Shown one piece after another: positions 1 through 64,000 of a stretch of DNA of 64,000 nucleotides; position 1 is the stretch's first letter; every line of letters starts with the position of its first letter. This stretch comes from a virus. The position numbers and the translations under genes are program-made. Under the pieces are notes generated by a model. The model worked only from the letters and a program-made list of their open reading frames with translations. It was not told the origin of the DNA and searched no databases. The stretch is from the IMG/VR virus record IMGVR_UViG_3300024999_000055, positions 1-64,000 of that record, one strand, 5' to 3'.

Positions 1-3000
1 TTACTGATGAATTAAAAACTAAACTTACAGCAACATTACAAAATCAAGATGGATTTAAAGATTTTAAACCTCAAGAATTAGATAATTTTGTTAGTAGTTT
101 ATTAAAATCACAAGATGTATTAGAGCAAATAAAAAAATCTGGTGGTATAGAAATATTTACTGCTAATTTAATAGATAATGGTTTTGCTAGTGCATTTAGT
201 AATATTAATAAAGATTTTAATGAATTAAGTAAAAATACTAATAAAACACAACAAGATATAGATGATTTTAATAATAATGCTGTAAGTAAATTAACAGAGA
301 AATTAAGTTATCTAGGCAATCCTGTTGCAGAGAACGTAGCAAAAGTAATAACAGATAAATTTGGTTTATCAATAAGTGAAGTAAAAGAAAAAATATTTGA
401 TTTTAATGGTGCTATAGAATCAATCCAAAAAACAACAACTGATACATCAGATAAAATAGAATTATACAATCAACTATTAGAAAAATCTAAAGAATCCAAT
501 AATGATGCAGCTCAAGAAGTAATGAAACACGTTGATAAACATAAAGATTTATATGATGTTGTTGATGTTGAAAATGGAATGTTGGTATTAAATACTTCTA
601 AACTTGAAGATTTAAGAAGTAAAACAATTGAAACAGCAATGGTAACTACTAAAGCAGAAATAGCAAAAGCTGAAGTAGTATCTATTCAAACACAGGCAAG
701 ATTAGCACAATATAATTTAGAAATTGAAAAATTAAATACATTAATAAATTTACAAAATTCATATGAAAATATTAGTAAAATTATAGACAGTCAAGTTGCA
801 TCAGGTGATCTTTCAAGAGTAGATGCTGTAGAAAGATTGGCACAAGCAAGTAGAGATATAGGGGACGCTTTTGTTGCTAATAAATTAAAAGAAGTAAAAA
901 CTCTTGAAGATGCAAAAAAAGTATATGGTGAATGGAGAAATTCACAAGGTTATAATGAATATGAAGATTCTAAAGAATCAGATGCAATGTGGGAAAAGAT
1001 TAAAGGATATGTAAAATTAAAAGATGCTGTAGAAAAAAGTAATGCAGTTATTAACTCTCCTAATCTTGGCGTTAAAGATCCTAACTCAACAACCAATGCA
1101 AAATCAGCAGAAGCATTAGCATGGGAAAAAGTAACAAATGAAATAAAAACTTACGATAATGCTCTTAAATCACTAGAAGATACCACTTCTAATATGATTA
1201 AAGGTTCTAAAGATCGTAGAGATGCACTTCATGCTGAGAATTTAAAAATAAAAGAACAGATTGATTATCTTAAACAACAAAGAGATGGGTTAAATAGCAC
1301 ATCTATTTCTACACCCACTTCTACAACTACCTCTAGTAATCTTACAGGAGTTAAATATGCAGATATTATAAAACGTGAAGTAGCTAAATATTCTAATTCA
1401 GGCATAACACCAGAACTTATTGCAGGTATGATAAAAATAGAATCTGGTTTTAATCCTAATGCTAAAAATACTAAATCTGGTGCTAGTGGTCTTATGCAAT
1501 TTTTACCTTCGACATGGAAAAGTGAAGGTGGAGGGGATGTATTTGATCCTGAATTAAATATTCAACGTGGAGTAGCATATCTTGCTAAACGTATTCAATG
1601 GGCAGGAGGAAATCTAAATGCTGGTATTAAAGGTTATGGTGAAGGTACGAATGAATATTTAAATAAAGTTTTAAATGCTTCCGGACAATTTGATAGTAAT
1701 TTATCAAGTATAACTGGAGTAACTTCTTCTCTTTCTAAATCTGAATTAACAACTGAAAAATTACTAGAAGATAGAGTAAAACATCAAGAAGAAATAAACT
1801 CTAAAATATTAGAATTAGAGAAGAAATTTGCTCAAAATTCTAAAGAATGGTATACAGATTTATGGCAAGAAACTGACAATATAATTGCTGAATTTGAACA
1901 AAAAAGCAATTTTTCAAAATCTAAATCAGAAAGTATGTCTAAATCTTCTCCTGAATACAGAGATGAATTAGAAATTCAGAAATTTAATACTACAGGTATT
2001 CAAAAACAATTAGCAGAACAAGCTAAACAAATGGATCAAGCCATTGAAAATATGAAGAAAGGAATCACAGAAGGTACTTTTAAAGATAAGCAATTCTTAG
2101 AAGAAACAATAGAAAAAAGAAAAGCATTATCTGCTAATTGGTGGAATAAACAAAAAGAAATAGTTGATAAACAAGCAGAAATAACTGCTAGTGAAGTTGA
2201 AGCAATAACAAATAAAATAGATGAATATAATATGTCATTATCTATTGCTCAATCTCAACAAGAGATGAATATAAAAGGAACAGAAAAATATAATAATGCT
2301 TTAAAAAATGAAATTCTTCAATATTCTAATATAGAATCTGCTTTAAAATCAAAACAAGCAATATATCAAAAAGAATTATCTGATACTGCTTTAGGAACAT
2401 TAAGATATGAGGAATTACAGAGAGCAATAAGTGATACAACTAAAGAAATATTAGATAATCAAAAAGCATTATATGATAAGAAAAAGCAAATCATAGATGA
2501 TACAATTTCTTTAATTAAAGAAGCATATGAAAAAGAAAAAGATATAGCATTAGATGCAATTGACGAACAAATGGAAGCAGAAGAAAAAAGACACGATCAA
2601 GTAAAAGATAATCTTGATGATGAATTAGATCAATATAAAGATTCTATTAATCAAAAATTAAAATTACTTGATGAATTATCTGCTACAGAAGATTATGATG
2701 ATAATATTAGTAAATTAAATAAAGAAAAATTAGATATTCAAAAGCAAATTGACTATTTAGGCAATGATGATTCATATGAAGCAAAAGAAAAAAGAGAAAA
2801 ATTATTAAAAGAATTAGCAGATAAACAAAATGAAATTGATAAAGCACAAAAAGATAGAGAAAAAGAATTAAGAAAAAATTCTTTGAATGATCAATTAGAT
2901 GCTTATGAAAAAGATGTTAAAGAAAAACAGGAAGCAGAAGATGATAAGTATGAAGCTGAAAAAGAAAGATTAGATAAACTTAAAACAGCTACAGAAAAAC

Positions 3001-3815
3001 ATTATCAAGATATGATTGATAATGAATTAAATTTTAATAATATAAGCAAAGAATTATTGAAAGGTAACATTGATAATACCATATCAGAATTAAAAAGATT
3101 ACTAGTATTTATTAAGAATAATATTAGTAATTTAGGTCAAGGTGTAGGAAATACTCTTGCTAATGATATAAACAATAGTATTGATCAATTGACTGGAAAT
3201 TTAGGTAGCAATAACAATCCTGTAAACTCAGGAAATAGTGGGAATAATGGTAATAATAATCAACATAGCCAATATTGGCCTTACAGATCGCAAATAAATA
3301 ATATTATTTATGATAAAAAAATGTGGCAACAAGGATATGAAACTGGCAATCAACAAATGATGAAAGATGCAGAAGAGGAAGCAAAATTATATTATAATCA
3401 ATTGCCAAGTAATATTGTTAATTTATTAAAAAGTATGAATTATAGCACTGCTTCTGATTGGTATAAGAACAATGTATATCATGAGGGTGGTTTAATATCT
3501 GGTGAAAACCCTTCTAAAATAATGGATATAGTAAATAAATTATTTAATACTTCTCCTAATGAAAGTATTGTAAAAATGTTAAAAGGAGAACTTGCTATTC
3601 CTGAAACAAATGTAATGAAAAACTTTATACCTAATATGCAGAATTTGGTTAATAGTTTTATACCTAATATAACTCCTTCAGTAGTAACAAATGGTGGTAA
3701 TAATTATTATCTTACAGTTGAAGTTGCTACTATGAATGCAAATAATAAAAAAGATGTTGATAGTGTTAGTAAATCTCTAATTGATGGGATAAGAAAATTA
3801 GGGAAATCAGTATAA
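1..3815 (+). CDS. Tail tape measure protein with SLT lytic transglycosylase domain (5'-truncated by window)
   Basis: Frame is open from base 3 into ORF 522..3815; long coiled-coil; SLT motifs 'IKIESGFNPNA..SGASGLMQF..NIQRGVAYL' at about 1370-1680; precedes Dit. Confidence 0.9.
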   Translation, partial: TDELKTKLTATLQNQDGFKDFKPQELDNFVSSLLKSQDVLEQIKKSGGIEIFTANLIDNGFASAFSNINKDFNELSKNTNKTQQDIDDFNNNAVSKLTEKLSYLGNPVAENVAKVITDKFGLSISEVKEKIFDFNGAIESIQKTTTDTSDKIELYNQLLEKSKESNNDAAQEVMKHVDKHKDLYDVVDVENGMLVLNTSKLEDLRSKTIETAMVTTKAEIAKAEVVSIQTQARLAQYNLEIEKLNTLINLQNSYENISKIIDSQVASGDLSRVDAVERLAQASRDIGDAFVANKLKEVKTLEDAKKVYGEWRNSQGYNEYEDSKESDAMWEKIKGYVKLKDAVEKSNAVINSPNLGVKDPNSTTNAKSAEALAWEKVTNEIKTYDNALKSLEDTTSNMIKGSKDRRDALHAENLKIKEQIDYLKQQRDGLNSTSISTPTSTTTSSNLTGVKYADIIKREVAKYSNSGITPELIAGMIKIESGFNPNAKNTKSGASGLMQFLPSTWKSEGGGDVFDPELNIQRGVAYLAKRIQWAGGNLNAGIKGYGEGTNEYLNKVLNASGQFDSNLSSITGVTSSLSKSELTTEKLLEDRVKHQEEINSKILELEKKFAQNSKEWYTDLWQETDNIIAEFEQKSNFSKSKSESMSKSSPEYRDELEIQKFNTTGIQKQLAEQAKQMDQAIENMKKGITEGTFKDKQFLEETIEKRKALSANWWNKQKEIVDKQAEITASEVEAITNKIDEYNMSLSIAQSQQEMNIKGTEKYNNALKNEILQYSNIESALKSKQAIYQKELSDTALGTLRYEELQRAISDTTKEILDNQKALYDKKKQIIDDTISLIKEAYEKEKDIALDAIDEQMEAEEKRHDQVKDNLDDELDQYKDSINQKLKLLDELSATEDYDDNISKLNKEKLDIQKQIDYLGNDDSYEAKEKREKLLKELADKQNEIDKAQKDREKELRKNSLNDQLDAYEKDVKEKQEAEDDKYEAEKERLDKLKTATEKHYQDMIDNELNFNNISKELLKGNIDNTISELKRLLVFIKNNISNLGQGVGNTLANDINNSIDQLTGNLGSNNNPVNSGNSGNNGNNNQHSQYWPYRSQINNIIYDKKMWQQGYETGNQQMMKDAEEEAKLYYNQLPSNIVNLLKSMNYSTASDWYKNNVYHEGGLISGENPSKIMDIVNKLFNTSPNESIVKMLKGELAIPETNVMKNFIPNMQNLVNSFIPNITPSVVTNGGNNYYLTVEVATMNANNKKDVDSVSKSLIDGIRKLGKSV

Positions 3816-3827
3816 TAAATAATATTT

Positions 3828-3865
3828 ACTATAGAATTGTTAATCTAATTTAGCCATTCTATAGT
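3828..3865 (+). terminator. Hairpin between tape measure and Dit genes
   Basis: ACTATAGAAT ... ATTCTATAGT inverted repeat. Confidence 0.45.
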
Positions 3866-3884
3866 TTAAATATTAATAATTGAG

Positions 3885-5255
3885 GTGATTATTATAATTA
3901 GAAATTCTACAAATTTTATTTTAAATGGTATCACAAATCAAGAGTTAAAAATTATAAATTGCAATATCAATAATGGAATGCAAGAAGAATTTTTTATGCA
4001 CCCCATTGAATTAACCACAACACAAATTAAAGGACGAGATGAATTATATTTACAATATAAAAGAAATAACACTTTTAATTTTAATGTAACTTTTGCGTTT
4101 GAAAATACTTTTACTAATAATGATCTTAGGGTATTAAAAAGATTATTAAATAGTGAATATTTTATTCCATTGCAATTTATTGATGAATCAGATGATCAAA
4201 CTTCCTTAAATTATATTTATTATATTATGTTATCAGATGAATCTACATTAACTCATAATTGTTTAAATCAAGGATATGTAACATTAAATTTTTCATCTAA
4301 ATCCCCTTATTCTTTTTCAAATTTTATGGAATCTCAATTATATGATTTTTCTTCTATAACAGAAACAATAACAATACTCAATGATAGTTTATCATCTAAT
4401 GCTAATAATATTTGGAAAACTCAATCAGGTAGTTTTACTTATTCAGCAAGTGGTGCGACAAGTACAGCACTTAATTCTATAATTTATTCAGGTGATAATA
4501 CATGGGAACCTTTAATTGGTTCTGATAATACTTCTTTACCTATAACTGCACAAATAACATTTACTACTCCTAATAATTTAACAGGATTATCTATTTTAGG
4601 ACTCTTGGATATAAGAAAAGATAATACTAATATGTATAGATGTAAAATTACTAGTTCTACAATGTATTTATCTAAGGTAATATCTGGTACAAATACAGAT
4701 TTATCTACTATAAGTAATACTATTAATATTAATACAACATATACAATTACTTTATCTCTAACTTCTGTAGGTGTTTTAACAGCAAAATTATATTCTGGGG
4801 TAAATATAAGTGGAACATTATTACAAACAATTACAACAACAAATACATTATTAACGGGTGGTTTTTCAATAGGTATTGGTGGAGATACAGGAGTTATTCT
4901 TAAAAATGCTATTTTTACTACTCCTGATATTTATCCACAAAATGATATTATATTTGTTAATAATGGTGATATTAATTGTAAACCAGAAATATATATTGAA
5001 AAAGTAAAAAATGGAGATTTTTCTATTGTTAATTTATCTAATTCAGGAATAGAATTTAAATTTACCGGATTATTAGATGAAGAAGAATTAGAGATAAGTA
5101 ATGAATATGAAATTATTAATACTTCTTTGGTTGCCACTTATCGTTATGATAATCATAATGGGATTTTTTTAAATTTACTACCTTATAGTGTAAATAATTT
5201 AAGAGTAATAGGTACGGCAAAGTTTTATTTTAAATATCAATATAAATATTTGTAG
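3885..5255 (+). CDS. Distal tail protein (Dit) with inserted beta-rich module
   Basis: Position after TMP; Dit-like N-terminus (..GYVTLNFSSKSPY) and C-terminus (NNGDINCKPEI..NNLRVIG) split by a roughly 190-aa S/T/G-rich insert. Confidence 0.75.
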   Translation: MIIIIRNSTNFILNGITNQELKIINCNINNGMQEEFFMHPIELTTTQIKGRDELYLQYKRNNTFNFNVTFAFENTFTNNDLRVLKRLLNSEYFIPLQFIDESDDQTSLNYIYYIMLSDESTLTHNCLNQGYVTLNFSSKSPYSFSNFMESQLYDFSSITETITILNDSLSSNANNIWKTQSGSFTYSASGATSTALNSIIYSGDNTWEPLIGSDNTSLPITAQITFTTPNNLTGLSILGLLDIRKDNTNMYRCKITSSTMYLSKVISGTNTDLSTISNTININTTYTITLSLTSVGVLTAKLYSGVNISGTLLQTITTTNTLLTGGFSIGIGGDTGVILKNAIFTTPDIYPQNDIIFVNNGDINCKPEIYIEKVKNGDFSIVNLSNSGIEFKFTGLLDEEELEISNEYEIINTSLVATYRYDNHNGIFLNLLPYSVNNLRVIGTAKFYFKYQYKYL

Positions 5256-5427
5256 TGGTATTAATAGAATATAAATATAATTATACTTGACTTTGTGATA
5301 TTAGGTATGTTAATATAATAGTAGAAATATTAGTTGGTTTTAGCGATTTGATATGTTACTTCCTTTCTACTTTTGAAAAATACATATACATGGTGTATAA
5401 TATATTGTGGATAAGGAGTGAGTTGAG

Positions 5428-5628
5428 ATGACAGTAAAAAATAGATTGAAGGAAATATTGGATGAGCGTGGAACAAAAAATGTATGGTTGGCTGAAAAAG
5501 CAAATGTGAATAATTCAACGCTTGGAAATATAATAAAAAATAGACATAACCCAAGTATAGAAGTTGCTATTAAAATTGCAAGAGCGTTAGGTATGAAGGT
5601 TGAAGATATTTGGATTGTTGAAGATTAG
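5428..5628 (+). CDS. Cro/XRE-family HTH regulator
   Basis: 'KNRLKEILDERG..WLAEKANV..NPSIEVAIKIARALG..VEDIW'; SD AAGGAGTG. Confidence 0.9.
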   Translation: MTVKNRLKEILDERGTKNVWLAEKANVNNSTLGNIIKNRHNPSIEVAIKIARALGMKVEDIWIVED

Positions 5629-5673
5629 GATTATTGTATATTAAAAAATTTTATTGTATATTGAAATTTATTA

Positions 5674-5702
5674 TTGACAACAATAATTTTATCCTCTATA
5701 AT
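5674..5702 (+). promoter_or_regulatory. sigma-A promoter preceded by TTATTGTATATT direct repeats (5631, 5651)
   Basis: TTGACA-17-TATAAT. Confidence 0.8.
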
Positions 5703-5766
5703 AAGTTTATAAGTTGGTAGCAACATTTAACTAACTTGTAAATTTAAATATGGAGGTGTTTTTATT

Positions 5767-6087
5767 TTGTTCAATCAATTAACTAATTTAGAATTTGAAG
5801 AAATCATGGGAAACTTAACAGATGGACTTTGGTTGAAAGTAGTTTGCGATAGTGTAACAGTAAATGTATTCTATCCAGAGTTTGAATTTTTAGTATTTAA
5901 TTCTGGTAAATATCAATTTGGACACTTAGAGTATAACGAGGAAAACAATTATCAGAATATTTGTATTGATACAGATAATGTTGTTGAAATACATAGGAAT
6001 AAATACTCTCCTATGTTTCGTGCTGAACAAATTATTTTAACTATGTATGATGATGTTAGAATATTTTTAGAAACAGAAAATTGTTAG
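5767..6087 (+). CDS. Hypothetical protein (moron 1)
   Basis: SD GGAGGTG, TTG start, 106 aa. Confidence 0.7.
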   Translation: MFNQLTNLEFEEIMGNLTDGLWLKVVCDSVTVNVFYPEFEFLVFNSGKYQFGHLEYNEENNYQNICIDTDNVVEIHRNKYSPMFRAEQIILTMYDDVRIFLETENC

Positions 6088-6118
6088 GATAATTGTTTAG
6101 TATAATTATTAGGAGGTA

Positions 6119-6328
6119 TTGATAATGTTAAAAAGAAAACCGATTATTTGTGTCAAAGATTCTAATGATTCAAAGATATTCAGTTATAAGAATTGTTTTA
6201 TTGGATGGGCATTAGATATCCCTATTGAATTTTTAACTGACCTTAACTATAAACAATTCTGTAAGTTTTTAGATGTTGGATATCCTAGTCATCAGATTGA
6301 GAAATTTGAATTGACTGGTAAATTCTAA
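6119..6328 (+). CDS. Hypothetical protein
   Basis: SD AGGAGGT, 69 aa. Confidence 0.6.
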   Translation: MIMLKRKPIICVKDSNDSKIFSYKNCFIGWALDIPIEFLTDLNYKQFCKFLDVGYPSHQIEKFELTGKF

Positions 6329-6349
6329 CCCTTTTATATCTAATTTTTC

Positions 6350-6378
6350 TTGACACATTTATTTTTATATTGTATAAT
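6350..6378 (+). promoter_or_regulatory. sigma-A promoter
   Basis: TTGACA-17-TATAAT. Confidence 0.8.
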
Positions 6379-6549
6379 AGTATACAAATAGGTAACTTGT
6401 ACTATTATATTGTTAATTTAAAGGTGGTGTTATTATGAGAATTAGAGATAGTCCTTTAATTATGGTTTATAATTAGTTAATAAATTTTATAAAAAATAAT
6501 AAATTTAAAATTAAAGGAATATAAAATAAAAGGAGAATGTGATAATCAC

Positions 6550-7353
6550 ATGGAAAATAATTTAATGATTTTTGACAATGAAGAATTTGGACAGGTTAGA
6601 TGTATTAAAATTGATGATAAACCTTATGCAGTAGCAAATGATGTTGCCAAAGCATTAGGATATAGCAATACAAGGGATGCAATTACCAAGCATTGCAGGG
6701 GTGTCGCAACCTACGACATCCTTACAAATGGAGGTATACAGGAAATGAATGTAATTCCTGAAGGTGATATTTATCGTCTGATTGTTAAAGCAGCAGATCA
6801 AAATAAGAATTTAGAAATTAAGGCAAAAGCAGAAAAATTTGAAAAATGGGTATTTGAAGATGTTCTTCCTTCTATTCGCAAACATGGTGCATACATAACT
6901 GATGAAGTATTAGATAATATAATCATCAGTCCAGAATACGGTATTAAATTATTTACAGTATTAAAGGAAGAAAAAGATAAAAGAATTGAAGCAGAAAATA
7001 AATTATTAGAACAGCAACCAAAAGTAGATATGTATGATGCTATAATGGATGATAGTGGTTTATTGAATTTTATTCAAGTTGCTGGTTTATTTGGAGAATG
7101 TGGACGCAATTCTCTCATGAAAATATTGCGAGAATCGAAGATCCTCATGGATGGTGAATTTACAAGAAATGTTCCTTATTCTCAGTATTTAGGTGATAAC
7201 GGATATTTTGAAACTGTGGTAAGACCAAGAAAAACAAAAGAGGGAATGCAAGATATAATTACTACACTTTGCAAACCCAAAGCGTTAACACTAATTAAGA
7301 AAGTTTTAGATAAAAAGAAAGAAAAAGAAAATTTACTTGAAGAAGCGAATTAA
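6550..7353 (+). CDS. Phage antirepressor, BRO-N plus KilA-C (ANT) domains
   Basis: 'FDNEEFGQVR..DVAKALGY..IPEGDIYRLI..WVFEDVLPSIRKHGAY' and 'QQPKVDMYD'. Confidence 0.9.
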   Translation: MENNLMIFDNEEFGQVRCIKIDDKPYAVANDVAKALGYSNTRDAITKHCRGVATYDILTNGGIQEMNVIPEGDIYRLIVKAADQNKNLEIKAKAEKFEKWVFEDVLPSIRKHGAYITDEVLDNIIISPEYGIKLFTVLKEEKDKRIEAENKLLEQQPKVDMYDAIMDDSGLLNFIQVAGLFGECGRNSLMKILRESKILMDGEFTRNVPYSQYLGDNGYFETVVRPRKTKEGMQDIITTLCKPKALTLIKKVLDKKKEKENLLEEAN

Positions 7354-7359
7354 TATATT

Positions 7360-7390
7360 AAGAGGTGATATAAATTATCATCTCTTTTTT
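7360..7390 (+). terminator. Intrinsic terminator
   Basis: AAGAGGTGATA..TATCATCTCTT followed by T-tract. Confidence 0.7.
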
Positions 7391-7432
7391 ATTTTCAATA
7401 AATAAAAATATTAATACAAGAGGTGAAATTTA

Positions 7433-10387
7433 TTGTCATTTGAAATTGATTATTCAAAAATTGGACAAAAACCAGATTTATATGTATGTAGGCCAAATTT
7501 AACAATAATTGGTAAATTATCAGATGCTTTTAATATAAAACTAAATTTAAAATTATCGCAAATAAATGAACTTTCATTCTCATTAAATTATTATAAAGAT
7601 ATTAATCATAAAAATGTTGTAAATCCAAATTATAATTTACTCAAACATAGGTATTTAATTAAATTTGTTTTAAATGATTATGTTGAATATTTTTTAATTA
7701 ATTTACCAGAAGATAGTGACTCTGAAGATAGCACAATAAAAAATATATCTTGTTTTTCTTTGGCATATAAGTTAAGTGACGAATTAATAAATGGATACAA
7801 AACAACTGTTTCTGTGAATGCTACTACTGTGCTGACAGATATTCTTAGTGATACTGCATGGTCTGTTGGTTTTGTTCACAATGATTTTAATATAATGTTC
7901 CGACAATTTGAAATTACTGGAAAATCTGCGTTGGATGCAATTTATGATATTGCTAATACTTTTGGAGCACTTGTTGTATACGATACTTTAAATTATACAG
8001 TTAATTTTTATAAATTAGAGACATATGGATTAGATAGAGGGTTAACATTTAAATATGGTAAATATTTGAAGTCAATAAATAATACAATAAATCCTGATTC
8101 ATTTTGTACACAATTTTATTGCTATGGTAAAGATAATATTTCTATTGCTGGTGTTAACACTACAGGAATGCCATTTTTGCAGAATTTTACATATTTTTTG
8201 TACCCTTTCACTAAATCCGAAGATGGTAGTGTATTAATTCATAGTGATTATATGTCGGATAGTCTAGCAAGTTCTATATTACAGTACAATAATTTATTAT
8301 CTACAAAAGAAGGAGATTTTAACGATTTATTAACACAAAAGATAGCATTACAAGAAACTTTAGATACTAGCGAAACTGACTTTACAGATTTAAAAACAGA
8401 AATGTATGTAATTTTAGATGCTCTTGATATCGCTCAATCAAATAATCAAGATACTACTTCTTTAATTACAGATAGGAATAATAAACAAATAGAATTAGAT
8501 AATAAATATAAAGAAATTAATTCAATATTATTTGATATAACTATTACAAATAGTTGTAATACTAGTGGTAATATTAATTTAACTATTGATGATAAAGTAA
8601 TAGATATTCCATTGCTATTAGGGGATACAATAAATACTGTTGCTATTAAAATAACTAATTATATTAATAGTAAATACTATAATTATGATAACAAATTCCC
8701 TCTGATTCCTACATTTAAATGTAGTGTTGTTAATGGAGTTATTAGTATAATATATTTTACAACTAAAGATAAAGCAGATTTTAATATTACATTTACTGAT
8801 ACAGATAGTACAGGAGTTACTTGTACTATTGGAACAAAAACAAATAATGGTTTAGAGAATCAAATTAGTAATATAAATAATCAGATGGATGATTTAACTG
8901 ATTTATTGTCAATGAGTGAAAATTTTACATCAGAACAAATATTAGAATTAAAAAGGTCATTTATAATTAAAAAAGAGGTTAGGAATGAGTATATTTCGGA
9001 TGCTCAAGAATTGTTAAAATGGGGAAAGTTGGAATTTGCAAAAATTTATCAACCTCCGACAATAATTGAGATCGATATAGTTGATCTTTTTAGTTGTATT
9101 GATATTGGTTGTCAACATGATCGTAATAAATTGCAATTATCAGAAATTGTAAATGTAAAATATGATAAATTTAATGTTAATGTAAAGGCAAAAATTAATG
9201 AAATAGAGTATGATTTTGAAAATAGTGATATTAAGGTTGTGATTTCGGATGTTAAGGAAATCAATAAGGATAAAGACAAATATTTACAATTATTAAATAA
9301 AACAATAAATGCTGGGATTGCTGTAGAAGCAAATAAAGATAGTTGGAATGGTGTTGACAATATTAAAAGTGATGTTAATGATATATTAAATAATAAATGG
9401 GATTCATCTTTAAGAGAAATACTGGCAGGTGTAAATGAATCAGTTGAAATTAATGGTAGAGGAATTACTATAACTAATCCTAATGATGTCCAAAAAGCAA
9501 TTCGTCTTATGCATGGTGTGATAGGTATTACTACAAATGGATGGAATTCTTTGGATGTTGCAATTGATGGGACTGGTGTATATGCTAGAAAATTGATTGG
9601 ACAAATAGTAGCTTCAACTATATTAACAATTACTAATGAAGCAGGTAATTTTTCCGTAGATCAAAACGGCGTAACTATTGAAGATATGTCATTAGTGATA
9701 ACAAAAAGTGATAGTAAAAGCAGAATAATGATGAATATTTTAGATGGAATAAAAATACAAAAAAATACAGGGACTATAGATACCCCTGTATGGATAGATG
9801 TATTTTATGTTAATAGTGATGGTGATATTGTAACTGTAGGATATATTGAGATTGGTGTTGGGGATGCTGTGTTCAAAGCAGATAATAACGGTATTTATTT
9901 AGGAAGTCAAAACTTTGAAGATGCGCCATTTAGAATTGCATTATCTGGTGCATTAACAGCAGAAAACGCAGATATAAATGGAAATATTGATTGTAATACA
10001 TTAAAGATAAATGGGACAAATATTCTAGATACTATTGATAATGTAAAAACTATTAATGGTCAATATTTATCTACCAATAGTGTTCCTGCAACTAAAATTA
10101 ATACTACAGACTTATATGCAGAAAGAATTAAACAACCAGGATATGAAAATAATTATGGTAAAATTGGTGGCACTTATGGTGATTTAGTATTGTATTATAG
10201 TAATGATGAATTTTTTAGAATATATAATGATTTAACAAACGTATCATTAAGATATAAAGGTACTGAATTTATTTATTCGGATGGTGCTAATACTTATCCT
10301 AAAGGAAATTGGAAGTTTAAATATTCTACAGTAGATTTTACTGATGCAACAGTAAATGGATTAAATATTGTTGCAAAATTTGGTTAA
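7433..10387 (+). CDS. Tail spike/Tal-like minor structural protein
   Basis: Prophage tail-hub-like N-terminus ('GLDRGLTFKYGKYLKSI'), coiled-coil, beta-repeat C-terminus ending 'AKFG'; position in tail module. Confidence 0.8.
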   Translation: MSFEIDYSKIGQKPDLYVCRPNLTIIGKLSDAFNIKLNLKLSQINELSFSLNYYKDINHKNVVNPNYNLLKHRYLIKFVLNDYVEYFLINLPEDSDSEDSTIKNISCFSLAYKLSDELINGYKTTVSVNATTVLTDILSDTAWSVGFVHNDFNIMFRQFEITGKSALDAIYDIANTFGALVVYDTLNYTVNFYKLETYGLDRGLTFKYGKYLKSINNTINPDSFCTQFYCYGKDNISIAGVNTTGMPFLQNFTYFLYPFTKSEDGSVLIHSDYMSDSLASSILQYNNLLSTKEGDFNDLLTQKIALQETLDTSETDFTDLKTEMYVILDALDIAQSNNQDTTSLITDRNNKQIELDNKYKEINSILFDITITNSCNTSGNINLTIDDKVIDIPLLLGDTINTVAIKITNYINSKYYNYDNKFPLIPTFKCSVVNGVISIIYFTTKDKADFNITFTDTDSTGVTCTIGTKTNNGLENQISNINNQMDDLTDLLSMSENFTSEQILELKRSFIIKKEVRNEYISDAQELLKWGKLEFAKIYQPPTIIEIDIVDLFSCIDIGCQHDRNKLQLSEIVNVKYDKFNVNVKAKINEIEYDFENSDIKVVISDVKEINKDKDKYLQLLNKTINAGIAVEANKDSWNGVDNIKSDVNDILNNKWDSSLREILAGVNESVEINGRGITITNPNDVQKAIRLMHGVIGITTNGWNSLDVAIDGTGVYARKLIGQIVASTILTITNEAGNFSVDQNGVTIEDMSLVITKSDSKSRIMMNILDGIKIQKNTGTIDTPVWIDVFYVNSDGDIVTVGYIEIGVGDAVFKADNNGIYLGSQNFEDAPFRIALSGALTAENADINGNIDCNTLKINGTNILDTIDNVKTINGQYLSTNSVPATKINTTDLYAERIKQPGYENNYGKIGGTYGDLVLYYSNDEFFRIYNDLTNVSLRYKGTEFIYSDGANTYPKGNWKFKYSTVDFTDATVNGLNIVAKFG

Positions 10388-10998
10388 ATTAGATTAATTA
10401 AATATGATTCTTTAATCATTATTCTACCATCATATAATATTACATCATCATTTGTATTATTAGATATGGTTGATGTAATATTATTTAATGTAATAGTATT
10501 ATTTTTTAGATCCACTTCATTAATAGTTACATTATAATATTTAGCACCATCTTGAAAAGGTAAATACACAATGCCATTTATTTTAATTGCGGTATCAATA
10601 TCATTATAATTTCTTAGTATTTCCATATTACTTTTATTACTATCATTATTGTTATTTTGTATGGTTTGTGAATGAGGAATTGCTTGACTATTATTATTAA
10701 AAGTATTATCACTACTACTATTAATAACAGCATCACTATTTTCATTAACATTATCAATAATAACAGTATTATTTCTAGCATCCCAAATAACTTTTAAATT
10801 TAATGCCTCACATAATTTTCTTACAGGTAAATAAGTAGAATTATTAACATTTATGACTTCAGCATTTTGCAATGTTTTACCGTTTAATATGATTTTAATA
10901 GGATTACTTGCAAAAGATAATGTAGAAAATGACAAACTAACTCCTAATGCAGTACCTATTAATAAATATTTCATTTTTTGAAAATTTAATTTAAACAT
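10384..10998 (-). CDS. Secreted protein with copper amine oxidase N-terminal (stalk) domain
   Basis: Signal peptide 'KYLLIGTALGVSLSFSTLSFA'; 'TYLPVRKLCEALNLKVIWD'. Confidence 0.8.
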   Translation of the reverse strand: MFKLNFQKMKYLLIGTALGVSLSFSTLSFASNPIKIILNGKTLQNAEVINVNNSTYLPVRKLCEALNLKVIWDARNNTVIIDNVNENSDAVINSSSDNTFNNNSQAIPHSQTIQNNNNDSNKSNMEILRNYNDIDTAIKINGIVYLPFQDGAKYYNVTINEVDLKNNTITLNNITSTISNNTNDDVILYDGRIMIKESYLINLI

Positions 10999-11055
10999 AT
11001 TTAATTTACATCCTTTCTAATATTAATTTTATAAAATTTTAAGGAGGTTCCCAAA

Positions 11056-11292
11056 ATGAAACAAACAAATAAATTAGATAATGGTTCTGAAATTTATAAC
11101 GATAATGGTGTATTTAAAATAAAAAAAATAGTAGTTCAAGAACAAGAAATAAATGAAAAAATGGTTAATCAAAAATTAATTGATTTAAATAATAAAAATA
11201 AGGACTTACAGAATGAAATTAATAAAAATAATGAACAAATAGTAAATTATAAAAATATATTAAATAAAATAAAAAATATAAGTATTATATAA
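11056..11292 (+). CDS. Hypothetical coiled-coil protein
   Basis: SD AAGGAGGT, 78 aa. Confidence 0.7.
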   Translation: MKQTNKLDNGSEIYNDNGVFKIKKIVVQEQEINEKMVNQKLIDLNNKNKDLQNEINKNNEQIVNYKNILNKIKNISII

Positions 11293-11529
11293 TCTTAAAC
11301 ATGGTATCACTCTCCTTTTTAAATTTAAATTTTGTTTTATACTATTCTACCATAATATATGAAGCAATGCAAGTGTGTATAGTATCATATTATTAAAATA
11401 ATTTTGATTTTTATATTTGATTGTTTATTGTTTATTTAATAGAATACTAAAATAAATGTATTGACTTTTAATCTCCTTTATAGTATTATATTATTGAAAA
11501 TAAAAAATATATTAAAGGAGGGTATTACT

Positions 11530-12447
11530 ATGAAAGATATGGAAGAAGAAAAGATTTTAAAAGCAACACATTTTGGTAAAATAACTATCGGAGAGAAAGA
11601 ATTAACTTGTGCAGTTTTGGAAGATGGCACTAGAATTTTATCTAGTACAGCAATGTTTAAGGCATTTGGTAGGTCAAGAGGTATTTTAAATAATGAGTTT
11701 GTATCCGGCGAGAATTTGCCTATTTTTATGACTGCGAACAACCTCAAACCCTACATAGACAAGGCTTTAGATGCAGGAGAGAATTTTTCTATAAAATATA
11801 TTGCAAAAGATAAAAGAATTTTAGATGGTTATAAAGCAACTATATTGCCAACTATTTGCGATATATTTTTACAAGCTAGACAAGATAAGAATTTAACACA
11901 AAGTCAAGAATCATTAGCTTTAGTAAGTGAAATTCTCATTCGTTCTTTATCTAAAATTGGAATTATTTCCCTTATTGATGAGGCAACTGGATATCAAGAG
12001 GAAAGAGAACGTGATGAATTACAAAAATTATTATCTTTATATGTAAGAGAAGAATTTTTACCATGGACTAGAAGATTTCCATTAGATTTTTATAAGGAAA
12101 TGTTCAGACTTAAAGGATGGGAATATAAAGGCAATGCTAAATCACCATTAGTTGGTCAATATACTAATAAATTTGTTTACGATGTATTACCAGAAATGGT
12201 ATTAGATGAATTAAGGAATAAAAATCCTTTGGTTAAAAATAAATCTAATGAGAACAAGTTTTATAGAAAATATAAATTCCATCAATTTTTAACTGAAAAT
12301 ATAGGTATTTCTCATTTAGATAAACATTTAGCTTCAGTTATTACTATTATGAAATTAAGTGATAATTGGGAACATTTTGAATCTTTGTTTAATAGACGAT
12401 ATGGTGAAATTAAAAATGAGGAGAATATAAATATAATAGATGTTTAA
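11530..12447 (+). CDS. P63C domain protein
   Basis: 'CAVLEDGTRIL', 'IISLIDEATGYQEER', 'PWTRRFPLDFYKEMFRL', 'KFHQFLT'; ATG 11530 follows SD AAGGAGGG (ORF-track TTG 11461 is a -35 box). Confidence 0.85.
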   Translation: MKDMEEEKILKATHFGKITIGEKELTCAVLEDGTRILSSTAMFKAFGRSRGILNNEFVSGENLPIFMTANNLKPYIDKALDAGENFSIKYIAKDKRILDGYKATILPTICDIFLQARQDKNLTQSQESLALVSEILIRSLSKIGIISLIDEATGYQEERERDELQKLLSLYVREEFLPWTRRFPLDFYKEMFRLKGWEYKGNAKSPLVGQYTNKFVYDVLPEMVLDELRNKNPLVKNKSNENKFYRKYKFHQFLTENIGISHLDKHLASVITIMKLSDNWEHFESLFNRRYGEIKNEENINIIDV

Positions 12448-12640
12448 GATAGGTAAATTTTAAGGTAGTTTAAATAAAACTACCTTAATTATTTTAATTT
12501 TATAAAATATAAAAATAAATTTATTGCAAATTTCCTTGACATACTCCCTTCTATATTGTATTATATTATTAACAAACATTCACCTACCGATACATATTTA
12601 ATTGTAGTATAATATTAGGTGAAGGATGGTGTGATTAGAG

Positions 12641-12862
12641 ATGCAAATTAAGATAACTAATAAAATTGAAGAAAAAATAAATGAGTACCAAAGGAAATAT
12701 GGTTCAAGTCGCAAATGGTTTGCTGATAAAATGGGTATGAGTTCATCAAGGATGTATCAACTTTTAAAAGCAGATAATATGAATATTGACGTGTTGGCAA
12801 AATTTGCCATTGTATTAGAATGTAAGCTTGATGATTTAATAGAATATATAGAAATAAAGTAA
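12641..12862 (+). CDS. Cro/XRE-family HTH regulator
   Basis: 'WFADKMGMS..IDVLAKFAIVLECKLDDLIEY'. Confidence 0.85.
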   Translation: MQIKITNKIEEKINEYQRKYGSSRKWFADKMGMSSSRMYQLLKADNMNIDVLAKFAIVLECKLDDLIEYIEIK

Positions 12863-12918
12863 TTAGATTAATATCTATACAATCTTTATATTTTTATAAA
12901 TTTTTATTTAGAAAACTA

Positions 12919-12947
12919 TTGACGTTTTAATTATAAACCTCTATAAT
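12919..12947 (+). promoter_or_regulatory. sigma-A promoter
   Basis: TTGACG-17-TATAAT; shares CCTCTATAAT with the 5674 promoter. Confidence 0.75.
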
Positions 12948-12995
12948 ATGATTCATAAGGTTGATTTTGATTACACGCCCTTATAATTATATTAA

Positions 12996-13508
12996 ATGGA
13001 GGTTTTTATTATTATGAAGAATAACTGTAATCTATTAGACCAATTCGTAGACAGAAAATGTGAGGTTAGTTTTCATTCTTTGTTAGACAATACACTATCT
13101 GCAACTTATGTTTATAACTCATTCTCCTACCAATTAACAGATGAATATATTCAACTTCATGATCAATCAGAGGATGATTGTGTAGTAACATCTATTGAGA
13201 TTAATAAAATTAATTCAATATCTAATTTGAATAATGATTTTTATTTTGATGTGGTTTCTATTAAAACTAATGACTACATAGTGGGCGTTTGTACGTTAGA
13301 AAGAAAATTTATTTATCCTAGATGTTTTAAGTGTGGTAAACAAATACTTGTGCCAGAAGAAACTATTTGGAGGATTTTCAGTGGTAGTATAAATTATGGC
13401 AGTTTTTATGATGATAGTGAAAATAGTGGTGAAATTGTTAATAGTTTAGATTTTTGTGACAGTTGTATAGCAGGGTTTGTTGGAGAAGTTGGTGAGCAGG
13501 ATGAATGA
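12996..13508 (+). CDS. Hypothetical protein with C-terminal Zn-binding motif (moron 2)
   Basis: CxxC..CxxC ('CFKC','CDSC'); true start probably ATG 13014 after GGAGGT. Confidence 0.7.
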   Translation: MEVFIIMKNNCNLLDQFVDRKCEVSFHSLLDNTLSATYVYNSFSYQLTDEYIQLHDQSEDDCVVTSIEINKINSISNLNNDFYFDVVSIKTNDYIVGVCTLERKFIYPRCFKCGKQILVPEETIWRIFSGSINYGSFYDDSENSGEIVNSLDFCDSCIAGFVGEVGEQDE

Positions 13509-13620
13509 TTTAGTATTATATAAGAGTGAAAATTTTCAGGGTACTGTATGTGATTTATATAGAAATATTAATAATGATATTTTTATGACTAGAGAGCAAA
13601 TAGGTAGAGCATTAGAATAA
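13501..13620 (+). pseudogene. N-terminal remnant of a BRO-N antirepressor
   Basis: Manual translation MNDLVLYKSENFQGTVCDLYRNINNDIFMTREQIGRALE*. Confidence 0.75.
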
Positions 13621-13720
13621 ATCTTTTATAATTAAACTAATAATTAAATAAATTTTATTATTAAAGAATCTACTTAATTGTGGGTTCTTTTTTATTTTTA
13701 ATTTTGAATAAATATATATT

Positions 13721-14392
13721 TTGGAGGTAATAATGAATTTATATAAAGATATAAATGGATATGAATATTACATTGATAATAATCATAATATTTTTATGAC
13801 TTCACGACAAATAGGAATAATTTTAGACTATTCTAGTTTGGAAAGATCCGTAAATAAAATAGCAGAAAGAAATAAATCAATATTAGAAAAATTTCGTAAA
13901 AAAGAAAGAATAAAAACAAATGGTGGTGAACAAAATTGTTTTGTTTATAATAGAGATGGGATAATTGAAATATGCAAATTATCTAGTTCTAGTGTAGATA
14001 ATAAAATAATTTTACTTAATATATTAAATGTTTCTGATGAACAATTATCTTTTATTATAAATAGAAATAATCATCTTTATAAAGAAAATGAATTAAAGGC
14101 AATATTAAATAAGGTTTTTCAAAATATTTGTTTAATAACTAATCAAGTTATATGTGGTAAATATAGAATTGATTTTATTCTTGATTCTAATATTATAGTA
14201 GAATGTAATGAAAATAATCATGAAGGATATGATAAAAAATATGAACAAGAAAGAAAATTATTTTTATTAAATAAAGGATATACTATTTTAGAATACAACC
14301 CAGATAAAGATGATGTATTTAATTTAATTAATAATATATTTATTTTATTAAATGAAAAGAAATATAAAAATAATTATTACATAATTAATTAA
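13721..14392 (+). CDS. BRO-N-like plus DUF559/Vsr-like endonuclease fusion
   Basis: 'IFMTSRQIGIILDY..TNGGEQ' and 'KYRIDFIL..IIVECNENNH..ERKLFL..GYTIL'. Confidence 0.75.
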   Translation: MEVIMNLYKDINGYEYYIDNNHNIFMTSRQIGIILDYSSLERSVNKIAERNKSILEKFRKKERIKTNGGEQNCFVYNRDGIIEICKLSSSSVDNKIILLNILNVSDEQLSFIINRNNHLYKENELKAILNKVFQNICLITNQVICGKYRIDFILDSNIIVECNENNHEGYDKKYEQERKLFLLNKGYTILEYNPDKDDVFNLINNIFILLNEKKYKNNYYIIN

Positions 14393-14407
14393 TAAAGTTA
14401 TTTAAAA

Positions 14408-14518
14408 GGGGAAATTGTAGATATTCCGGTTACACTTGTGACACCAAAGGGTATTCAGTATATTCTAAAGCGTTGGAATAAAAAGAATACTAATCTACTT
14501 GAGAATAAAGTTAATTAA
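14408..14518 (+). pseudogene. C-terminal remnant of a KilA-C antirepressor
   Basis: Manual translation GEIVDIPVTLVTPKGIQYILKRWNKKNTNLLENKVN*; followed by terminator 14541-14566. Confidence 0.7.
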
Positions 14519-14614
14519 TTTAATTAAGAATTGTTTATAAAAAGACCTCATCAAAGAGGTCTTTTATTTTTATTTTTAATAAATTTAAACAAGAAATGAG
14601 GTGTATATTCTATC

Positions 14615-14740
14615 ATGCTTAAAATTTTATGTAACGTAACCTTAAGTAAAGAAAATAAAAAAGAAATCCAGCAAATGATTAATGCTGGATTAACGGTAAA
14701 ACAAATTGTTGATGAATTAGGTGTTGATATATTATTCTAA
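14615..14740 (+). CDS. Small hypothetical protein (41 aa, HTH-like)
   Basis: SD GAGGTG; MLKILCNVTLSKENKKEIQQMINAGLTVKQIVDELGVDILF*. Confidence 0.5.
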   Translation: MLKILCNVTLSKENKKEIQQMINAGLTVKQIVDELGVDILF

Positions 14741-14745
14741 TCCAT

Positions 14746-14958
14746 TTACCTTATTTTAAAATTTTTCTTAATTTCTTTTATTGCTTCTTCTTTTGCTTTA
14801 TCAATTAAATAAGAAGTTTCAACATTATTAGTTGTTCCACATTTTTGACAAGTTAAATTAAGACTTTTATGGTTTAATAAATCTTGTTGTGTATAATTAT
14901 GATTGATAATTTCATTGCAATTTTTACATTGAAATTTCATATTAACTTTAATATCCAT
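14746..14958 (-). CDS. Small Zn-ribbon protein
   Basis: CKNC..CQKC; SD GGGAGTG. Confidence 0.7.
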   Translation of the reverse strand: MDIKVNMKFQCKNCNEIINHNYTQQDLLNHKSLNLTCQKCGTTNNVETSYLIDKAKEEAIKEIKKNFKIR

Positions 14959-15123
14959 AGTTAATTATCACTCCCTTTCCTTTTTAGGAATATTTTATCA
15001 TGGTTATATGTGATTTACAATAGTTTATTGAAATTTTACATTATTTTAAATTCAAATTTAATTAAATTTGTTAATATAAATAATTAATAATATAGAAATA
15101 TATAAAGAAAGGAGGTTTTTAAC

Positions 15124-15195
15124 ATTAAAATTATAAATATTAAAAAAATTAATAATATAAATACTTTATGTGGTGGTGGAGCAGGAGGTAAATAA
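15124..15195 (+). CDS. Putative 23-aa peptide ending CGGGAGGK
   Basis: SD AAAGGAGGT, ATT start, (M)KIINIKKINNINTLCGGGAGGK*. Confidence 0.4.
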   Translation: MKIINIKKINNINTLCGGGAGGK

Positions 15196-15233
15196 TACTA
15201 ACAATTAACTAAATTAAAAAGCAGGTGATTTAA

Positions 15234-17522
15234 ATAGCGAATATAACCTCTCCTTCACTACCAAATTTACCTTACTATATTGGTAAAGGAATACTATTTA
15301 GTGATGATACTTATCAAATGATTTTTGGTTATCCTTTACCTAATTATCTCCATAGTTTAATAGCGGGGAAACCCGGCCCTTGGAATATTGTAAACCCTAC
15401 TACTCTATTTGATTTATCTACTGTAGGTGGTATAGATCATGAAGTAGTAGTAATAGTATATGAAGATACTGTTAGTGAAGGAACTACAATTACATATAAT
15501 TGGTACAGAGATAGAGATAATTTTAATGTTTTCAGTTGGTCTGATTATGCAAATTCTGAATATAATTCTATTGCTGCTTGGATAGGTTGGCTTAGTCAAG
15601 AAACAAATCAAACACTAGGACAAAATATAGAATCTGAAATAACTGAAAATGGCAATTATCATGTAGTTGTAACAGGTACAGGTTCAACTACTTTTAGTAA
15701 TACTATTAATTTTGCTGTAATAGGTATACCTGCATGGTTAATGTTAAGGAATCCTACTGGGTATGGTTTTGATTGGAAAGTAAGTTTATCTGATTATTTT
15801 GATACAGACAATTATATTCAAGCAGGTATTTGTAACCAACCTTTTACAGATGGTCAAAGCAATGAACCTAATGGAATAGTTGATGCTAAATATGCAAATA
15901 CACCAGGAAATATAGATACTGTTACTACTGGCACAGTTATAGGTCAAAGTGAAGGTACTACTTATACTCTTTATGGATTTGCACAAGCAAGTAATGGATT
16001 ATATTATCATGCTGGGTCAGATACTATCACAACATTAATTGTTACTGAACCAGATGTTCCTTCATCACCACCAACAATTGTAACAAGAATAGAAGGTGGA
16101 TTTGAATTAATTTGGGGAGATGCTGCGAGAGCAGTAAGTTATATGTTAAGATATTATCCAGTTGGTTATTTTGAAAATAGAAAATTTTTAGGAACTAATA
16201 CTAATACTGGTATAGTATCTTCATTGGAATATGGTAGCGAATACAGTTTTTCAGTATATGCTTATAATGCTATTGGGAATTCAGATTATACTTCTGAAAA
16301 TATAGGAACAACAGCACCTAAATCCCCAGGGAATATAACATGCCCTTTAGTGAGTGCTAATGATGCTGATATTAGAGTTGCAGATGGAATGTCTGGAAAC
16401 TTTGATTATATTAGAGTATATAAATATGATAATTCAAATAATTTATTAGGTTATTTAGATTTATCTGAATCAAATTATAATAGTGGTCAAAGAGTTATAA
16501 CATTCTCAGGATTAACAATAAATACAATATATAAATTTAATGCTGTAACTCATTATACTGCAAATAGTACATTATTAGAAAGTGTAAATTGGTCTAATGA
16601 TTTATACGTAACAACACAAATACCATATATCCCATCTTCTGCTCCTATAATTGTTTCAAGAGGCGAAGGGAGTTTAAATCTATCCTGGGGAAGTTCTGTA
16701 GGAGCTAGTTCTTATACATTAAGATATAAAAATTATGATGGTGTATATCATACTATTTCTGGTATTACAAATACAACATATACATTAAATAATTTAGAAT
16801 ATGGTGTAACATATGATTTATCTGTTAAAGGTATTAATAGTTTAGGAGAATCAGATTATACTATAGAAAATCCTGGAACAACTGCTCCTAAATCGCCAGG
16901 AAATATTAGTACATCTGGAGTAACTGTTGATAGTATCAGTATCCAATTATCTAATGGAATGATTGGTAATTGGGAATATATTAGAGTGTATGCTTATCAA
17001 AATGGTATTACTCCAGAATACATAGATATAAATAAAGCAGACTATGATAATGGTACAAGAATTGTAACATGGACAGGATTAACTACTGATTTAGAATATA
17101 AATTTAATGCAAAAACTTATTATACTGTAGATAGTACATTATTAGAAAGTGTAAATTGGAGTAATGACTTATATGTTACTGCATCAGATAGACCAAGTAA
17201 TTTTAGTTGGACTACTCCTAAAATTGCAGGAGATCCTACGACTAATTTACTTGCTGTAGAATGGAATGATTTATGTACAAAAGTTAATGAGTTTAGATTA
17301 TATAAAGGGTTGTCCAATGTTAGTTTTACTTCTGCTATTAGTGGAGGTTTTTTTTATGCCTATATGTTTAATGAGGTTAGGAATAATATTGTTGATATGA
17401 ATATGGTTGACTTACCATCAACAAAACTAGGGATATCAGATGTTGTCGATCCTAATGATGCTGATTATATTTTGGCTTCAGATTTAAATGGTTTGAAAGA
17501 TTGTCTAAATGCAATAGTATGA
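15234..17522 (+). CDS. Fibronectin type III repeat tail/baseplate protein
   Basis: FN3 motifs ('LEYGSEYSFSVYAYNAIG','LEYGVTYDLSVKGINSLG'); frame extends to ATA 15234 behind GCAGGTGA. Confidence 0.8.
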   Translation: MANITSPSLPNLPYYIGKGILFSDDTYQMIFGYPLPNYLHSLIAGKPGPWNIVNPTTLFDLSTVGGIDHEVVVIVYEDTVSEGTTITYNWYRDRDNFNVFSWSDYANSEYNSIAAWIGWLSQETNQTLGQNIESEITENGNYHVVVTGTGSTTFSNTINFAVIGIPAWLMLRNPTGYGFDWKVSLSDYFDTDNYIQAGICNQPFTDGQSNEPNGIVDAKYANTPGNIDTVTTGTVIGQSEGTTYTLYGFAQASNGLYYHAGSDTITTLIVTEPDVPSSPPTIVTRIEGGFELIWGDAARAVSYMLRYYPVGYFENRKFLGTNTNTGIVSSLEYGSEYSFSVYAYNAIGNSDYTSENIGTTAPKSPGNITCPLVSANDADIRVADGMSGNFDYIRVYKYDNSNNLLGYLDLSESNYNSGQRVITFSGLTINTIYKFNAVTHYTANSTLLESVNWSNDLYVTTQIPYIPSSAPIIVSRGEGSLNLSWGSSVGASSYTLRYKNYDGVYHTISGITNTTYTLNNLEYGVTYDLSVKGINSLGESDYTIENPGTTAPKSPGNISTSGVTVDSISIQLSNGMIGNWEYIRVYAYQNGITPEYIDINKADYDNGTRIVTWTGLTTDLEYKFNAKTYYTVDSTLLESVNWSNDLYVTASDRPSNFSWTTPKIAGDPTTNLLAVEWNDLCTKVNEFRLYKGLSNVSFTSAISGGFFYAYMFNEVRNNIVDMNMVDLPSTKLGISDVVDPNDADYILASDLNGLKDCLNAIV
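16059..17180 (+). repeat. Tandem duplication of about 190 aa within the FN3 protein
   Basis: PSS.P.IV.R.EG..TAPKSPGNI..STLLESVNWSNDLYVT twice; identical 29-mer at 16564 and 17131. Confidence 0.9.
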
Positions 17523-17545
17523 AATAGAATAGAGGTGATATAACT

Positions 17546-19534
17546 TTGCCATCTTATGATGAGTACAACCAATTTTTTAGTATAATATGGTTTACAGATG
17601 ACTTAGGTGAAAAAATATCTATACAGAGATTGAATGAACAACAAAAAATTATTAACAATAAAATTATATTAAATAATATACCTGATTATTTTAATAAGGT
17701 TAATATAGAGGATAAATATGAAGTAGGTAATAATGATGAAATAACAGACAATACTTTTTTTAAAGTTGACTATTTAACAGGAGAAGTATATTTCCATCCT
17801 TCCTTAGATAATACTACAATTACGATTAAAGATTACTTCGGACGTGGCATTATTAAATTTATGGGGAAAAGAATTGAATTACAAAATGAAGAAAATCTTT
17901 ACAATGCAACAAACATTGAAGATTTTGCAACTGATGTAACTAAAAGAGTTAATAATATAGTTGCCAATACTGGGGATGATAATACAGAAATAGTTGATGC
18001 AAGATATTCAACTATGAAAGATAAATTGTTTAGTGTATTGAGTGGAAGATTAGAAGAAATAGAAAATGATTATCTTAATAATTTTGAACAACGTGCTGTA
18101 AATGTTAAAATGCCACCATTCAATGCAAAATCTAATGATATTGATGATGATTATGAAGTAATTCAATCTGCTCTGGACTATTGCTACACAAATAATTTGC
18201 CAATTTATTTCCCCGGAGGTATATATAAAGTAACTCAAAAACTATTATTTAGACTAGGACAAATAGTATTTGGTGCAGGATATAATAGTGCAATTATTAA
18301 ACAATATGGTAATTTTGCTGTAGCAGGAACGGCAGATCCTAATAAAAATACAGGTGCATCAATGATAACTCCATTTTGTGGACATATAGTTATTCATGAT
18401 ATCCAATTTTTACAAACAACAACTAATAATGGTTTAGATATTGAATGTTCTCTACGGAATAAATTAAAAAAAGTAAAAATTGTTGGTAATTTTATTAGAG
18501 GTTCAGGGAGTACATCTGCAACTAACGGATTAAATATTCATGGTCGTGCAGACGCTAATTATGGTTCTCATTATACTGCTGTAGAAACTTGTTTTATACA
18601 AAATTTTGTATATGGTATACGTGTTAGAGAAAAATCAAATGATATTTTTATACAAGATACAGCAGTATCAAATTGCTATGATAGTGTACATATAGATTAT
18701 GATTCTCTAGAAAGTAGTAGACCTTCAAGAGTATTAGTTTTAAGTAATTCACTTGAACAATTTGATAATGCAGGTATTTGGTCAGATAGTTACGGCCCAA
18801 ATAATATATTTGCTTTTGGTCGTATGGATACCGATTCTGCACCTTATGGTATTTATCTTGGTGCTAATAGTAGAGAACAAGTATGTATATATAATTATTA
18901 TGCAGGTTGTACTGATAAAATTTACGATCTTGGTAGTAATTATATTCAAGAACGTGTTGAAATTAATGAGATTAAAACTATTATACCAAAAGCTATTGCT
19001 AATACTATAGGAGAATTAGAACATTTATGGTTTAATGGTTTTTTTAAAAAAATATTTCTTGAAAGAACAGAAATTGCTCCTTCATTAAATGTAGACGATA
19101 TAGGAACTATATTTATTGCAAGAGGATTATCTTATTGGAATCCGGGACATGATAATGGAGTAGTAAAAGGTAGTGCATATCCAGTTATGTGGGATTCATC
19201 TAATCGTTGGAAACCATTAGCAAAACCCAAAATAGACGTTTGGGGGGATCAGTCTCCTGATACTGCTGGAAGTTTAAATACATATTTAGTCGGAGATAAT
19301 TGTATTAACCTAACTCCAGCAGAAGGAAAACCGATTGGATGGCTTTGTGTAACAGGTGGAACCCCTGGCGCATGGAAACCTTATGGACAAGTAGGGCATA
19401 GGGAGAATGCAGGAACTCCCGTAGGGACTATTACGCCATATTTTATAGGAGAAGAATTATTGGACGCGACTAATAAGATATGGTATAAATCTGTAGGATT
19501 AACCAATTCAGATTGGAAAGCATTAAATAGTTAA
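17546..19534 (+). CDS. Tail fibre/spike with pectate-lyase-like beta-helix (putative depolymerase, receptor-binding)
   Basis: 'TEIVDARYS', 'DDYEVIQSALD..IYFPGGIYKV', C-terminal 'GWLCVTGGTPGAWK'. Confidence 0.8.
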   Translation: MPSYDEYNQFFSIIWFTDDLGEKISIQRLNEQQKIINNKIILNNIPDYFNKVNIEDKYEVGNNDEITDNTFFKVDYLTGEVYFHPSLDNTTITIKDYFGRGIIKFMGKRIELQNEENLYNATNIEDFATDVTKRVNNIVANTGDDNTEIVDARYSTMKDKLFSVLSGRLEEIENDYLNNFEQRAVNVKMPPFNAKSNDIDDDYEVIQSALDYCYTNNLPIYFPGGIYKVTQKLLFRLGQIVFGAGYNSAIIKQYGNFAVAGTADPNKNTGASMITPFCGHIVIHDIQFLQTTTNNGLDIECSLRNKLKKVKIVGNFIRGSGSTSATNGLNIHGRADANYGSHYTAVETCFIQNFVYGIRVREKSNDIFIQDTAVSNCYDSVHIDYDSLESSRPSRVLVLSNSLEQFDNAGIWSDSYGPNNIFAFGRMDTDSAPYGIYLGANSREQVCIYNYYAGCTDKIYDLGSNYIQERVEINEIKTIIPKAIANTIGELEHLWFNGFFKKIFLERTEIAPSLNVDDIGTIFIARGLSYWNPGHDNGVVKGSAYPVMWDSSNRWKPLAKPKIDVWGDQSPDTAGSLNTYLVGDNCINLTPAEGKPIGWLCVTGGTPGAWKPYGQVGHRENAGTPVGTITPYFIGEELLDATNKIWYKSVGLTNSDWKALNS

Positions 19535-19558
19535 ATTAAAAAGGAAGTGAAATAGAAT

Positions 19559-19831
19559 ATGGCATTATCTAAGACAATAAATTTACTATCAGGTATACTT
19601 ATTGAAAATGCATATATAAGGATAGGAATGGTACAAGGAAACAAAGATGGTATAACTATTATTATAGATTTATATAAAAATCAACAATCATATATAGATG
19701 GTAAATTAGGAATAGATAGATATTATTATAATTATGTGCCTTTAGTAGAAGAAAATTCATATAATTTTATAAAACAAGGATATCTATATTTAAAAACATT
19801 ACCTGAATATATAAATGCGATAGATTGTTAA
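19559..19831 (+). CDS. Small tail-fibre-associated protein
   Basis: 'ENAYIRI..NFIKQGYLYLKTLPEYINAIDC', typical ORF after phage fibres. Confidence 0.6.
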   Translation: MALSKTINLLSGILIENAYIRIGMVQGNKDGITIIIDLYKNQQSYIDGKLGIDRYYYNYVPLVEENSYNFIKQGYLYLKTLPEYINAIDC

Positions 19832-19861
19832 AATTATTTTTTATAATTTATAATTTTTATA

Positions 19862-19890
19862 TTGTTAATTAATATTATATGTAGTATAAT
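19862..19890 (+). promoter_or_regulatory. sigma-A promoter of radical SAM moron
   Basis: TTGTTA-17-TATAAT. Confidence 0.6.
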
Positions 19891-19926
19891 TTATATAAAT
19901 TAATTAATAATAAGGAGTGTTTTATT

Positions 19927-20988
19927 ATGTTTAATAAATTAATCAATCGTTTACCAGACATTAAAACATTATCAAAACTTTTTCTTTTAGAAAATTTACC
20001 TAGATTATCCAATCAATTATCTTGTTCTAATTTTTTAGCTGCTTGCAAGGTTACAGAAAACTGTAATTCTAAATGTGAATATTGCAATTTTCATAAAACT
20101 GTAAAGAAAGAGATGGATTTTGAACAATGGGTATCCATTATTAATCAATTTAAAAATAATAATATAAAGTATGTTAGATTTACTGGTGGAGAACCGTTTA
20201 TGAATCCAAATATTTTAGACTTATTACAATATAGTAAAAATATTGGTCTACAAGTTAGTCTACAATCAAATGTTTTATTATTAGATGAATTTAAAATAAT
20301 GAAATTAAAAGAAATAGGAATAAACTCTTTGAGTATATCAATTGATGGAACAGATGATGATTATAAAGATAATCGTGGCGTAGATGGGTTTTCTAGGGTT
20401 AAAAAAATATGTGAAATATTAAGCAGAGAACTTAATGGAATTGTACAAATTACTCCAACTATAACCGATACTACAATCAAAGGTTTATATAAGGTTATTA
20501 AATTTGCTGAAGAAGTTAAAATTCCCGTTACTGGTTTTAGTGCAGTAAATATGACTCATTATTTTTTTAAAGGAGATTATAATGAGAATGCTTATAAGTC
20601 ATTAGACCGTGAAGAATTAGATATTTTTTTGAGATATTTATTTGATAATTATATTAAGAAGCATTCTGAATACTGTAAGATTTCTAGATTACAACTTTAT
20701 ACAATCAAAAAATATTTTGATGATTTTCATATGTCGGATCTTCCTTGTATAAAACCTTTTTATCAAATATGTATTGGGTCAACTGGTAATGTTTATGGGT
20801 GTTGCTCTATGAATTCAATTGGTAACTTAAATAATAATACCCTGACACAAATAATGCAGTCATCAAATTTAAAAGATGTTCGTCATCACGCATTAAATAA
20901 AACTTGTCCTGGTTGTAGTTGTGGAATGAATTTTAATAGCAAATTTAATTTGAAATATAATATAGATTCATTAAGATATTTTAAGTAA
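19927..20988 (+). CDS. Radical SAM protein with SPASM/twitch domain
   Basis: CNSKCEYC (CxxxCxxC), 'FTGGEP', 'SIDG', C-terminal 'CIKPF..GNVYGCC..CPGCSC'. Confidence 0.9.
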   Translation: MFNKLINRLPDIKTLSKLFLLENLPRLSNQLSCSNFLAACKVTENCNSKCEYCNFHKTVKKEMDFEQWVSIINQFKNNNIKYVRFTGGEPFMNPNILDLLQYSKNIGLQVSLQSNVLLLDEFKIMKLKEIGINSLSISIDGTDDDYKDNRGVDGFSRVKKICEILSRELNGIVQITPTITDTTIKGLYKVIKFAEEVKIPVTGFSAVNMTHYFFKGDYNENAYKSLDREELDIFLRYLFDNYIKKHSEYCKISRLQLYTIKKYFDDFHMSDLPCIKPFYQICIGSTGNVYGCCSMNSIGNLNNNTLTQIMQSSNLKDVRHHALNKTCPGCSCGMNFNSKFNLKYNIDSLRYFK

Positions 20989-21081
20989 TAATTATTTATA
21001 TAGCATATATTATATAAATCTTATTCTATTATTTATGTTTAAAAAGGATAAAGCAATGGCATTTTAATAATTCTAATATTT

Positions 21082-21111
21082 AAATAGAGTAGATAATTCT
21101 ACTCTATTTTT
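21082..21111 (+). terminator. Intrinsic terminator
   Basis: AATAGAGTAGA-TAAT-TCTACTCTATT then T-tract. Confidence 0.75.
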
Positions 21112-21281
21112 TGCTAACTAATGAAGATATGTTAATTGAAAATTGATTAATATTTAGAAGTAAATGTGAACTATCACGACCCCTTTAGGATAGCGGTTTT
21201 CGGCTAAGTCATTATAAATTAATAATATAAATTTTTTATTACAATATCTAAATTATAAATATATAAAGGAGTGTAAATAAT

Positions 21282-22205
21282 ATGTTAACAATAAACCTAC
21301 TTCCTGGTCATGGAATTAGTAATATTAAAGGAATACCTTATGATCCTGGAGCCACGAACAAAAATCGTACGAAAGAAGCAAAAGGAAATGAAATATTAGC
21401 AAATAAATTAAAATTTAAATTAGAGTTTAATGGTTTTAAAGTTAATCTATTAAATGATAGAGATGTAAATGCACAAATTAATTTTGTAAATAATAATAAA
21501 TGTGATTTAGCAATTTCATTACATTTTAACGCATCTAATGAAAAAGTATCTGGTATAGAAGTATTATATTCAGATGTAGCACCAGGATATAATAAAAATA
21601 CTACTTTAAAATTTGCTGATATATTATTAAATCAACTAGTAAAAGATACTGGATTAACAAATCGTGGAGTAAAATTAATAAATTCTGGTGTTGGCATAAT
21701 AAAACGTACAAAATATCCAACAGTTTTGAGTGAGAATGGTTTCATTGATCATCCAACAGAATATTTATGGGCAAAAGACGATGATAAATTAGAAATTCTT
21801 GCTATTGCACATTGTAAATCAGTTTGTGAATATTTTAGAATTGAATATAAAGATAATAAAATTAATAAGGAGATTGATAGTAATATGACAATATTACAAA
21901 CAAAAAATTCTATACAATTTAACTACAATGGAGAAAATAAAGAAGTAGAGAATTACATAATTAATGACACCAGTTACGTTAAAACAAGAGATATTATAGA
22001 TTTATTCTCAAAAATATTGAATTATGATGCAGATAATAGAATTGTTAACATAAAGGATAATACTGTAAAAATTGATGTAAATAATAAAATATTAGATGGA
22101 ATATTAATTGATGATAAGACTTACTCACCTATCCGTCCTCTATGCCAAGAATTAGGTAAAAGTGTTGATTATGATGTGATTGAGAAGAAAGTTATTGTAA
22201 AATAA
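21282..22205 (+). CDS. Endolysin, N-acetylmuramoyl-L-alanine amidase (Amidase_3) with stalk-type C-terminal domain
   Basis: 'LLPGHG..DPGA..E', 'ISLHFNA', 'VLSENGFID'. Confidence 0.9.
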   Translation: MLTINLLPGHGISNIKGIPYDPGATNKNRTKEAKGNEILANKLKFKLEFNGFKVNLLNDRDVNAQINFVNNNKCDLAISLHFNASNEKVSGIEVLYSDVAPGYNKNTTLKFADILLNQLVKDTGLTNRGVKLINSGVGIIKRTKYPTVLSENGFIDHPTEYLWAKDDDKLEILAIAHCKSVCEYFRIEYKDNKINKEIDSNMTILQTKNSIQFNYNGENKEVENYIINDTSYVKTRDIIDLFSKILNYDADNRIVNIKDNTVKIDVNNKILDGILIDDKTYSPIRPLCQELGKSVDYDVIEKKVIVK

Positions 22206-22223
22206 TTAAATATTTAAAAAGGA

Positions 22224-22583
22224 GTGTGTTCTATTATGGAACGGTTTATTACTATGGAAAATCTAACAACCATGAGTGGCCTCATATTAGTAATAGTACT
22301 ACTAACACAAAATTTTAAGGAAATTATAGATAACATTTATTTTAAATCATTTGGTAAAACATTGTCTACAAAATACCTAGTTTTCGTAATTAGTCAGGGA
22401 TTGCTTTTTTTAAGTAAATACCTTTTAGGAACTGATTTTAATGGACAAGAAATATTAATTAACTTTATAAATGGATGTATTCTTAGTGGCGTTGCAGTTA
22501 AATCAGTCGAAACATTAATGAATAAGAATAATAGTGATAGTAATGTTAAATCCAATGAAAATATTAGTGAAGATGTAAAATAA
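22224..22583 (+). CDS. Putative holin
   Basis: Three hydrophobic segments, charged C-terminus, follows endolysin; start probably ATG 22236. Confidence 0.7.
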   Translation: MCSIMERFITMENLTTMSGLILVIVLLTQNFKEIIDNIYFKSFGKTLSTKYLVFVISQGLLFLSKYLLGTDFNGQEILINFINGCILSGVAVKSVETLMNKNNSDSNVKSNENISEDVK

Positions 22584-22684
22584 CCTCCTCTACCTTTTAC
22601 ACACTGTCTCCTCTCGCCTCTTCCCCACTTTCATTTTTACGATAGGGGATAAGGTATAATTACTTGACACTATTAATTTTATAA

Positions 22685-22775
22685 AAATAAAAAACAAAAA
22701 TACGTTAGATAAGATGGACACCCAATTCTAACGTATTTTTGCATAAAGTTAATTGCGAAGTTAATATTATGTTGA
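22685..22775 (-). ncRNA. Putative small non-coding RNA of about 90 nt
   Basis: Minus-strand TTGACT-17-TATAAT (22781-22809), no ORF, 15-bp perfect stem (22695-22741) plus U-tract. Confidence 0.55.
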
Positions 22776-23044
22776 ATATTATTATAGTATAGATTGAGCA
22801 GGAAGTCAAATTTGTGAGGATGATTAATAATTGTAAATATGATAGATATTCAATAGATTAAATAATGATAAAGGAGAATTTTATATTTTTAAAAACATAA
22901 ATAAGTTGAAAGAAATAATTCTTGATATATTTATACCTAATTTATCAAAATTCACAGATTAGAATATTAATATAATATCTATATAAATAATAGAGGGTAA
23001 TTATTTACTCTCTATTATATTTTATTAAATGGAGGTGTATACTA

Positions 23045-24505
23045 ATATCATTACAAACAAAATCAATAAAATTTCACCTAAATGAGAAAGTTAATAAATC
23101 TAAAAATGAAAATATAATAGAGTTTCTAAAAGAATGTCAACAAGTAGAAAATTATCTATTAGAATATTATTGGGAGCATTTTGATACTATAATCAAATCT
23201 AGAAATAAAATAGATATGAATTATAATAATAAAATAAATTTTAGGGATACAGTTCCAATATTAAAATCTCATCATTTTTACACTGTGCTAGGACAATGTT
23301 TTTGGCAATTAAAATCTTTGCAGTCTAATATACAAAACAAAATTTATTTTAAAGATGAAGATAAGATTAAACAAAGAGTATATAACTACTGTAAACCATT
23401 TATATTTCAGTGGAATAAATTACATAAAAATGTATTAAAACAAAGTAATAAAGATAAGAAAAATAAAGAATATCAAGAATTTATTAATAATGTATTAATA
23501 TATTTAAATGATGAACAATTATTCAATCAAATGAAACAAGATATTGAGAATCGTTTTTGGAAAATTAAGTCTAATTATAAAATTCCTCAAAAGAAAGAAT
23601 TGCAGATTTGGGTTGATACATATTTAACTACAAAAATAGAAAAGAAAGAATTTGATTGGTTTTTTATTATTAGCAAAAATCAAAAACGTACTAAAAAGAT
23701 TTATGACAATATGGTAATTCCTGTAAAATTATCAGAATATCATAAAAAAACATTGGAAGGAAAAACTATTAAAAATAGTTTAAATTTAAAATTAAATAAG
23801 TATGGCAAAATTGAAATTACCGTAGTATATGAAGAAGAAATTAATTATCCAGAATCATATCCTAAAGATATACTTGGTATTGACATTGGATTAAAAAGAC
23901 TTATAACTGATTCTAATGGTGAGTTTATAAAACAAAATGTAAATATTATTAAAAAGGTAAATAATATTGTAAATAAGCAATCTAATAGACAAACATTAGA
24001 AGAACATTTAAAGGTTAAATATAATAATAATGATTTTAGACTAAAGGATAAAAGATATTTAAGACAACAAACAAAAGTATCTGATTATGTTAAAAATAAT
24101 AATAGATATAAAATAAAACAATATCTTAAATCACATACTGATTATCATATTATTATGGAAGATATCAAATTAAGAGATTCTAAAACATATGATAAAAAGA
24201 CTAATTATTTATTAAGAAGACTTCATATACAACATTTAAAGCAAGATATTTTTGGATATGCTAAAAAATTAGGGATTGGAGTTACTTTAATTAATCCTGC
24301 ATTTACAAGTCAACAATGCCCTATCTGTGGTCATATTAGTAAAGATAATCGTAAAACACAAGAGACGTTCTGTTGTGTGAAATGTGGTCATGAAAATAAT
24401 GCTGATGTAAATGCAAGTATAAATATTAAGAATAGATTATTTGAAAAAAGAATAAAACTTAATACTCCATTTTGGAAGGTAAAACAAATACTTCAAATGA
24501 AGTAA
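23045..24505 (+). CDS. tnpB: TnpB/Cas12f-like RNA-guided nuclease (RuvC D-E-D intact, Zn finger)
   Basis: 'ILGIDIG','IIMEDI','TSQQCPICG..CVKCG..NADVNASINI'; frame extends to ATA 23045 behind GGAGGTG (486 aa); no tnpA nearby. Confidence 0.85.
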   Translation: MSLQTKSIKFHLNEKVNKSKNENIIEFLKECQQVENYLLEYYWEHFDTIIKSRNKIDMNYNNKINFRDTVPILKSHHFYTVLGQCFWQLKSLQSNIQNKIYFKDEDKIKQRVYNYCKPFIFQWNKLHKNVLKQSNKDKKNKEYQEFINNVLIYLNDEQLFNQMKQDIENRFWKIKSNYKIPQKKELQIWVDTYLTTKIEKKEFDWFFIISKNQKRTKKIYDNMVIPVKLSEYHKKTLEGKTIKNSLNLKLNKYGKIEITVVYEEEINYPESYPKDILGIDIGLKRLITDSNGEFIKQNVNIIKKVNNIVNKQSNRQTLEEHLKVKYNNNDFRLKDKRYLRQQTKVSDYVKNNNRYKIKQYLKSHTDYHIIMEDIKLRDSKTYDKKTNYLLRRLHIQHLKQDIFGYAKKLGIGVTLINPAFTSQQCPICGHISKDNRKTQETFCCVKCGHENNADVNASINIKNRLFEKRIKLNTPFWKVKQILQMK

Positions 24506-24610
24506 ACTTTATTCGGCTGCATTGTAAAGCCTACGGTTAAGCGTACTTTAGTACAGACACCGTTTGAATCAAATAGAAATATTTGAATACAATTGTTGTT
24601 TGGTTATGAT
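24506..24610 (+). ncRNA. Putative omega/guide RNA of TnpB-1
   Basis: Three consecutive hairpins (GGCT..AGCC; ACGGT..GTAC-TTTA-GTAC..ACCGT; TCAAATA-GAAA-TATTTGA) right after the stop codon. Confidence 0.6.
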
Positions 24611-24925
24611 ATTTTAGGTTGAGTTAAATTTAAGTGTAATTTAGGATAAATTTCATAGCCTATAAACTGTTGTATTATAAGGGTTTGTAGGTTGGGTAAA
24701 TTTGGAATATTAATAAATAAACGATATTTTATGGCTATTTCGAGGGTTGATTTTGATTAGGATAAAATGTGTGTTGAAGGAATTTGAGTGGTTTATTTGG
24801 GTGAAATATGGAGTTTGTTTTTGATTTTTGGTTTTTATATGGGTGATATTAAAATAAATATTTCTATAGAAAATAAGGCATCTCTTTTAGAGGTGCTTCT
24901 TTTTGTGTGGAAATAATTTACACAG

Positions 24926-25003
24926 TAAGCAGACTAGGATAGGCCATCCAAAAGATAGTATTCCTTAACTATTTGTCTGCTTATAGATTTTTTTATTAAG
25001 GAA
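24926..25003 (+). ncRNA. Structured leader RNA copy 1 (three-way junction, AGGCC loop, predicted pseudoknot)
   Basis: TAAGCAGAC/GTCTGCTTA; GGAT-AGGCC-ATCC; loop TTCCTTAA complementary to TTAAGGAA 24996-25003. Confidence 0.6.
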
Positions 25004-25024
25004 AACAAAATAATATTAAAGGAG

Positions 25025-26977
25025 ATGTTAAAAATGAATTATGAAAAGTATTTTACATCATTAGATTCAACAAAGAAAGAAAATTTTATTAATGATGTAG
25101 TTAATTTAACAATCAAGGATTTAGTAAGTTATGGTAATGTGATTAGTGATGAAAAATACACAGAATCATTAAAAATTATTGCAGATAATATTATGTTTTA
25201 TGATAACAATAAAATTATAAATGCAATTAATTTTCCTACTGGCTGTGGCAAAACGACAATAATGATAAATAGTATTGCATATATGGTTAATAATAAAGAA
25301 TTATTGCCTTATTCTGGTACAATAATATTAAGATTATATAAAAGTGATTGTGATGATACAGCAAGTGCCATTAATAAAAAGGTCAAGAAAAATGTTGCCT
25401 ATAGTTTTCATAGTGGAGATAACAAAAATAGAATAAATAATGAAGATTTATCTACTTATCCAATTGTAGTAATGACACATGAAGGATTTAAAACACTAAT
25501 AAAAAATAATGATTTAGAAAGATTGCAATGTTGGGCAAATAAAAAGAGAAATAGAATAACAAAAGAATATAATAAATTTTATAGACAAAGATTGATTATT
25601 GATGAAGAGATTAAAAATGTAAGATTCTTTGAAGTAAATATTAAAACTATAAATAATTTAGAAAATTGTATTATGAATCTTGGAAATAATGATTTATACG
25701 ATGAATTTATTGAATTTATTATTAAGATTAAAAGAGAATTTTTAAAGCCATATGCGATCCAGAAAAATAAGATGTTTTTTATCACCCTTGATAATATAGT
25801 TGTGCCTGAAAAATTAGATGAAGTAATTTATGATTCTAAAGATAAAATAGCACAAGAAAGTTTATTAAGTATCCATAATTTACTTGAACATGGTGGATAT
25901 TTAAGATATAGTGATGAAATTGAGCATAAAAGTATAGTAACATTTCAATATATTGATATTAATTCTCCTTTATTTAGTCAAATTGCTTTAGATGCAACAA
26001 GTGGAATTAATCATTTATATAAAATAAATAAAGATTATAATGTAATTAATTTACCAATAATAAAAAATTATAATAATACATATATAAATATATTCAATGG
26101 AATTACAGGTAGTAGAAAATCTATAGGAGATAATTTAGAAGAAGGATTATTAGATAAATTCGTTGAGTATATAGAAAATAATATCGTAGAAACAGATAAA
26201 GTATTAATAATATTAAATAAAAAAGATTATGAAGCACCTATTAAAAAAAGATTTAAAGATTACATATATCTTGAAAATTTAATTTTTACATACTATGGAT
26301 TAACTACTGGAATAAATGATTATGCAGAATGTAATAAATTATTTTCTTTAGGGATACCTCTTATGGACGATCCTTGTACTCCCTTATTATATTTTTTATC
26401 AACAATAGAAATTGATAAATTAAAACCTGATAATTTTAATTCTATGGATACTACATTAATACCAAAAAAAGGTGCTAGAAGATTTATTGAAGAAGAATTT
26501 GAGAATATTAGAGTATCACAAACTGCTTCAGTAGTTACTCAAGCAATTAATAGAATATCATGTAGACAATATATTAAAGGAGATACACCACTTACTTATA
26601 TTTTTCTTATAAATAAGGATAAAGAGATAGATAATTTAATATCAATATCTATGCCAGGAGTTAATATTAGTTATGATTGGAAATTAGATTTTGAAGATAA
26701 GAAAGGAAATATTAAAACTAGAAAAATTACACCTGAAGAAAAGTTGATTCATGTGATGCAGAGAATTATTGAAGATGAAGAATATAGAAATGAATTAATT
26801 GAAAAGAAAATGTATAGTGTGGATAAAGGGATTAAAAAGAGTAAGTTAAGAGAATTAGCAGATATGGGAAATAGAGTGGCATATAACGATGCTATGAAGA
26901 AACCACTTATGGAACAATTTATTAAAGATTATAATTTGACCATTAATAGTACAGATAAATGCATAAAATTAATTTAA
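25025..26977 (+). CDS. SF2 helicase-like protein (possible origin-binding/initiator)
   Basis: Walker A 'FPTGCGKTT', 'VVMTH', Walker B 'LIIDEE', 'LDATS', 'GINDY', 'QAINRISCR'. Confidence 0.8.
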   Translation: MLKMNYEKYFTSLDSTKKENFINDVVNLTIKDLVSYGNVISDEKYTESLKIIADNIMFYDNNKIINAINFPTGCGKTTIMINSIAYMVNNKELLPYSGTIILRLYKSDCDDTASAINKKVKKNVAYSFHSGDNKNRINNEDLSTYPIVVMTHEGFKTLIKNNDLERLQCWANKKRNRITKEYNKFYRQRLIIDEEIKNVRFFEVNIKTINNLENCIMNLGNNDLYDEFIEFIIKIKREFLKPYAIQKNKMFFITLDNIVVPEKLDEVIYDSKDKIAQESLLSIHNLLEHGGYLRYSDEIEHKSIVTFQYIDINSPLFSQIALDATSGINHLYKINKDYNVINLPIIKNYNNTYINIFNGITGSRKSIGDNLEEGLLDKFVEYIENNIVETDKVLIILNKKDYEAPIKKRFKDYIYLENLIFTYYGLTTGINDYAECNKLFSLGIPLMDDPCTPLLYFLSTIEIDKLKPDNFNSMDTTLIPKKGARRFIEEEFENIRVSQTASVVTQAINRISCRQYIKGDTPLTYIFLINKDKEIDNLISISMPGVNISYDWKLDFEDKKGNIKTRKITPEEKLIHVMQRIIEDEEYRNELIEKKMYSVDKGIKKSKLRELADMGNRVAYNDAMKKPLMEQFIKDYNLTINSTDKCIKLI

Positions 26978-26988
26978 ATAATATAAAA

Positions 26989-27033
26989 ATCGTAAGGTTA
27001 CTCATATAAGTATATATACAGTAACCTTACGAT
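26989..27033. repeat. 14-bp perfect inverted repeat between helicase and HNH genes
   Basis: ATCGTAAGGTTACT-N17-AGTAACCTTACGAT, no U-tract. Confidence 0.8.
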
Positions 27034-27063
27034 AAATTATTAATATAATATCGGAGGTAAAAT

Positions 27064-27927
27064 ATGAATAACATAGAAGATATGTCTTTAAATCAATTCA
27101 ACAATTATTTAAATGAATTAATTAATCAGTTTGTTGAATCGCATCAAGAAGAATACCAAGAAGGTAAAATTAATTATTTTTTAAATAAGAAAATTAAAAA
27201 TATAAGTAATATAGATACAATAACTATAATTAAAGATGTTCCTTTGGATGTATATATAAGAAATTTAAAAGAAATTAGAATTTGGAGAAATAATATAATT
27301 AAAAAATATAATGGTAAATGTTTTATTTCAGGAGAAACTTATGACGAAGTACACCATATAACTTCATTTTTAGCATGTATGGTAGATACTTTGAATGAAT
27401 TAGGGTTAGATAGGAGAAAATATATTGCTGATTATAGTGAAGAAGAATTAGATAATATAACTAATATTTTTATTGAAAAACATAAAAATATAGATGCTAT
27501 ATTATTAACACAGAAATTGCATTATGAATTTCATTATATTTTCGGCAAATATTGTTTTGATGAAAAAGATTTAGAATTGTTTATTAAATATAAAAATAAT
27601 GAAATAGAATTAGATATAAGAAAGATACAAAAAGAAAAATATAAAGAATTTAAAAATAATATTAAAACATATAAACCTTTGTCACCAGAAAATATATTAT
27701 TTAATATTTTAAATAAAATTATTAATGATGAAGATTATAAACAGCAATTAATTAAATCCAATATGTATGATAAAAACAAAGGAATTACTAAAACAAAATT
27801 AAGAGAATTAAGTAATATAAATAGTAGAACAACATTTAAAAGAGTAATGAGTGGTGAATTAATAGAAAATTTATTTAAAAATAATAATATTACATATGGC
27901 AATAATGATCATTATATAAAATTTTAA
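27064..27927 (+). CDS. HNH-family nuclease fused to a C-terminal domain shared with the upstream helicase
   Basis: 'KCFISG..EVHHITSF..LHYEFHYIFG'; C-terminal 80 aa align to helicase C-terminus. Confidence 0.7.
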   Translation: MNNIEDMSLNQFNNYLNELINQFVESHQEEYQEGKINYFLNKKIKNISNIDTITIIKDVPLDVYIRNLKEIRIWRNNIIKKYNGKCFISGETYDEVHHITSFLACMVDTLNELGLDRRKYIADYSEEELDNITNIFIEKHKNIDAILLTQKLHYEFHYIFGKYCFDEKDLELFIKYKNNEIELDIRKIQKEKYKEFKNNIKTYKPLSPENILFNILNKIINDEDYKQQLIKSNMYDKNKGITKTKLRELSNINSRTTFKRVMSGELIENLFKNNNITYGNNDHYIKF

Positions 27928-28086
27928 TATTAATTTATGTAGTTACATAGAAAATTACCCTTTTTGCATTTTCTATTACAGAGTGAATCCTACTTTTTTA
28001 TATATGATTTTACATATTTGGCAATAAATAATTTTAAATTTTACCTTATCAAACCAATTGAAAATTTTTACTTGCCAAAGGCATCC

Positions 28087-28196
28087 TCTTAATATTATAG
28101 AATTTCATTACACTTCGCTACACTTACGTTTCGCTACGTTCCATTTCATTCTATAATATTAAGATTGTCCTTATTAATTTTCGCTTATAGCGAAAA
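28087..28196. other. Origin-like structured non-coding region
   Basis: 17-bp perfect IR around a 44-nt loop with TTCGCTAC repeats, then TTTTCGCT-TAT-AGCGAAAA hairpin. Confidence 0.45.
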
Positions 28197-28285
28197 GTTA
28201 ATTCGTCCAAATTAGAATTTTATTGTTTTTTATTAGATTGGTATTTGATAGATAGTATTAGATTAATAATATAGTAACAAGGAGA

Positions 28286-28519
28286 TTGATAATGAACAAT
28301 TTACTAGAATTAGAATCTACAGAAGAATGTAAATATTGCTCTGCTTCAAATATTCTAATGTCCTCCTCTACATCATCTAACTTCAAAGATAAAGAATATT
28401 TCTTATATTTTCAGAATAATAATTTGAGTTTGTTTGAGGGTGGTGAGGAAGGAATGGTAGTTTTGGATGAGATTAGGATTGGGTATTGCATGTTTTGTGG
28501 TAGGGAATTGTTTGGTTGA
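28286..28519 (+). CDS. Small Zn-binding hypothetical protein
   Basis: CKYC..YCMFCGREL; SD AAGGAG. Confidence 0.65.
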   Translation: MIMNNLLELESTEECKYCSASNILMSSSTSSNFKDKEYFLYFQNNNLSLFEGGEEGMVVLDEIRIGYCMFCGRELFG

Positions 28520-28622
28520 GGTTGTTTAATTGGTTATTAGACTAATAAAATAAATATTTATATTTTAATAGAGCATAATTTCTGCTCTATTTTTTTTATT
28601 TTTAAGGAGGTTTAATTATAAT

Positions 28623-29285
28623 TTGAATAATTTGGAAGTTACAAATATTACATATAATCATACAATACTTCGTGCAACAAATCCAGAATTAAGAAAGCAA
28701 GGTAAAGAATTTATTAATACATATCACTCATACATAAAGTTTTCAGATAGACCATCAAGAAAATTATATTGGAATTTATATGAAAATGGTGAAATGGTAG
28801 GAGTATTTGCATTAGGGAGTGCTTTTTCACATTCTAAAATAGTAAAAGAATATATGATAAATAACAATTTACAATTTAATGAAGTGGCAAATAATATTGT
28901 CTATTGTTTGGCAAATTGTGAAAATAAAAATGCAGGTACAATATTTTTAAAATTATGTAGACAAGATGCTATTAAGTGGTGGAATGAAAGATATGGAGAT
29001 TATTTAAAAGCATTTCAAACTTTTATACTTCCACCAAGAATAGGTGCTATATACAAAGCAGATAATTGGAGTTTAATTGGTGAGACAATTGGAAATTCTC
29101 AAAAAACTAAAAACATAAGACCAGATAAAATTGATCAATATAAAAATGTACAGAAGAAAACATTCAAAGATGGTAGAGTGGAATATTGTATATATATCGA
29201 AAATAAAGTAGAACCAAAATTAATATTTATGAAATTAGTTAAGGATAAAGAATTGAAAAGAATATTGGGAATTAAGAATTTATAG
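28623..29285 (+). CDS. Mom/DUF4338-like GNAT-fold protein (putative DNA modification)
   Basis: 'FINTYHSY', 'VGVFALGS', 'FQTFI..GAIYKADNWSLIGETIG'. Confidence 0.6.
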   Translation: MNNLEVTNITYNHTILRATNPELRKQGKEFINTYHSYIKFSDRPSRKLYWNLYENGEMVGVFALGSAFSHSKIVKEYMINNNLQFNEVANNIVYCLANCENKNAGTIFLKLCRQDAIKWWNERYGDYLKAFQTFILPPRIGAIYKADNWSLIGETIGNSQKTKNIRPDKIDQYKNVQKKTFKDGRVEYCIYIENKVEPKLIFMKLVKDKELKRILGIKNL

Positions 29286-29398
29286 TTTAAATTGATATAT
29301 TTTTAAAATTGAATTTGAATTGAATATTTAAATTTAATATTTGAGTTTTTTTAGAGTGGGCAAATTATCTGCTCTTTTTTGTTTTGTAGTTTTATATG

Positions 29399-29527
29399 GA
29401 AAAAGATAAATCACATTAGGCCAATGTGGTTGATAAGAGAGGTAAATTCCGATACCTCTCTTCTTTTTTGTTTTTAGGTGATCGGAACAGGTAATTGAAA
29501 GATTGCTAATATAAAAATCTTCGGAAG
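29399..29527 (+). ncRNA. Structured leader RNA copy 2
   Basis: CACATT-AGGCC-AATGTG; AAGAGAGGTA-AATTCCGA-TACCTCTCTT; loop complementary to ATCGGAA 29481 and TCGGAA 29521. Confidence 0.6.
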
Positions 29528-29529
29528 GA

Positions 29530-30609
29530 TTGGTGATAATTATGGGATTGATTACTAAAGAGATTGAAATTAAATGTAGTCCAAATAATAAATATTTAAT
29601 TGAAAAAGGTTATGATTGGAAATATAGTAAAAGCATAATCATAAATATAGATGATTTATCTAAAAGTAGTCATAAAGAAATAGAAATACAATGTGATATT
29701 TGTAAAAATACTATTATGAATAAACCATATAGAGATCATTTAAAATTAATGAAAAATAATCCAGATCATATTTATTATTGTGATAATTGTTTTTTAGAAA
29801 AAATAAGAAAAGAATTTGATGATAAAGATTTAATATTAATTAGTGACAAATATATAAATTGTTTTGAAAAATTAGAATTTATATGTAAAACACATATTGA
29901 TGCAGGTATACAATATGTTCCTTATAGTAGATTTAAAAGTAAAAATCAAGGTTGTAAAATATGTAGTAGATTAATTAAAAATGAAATTTATAAATTAGAT
30001 TTTAATTATATAAAATTTATATGTAATATTAAAGATTATATGTTATTAACTGATGAATATATAAATGGAAGAATAAAAATGCCATATATTTGTAGAAAAC
30101 ATTCAGATGAAATACAATATGCTACAGCATATCAATTAATTTATAATGAAAATACCTGTAAACATTGTATTAATGAAAATAGAAGTGGAATTAATCATCC
30201 TTGTTGGAAAGGTGGAGAAACACCTTTATATGAACATTTAAGAAATAAATTAGAACAATGGAAATTTGATTCTTTGAAAAATTCTGATTTTAAATGTGTG
30301 GTAACTGGTAAACGTGCAACAAACAAATATAAAGTTCATCATTTATTATCTTTTCATACAATTTTACAAATTATATTAGATAAATATAATATACCTAGAA
30401 GTAAAAAATTAAATGAATTCACAGCAAAAGAATTAAATATTATAGAAGACGATTTTTTAAAAGAACATAAATTATTAGGTGTTTGTTTGCACCCTGAAAT
30501 ACATAAATTATATCATCATCTCTATTCATATTGGAATAATACACCTGAACAATTTGAAGAATTTAAAATAAGATATAAATTTGGAGAGTTTGATAAATTA
30601 ATATTATAA
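29530..30609 (+). CDS. Free-standing HNH endonuclease with Cys/His Zn repeats
   Basis: 'CDIC','YICRKH','HPCWKGG','KCVVTG..KVHHLLSF..CLHPEIHKLYH..NNTPEQFEEF'. Confidence 0.8.
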   Translation: MVIIMGLITKEIEIKCSPNNKYLIEKGYDWKYSKSIIINIDDLSKSSHKEIEIQCDICKNTIMNKPYRDHLKLMKNNPDHIYYCDNCFLEKIRKEFDDKDLILISDKYINCFEKLEFICKTHIDAGIQYVPYSRFKSKNQGCKICSRLIKNEIYKLDFNYIKFICNIKDYMLLTDEYINGRIKMPYICRKHSDEIQYATAYQLIYNENTCKHCINENRSGINHPCWKGGETPLYEHLRNKLEQWKFDSLKNSDFKCVVTGKRATNKYKVHHLLSFHTILQIILDKYNIPRSKKLNEFTAKELNIIEDDFLKEHKLLGVCLHPEIHKLYHHLYSYWNNTPEQFEEFKIRYKFGEFDKLIL

Positions 30610-30616
30610 ATATTTA

Positions 30617-30652
30617 TACCCTACACATCACTAAAATAAAATGTGTAGGGTA
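30617..30652. terminator. Hairpin between convergent genes
   Basis: TACCCTACACAT..ATGTGTAGGGTA. Confidence 0.65.
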
Positions 30653-30656
30653 ACCA

Positions 30657-31922
30657 CTAACCAATATTCTGTTTCTCTAAAGTTTCTTTTACTAATTCAT
30701 TAAATGCGTTTTCATCAGTAACAAATGTGCTAAATACTTTTCTTACGAAACTTTGCTGTGGTGAACCATTAACTAACCTTCCAGCACCATTCTTAACATA
30801 ATTCCATAAGGGGTTGTTTTTATCAAGTAATTTTCCTGTAAATTCACCTATTTTAATTGGTTGTTTTAATTTTCTAAGTTTTTCCTTCCAATTTTCATCT
30901 CTATATAATGCCTTTGCAACAGAGATATACCCATGCCAAAATAATAATTCTAAACTATAATCTCTTTCTCTCATAATTTTTCTTTCGGAAATATCCATAT
31001 CACTCATAGAGTAACTAAAGATATATACTAAATTATCCATGAATTCAATAAGATATGAAGCAATTTCTTGACTTTCAATTTTAGTTTTTGGCTTAAATTG
31101 ATTATCAATTTGTGTACTAAGAATAGAGAAACTAACAATATTATTTGTTGACTTGATACTAGATAAGTATGTCTCTACCTTATTTTTAAGTTCACTTTTC
31201 TTTATTAATTCAGTTGTAATATAATTCTTCCAACTTCCAATATCTAGAAATTCTGATCTAACCTTGCTAATTTTTGCATTTTTTGTCGATTCAGCGAACA
31301 TACGTTTTGAGTCATCCATCGAGCAAATAATCAGAGAAATTGGAAATTCATATTTTTCAGGATCAATCATACCTTCTTTATTTCGTTTGATTTTATTCCA
31401 TAATTCATTTATTATTTTAGCTGCTGCTGTGCGATGCATTCCGTCAGTCAAAAATATGGGTAAATTTGAAAATATTGTATTACTATCATTATCAAATTCA
31501 AATTTAGCATTTTCTTTTTCAAGATATTTATCAATTATTACCCAATTTAATGTACCACCAAAAAATTCATTTTTCTTAATATGTTCCACTATTTCCCTAA
31601 TTTTTACTGTATTGATCAATGGAGAATCAATTCCAGATGTTGATGTTTTTTTGCCTCTTTGAATCTCAGGCATATATTGCAATGTTTCCATATCCATTAA
31701 TTTGCAAATTTCTGATATTGGCAAACTGAAATTATAAGAAAATATTTCATTATTACGGTAAATAGGAAGTACGGAATGTATCTCCCAATCTTGACGGATA
31801 TCTTTTTCTCCTACAAATATACCTATCTTATTCTTCTTTGGTAATTCTTTATTTGTATTCACATCCACCCCATTAACTCCATCAACATCCATATTTCCAA
31901 TCTCCTTCTCAGCAACACTCAT
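30657..31922 (-). CDS. DGQHR/DndB-like (ParB-related) domain protein
   Basis: 'YMPEIQRG', 'FLTDGMHRTAA', 'KRMFAE'. Confidence 0.75.
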   Translation of the reverse strand: MSVAEKEIGNMDVDGVNGVDVNTNKELPKKNKIGIFVGEKDIRQDWEIHSVLPIYRNNEIFSYNFSLPISEICKLMDMETLQYMPEIQRGKKTSTSGIDSPLINTVKIREIVEHIKKNEFFGGTLNWVIIDKYLEKENAKFEFDNDSNTIFSNLPIFLTDGMHRTAAAKIINELWNKIKRNKEGMIDPEKYEFPISLIICSMDDSKRMFAESTKNAKISKVRSEFLDIGSWKNYITTELIKKSELKNKVETYLSSIKSTNNIVSFSILSTQIDNQFKPKTKIESQEIASYLIEFMDNLVYIFSYSMSDMDISERKIMRERDYSLELLFWHGYISVAKALYRDENWKEKLRKLKQPIKIGEFTGKLLDKNNPLWNYVKNGAGRLVNGSPQQSFVRKVFSTFVTDENAFNELVKETLEKQNIG

Positions 31923-32149
31923 ATCAATTCACACTCTCCTACCCATAAATTCTAATTAATTTAATAATTTTATTATTAATATTCATTATATCAGATTTTT
32001 GTGATTTTTATACCTACTAAATCAATAAAAAATATCAATTTTAATAAATTTTTTAGTTCTAAAAGGATAAATCCCTTTCCATATAGAATACTACTCTATA
32101 ACATCACTCATCAATCATCTCTAATAACATATTAATAGGAGCAAACCAC

Positions 32150-33733
32150 ATGAAAAAAGATTTAATTTCCGCCGTAGCATACTGTCGGGTGTCAACTAAA
32201 TCTACTGATCAAAAAAATAGTTATGATGCACAAATTAAATTTTTTAGAGAAAAAGCTGAAGAGTTAGGATATGAATTAGTAAAAGGAATAGGTACTTTTG
32301 GAGATGGTATATTCGCAGATAGGGGAATTAGTGGTAAGGCATTAACTAAAAGAATTGAATTTAAAAAATTAACAGAACAAGTTAAAACTTTAAAATTTAA
32401 AGCAATCCTAGTTACGAATGCAAGTAGACTAGCGAGGAATGCAGTAGATGGAATGAATGTTATTAGAGAAATTAAACCATATGATGCTTATATACATTTT
32501 CTTAAAGAAAATTTAAAAAGTTGTAATCATTCTGATGAATTTTTAATTGATTTTTTTATGATGTTTTCACAAAATGAATTAAGAGAAATGTCTAAAAAAA
32601 TTCAAGATGGTGTAAGGAAAGCACAAGGCAAAGGTGTATGGACAGCACCCCCACCTTATGGTTATAATCGCTTGAATGGTTATTTACAGATTAATGAAGA
32701 AGAAAAACAAGTTGTTGAATTAATGTTTTTTCTTTATGCAGAAATTGGATATTCTATAGATAAATTAGTACGTGAATTAAATGGTATATGTATTCCTACT
32801 AAAAAAGAAAAGAAATGGCAACATACTACTATTAGACATATTATTGAAAATCCAATTTATACTGGTTTACAAATAAATCATCAGACAGAAATGAAGGATA
32901 TTTTTATTAATTTAATAGAGAAAATTAATGAGCATGGACAGATTAGGAATTATTTTGAACATTTACAGATAATTGATAAAGAAATATTTATTAAGGCACA
33001 AGAGATTAAAAAAGAGCGTTCTCAAATGGTAGAAAACGGAAAAAAATATAGTTCTACCAATGTATTATCGAATATATTTTTTTGTAAGTATTGCAATGCA
33101 AGTATGAAACGTATGCAAAGGTCAGATAAAAAAGGTCAGTTTTATTATGTATGTAGTAATTGTCATAAAGATAGAGCAATTTGTAAATATTACAATTATA
33201 TTAAAGGAGAAGAAGCCTTTGATAAAATTATGAAAGATGTTAAAAGTTTTGCTGAAAATATTAAGGGTAGAACAAATTTAAAAGAATTATATCAGTTTTA
33301 TATAGATAAATACTTAAACAAAAATTTTGTTAATAAATTACCTGAAATAGAATCTGAAATAGAAAGATTAGAAAATCGTAAAAAAAATTATCAAATTATG
33401 AAGGCAGATGGAGAATTATCTAAAAACGATTTTAGTGATAGAATGAATGAAGTTGAAAGTGAATTAAAAAATTTATATAGAAATAGAGATAAGATTTTAA
33501 ATATTGAAAAAGAAATTGAAAATATATGGGATATTTACAATTATTTAATTTCTACTATTCAAAATTTTGATATTAGAAAATCAAGTAATGGTGATATCAA
33601 AAAGATAATTACAAAAGTAGAAATTAAAACTGTTGACAATGAAAAACTAATTGAAGTACAATTGAATAATGGTCTAGAAAAAGATTTCTCCACTATCTCG
33701 AATGAATATAATATGCAATTCATTGATTTTTAG
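32150..33733 (+). CDS. Large serine recombinase (integrase)
   Basis: 'AYCRVST', 'DRGISG', 'SRLARN', 'PPYGY', 'NPIYTG', Zn ribbon CKYC..CSNC, coiled-coil. Confidence 0.95.
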   Translation: MKKDLISAVAYCRVSTKSTDQKNSYDAQIKFFREKAEELGYELVKGIGTFGDGIFADRGISGKALTKRIEFKKLTEQVKTLKFKAILVTNASRLARNAVDGMNVIREIKPYDAYIHFLKENLKSCNHSDEFLIDFFMMFSQNELREMSKKIQDGVRKAQGKGVWTAPPPYGYNRLNGYLQINEEEKQVVELMFFLYAEIGYSIDKLVRELNGICIPTKKEKKWQHTTIRHIIENPIYTGLQINHQTEMKDIFINLIEKINEHGQIRNYFEHLQIIDKEIFIKAQEIKKERSQMVENGKKYSSTNVLSNIFFCKYCNASMKRMQRSDKKGQFYYVCSNCHKDRAICKYYNYIKGEEAFDKIMKDVKSFAENIKGRTNLKELYQFYIDKYLNKNFVNKLPEIESEIERLENRKKNYQIMKADGELSKNDFSDRMNEVESELKNLYRNRDKILNIEKEIENIWDIYNYLISTIQNFDIRKSSNGDIKKIITKVEIKTVDNEKLIEVQLNNGLEKDFSTISNEYNMQFIDF

Positions 33734-33766
33734 AAGTAAGACTAGAGACAGTATTCTAAAAGTCAA
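33723..33766. other. Candidate attP of the serine integrase
   Basis: TTGATTTTTAGAA-N18-TTCTAAAAGTCAA (12/13 IR), overlapping integrase stop at the strand switch. Confidence 0.6.
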
Positions 33767-33769
33767 CGA

Positions 33770-33794
33770 AAGGGTATCTTAATTGATACCCTTT
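33770..33794. terminator. Bidirectional terminator
   Basis: AAGGGTATC-TTAATT-GATACCCTT between convergent genes. Confidence 0.7.
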
Positions 33795-33798
33795 AATA

Positions 33799-34116
33799 TT
33801 AATTAATATTTATATTTGTACGTATCCCTAAATATAATTTATCTGTTGTTTTATATCCACCTACAATAAAATCTTTAAAATCTATTTTCTTTTTATCTTC
33901 GTTTAAATTATCTATAAATTTTTTTAATTTACCAACATTTTCAAGTTCAAATACTTCTAGAATTTGATTGTATATTTTAATTTTTATTTCCGATAAATTA
34001 TTTTCTGTAAATTCAAAAACACTAGGATAATTGTAAGGTGGATTTTTCATTTTATTTATTTTACGAAGAATAGGATTAAAAACTTCATAATATTCAATTT
34101 CTTTCATATTCATCAC
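33799..34116 (-). CDS. Hypothetical protein (positional RDF candidate)
   Basis: 105 aa ORF converging on attP. Confidence 0.5.
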   Translation of the reverse strand: MMNMKEIEYYEVFNPILRKINKMKNPPYNYPSVFEFTENNLSEIKIKIYNQILEVFELENVGKLKKFIDNLNEDKKKIDFKDFIVGGYKTTDKLYLGIRTNININ

Positions 34117-34167
34117 CCTATATATATGTATTAATCAACTAACTATTTATTGTCTGCCAATTATTGG

Positions 34168-34737
34168 TTATTCATCTATACTCCCAACAACCCCATAAAA
34201 CTCATCCCATCCACTAACTCTATAATCACAATCCACACCAACAACCAATTCTCTATTGTACGCTCTATCCATAACTACACTCACACCATTAAATTTACTT
34301 ATATACTCAGGACAGTCATCAAACAATATCCCACTATCTATACCATCGCCTATCCTACTTAACAAATCACCTTTATTTCCAACTAATATTAAATTTTTAA
34401 TATCAAAGAATGGCAAATGTTTCCTAATCCATAAATATTTTTCAAATACAGAATATTCGTTCATTGGAGAGGAAATTATAAACATTTCATTCCCATCATT
34501 AACTAATTTTTTTATTGTTTCTATCGCACCTTCAATTGGTTCTAACATTCTAAAGAATCCTGGTTGCTTAAGTATTTCTATTCCTTTTTCACCTATGTAT
34601 TGTGATAATGAATATGTTTTAATATCATTTGGTTTTAAATTTTTATCATATTTGTAATTATAGATACGACATAATTTGTCTAATAATTTACAAATAACTT
34701 CATCAAGATCGAGATAGATTGTTAATTTTTTACTCAT
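34168..34737 (-). CDS. 5'(3')-deoxyribonucleotidase (HAD, NT5C)
   Basis: 'IYLDLDEVI', 'GFFRMLEPIEGA', 'EKYLWI', 'ILFDD', 'AYNR'. Confidence 0.9.
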   Translation of the reverse strand: MSKKLTIYLDLDEVICKLLDKLCRIYNYKYDKNLKPNDIKTYSLSQYIGEKGIEILKQPGFFRMLEPIEGAIETIKKLVNDGNEMFIISSPMNEYSVFEKYLWIRKHLPFFDIKNLILVGNKGDLLSRIGDGIDSGILFDDCPEYISKFNGVSVVMDRAYNRELVVGVDCDYRVSGWDEFYGVVGSIDE

Positions 34738-35312
34738 AAATTTCCTCCAATTATATTAATAATTTCACCAACACATTTATCAAAATCATAATTATCTACC
34801 ACATAATCTACTTCTTTATTAATAACTTCTTGTGTAAACTTTTCTTTGTCATCTAAATATCTTCTATTCCATTCAACCTCATCAAAATCTTCCCTATCAA
34901 TACATCTACTTCTTCTTGTTTGCTCATCAACATTAATAAAAAATGATATAATATTATCCTTATAATGTTTTTTAAATTGAATTAATCCTAAAATATCTAA
35001 AACAACGATATAATTATGTTTTGATAAATCAATACTATCTTTACTAACTCCATAATACCAAATATCAGGAATATTATTTACTAATGTATTATATGTACGA
35101 CATTCAATAAATTCATTATTAGATAGCATTTTTTCAAATTGTTTTTTTGTAATAAAATGATATGGATTACATTCTGATTCATTTAGGCGAATTGGACGAG
35201 ATGTATATGAGATTATTTCTGAGTAATTATAATTATTTGCTATGTGTTTTGTGAGAACATCTTTCCCTGAAGCAGAAAATCCACTAAGAATAAGAATTTT
35301 ATTGATATTTAT
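34734..35312 (-). CDS. gmk: Guanylate kinase-like protein
   Basis: Extending the ORF upstream to ATA 35312 restores P-loop 'LSGFSASGKD' and 'SYTSRPIRLNE..YHFI'; 'WYYGV'. Confidence 0.85.
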   Translation of the reverse strand: MNINKILILSGFSASGKDVLTKHIANNYNYSEIISYTSRPIRLNESECNPYHFITKKQFEKMLSNNEFIECRTYNTLVNNIPDIWYYGVSKDSIDLSKHNYIVVLDILGLIQFKKHYKDNIISFFINVDEQTRRSRCIDREDFDEVEWNRRYLDDKEKFTQEVINKEVDYVVDNYDFDKCVGEIINIIGGNL

Positions 35313-35314
35313 AA

Positions 35315-36448
35315 CTAATCTCTCCTTTTTATATTATATTTATTATTGTAAAAGTTCAAAAACTTTTGAAATTTATTATATTTTCTTTCTAGAAAAGTTT
35401 TAGCATCTTTATACAAATAATTGTATATCTTATATATTCCATGTACTCCTCCATATTTTAAATGTCTTATAGTTTCAGAATTATGATTTTTATATAATTT
35501 TGTATAACTTAATTCACATTGCTCCACTAATATTCTTTGCATGACTTGTAAAAAATGTATATTACTAATAATATCAATTCCCCATTGATTATCTTTTCCA
35601 TAAATACAACCATCACCGTCAAAATATCCTCTAATAAAATGATGAATTAAGTTATTAGGTAAAATATTAATATCAGGAAATCTTATAGTAAAACTTTTAT
35701 TTTCTATACAACCACATTTTTTTAAATCTAATATCATTTTACTATCGTGAATTGTTATTCTTTTATTTTTATATTCTTTATTATTTAAAATTACATTTTT
35801 ATCTTTAATTAACACATCTGCGTGTATACTATATAAAAATTTTTCTAAATGATTTTTATCTCTTTCTTGTAAAGTTAAATCTACTGCATTTTTATTTATA
35901 CTTCCATCTGCATATAAAAATCCTAACCAATATGCCTTTTCTTCAGTGTTTATATTTTCAAAAAAATCATTATATTTTTTTTGTCTTAATTCAATGTTTC
36001 TTTCTTTTAAAATATCTTTTACCATATAGTCTGACATATTAAATTGGTCTTCTATGTATTTTATATTATTTCCTTTTAAATAACTATTAATTATTTCATC
36101 TTTTTGTATTTCTGTAAAAATACGTTTATTCTCTTTATTACGTTTTATTTTATTTTCTCTTTCTATACATCCACAACTTTGTGTATTACCCGAAGTTAAA
36201 CTTCCTCTTCTTACTTCAATAATAGTTTTATCTTTACAAGAACATTGACATATCCATAATATTTTATTTTGTTTATTTCTTTTTTTACTTTTACCTAAAA
36301 CAGTTAATCTTCCAAATGTTTGATTAGTTAAACTATAATTTTTTCTTAAATCATAAGTATTGATTAATTTATTTATATAAGATTGTCCTACATCAAATAT
36401 TTTTGCTAGTTCTTTTTGAGTATAATTTAATTCTATGTATTTTTGCAA
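35315..36448 (-). CDS. Free-standing LAGLIDADG homing endonuclease
   Basis: 'EKAYWLGFLYADGSI' and 'HFIRGYFDGDGCI'; N-terminal 'FGRLTV..WICQCSC..SCGC'. Confidence 0.85.
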   Translation of the reverse strand: MQKYIELNYTQKELAKIFDVGQSYINKLINTYDLRKNYSLTNQTFGRLTVLGKSKKRNKQNKILWICQCSCKDKTIIEVRRGSLTSGNTQSCGCIERENKIKRNKENKRIFTEIQKDEIINSYLKGNNIKYIEDQFNMSDYMVKDILKERNIELRQKKYNDFFENINTEEKAYWLGFLYADGSINKNAVDLTLQERDKNHLEKFLYSIHADVLIKDKNVILNNKEYKNKRITIHDSKMILDLKKCGCIENKSFTIRFPDINILPNNLIHHFIRGYFDGDGCIYGKDNQWGIDIISNIHFLQVMQRILVEQCELSYTKLYKNHNSETIRHLKYGGVHGIYKIYNYLYKDAKTFLERKYNKFQKFLNFYNNKYNIKRRD

Positions 36449-36542
36449 TTCTTCTTTAGAAATATTATATTTTATATTTTTTATTTTATACGATTTCCTT
36501 TCTAAATTTATTTTTATATTCTATTCATATTCCTACCACTGT

Positions 36543-37373
36543 TTAAACAGCAATAGGAATACCTTTAATTTGTTCTCCACATTTATAATCTTCTAACACA
36601 AAATCATTCACAGTAAAATTATAAAAATTATTAATCTTATCATTTACAATCAATCTAGGAGCATCATAATTATCTCTACTAATTAATTCTTTAACTTTAT
36701 CTACATGTCTGTCATAAACATGAGCATCAGCAATAACATGAACAAATTCACCAACTTCTAAATCATTAACTTGTGCGAACATATGTAAAAGTATTGAGTA
36801 TTGACATACATTCCAATTATTAGCAGCTAATACATCTTGACTTCTCTGATTCAATATTCCATTCAACTTATTATCTATAACATTAAATGTCATGCTATAT
36901 GCACAAGGATATAAATTCATTTCATGTAAATCTTCAAAATTATAAATATTAGTCATAATTCTTCTACTATATGGATTATGTTCTAAATCGTATAATACCC
37001 TATCTACTTGATCAAACCATCCTTCTTTATATTTATGTTTCTTTTGAAATTGAAAACCGTAACATTTACCAATCGAACCATTTTCATCTGCCCATTGATT
37101 CCAAATTTTTGAATTTAAATCTTTAATATTATTAGATTTTTTTTGCCATATCCATAAAATTTCATCAATACATGCTTTTAAATTTGTTGGTCTTAATGTT
37201 AATATAGGAAATTCTTCTTGTAGATCATATCTATTAACAATTCCAAATTTCTTAATTGTATGTGCAGGTGTTCCATCTTCCCATTTTGCTCTGATAATTT
37301 GTCCTTCGGAAGATGTTCCGTTTTCTATAATGTCTTTGCACATAGAAATGAATATATTGTCTGCTTTACTCAT
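36543..37373 (-). CDS. thyA: Thymidylate synthase
   Basis: 'PYSRR','LYPCAY','NQRSQD','NWN','DAHVYDRH'. Confidence 0.95.
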   Translation of the reverse strand: MSKADNIFISMCKDIIENGTSSEGQIIRAKWEDGTPAHTIKKFGIVNRYDLQEEFPILTLRPTNLKACIDEILWIWQKKSNNIKDLNSKIWNQWADENGSIGKCYGFQFQKKHKYKEGWFDQVDRVLYDLEHNPYSRRIMTNIYNFEDLHEMNLYPCAYSMTFNVIDNKLNGILNQRSQDVLAANNWNVCQYSILLHMFAQVNDLEVGEFVHVIADAHVYDRHVDKVKELISRDNYDAPRLIVNDKINNFYNFTVNDFVLEDYKCGEQIKGIPIAV

Positions 37374-37430
37374 ATGTATATTATATTCTCCTTTATTTAT
37401 TATTTTACTATTCTATTTATTGTCCTAATC

Positions 37431-40369
37431 TTAACACAAAAACTTTCCAATCAAAAATGCTATACTTATTAATATTGTTCCTACAATTATTGCCATACAT
37501 AACATAGGTGTCATAAAATCATAAGGATGATATGCTTTACTATTAATATAATAAGCATAACCAAATCCTGAACAAATGAATATGATTAGAAATGCCCACC
37601 ACGGGATGTAGATAATTATCACCTCCTTTCATAAGTTTATTTATATTATATATTTATTTTAATATTCTGTCAAGTTTAAATTTCATAACCAAACATGACA
37701 TTGATATTAATCCAATTCTACATTCTCACATAATTCATCTTTCATCCATCCCTTAATGAATTCATTTATTGTCATATCTCCATTAATCGCATGAATTTTT
37801 TTATTTTGTTTTTTAAATCTAGCGACAGCAATTTCTAACCATGATATATGATAATAATGTGGCATTTCATTACTTATTGAATTATTAAATAAATTATTTA
37901 CACATGGAATATACGTTTGAAATTCACCATTATTCATATTAATAGGATTTAAAGGACAATTCCATGCATGATTTCCTGCTGAATCTTTTTGACAATATAA
38001 ACACATAGAAATACTCATATATCATTCTCCTTTCTATTTTTTATTATTTCAATATTCGTTCACATTAATTAATTTTCCACAATTATCACACACTATAATA
38101 GTTTCTTTGTTTATATTATTTTCTTTATTTTCATTTGTTACATCAACAACCTTAGGATTAGAAATTAATTTCCCACAATTTGTACATAATATTTTACCTA
38201 TTAAAACACCTATACCTAACATATTATTACCTCCTTTATTTCGTCATTTACCTTCTAAATATTTTTCCATACAATTTACACAATCTTCAATACATGCAAT
38301 ACGATAAGAAATACAACAATATCCATCATCAACTAACTTTTCAGCAATTCTTTTTCTTTCTTCTTTTGCACCTTCTTCTTTATTCATTTCTGCAAACATA
38401 GATAAAGTGTCTGCTTCTAAATGTATTTTATTTTTATTCATAAGAAACCTCCTTTCTTTAGAGTTTAATTATATGTATTTAATTATAATTTCATATTAAT
38501 TCTAAAATCTGCTTCAATAATTAATTTTGCTAAATCTTTTTGTAATTTTGTCGCTATAGTACGCCACTCAATTATTTCTATATCTGATGCTTCAGTATTT
38601 GGATTCTGAAATAAACAAGATAACTCTTTAATTCTATCTTGTAATGATTGGAATTGATTATAAAATTTTTTATCTGATCTTATTGTGTATTGCATGATTA
38701 ATTTTCTCCTTTCTTATTTATTTTAACATTCTATTTTCATTATCTTCCATATCATATTTTAAATGATTTAATCTTTCATTTAATTCCTCAGACCAATCAA
38801 TCATTAATTTACAACTATATGTTGAATTTATATATTGGGAGTATTCATGTAATGCCCTAGTAATTTCTTGAATTCTTTGTAATTCATAAATATGTTTAGG
38901 TGTAATTCCTAATGGTGGTTTATTCATGTTGTTATTCTCTTTTAGTTTATTTTCTGATTTTCATTCCAATTTTTAATTAATGTTTCTACAGTTAAAAATC
39001 CACCTAGAGAATACATACAAACAGGGCATATTATTTGACTATTATATTCTAAATTTTCATTATATAAAATTACATTATTATTGTTACATATTGGGCAAGG
39101 TTTTAATTTATTCATATAATTTCTCCTTTTTAATCAATTTCAGCACCACAATGAACACAAATATTCAATTCTTCTGCACATTTCATACAAAATTTATCAA
39201 CATTAGAATTATGATGTAGAAATTCTTCTTTGCAGTTTTTACAATTAAATGTTGTAAATGCTTGAAGTGCTATTTTAATATTAATATAATAACAATATTT
39301 ACATTTTTGCAATTTTAATCTTTGTAGCTGTTTTGGGTCTGTATCGTAGTTATTTAAATTTTTTCTTATTGTAGATATAAATGATTTATTAGTTTCTGAT
39401 TGATGTTTTGGATTGATTGTCATATTATTTCTCCTTATTTTTTAATTTTTACTTTATCCATGTAACTATAAATTTCTGTTGCTTCTATATCTAAAGTATC
39501 TGCATATCCTATTTTTCTATTAAAATGTGTGCTTACTATTTTAAAATAATTATTCATATATTTTATTGTATCTTCATGTTTAATTTCAATTGTTTGATAA
39601 TGTTTATTAATTATATAGGCAATTATTAATAACATTTTTTTAATCATATTATAATCTCCTTAAATTTCATATTTTTCTTTTACAATATTGGTTGTGAATA
39701 ACTCAAACTTATCACAGCAATTATTAGATTTTAATTCAGACAACCTTTTAAGCATCTCTGATTCCGTATAAAATAATTCTCTTACTTCTCCTAAAGGCAT
39801 TAGTTTTGCACAACCAATCCCACCACAAACATATGTATGATAATCAATACCATATAATTTATTTACTTTGTTGTATATTATAGGATTGTACCTCCTTTCT
39901 AAATTGAGATCAAAGACAAATTTTATTAAAACATATTAAATCTTAGAATACAGTAAAATTAATGATTATAAGTTATAAAATATTAAATCCTAATGAATCT
40001 AAATTTTGTGTACAATTATTAATGCAACCAATGTTCAATATTCGCTAATATCTTAATATGCTTTATATTATAAATAACTGTATTACTAGTAGTAGTTTTA
40101 GCTATATTCTTGACATTTAAACAAGGAATATCTAAACTTTTATTATTCCCTGTATAATTTTCAATATATACATAATCAGCTTTTTCTCTTTTTATATCAT
40201 ATCCAAAAGCAAATGTATCATCAACTAAAGTCAAACAATAAATCTTTTTATTTCTCCAATATACATTCCCATTTTTTATACACTCGTTTTGTTTTTCTTT
40301 TGAAAGTTTAACTTCTTTTAAATAATGAGCATTATACATATATCTTCTCCTTATTTTCATCAATTTCAT
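37431..40369 (-). other. Array of about 10 small hypothetical ORFs, each with its own SD
   Basis: ORFs 37431,37707,38049-38222,38244,38483,38718,39130,39435,40019; promoter TTGACA-17-TATAAT at 37645-37673. Confidence 0.75.
37684..37711 (-). repeat. Dispersed arm-N6-arm site
   Basis: TTAATATCAAT-GTCATG-TTTGGTTATGA; right arm identical to the site at 24582-24609. Confidence 0.6.
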
Positions 40370-40437
40370 TTATTAGATTATGACATTTTGCTATCATTTC
40401 AGATTGTTTATTCATATTTTATTATCCTTTTTATATT

Positions 40438-41418
40438 TTAATAAATTCTTTTCTCTAATAACTTAATATCATTTATTTCAAACATATTACAAATTAAAGC
40501 AATACGAATCCACATTCCATTTTCGCATTGTTCCCAGTATTTAGCACGTTTATTTTTATCAATCTCAACAGCAATTTCATTTCTTCTAGGTAACGGATGA
40601 AGTATAATCGTATCATCTTTCAATTTATTTATATTACTACTAGTTATGCTGTATTTATTCGTATCAATAATTTCATTTTCATTAATTCCTTCATTTTTAT
40701 ATTCATCTTGCAATCTAATCATATAGACAACATCAACTTCCGATATAACCTTTTCAAAATCATCAGTTAATTCATAATCAATATTCAATTGTTCTAATAT
40801 ATCAGATTTAATTTGAAATGTTTTTGGTGCAACAAAATATAACTTAGTACCTTTAACTTTATTTAATAATAGTGTTAATGATTTAACTGTTCTACCTCGC
40901 AATAAATCTCCAATAAATGCTATTTTTTTATTTTCTAATCCATATCTCCATATAGTATAAAAATCTAAAAGTGCTTGCGTTGGATGTTGGTCTGATCCCG
41001 ATCCAGCATTAATTATCCTCATATCATCAGGTAAATTTTCAGAAATTTCATAGATAAAATCAGATGATGGATGTCTCATTATAATTAAATCTATATATTG
41101 AGAAAATGTTTTAATTGCATCTAATTCAGATTCACCTTTTACTTCTGAGGAAGTAGAAGTATCTCTAATTTCTGAAGTAGATATACCTAAAATGTGGCAA
41201 GCATTTTGAAAAGATAAAAATGTTCTGGTTGATGATTGTTTGAAGTATAGTATTGCTCTTTTATCTGATAGAATTGTTTTTAAGTATTTTAATCCTTGTG
41301 AAGTTGATGCTGTATTTCTGATTGTGTCTGTTAGTTTGCATAGATTAAGTAGATTTTCTAGTGAATATTGTTGTGAGTTTATACATCTTGTTTGTATATT
41401 TGCGTTTATAATAATCAT
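40438..41418 (-). CDS. pyrB: Aspartate carbamoyltransferase catalytic subunit
   Basis: 'SSTRTFLSF','KGESELD','INAGSGSDQHPTQALLD','GDLLRGRTVKSL','RLQDE','HPLPRRNEI'. Confidence 0.93.
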   Translation of the reverse strand: MIIINANIQTRCINSQQYSLENLLNLCKLTDTIRNTASTSQGLKYLKTILSDKRAILYFKQSSTRTFLSFQNACHILGISTSEIRDTSTSSEVKGESELDAIKTFSQYIDLIIMRHPSSDFIYEISENLPDDMRIINAGSGSDQHPTQALLDFYTIWRYGLENKKIAFIGDLLRGRTVKSLTLLLNKVKGTKLYFVAPKTFQIKSDILEQLNIDYELTDDFEKVISEVDVVYMIRLQDEYKNEGINENEIIDTNKYSITSSNINKLKDDTIILHPLPRRNEIAVEIDKNKRAKYWEQCENGMWIRIALICNMFEINDIKLLEKRIY

Positions 41419-41424
41419 CTCCTT

Positions 41425-42039
41425 TTATATAATTTTATTTTTAATATAACTTTTATTTACTAGAGCAAAATCTATATCCTCATCAACATTATTCAATTTC
41501 AGATAATCATCCCATGTAACATTACTACAAAGACACATTGAATCAATAAATCCTAAAATAAATTCAACATTGCATCTAGTTTTAATAGATAAATTCATTT
41601 TATGCCTATTATTTATATAAAATGATTGTGGAGTATCCCCAAATTTCCTACTCATACCTTTCCAATCACAAATCATTTGATTAATGTGTTTAATTGGTAT
41701 ATCTAGTGCTATTCCATTATTGTCTATCCAATAATTCCAATGATGAGGATTATTTTTAAAATGATGCTCCCATGCTTTATTAAAATTATTTTTACATTCT
41801 AGATAGTTTCTGCTTAAATTAGACATCCCATTATTTAATTGTTCCCAATTATAATCTTTTTCAAGTTTTACACCATGATACCCATAAAACCATTCTGAAT
41901 ATGGTATAAATTCACATGGTAATAGTTTACTTAAATCATGTGTAAATGCGTGAAAATATAATTTTTCTTTCCAACATTCAATAAATACATTTTTCTTATG
42001 TTCTAAGACGTATTTTAGGTAATTAATATATTTTTTCAC
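41425..42039 (-). CDS. HD-like phage protein (DUF5662-like)
   Basis: 'HKKNV..HDLSK..AWEHHFKNNPHHW..MICDW'. Confidence 0.75.
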   Translation of the reverse strand: MKKYINYLKYVLEHKKNVFIECWKEKLYFHAFTHDLSKLLPCEFIPYSEWFYGYHGVKLEKDYNWEQLNNGMSNLSRNYLECKNNFNKAWEHHFKNNPHHWNYWIDNNGIALDIPIKHINQMICDWKGMSRKFGDTPQSFYINNRHKMNLSIKTRCNVEFILGFIDSMCLCSNVTWDDYLKLNNVDEDIDFALVNKSYIKNKII

Positions 42040-42051
42040 ATTATTCTCCTT

Positions 42052-44419
42052 TTAGTTTAATATTCATACATATAAGGTTTTAAAATATTTTCTATTTCAT
42101 TCATTAATTTTGCACATTGTAACCATTTAACTTTTAATTCTTCATTTTCAATATCTTCACCATTAAGATATGATTGTATTGCATATCCTAATCCTTCTAT
42201 ATAAACAATTTCTCCAATATCTTTTAATGTTTTCATATAATTAATCTCCTTTAATAATTTTCTATTAATTCATTCATAATATTTAAATTCATTTTAATTA
42301 ATTCTGGTTCATTATCATCAACTTCGTCTAAAATAATTTCTCTTAAACTTTCTTTAATTTGCATTGTTAATTCTTCTAAATTTATACCTTTTCATCTATA
42401 TGTTTCTTTCCTTTTTCTGTAATTTTAAAATTTAATTCAATATTAAATTTCATTTCTACTACAATTGTTTCATTTGTCATAATTAATTCCTCCTTTGATT
42501 AAATTTAATATATTTATTAATTTCAAATAATAATATTTCTAAAATATCTTCTCTGCCTTTCTTATAATTACTATTTTGAAATAATTCATTTTCTTTAATT
42601 AATTTATTTACTATTAATTTTATTCTATCTTTTTCTGCAATTCTTCCTTCCTCAAATGCCTCTTTTCTATGTCTACCTAACATACAACTTAATTCACCAT
42701 GACTAATTTCTGCCATTATTTACTCCTTTCTTATATTTAAGATTAAATTAAACTGGTTTTAATGTTAACACTTCTCTATTCCAACACTCTTTACATTTAT
42801 TTATATTATCTTCAAAATTATATTTACATTCATCTTTTTGTTTCTTATATTTAGAATATGGATTTTCATATGGTGTATTTTTTAAACATTCAAAATATGA
42901 TGGGCAATAACTATCAAATATATAATCTTTTAATGTGATTTTATGATACTTTGCAAAAGATTTTATATCTTCAATTTCTTCGCTGGTTTGTATAATATAA
43001 TCAATTAATTTCATGTATTAATCTCCTTTAATTTCTACTTTCTTATTCCTTCTTTTACATTCATTTAAAGCATCTTGATATGAAAAATGTAAATATTTAT
43101 CCATTTCATAAAAGAAAGAATCTTTATCCTTCCAGTATCGCAATTCACCATCTTCATCTCGATCAATTTTATCTATTGAAACTAATTTCTTACTAACTTC
43201 CCATTTTTGCTTAGTTTTATTATGTATACCTTTCCCACCACATTCAGAACATTTTTCATCTACTTGACCGTTTTTGTAGCATTTATTACAGACAACTTTT
43301 ATTTTATAGTCTTGTAGTTTGATGTGATACATTTGAAGATTAGTATTATAATATAGATTATTTTTATATTCTTTTGCTATAATTTCTTTTTCTTTTACTA
43401 TTTCGCAATCTTCTCTTAAAATAAAATGACTATAATATTTAGATGCTTCATCAGTAATTATATAATCTACAGTACCACTTTCTTCTACTATAAATTCTTC
43501 ATTAATATAATTGCTATACCAATAATCAATATATTTTGCTTTTATAATTTTAACTTTCATATTAATTCTCCTTTTAGTTTATTATTTTTATTTACTTTCT
43601 GGAGATCTACTAAATCCTATTTGAAAGAATAACCATCCGCAATGTACAGTATGTTTTTCATTTATAAATTTAGGAAACCACCATATATTCTTAAAATCAA
43701 TTTCCCATATAATAGAATATTTTTTATTATCGAACCAAGTAAACCATAGAAAATTAACACCATTTATTTTGATTAGTTTTATATTTTTCATTTACTATCC
43801 TTTCTTAATTATTAAAAGAAACTTTGGAGTAAACTTTATTCCCAATTTATAATTCTTTCATCTGTGATTAAACTTGAAAATCTAACCATAGGATATATAA
43901 TTTCTTTTATTGTATCCTCATCAATATTTTTATTTATATATAATTTATCACATCTACAACATCTTGAATTATCTTGAATAGACATAGTATGATAAGAATC
44001 TCCATTTTTCATAATTATTCTATTCTCAGTTCGTTCTTGAATTGCACTATCAATTAATAATTGACTTAATAATTCAAGGAATGTATTTGCTTCTTTTATT
44101 GTATTGCTTACAATTATTGCTTTCATAATATTTTCTCCTTTTTATTTTATTTTATTGTTTTATAACCACTTAATAAACATTGTATAGTTCTGAATACTTT
44201 CTTTTTATCATTATTACATTCCCATGTTTCATTAAATAAACCACATTTAGTATATGATTGTCTTTCTGGAGCACCAGCACCATGTACAGGATGATGCTCA
44301 AAATCAATACAACCATAGCATAATTTATCTTCTGTAGGAGTGTTTACCCATAAGTCTTTAATATCTGTGTTTATTTTTATTCTTAACTCTTGATGATTTT
44401 GATATTCTTCTAATGTCAT
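42052..44419 (-). other. Array of small hypothetical ORFs
   Basis: ORFs 42483,42748,43018,43588,43836,44147 with SDs. Confidence 0.7.
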
Positions 44420-44439
44420 ATGATTATTTCTCCTAAATA

Positions 44440-45000
44440 TTATTTAATATGCCATGCTTTTGCTTGCTTTTCTGCATTTATTCTATTTTTAATTTGTTTT
44501 GCAATAATTTCTGTACTTGCCTTTTCACCTTTAATAACTTGATATTTTACTTCAAATTCATCTAACATTTTTCTTAATTTAATATCGTCTTGTTTTGCTT
44601 CTTCTGCTGTTTGAAATCTACCAATAGGATTAAAAGATTTAACTCTTTCAAGAAAGTAATTTATATTATTGAATTGATTAAATTTATTAAGTATATTTTT
44701 ATTAAAATCTTTATCTATAGGATTATTATAAAATGCGGATAATAAGATTGGTGAATCTGTAATTATTACATCTAATTTTCCACAATCAACAAGACGTTTT
44801 ATACTATATTTTTGTTTTCCAAAGATATAATCTTGGTCTTTAAAAATAGCAGACCTTTCTTCATATAATTGGTGTTTGACATATTCACTACAATACTCTA
44901 CATTAATTCCACCCATCCATTTTAATTCTGCTGATACATCCCAAGATATAGATGTTTTTCCACATCCACTTCCAGCAAAGAAATTAACTACAATTGTCAT
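44440..45000 (-). CDS. AAA_28/NadR-type P-loop kinase-like protein
   Basis: 'FAGSGCGKT','EYVK','ITDSPILLS','GRFQT'. Confidence 0.8.
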   Translation of the reverse strand: MTIVVNFFAGSGCGKTSISWDVSAELKWMGGINVEYCSEYVKHQLYEERSAIFKDQDYIFGKQKYSIKRLVDCGKLDVIITDSPILLSAFYNNPIDKDFNKNILNKFNQFNNINYFLERVKSFNPIGRFQTAEEAKQDDIKLRKMLDEFEVKYQVIKGEKASTEIIAKQIKNRINAEKQAKAWHIK

Positions 45001-45042
45001 ATGTATTTCCTCCTCTATTATAAAGTTTGATCTAAACTAATT

Positions 45043-45549
45043 TTATTTTAACTTTCTAAAAACTACAATCATACTTGGGAATGGGGCAGAATCTTCACAC
45101 CCACTAAATTTTAATCTACCTTCAATAAATCTAATTTCCATCTTATTATATATGTATTTATGGAAAAATTTAGTATCTGTCCTTGATGGAAGTAAAGCAA
45201 CTACTATTATATCTTTTTGACTTTCCTCATATGCTTTCTTAATCCAATCTTCTTGTCCTGGTTTATATTTATCAATATGATAACCACGTTTTTGGCATCC
45301 TTTTTTCTTACAATTGGGTTTACATGGTTTCTCTGGTTTAGAGTAAGGTGGATTCATAAATACTATTTCATTTGACCAATCTTTAGATAATCCATCATCT
45401 TCTATAGTATAATATTTATCACATTTATGATTATCATGTGTGGCACATGGATCAAGTGTAAAATTAAATTCTTCATTAAGTTTATCAAAGAAATTTTGGG
45501 GTGTTTCCCAGGAATCTGATTCGCTAGAAAACATTAATTCTTTATTCAT
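45043..45549 (-). CDS. Phage DNA N6-adenine methyltransferase (Dam-like)
   Basis: 'WETPQ','FTLDPCA','FMNPPY','LLPSRTDT','GRLKF','APFPS'. Confidence 0.9.
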   Translation of the reverse strand: MNKELMFSSESDSWETPQNFFDKLNEEFNFTLDPCATHDNHKCDKYYTIEDDGLSKDWSNEIVFMNPPYSKPEKPCKPNCKKKGCQKRGYHIDKYKPGQEDWIKKAYEESQKDIIVVALLPSRTDTKFFHKYIYNKMEIRFIEGRLKFSGCEDSAPFPSMIVVFRKLK

Positions 45550-45581
45550 GTATTATCTCCTTTATTTTTATAATTTATTAA

Positions 45582-48500
45582 TTAATTATTTTCCAATATT
45601 TCTTTATAATAATCAATCCAATCTTGATTTTCTAATTTTTTCTTAACAACAATATCAAAATATTCTTTTCTCATATCTTGTAATGAAAATTTAGTTATTC
45701 CTTTCTTTTTAAGATTCTTATTTACCATTTTAATTATTTCTGTTCTATTCATTGGATAAAGTTTAATCAATCTTTCCTTCTCTGCTTTTTCTTCTTCCTC
45801 TAATCTAATTTTCTCTTCTTCGATTCTTTTTCTTTCTTCTTCTTGTTCATCTACAATACTATCCAAATCAATCTCTAACCTATTCCATTTACTCTCCATA
45901 TGAGCAGGTATAACTACTTCTGGCACTAACACTTCTTTAATTTCAAACATCTCATAAGGTTCATAATCATAATTATAGTCTGTGAAATATGAACCATTTC
46001 TTTGTACAGAACGAGAAATTCCAAAATTAAATTCTTGTATTTCCTGATAATCTCCATCCATTTCTATTAATTGACCTTGCTCAGTTTTGTATTGATATTT
46101 TCCTTGATCATCCCAATTATCATCTCCGACATCTTTAAATCCATAGATTTTACCATTGTGTGTATATGCAAAATTTTCTAAATCTTCTTTTCCTAGTTTC
46201 TTTACTATTTTTGCAAATAGGGTAATATTCATATTTGAATTCTCCTTTTATTATTTATTTTTAAATCTACACCATTTAGGACTAAATATTGCTTGTAATT
46301 TTGGAATGCCTCTACCATAAATTTGTGCGAATGAATTAAAATCAGGGTTTATAGTATCCATACAATGACCATATACTCCAAATATTTTTTGTTCTAAATT
46401 ACCATTTGACCAATCATCTTTTTCAAAATATTCACATTTACTACATTTAAAAATTTTCATAATATCCTCCTTTTAATTTAATATTGTAAATCAACACCAA
46501 ATTTCTCTTTGGTTCAAATATTGAGTGTCACAAACACAGTAATATCAATGGTTTGTGAATTGGTGATTTTATGATTTTTATACTTTATAAGCTAATTTTT
46601 TTCATTTCCAACCTATACAATTATAAACATCACATAATAAATGTAAATTGTCATAAATAAGATTTTCTACTCTTGATTGTTTAGGTATTGTACAACCACT
46701 TAAACATCCTAAAATTGATTTTCTAAAAACTGAAATACCTTCTTTAATCTCATTAATATAATCTTCCCAACTTTCTACTTGTATCACTCTTGATTGATGG
46801 TCTATTATATTATCATTATCATTATCATCTAATGATAAATTTGTTTCTATTATTTTAATCATATTACTTACTCTCCTTTTCCTCAAATATTTCTTTATAT
46901 TTATCCACATTTATTTTACATTTATAATATATTTCATAATCTTTCCATTCACATTCCATAATATCTCTAATAGAAGTTATTCTTTCTTGAAAATATTCAC
47001 ATCCATAACAATTATCATCAGAACCTTTATCATAGCATTTTTGATTGTATTCTCCAATAGCACCAAATGGACACCAACTATTTTTTGATTCATCATCATA
47101 AATTCTATTAGCAGGATGTTCACATTTAGGGAATCTCTCTTGATATGCTTGAATTTCTTGCAGTGAGTAGTAACCGTATTCTTTACATTTTTCATGTGGT
47201 AGAATTCCTAGTGTATAATCAATCCAATCCTGACTACGCATAAGATCTGAACGAGCACCTTGACCAAATCTAGCATAGAATAATTCTTGACCTGCTAATG
47301 GCATTTTGTTAATGAAATCTAATATTTCTTTTTCGTATTTGTAATTTAATTGCATCATATTATCTTCTGAATATGATTTTATAATTTCTAGTTTCCACCA
47401 TTCTTGATTTGTTAAGGATAGGCAATTATCGCATAAATTTAGTCTACTTGAAAAGTTCGTAAATATAGAATTATGATTAAGTGTAGGAATGAGTATTTCA
47501 TGTATTTGAGGGTATGATTGTAGACAATTGAAACATATAGAATCTGGATTTTCTATTGCAATGTGGTGAGGATTGATTGAATTGGTTGTTTCAATTAATT
47601 TTGTTGATTCATGCATATTTTATCTCCTTTCTAAATATATTATTATTGTATTAACTATTTAATTAGTTTTAAAGTTCCAAATTCTTTAAATTTTTCACTT
47701 TCTAATTCTTCTAATTCTAATTTATCAAGTTCTTCTTGTAATTCATTAATTCTATTTCTTAAAAATTGCTTCTCTTGCTCTAGTTTAAATTTTTCAATCT
47801 CTTTATTTATATTTTGTTCATTTGATTCAAACTGTTCTTGATATTTCCAATAATCTCTCTCTTGCCCTTCCCATGCATAACTGCCTAAACTAATAACTTT
47901 TTTTATTCTAAATGCAGAAGCCGTAAAATCACAACCATTACCACAACATCTATATTTTTCATTATATCCTTTATCTTCAGGTTCACATTCACAATATCCC
48001 CAATGTCTTTCATCTTTAGTAAATTCTATATAATAACAATAATCATAATAAACATCTACCATATATTCACTTTCTTTTTCATTGTCTGGTTTTTCAATTA
48101 ATATTCTAATTTTGCCATTTGTATAACCTCCAGAGTAATCTTCGTCATAACCGTTAATATAATATGTATGCTTTGTAATATCGTCTAAGAATTCTTTACA
48201 ATTTTCAATTTGTTGGTCTATTACTGAAATTATATATGGGATATCTAAGATTTTTTTGTTATAATTAATTCTGTTTTCATTTTCATTGTTTAAAGTGCTA
48301 ATTAGATTTTGGATAAATTGGTCTTTGGTTGAAAGGTTAGATGTAGTCATAGGATAGTGTCTCTCCTTTTATTTTTTATTTTTATAATGTATTTTTAATT
48401 TCTTTCCATAAGAAATCACATAATTTATTTACTCCATTAACTCTTACTAGTGGAGCATTATAATCATCTAATAATTCAATCATTTGTCCAATATTTAATA

Positions 48501-48991
48501 ACGGATAATATTCATAATATACTTTTGTCCTTTCAAAACTTAATCCATTGCAATTATGTGTAAAACATTCAATACTTTCTTTTCCATTAACATTTAAATA
48601 ATAAATATCACCCATTTTAATTCCTTTTGATATCCACCATTTATATAGTTTTATTTTTTGCTCTTTTAATAATTCATTAAGTTGATTTATAGTAATTATT
48701 TGTTTCATAGAAAAACTCCTTATTTATATTAGTTTATTGAATATCTTGATTATTTCTTATTAATTCTTCCAATCCATTTAAACATTCTAATTCTTCAACT
48801 AAGTTTGCAATTTTACAAACAATTATTTCTTTTTTGTTAGGTATTTCAGATAATCCATAGCAATTGTCTAATAGAACATATTTACTGACTAGTTGGCAAA
48901 TTTCAAAATAATTATCGCTTTCATGGTAAAATCTACAATTCCATTTTATACATTTTAATTTTGTTGAATCTTTTTGTTCTTTTATTTCCAT
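45582..48991 (-). other. Array of hypothetical ORFs
   Basis: ORFs 45582,46251,46602,46864,47655,48382,48734; promoter TTGACA-17-TATAAT at 49018-49046. Confidence 0.75.
46491..46558 (-). repeat. Dispersed arm-N6-arm site plus adjacent accessory inverted repeat
   Basis: Minus strand AATATTTGAACCAAA-GAGAAA-TTTGGTGTTGA; plus strand TCACAAAC-ACAGTAATATCAATG-GTTTGTGA. Confidence 0.65.
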
Positions 48992-49092
48992 ATAGTTTGT
49001 CCCTTCTCTTATGGTTAATTATACATTTATTTTTTTATTCTGTCAATGATAATTTTCATTATTTTTCATTATATTTCTATTTTTATTTGATT

Positions 49093-49121
49093 TTTAGCAG
49101 GAATGGTTAGTCCCTGCTAAA
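49093..49121 (-). terminator. Terminator after dut
   Basis: TTTAGCAGG..CCTGCTAAA. Confidence 0.6.
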
Positions 49122-49134
49122 TAGAGTAAATTAA

Positions 49135-49596
49135 TTAATTCGTACTTCCTATGCCACCTTTACGTTCTTCCTCTGTATTTCCATTATCAGAAACTAAAAA
49201 TGGAATAAAAATACCTTGTGCGATTCTTTCAAATTGTTCAATATGTACTGGTTCATCTGTCATATTATATAAACAAATTCCAATATTCCCATCATTATTT
49301 ATATTGGAAAAATAATCCTGATCTACAATACCTATTGTATTTGCCAACATTAAACCTTTTTTAATTCCAATTGAACTTCTTACGTCAAGTATAAGAACTT
49401 CACCTTCTTGCATGTATGATTTTACATCCGTCCAAATTATTTCTTTTGATTTTGGTTGAATAGTTATAGAAATTGGAGATGAAAAATCATATCCTGCGGA
49501 AATTTTAGTTGCTCTAATGGGAAGTTTAATTTCTACATCTTTGTGCTTTCTGAATGAATCAGATACTACTTCAAAACCTCTAATTTTTGTTTGCAT
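49135..49596 (-). CDS. dut: Trimeric dUTPase
   Basis: 'SAGYDF','RSSIG','GIVDQDY','RIAQGIF','RKGGIGST'. Confidence 0.95.
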   Translation of the reverse strand: MQTKIRGFEVVSDSFRKHKDVEIKLPIRATKISAGYDFSSPISITIQPKSKEIIWTDVKSYMQEGEVLILDVRSSIGIKKGLMLANTIGIVDQDYFSNINNDGNIGICLYNMTDEPVHIEQFERIAQGIFIPFLVSDNGNTEEERKGGIGSTN

Positions 49597-49629
49597 AATA
49601 TTTTATTCTCCTTTTGTTTTTATTATATT

Positions 49630-50292
49630 TTATACTTCTTTCATAATAAATTCATTTAATATATATGGTGTATTTTTTTTATATTTAATATTTAATTCCT
49701 CTATATAATTTTTATTATCTTCAAATACACTTTTATCCAAGAAAGGATATTTCACTGTTCTTATTTGATTCAATCCTTTATCAAATTGAATGGTATACTG
49801 CAAAGATAATAATATATTTTTAATTATTTTTTTTGAAATATTTACACCAAGAGTTTTTAATATGATATTTTTATCAATATCATGTTGCATATATTGAAAA
49901 GGCAATTTCATATCTATATGTACACCATCTATAATATTACATTGCAATATATTTTTTATTTTAAGTGGGAATGTACCATTTGTGTATATTATTATTGGTA
50001 AATTTGTTGTATTTTTAATTTGTTGTATATCATGTAATATATCTACTATATTATTAATTAAATATTCACCACCACTTATAACTATATAATCATAAAGAAA
50101 AGAGTTTAATTTTAATAATTTAACAATTTCTTTAATGTCATAAAAATTATTATGTTTTTTTATTATCAATTCGTCATAATTAATGCAGTTGTAACATTTT
50201 AAGTTACAACCACACAAACTATGGATTAATAATGTTGGTGAATTATTTATTTCAGATACAGATGTGATAAATTTATTATAATATTTTATCAT
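49630..50292 (-). CDS. nrdG: Anaerobic RNR activase (radical SAM)
   Basis: 'GCNLKCYNC','ISGGE','YTNG'; abuts nrdD. Confidence 0.85.
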   Translation of the reverse strand: MIKYYNKFITSVSEINNSPTLLIHSLCGCNLKCYNCINYDELIIKKHNNFYDIKEIVKLLKLNSFLYDYIVISGGEYLINNIVDILHDIQQIKNTTNLPIIIYTNGTFPLKIKNILQCNIIDGVHIDMKLPFQYMQHDIDKNIILKTLGVNISKKIIKNILLSLQYTIQFDKGLNQIRTVKYPFLDKSVFEDNKNYIEELNIKYKKNTPYILNEFIMKEV

Positions 50293-52221
50293 TTATAAAT
50301 CTAATTCCGTAAATTTTTTTCTTATATTCCAATCATATCTTCTTGCTTTACTCCAAAAATTATATTTCCCTTCATATATTTTAGATTTATTTAATTTTAT
50401 ATTTTTTCTAGAAATCATTTTAACATATCCTATAACTCTTGAAAAAGTAGCTATATCATCACTACCACATACATTGCATTTTTCAATATTTTTACCGTCA
50501 GTTGCTTTAAATTTTTGTCCACAATTCATACAACTTGTTAATGTTGGTGTAAAAGTAATATAGTTAATTGGTTTATCAAATAATTTATTTAAATACTTTG
50601 CTAATTTTAATGGTTCAATTTTTGATTCGATAAAATGGTGTAGAATTGAACCACTTGTTGCATAACCTTGGTATTCTGCTGCGTTTTCTATTTGTTGAGT
50701 AAAATCTTCTTCACTAAATGGCAACATACATCCAGAAGTTAAATATATATCTTTACCAATTCCTTGAACAAATATTTTTCTATTATTTTCTTTTGCCCAT
50801 TTTAGATCATTTCTGGCTAATTTAATACCAGCATTTTCTGCTGGTGCATATTCGATCCCACAAGCAACTTTATCTCTTACAATAAATTCATTTACAATTT
50901 CTGTAATATATTGCATTATTTCATGAGCAAATAATTTACCTTCTGTATTTTTAAGTCCATCTTCATATCCTATATTAATCAATGCTTCATGCATACCAGT
51001 AACCGCAAATACATTAAAATAATTTTTTAAATCTTCATTAAATGAGAAAAACGTAGGGAATAAATCTTTATTTTGTTCAATAAATTTTCTTTTAGCCATA
51101 TGCCCTTCTTGCATTATTTCAAAATATTCACGAATTTTTGATTTTAATAATTCTTTATCATGCCCAAACTCAATGAATACTCTATTTAAGTTTAAATTAA
51201 GAACTTGAATAGCACCTGTATTGCCAATTGATGAACCAAATATTCCTCCTCCTACTTTTGATAATAAAGAAAGATCAATTTGTAAGCGACAGCATAGACT
51301 TCTTGATACTTCTGGATCTTTTGGTTTAATATTAGGATTTAGTTTTCTGTAATATTCATTTTTAAAAGGTTTAGTTTTGAAATTTTCAAAATAAACTCCA
51401 CCCCAAGAATACATTTTATTTAATAAATATAAAAACAATTCATTTTCATAGTTAAAATTATCATCAATTTGCACAGTAATTAATGGAAAAGTAAATGGAA
51501 TACCTGCTCTTGTTCCTTCTGCCATTACATCAATAATAGCATTATTAATTCTATCGAAATATTTTGATGGTATTTCTGAATATGTAAAATCACAAACATC
51601 GCCACTAATTATAACTAATTCATCTTTAATTTCTTCTGAAGGTTTCCCAAATTCCATTGTAATATTAGAAAAAGCGCTTTCACTACCAGAACGAAGTGGT
51701 AGGTTTAATTCGTAGATTAAAGATTTAAACATTCTTCTAAGTTGTTTATCTGAATATTTTATATCATTAATTTCTTCATTATATAAATAAGAAGCAGAAA
51801 TTGTTGTCATTTGAGATAACATTACTGCACCTGATACTTGTTGAGACATTAAAACAACTATATTACTAAAATGTCTTAGCAGTACATCTAAACTAGAACA
51901 TGGTTCTGATTCTAACATATTTTTTGCACGACTTGGGATACCTAATGTGGCAATATCTTTACAAGAAACTGATTGACAATATGAACTTAATTGTTTGTCA
52001 TGTATGTATATAACTCCATCTTTATATAAATCAACAAGTTTTTTAGGAAATATTTTTGTCATTAAATATTCTTCTTCAGATTTATTACAAATATTCTTTC
52101 TTAATAAAGGTAAGGAATATACGAAATTACTATTTTCCCTTTTTAAATAATCTGTTTTTATATCATCGTCATTTGCAATAAATTTACTAATTAATTCATT
52201 TGTATTCTTAAACATTCCCAT
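50293..52221 (-). CDS. nrdD: Class III anaerobic ribonucleoside-triphosphate reductase, no ATP-cone
   Basis: 'IYIHD..YC','FTFP','SLCCRL','EYAPAE', Zn site CMNC..CNVC, glycyl loop 'SRVIGY'. Confidence 0.9.
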   Translation of the reverse strand: MGMFKNTNELISKFIANDDDIKTDYLKRENSNFVYSLPLLRKNICNKSEEEYLMTKIFPKKLVDLYKDGVIYIHDKQLSSYCQSVSCKDIATLGIPSRAKNMLESEPCSSLDVLLRHFSNIVVLMSQQVSGAVMLSQMTTISASYLYNEEINDIKYSDKQLRRMFKSLIYELNLPLRSGSESAFSNITMEFGKPSEEIKDELVIISGDVCDFTYSEIPSKYFDRINNAIIDVMAEGTRAGIPFTFPLITVQIDDNFNYENELFLYLLNKMYSWGGVYFENFKTKPFKNEYYRKLNPNIKPKDPEVSRSLCCRLQIDLSLLSKVGGGIFGSSIGNTGAIQVLNLNLNRVFIEFGHDKELLKSKIREYFEIMQEGHMAKRKFIEQNKDLFPTFFSFNEDLKNYFNVFAVTGMHEALINIGYEDGLKNTEGKLFAHEIMQYITEIVNEFIVRDKVACGIEYAPAENAGIKLARNDLKWAKENNRKIFVQGIGKDIYLTSGCMLPFSEEDFTQQIENAAEYQGYATSGSILHHFIESKIEPLKLAKYLNKLFDKPINYITFTPTLTSCMNCGQKFKATDGKNIEKCNVCGSDDIATFSRVIGYVKMISRKNIKLNKSKIYEGKYNFWSKARRYDWNIRKKFTELDL

Positions 52222-52226
52222 ATATA

Positions 52227-52424
52227 TTATATCTCCTTTACATATTTAATTGCTTCATTGAATTTCATAATTTTTCCATCTACTTGTAACATAGGCATAC
52301 TTAAAAAACCCTTCTCCATCATAATATTTATATCATTACATTCCTTATATGTAACTTGTTTTTGGTCTAATTTTTGTTTTAATATTTTACATTTGGAACA
52401 GTTATTAGAGTAAAGTAATATCAG
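52227..52424 (-). CDS. Glutaredoxin/NrdH-like redoxin (missed by ORF track)
   Basis: SD AAAGGAGGG, CTG (or ATT/ATA) start; LLYSNNCSKCKILKQKLD..SMPMLQVDG. Confidence 0.85.
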   Translation of the reverse strand: MILLYSNNCSKCKILKQKLDQKQVTYKECNDINIMMEKGFLSMPMLQVDGKIMKFNEAIKYVKEI

Positions 52425-52470
52425 AATAAAACCCTCCTTTTGATAAATTTATTTTAAATTTATTTTAAAA

Positions 52471-63571: not shown

Positions 63572-64000
63572 TTATTCTACTAATTGAACTCTATCACTTT
63601 GTAAAATCAATGTTCCGTCTTCTTTAACTTCTATTATTCTTTGAATACTATGTTGATAAATAGAATTTTTATATCTTTTTGGTTTGAATATATCTCCTCT
63701 TCTGAAACCAGTTACCAATAATAATTCTGATCTTTTAAACCATCCGTTTTCTAAAATTATTTTTTTAGTTTTTCCTTTATCATCTATACCATTGTCTTTA
63801 GAAATTGTTTTATCATAAAAAGAAAATTGTCCTGAATAAAACTTCAAGGTTACAACACCTTCGGGAGTTAGGATAGTTACTGAATGTTTATTTTTATCTC
63901 TATCTAAAACAGTTCCTATAATTCTATCCAATTGAAACTTGGGATATTGTAATCCTTTATATTTTGTAAACCCAATTACTATGGGTTCTTCAGGTAAAGA
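63572..64000 (-). CDS. dnaE: DNA polymerase III alpha subunit, C-terminal part (runs off window)
   Basis: Frame open to window end (SLPEEP..PKFQLDRIIGTVLDRDK..LLVTGFRRGD), OB-fold-like; adjacent to recD2 as in SPbeta-like replication modules. Confidence 0.7.
   Translation of the reverse strand, partial: SLPEEPIVIGFTKYKGLQYPKFQLDRIIGTVLDRDKNKHSVTILTPEGVVTLKFYSGQFSFYDKTISKDNGIDDKGKTKKIILENGWFKRSELLLVTGFRRGDIFKPKRYKNSIYQHSIQRIIEVKEDGTLILQSDRVQLVE

What the first reader, a model, noticed from the sequence alone, without database searches (positions are those of the whole stretch)
25025..27927. Helicase and adjacent HNH nuclease share a duplicated C-terminal domain
Seen: helicase 'TPEEKLIHVMQRIIEDEEYRNELIEKKMYSVDKGIKKSKLRELADM..IKL' aligns with HNH-protein 'SPENILFNILNKIINDEDYKQQLIKSNMYDKNKGITKTKLRELSNI..IKF'. 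The HNH core is of the same subfamily as ORF 29530. A 14-bp perfect IR separates the genes. Inference: a nuclease that captured the helicase's putative wHTH specificity domain, so both address the same DNA site. This could be an initiator/nickase pair, a weapon against competitor origins, or a two-gene defence system.
Basis: partly seen in the sequence, partly recalled or inferred. Interest (0 to 1): 0.7.

Follow-up and report, generated by a model that had tools for sequence, protein, structure and literature searches.

The report
Phage nuclease carrying a helicase's tail domain
A small HNH nuclease gene inserted behind a phage helicase gene carries a diverged copy of the helicase's 80-residue winged-helix-like tail, and the same tail is also fused to other homing-type nucleases, so it probably serves as their targeting module.

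Summary
The last ~80 residues of the 650-aa helicase (25025-26977) and of the 287-aa HNH protein (27064-27927) are homologous (BLASTP E 3e-16, about 40% identity). The 14-bp inverted repeat and the kinship of the HNH core with ORF 29530 are also real.

The helicase is XPD/DinG-like. Its tail folds as a separate winged-helix-like domain behind a floppy linker, but the fold matches are weak.

Among 1.8 billion representative proteins the domain occurs only at the C-terminus of this helicase family and on small nucleases: two GIY-YIG proteins and two kinds of HNH protein. The nuclease copies nest in different helicase subclades. The fusion is therefore recurrent, not a one-off.

The helicase and nuclease are not an obligate pair. 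Relatives with 45% identical helicases lack the nuclease. One phage carries both genes 73 kb apart. A ~95% complete phage has the nuclease but no helicase.

The HNH gene is a discrete ~0.9 kb insertion behind the helicase's terminal hairpin. Its core is identical across relatives, while its tail is a hot spot of variation.

Best reading (0.55): a free-standing homing-type nuclease that uses a captured helicase domain for targeting. The closest known analogue is phage ICP1's origin-directed nuclease Odn. DNA binding is not shown, and this lineage's copy shows relaxed constraint.

The parts
24876..24898 (+). Terminator-like hairpin upstream of the helicase gene; likely upstream boundary of the transcription unit
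   Evidence: Consensus scan
25025..26977 (+). XPD/DinG-like SF2 helicase gene, 650 aa (Walker A PTGCGKT at residues 71-77, DEE at 193-195)
   Evidence: Pfam DEAD/ResIII on residues 58-195 only. AlphaFold model pLDDT 88.7. Foldseek best hits are DinG and XPD, E 5.6e-13, TM 0.46. 28 homologs found.
26732..26974 (+). Helicase C-terminal domain (copy A), residues 570-650, behind a floppy linker
   Evidence: Model segments. Conserved across the family. dN/dS 0.11 against L010.
26989..27033 (+). 14-bp perfect inverted repeat (hairpin) right after the helicase stop codon. It is the helicase gene's own 3' hairpin, here without a T-tract.
   Evidence: An equivalent strong hairpin follows the helicase stop in all seven distant relatives L003-L009.
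27064..27927 (+). HNH-type nuclease gene, 287 aa, with its own RBS (GGAGG at 27043-27047). It is a discrete insertion compared with the L006 arrangement.
   Evidence: The only near-length homolog cluster is P0029, 91% identical. Full-length homolog P0035, 37% identical.
27310..27560 (+). HNH core: a VHH motif, then an inserted helical segment, then H..FH. It has no CxxC zinc pairs.
   Evidence: Aligns with P0036 and P0039, which have CxxC...HH...CxxCH. Homologous to ORF 29530. 100% nucleotide identity across L010, L012 and L013. dN/dS 0.04.
27673..27924 (+). Nuclease C-terminal domain (copy B), homolog of the helicase tail; a hot spot of variation
   Evidence: Model pLDDT 92. 59-78% nucleotide identity to L010, whereas the core is 100%. 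dN/dS 0.57, and 0.77 in the second half.
27955..28025 (+). T-tract plus conserved motif (ACAGAGTGAATCCTACTTT...TATATATGATTT). In L006 it follows the helicase hairpin directly, so it marks the right edge of the HNH insertion.
   Evidence: Alignment A7
29530..30609 (+). Second nuclease of the same HNH subfamily; here the non-catalytic extension is N-terminal
   Evidence: phrog_681 endonuclease, phrog_5104

Best explanation
ORF 27064-27927 is a free-standing, homing-endonuclease-like HNH nuclease gene. It sits as a ~0.9 kb cassette between the terminal hairpin of an XPD/DinG-like phage helicase gene and the sequence that normally follows that hairpin. The protein is modular: an HNH catalytic core common among the mobile nucleases of these AT-rich phages, plus a C-terminal ~80-residue winged-helix-like module that derives from the C-terminal domain of this helicase family. 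That module occupies the position where GIY-YIG and HNH homing enzymes carry their DNA-binding domain.

Inferred mechanism: the winged-helix module anchors the nuclease on the nucleic-acid feature that such helicase tails recognise, and the tethered HNH core nicks or cuts nearby. The resident nuclease copy and the resident helicase copy are diverged, so the phage probably spares itself and the nuclease acts on other alleles or on rival elements.

Shown: the homology, the domain boundary, the restricted and recurrent distribution, the insertion, and the unequal conservation. Inferred: DNA binding, cleavage and the target.
For: 1. Homology of the two tails: E 3e-16 and E 1.1e-16 in the phage's own record.

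2. Restricted, recurrent distribution. A profile search of 1.84 billion representatives found only 21 proteins. These are helicase C-termini plus small nucleases: P0032 and P0034 (GIY-YIG; P0034 passes the Pfam cut-off), P0036 and P0039 (CxxC..HH..CxxCH HNH), P0029 and P0035 (the window's kind of HNH), and one stand-alone 80-aa protein.

3. Repeated capture or exchange. Nuclease-borne copies nest in different helicase subclades. P0036 is sister to helicase P0027 (support 95/91, 75% identity). P0035 and both GIY-YIG copies fall in the P0005-P0013 clade (92/93, 53-60% identity). The window copy is sister to the window's helicase clade (92/82).

4. Module position. The closest GIY-YIG relative of P0032 (L014 5953-6762, 50% identical nuclease domain) carries Pfam HTH_40/HTH_38 helix-turn-helix matches (sub-threshold, 23.4 and 16.8 bits against a cut-off of 27) where P0032 has the helicase-type domain.

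5. Fold. The domain model has pLDDT 92, and every top structural match is a winged-helix domain (La motif, GntR, CRP, E2F, RepA_N initiators), but scores are weak.

6. Insertion. In syntenic L006 the helicase hairpin is followed directly by the T-tract/motif and the 77-aa gene homolog. In the window the HNH gene lies between them.

7. Mobile-nuclease signature. The HNH core is 100% identical across relatives whose helicases are 92-97% identical. dS is 0.09 for the core against 0.27 for the helicase, and core dN/dS is 0.04.

8. The fusion works without the helicase next door. P0035 lies 73 kb from the helicase in G002. It is also present in G005 (195 kb, ~95% complete), which has no such helicase.

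9. The helicase neighbourhoods of relatives are full of homing-type nucleases: HNH_repeat, GIY-YIG with NUMOD3, and DUF4379 proteins.
Against: - DNA binding by the domain is not shown. Structural matches are below the level that separates true relatives from a common arrangement (best Z 5.2; Foldseek E 0.86), and winged helices also bind RNA or proteins.
- No sequence family (Pfam, PDB) matches the domain.
- In the window's own lineage the nuclease copy evolves with relaxed constraint: dN/dS is 0.57 overall and 0.77 in the second half, against 0.11 for the helicase copy.
- Relative L013 has lost 11 of the most conserved residues by an in-frame deletion.
- No close relative without the HNH gene was found, so homing is not demonstrated.
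- The window's HNH core has no Pfam match and lacks the zinc cysteines.
Confidence: 0.55

Rival explanations
1. Recruitment module. The winged-helix-like tail binds a protein, such as a replisome or repair hub or the helicase core itself, rather than DNA. Nucleases that carry it are brought to the same partner as the helicase.
For: Several winged-helix classes among the structural matches are protein-binding: cullin WHB, PCI, kleisin, RPA32C and Stn1. The domain hangs on a flexible linker, as docking modules often do.
Against: - The nuclease-domain fusion exists in a near-complete phage without the helicase.
- In the nearest GIY-YIG relative the module position is held by HTH-type (DNA-binding) Pfam matches, both below the Pfam cut-off.
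- Fast exchange of the putative recognition-helix half fits a specificity determinant.
Confidence: 0.17
2. Relic. The nuclease's tail is a translated leftover of a local duplication or of an insertion that displaced a helicase 3' end. The analogy is mobile endonuclease ORFs in fungal mitochondria that carry a spare C-terminal piece of the host gene (from my own knowledge: Paquin et al. 1994, Allomyces atp6). On this view the tail has no function and is decaying.
For: - The gene order (helicase body, tail A, stop, hairpin, nuclease, tail B) is the order that model predicts.
- dN/dS is 0.77 in the second half of tail B.
- L013 has an in-frame 33-bp deletion.
- Homology starts in the linker (NIKT.K), i.e. 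the whole 3' module was copied.
Against: - The frame is open to the native C-terminal YIKF in all four relatives.
- The full-length homolog P0035 (37% identical) keeps the domain far from any helicase, and also in a helicase-less phage.
- Three nuclease classes carry intact copies.
- No second hairpin follows tail B.
- The profile still scores the nuclease copies at E 1e-17 to 1e-24.
Confidence: 0.16
3. Obligate two-gene system. Helicase and HNH nuclease work together, either as an initiator/nickase pair on the nearby hairpins or as a helicase-nuclease defence system.
For: The two genes are adjacent on the same strand between two terminator-like sites, 24876-24898 and 28567-28591. The block is kept together in four close relatives. 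It lies in the accessory zone between the lysis genes and the integrase.
Against: - Seven loci with 44-45% identical helicases have no second copy of the domain within 7 kb.
- Whole-record searches find the helicase alone in G001, G003 and G004.
- The two genes are 73 kb apart in G002, and G005 has the nuclease alone.
- No PADLOC model matches either protein.
Confidence: 0.07

Closest known systems
ICP1 Odn (Gp88), the origin-directed nuclease of Vibrio phage ICP1 (Barth et al. 2021, eLife, PMC8263062)
   Same: A chimeric nuclease whose catalytic domain resembles the phage's own homing-type nucleases. Its other domain is about 40% identical to the DNA-recognition domain of another protein (42% to PLE RepA_N; here ~40% to the helicase tail). 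The donor protein's recognition module is swapped among close relatives. Here the helicase cores are 87-91% identical while tail halves are 38-64% identical.
   Different: - Odn has a T5orf172/GIY-YIG domain and an N-terminal RepA_N domain taken from a satellite's initiator. Here the core is HNH (GIY-YIG in other members), the module is C-terminal, and the donor is an XPD/DinG-like helicase of unknown role.
- Binding and cutting of an origin are shown for Odn. Nothing is shown here.
- The donor gene here sits in the same genome, next door.
Modular free-standing homing endonucleases (I-TevI, I-BmoI, T4 Seg and Mob proteins, I-HmuI)
   Same: Small nuclease core plus a tethered DNA-binding module. 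The gene sits between conserved genes with its own RBS, is more conserved than its flanks, and lies at boundaries of genetic exchange (PMC10448857 is listed under the title 'Nuclease genes occupy boundaries of genetic exchange between bacteriophages'; I did not read it further).
   Different: Their DNA-binding modules are NUMOD, HTH or zinc-finger types, not a domain shared with a neighbouring enzyme. Homing into an allele that lacks the nuclease gene is not demonstrated here.
Phage P4 alpha protein (primase-helicase with a C-terminal winged-helix origin-binding domain). Recalled from my own knowledge, not tested here.
   Same: A helicase with a C-terminal winged-helix domain that gives site specificity.
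   Different: A different helicase superfamily. No sequence or significant structural match was obtained here.
XPD/DinG (Rad3-family) SF2 helicases, including CasDinG
   Same: The overall fold of the helicase body matches: Foldseek E 5.6e-13 to 1e-8, TM about 0.45.
   Different: No conserved four-cysteine Fe-S cluster. Only C109 is nearly invariant in the family. There is an extra C-terminal winged-helix-like domain. Sequence identity is only 9-13%.

Membership tests
HNH (beta-beta-alpha-metal) nuclease superfamily | His-His general-base motif and downstream metal-ligand His or Asn | tested here: met
   VHH at residues 96-98 and H..FH at about 154-160 align with the HH and CxxCH...H motifs of P0036 and P0039.
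HNH (beta-beta-alpha-metal) nuclease superfamily | Match to a curated HNH profile | tested here: inconclusive
   No Pfam, NCBIfam or PHROG hit for the window protein. Indirect links exist: ORF 29530 matches phrog_681 'endonuclease', Geobacillus virus E3 gp11 is annotated 'endonuclease', and the Atlas gives a lead to the T5 nicking endonuclease family at 0.93.
Free-standing homing endonuclease gene | Presence/absence polymorphism at an otherwise conserved site | tested here: inconclusive
   The gene is absent from the same junction in syntenic L006, but that relative's helicase is only 45% identical. No close HNH-less allele was found.
Free-standing homing endonuclease gene | The nuclease gene is more conserved than its flanks and sits at a recombination boundary | tested here: met
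   The core is 100% identical while the helicase is 92-97% identical, and the downstream flank is replaced in L010 and L012.
Free-standing homing endonuclease gene | Cleaves the allele that lacks it | not testable with these tools
   Needs a nuclease assay or a co-infection cross.
Odn-like retargeted chimeric nuclease | Catalytic domain akin to the phage's own homing nucleases, fused to a recognition domain copied from another protein | tested here: met
Odn-like retargeted chimeric nuclease | The donor domain binds a specific DNA site (an origin) that the nuclease then cuts | not testable with these tools
   The fold class is compatible. No binding site has been identified.
Winged helix-turn-helix fold | Significant structural match to solved winged-helix domains | tested here: inconclusive
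   All top hits are winged-helix domains, but the best VIA match has Z 5.2 (rmsd 3.2 over 74 residues) and the best Foldseek E is 0.86.
XPD/DinG-like SF2 helicase | Two RecA-like domains with Walker A/B motifs and inserted accessory domains | tested here: met
XPD/DinG-like SF2 helicase | Four-cysteine Fe-S cluster domain | tested here: not met
   No set of four conserved cysteines appears in the 28-sequence alignment. Some DinG proteins also lack it (from my own knowledge).
Two-gene helicase-nuclease defence system | Conserved co-occurrence of both genes, and a match to known defence models | tested here: not met

The most novel reading that the evidence does not exclude
The helicase tail is a sequence-specific DNA-recognition module, for example for a replication or processing site. 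The nuclease fusions (HNH, GIY-YIG) would then be 'helicase-mimic' weapons that cut the sites recognised by the helicases of rival phages or satellites. That pressure would drive the swapping of the recognition-helix half seen both in helicases and in nucleases. This would be a general, multi-nuclease version of the ICP1 Odn principle, in uncultured groundwater and sediment phages, probably of Clostridia-type hosts.
Probability: 0.22. Interest if true: 0.8.

Novelty: new variant of a known kind. Interest (0 to 1): 0.58.

Why it matters
Only one case is well documented of a phage nuclease retargeted by copying another protein's DNA-recognition domain: ICP1 Odn. Here the same architecture appears repeatedly. 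Three nuclease types carry the tail of one helicase family, and their copies track different helicase subclades. If the tail is a specificity module, two things follow. Domain capture from neighbouring genes would be a common route by which homing nucleases gain new targets. The data would also offer a natural set of matched recognition-domain variants for studying conflicts between phages. It would further assign a first function to the tail of an uncharacterised XPD/DinG-like phage helicase family.

Tried and rejected
Searches and jobs that gave nothing usable:
The contexts of P0002, P0027, P0032, P0034, P0036 and P0039 could therefore not be read.
- Megablast of the block against the phage and plasmid collections gave no match. 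tblastn of the helicase against phages gave no match.
- Viral-contig scans for P0036, P0039, P0034 and the window HNH found nothing.
- The genome-contig scan gave only two short MAG contigs, from Schnuerera sp. and Clostridium sp..
- Sequence searches of the domain against PDB and Pfam gave only chance-level rows.
- Complex prediction on helicase plus HNH protein gave no answer (score 0.00). It counts neither for nor against binding.
- Contigs of four metagenome runs laid on 24600-28600 were fragmentary, and no joint skips the HNH gene. So neither the presence nor the absence of an HNH-less allele is shown.

Ideas considered and rejected or dropped:
- A diversity-generating retroelement as the cause of the variable tail: rejected. 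The record holds only two copies of the domain, and they are about 60% alike in DNA.
- P0035's tail as a mosaic of a window-type first half and a helicase-type second half: not supported. Its first half is at most 44% identical to anything.
- The IR-rich non-coding stretch 28026-28361 as the common target of both tails: weakened. L012 has identical or near-identical tails but a different sequence there.
Full report
**Setting.** The window is the first 64 kb of a 106-kb IMG/VR virus record, estimated 57% complete, with about 24% G+C. Near-identical DNA occurs in groundwater and sediment metagenomes. The few genomic relatives of the helicase come from Clostridia-type organisms: Crassaminicella, Schnuerera and Clostridium MAGs. 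The finding lies in the accessory zone. Upstream are the lysis genes (amidase at 21282, holin-like at 22224) and a TnpB-like gene (23216-24505). Downstream are a Mom-like gene, a second HNH gene, a weak DGQHR-like gene and a serine recombinase at 32150.

**The observation.** BLASTP aligns the end of the 650-aa helicase with the end of the 287-aa HNH protein at E 3e-16. A search of the phage's own record with the helicase tail finds just that second copy, at E 1.1e-16. The DNA copies are only about 60% alike. The HNH core is homologous to the C-terminal part of ORF 29530 (E 5e-10). The 14-bp perfect inverted repeat is at 26989-27002 and 27020-27033 and is far more stable than shuffled sequence (z = -4.5).

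**What the proteins are.**
- The helicase has Pfam DEAD/ResIII matches only in its first RecA domain.
- A model built from 28 homologs is confident (pLDDT 88.7). Its best solved look-alikes are DinG and XPD (E 5.6e-13, TM about 0.46). The family has no conserved Fe-S cysteines.
- Residues 570-650 form a separate domain behind a low-confidence linker at 561-566.
- Folded alone from an 18-row alignment, the nuclease's copy gives pLDDT 92: five helices and a small sheet.
- Foldseek finds nothing significant. Both Foldseek and the exhaustive VIA search list almost only winged-helix domains (RepA_N initiators, LexA, GntR, CRP, La motif, E2F), with best Z 5.2.
- The fold class is therefore probably winged-helix-like. 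The scores are too low to name a family or a ligand.

**Distribution of the domain.** A profile search of 1.84 billion representative proteins returned only 21 hits.
- Most are C-termini of this helicase family or fragments of them.
- The rest are small nucleases:
  - P0032 and P0034: an N-terminal GIY-YIG domain followed by the tail.
  - P0036 and P0039: a CxxC..HH..CxxCH HNH domain followed by the tail.
  - P0029 and P0035: the window's kind of HNH.
- There is also one stand-alone 80-aa protein.

In a maximum-likelihood tree of the domain the nuclease copies are scattered among helicase subclades:
- P0036 is sister to helicase P0027 (support 95/91, 75% identity).
- P0035 and the GIY-YIG copies fall within the P0005-P0013 helicase clade (92/93, 53-60% identity).
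- The window copy is sister to the window's own helicase clade (92/82, ~40% identity).

The domain has therefore moved between helicase genes and nuclease genes several times. This refutes the 'one-off' alternative.

**Is it a pair?** No.
- Seven viral loci with 44-45% identical helicases have no second copy of the domain within 7 kb.
- Whole-record searches find the helicase alone in G001, G003 and G004.
- In G002 the helicase and the nuclease P0035 lie 73 kb apart.
- G005 (195 kb, ~95% complete) has P0035 but no helicase of this family.
- P0035 is homologous to the window protein over its whole length (37% identity). The nuclease-plus-tail architecture is therefore old and works away from the helicase.
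- No PADLOC defence model matches either protein.

**The HNH gene is an insertion.**
- Every helicase gene in the family, including the distant ones, ends with a strong hairpin.
- In syntenic L006 that hairpin is followed at once by a T-tract, a conserved motif and the homolog of the 77-aa gene at 28286.
- In the window the same T-tract and motif lie behind the HNH gene, at about 27955-28025.
- The ~0.9 kb between them holds an RBS and the complete HNH-tail ORF.
- Four close relatives (L010-L013, 92-97% nucleotide identity) keep the helicase-HNH block but differ downstream.

Conservation across that block is uneven:

| Region (window against L010) | dS | dN/dS |
|---|---|---|
| HNH core | 0.09 | 0.04 |
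| Helicase body | 0.27 | 0.04 |
| Helicase tail | 0.34 | 0.11 |
| Nuclease tail | 0.31 | 0.57 |
| Nuclease tail, second half | 0.38 | 0.77 |

- The HNH core (27229-27679) is 100% identical in all of the relatives.
- The nuclease's tail drops to 59-78% nucleotide identity in L010.
- L013 has an in-frame 33-bp deletion that removes the most conserved motif.

A young, strongly constrained nuclease core inside older mosaic flanks is the usual signature of a mobile homing-type nuclease. The neighbourhoods of the distant helicases are also crowded with such genes: HNH_repeat, GIY-YIG with NUMOD3, and DUF4379 proteins.

**How it most likely works.** GIY-YIG and many HNH homing enzymes are two-part proteins, a small catalytic core tethered to a DNA-binding module. 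The helicase-type tail occupies exactly that position in all three nuclease classes. In the closest GIY-YIG relative of P0032 (L014, 50% identical catalytic domain) the same position gives helix-turn-helix Pfam matches (HTH_40, HTH_38), both below the Pfam cut-off. I therefore read the tail as the nuclease's targeting module, captured from helicase genes that lie next to such nucleases.

The second half of the tail, which holds the putative recognition helix, is exchanged as a unit in both kinds of gene:
- Between the window helicase and P0002 the body is 87% identical, the first half of the tail 71-75%, and the second half 38%. Other close helicase pairs behave alike.
- Between the window and L010 nucleases the first half is 85% identical and the second half 53%.

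Where helicase and nuclease share a genome (the window, G002), their tails are only about 40-45% identical. If the module is sequence-specific, the nuclease would then not act where its own helicase binds.

**Closest precedent.** The closest published case is ICP1 Odn. It is a nuclease with a homing-type catalytic domain and a domain 42% identical to the origin-binding RepA_N domain of the PLE satellite. Odn cuts the PLE origin and selects for swapping of the RepA_N/origin module (PMC8263062). The present case differs in three ways: the nuclease class, the donor (an XPD/DinG-like helicase of unknown role, encoded next door), and the lack of any evidence for a target.

**Caveats and rivals.**
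- DNA binding is inferred, not shown. Winged helices can also bind proteins or RNA.
- The relaxed constraint on the window lineage's nuclease tail, and the L013 deletion, could mean this particular copy is decaying. This is the relic rival, and the gene order fits it.
- Against the relic rival: the frame is intact to the native YIKF end in all relatives, the fusion has been kept long-term in P0035 away from any helicase, and no second hairpin follows the nuclease tail.
- A complex prediction of helicase with nuclease gave no verdict and is not used as evidence.

**Verdict.** The 'captured domain' reading is supported. The 'same site', 'initiator/nickase pair' and 'two-gene defence' readings are not. 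I class it as a new variant of a known kind (a modular homing-type nuclease, Odn-like in its domain capture), of moderate to good interest.

Noticed in passing
window 28026-28361 (and 28087-28164): The IR-rich non-coding stretch with a 17-bp perfect inverted repeat is a variable cassette. It is present in the window and in L013 as far as that contig reaches (to 28158). L010 and L012 have other sequence there. Contigs of two metagenome runs join 28026 directly to 28361.
   Followed up: partly
window 28623-29285: The Mom-like gene (Pfam Mom 21.7 bits, below cut-off; phrog_1384 E 2.5e-11) is absent from L010, L011 and L012. In those loci homology jumps from about 28516-28559 to about 29326-29353, so the gene is a separate insertion or deletion.
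   Followed up: partly
L013 (window-equivalent 27776-27808): An in-frame 33-bp deletion in the HNH protein's tail removes NKGITKTKLREL, the most conserved motif of the domain.
   Followed up: yes
L003 5695-6702, L005 1218-2237, L009 5681-6742: In three distant relatives a tyrosine recombinase (Pfam Phage_integrase) lies directly upstream of the helicase gene. In the window a serine recombinase lies 5 kb downstream (32150-33733). The helicase family seems to live at the integrase end of the accessory zone.
   Followed up: no
G005 (record of L016) versus G002 (record of L007 and L015): Two large phage records share a 12.8-kb locus around P0035 with the same ORF set (P0035 is 100% identical in both). 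Only G002 has the XPD/DinG-like helicase, so the helicase gene itself is an accessory, possibly mobile, gene.
   Followed up: partly
window 23216-24505: A TnpB/Cas12f-like gene (Pfam Cas12f1-like_TNB, E 6e-17) lies just upstream of the helicase block. It is absent from the corresponding place in L010 and L011.
   Followed up: no
window 30657-31922 (- strand): A 421-aa protein with a DGMHR motif gives a weak DGQHR/DndB-like match (TIGR03187, E 0.02) and a strong phrog_5732 match (E 4e-39). Homologs are kept in L006 and L008 near the helicase.
   Followed up: no
L010 5745-5960 and L012 3250-3480: The motif GAATCCTACTTTT...ATATGATTT.ACAT.TTTGG, which follows the helicase hairpin or the HNH gene, is repeated two to three times downstream of the HNH gene in L010 and L012. 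It may be a phage promoter or regulatory element.
   Followed up: no
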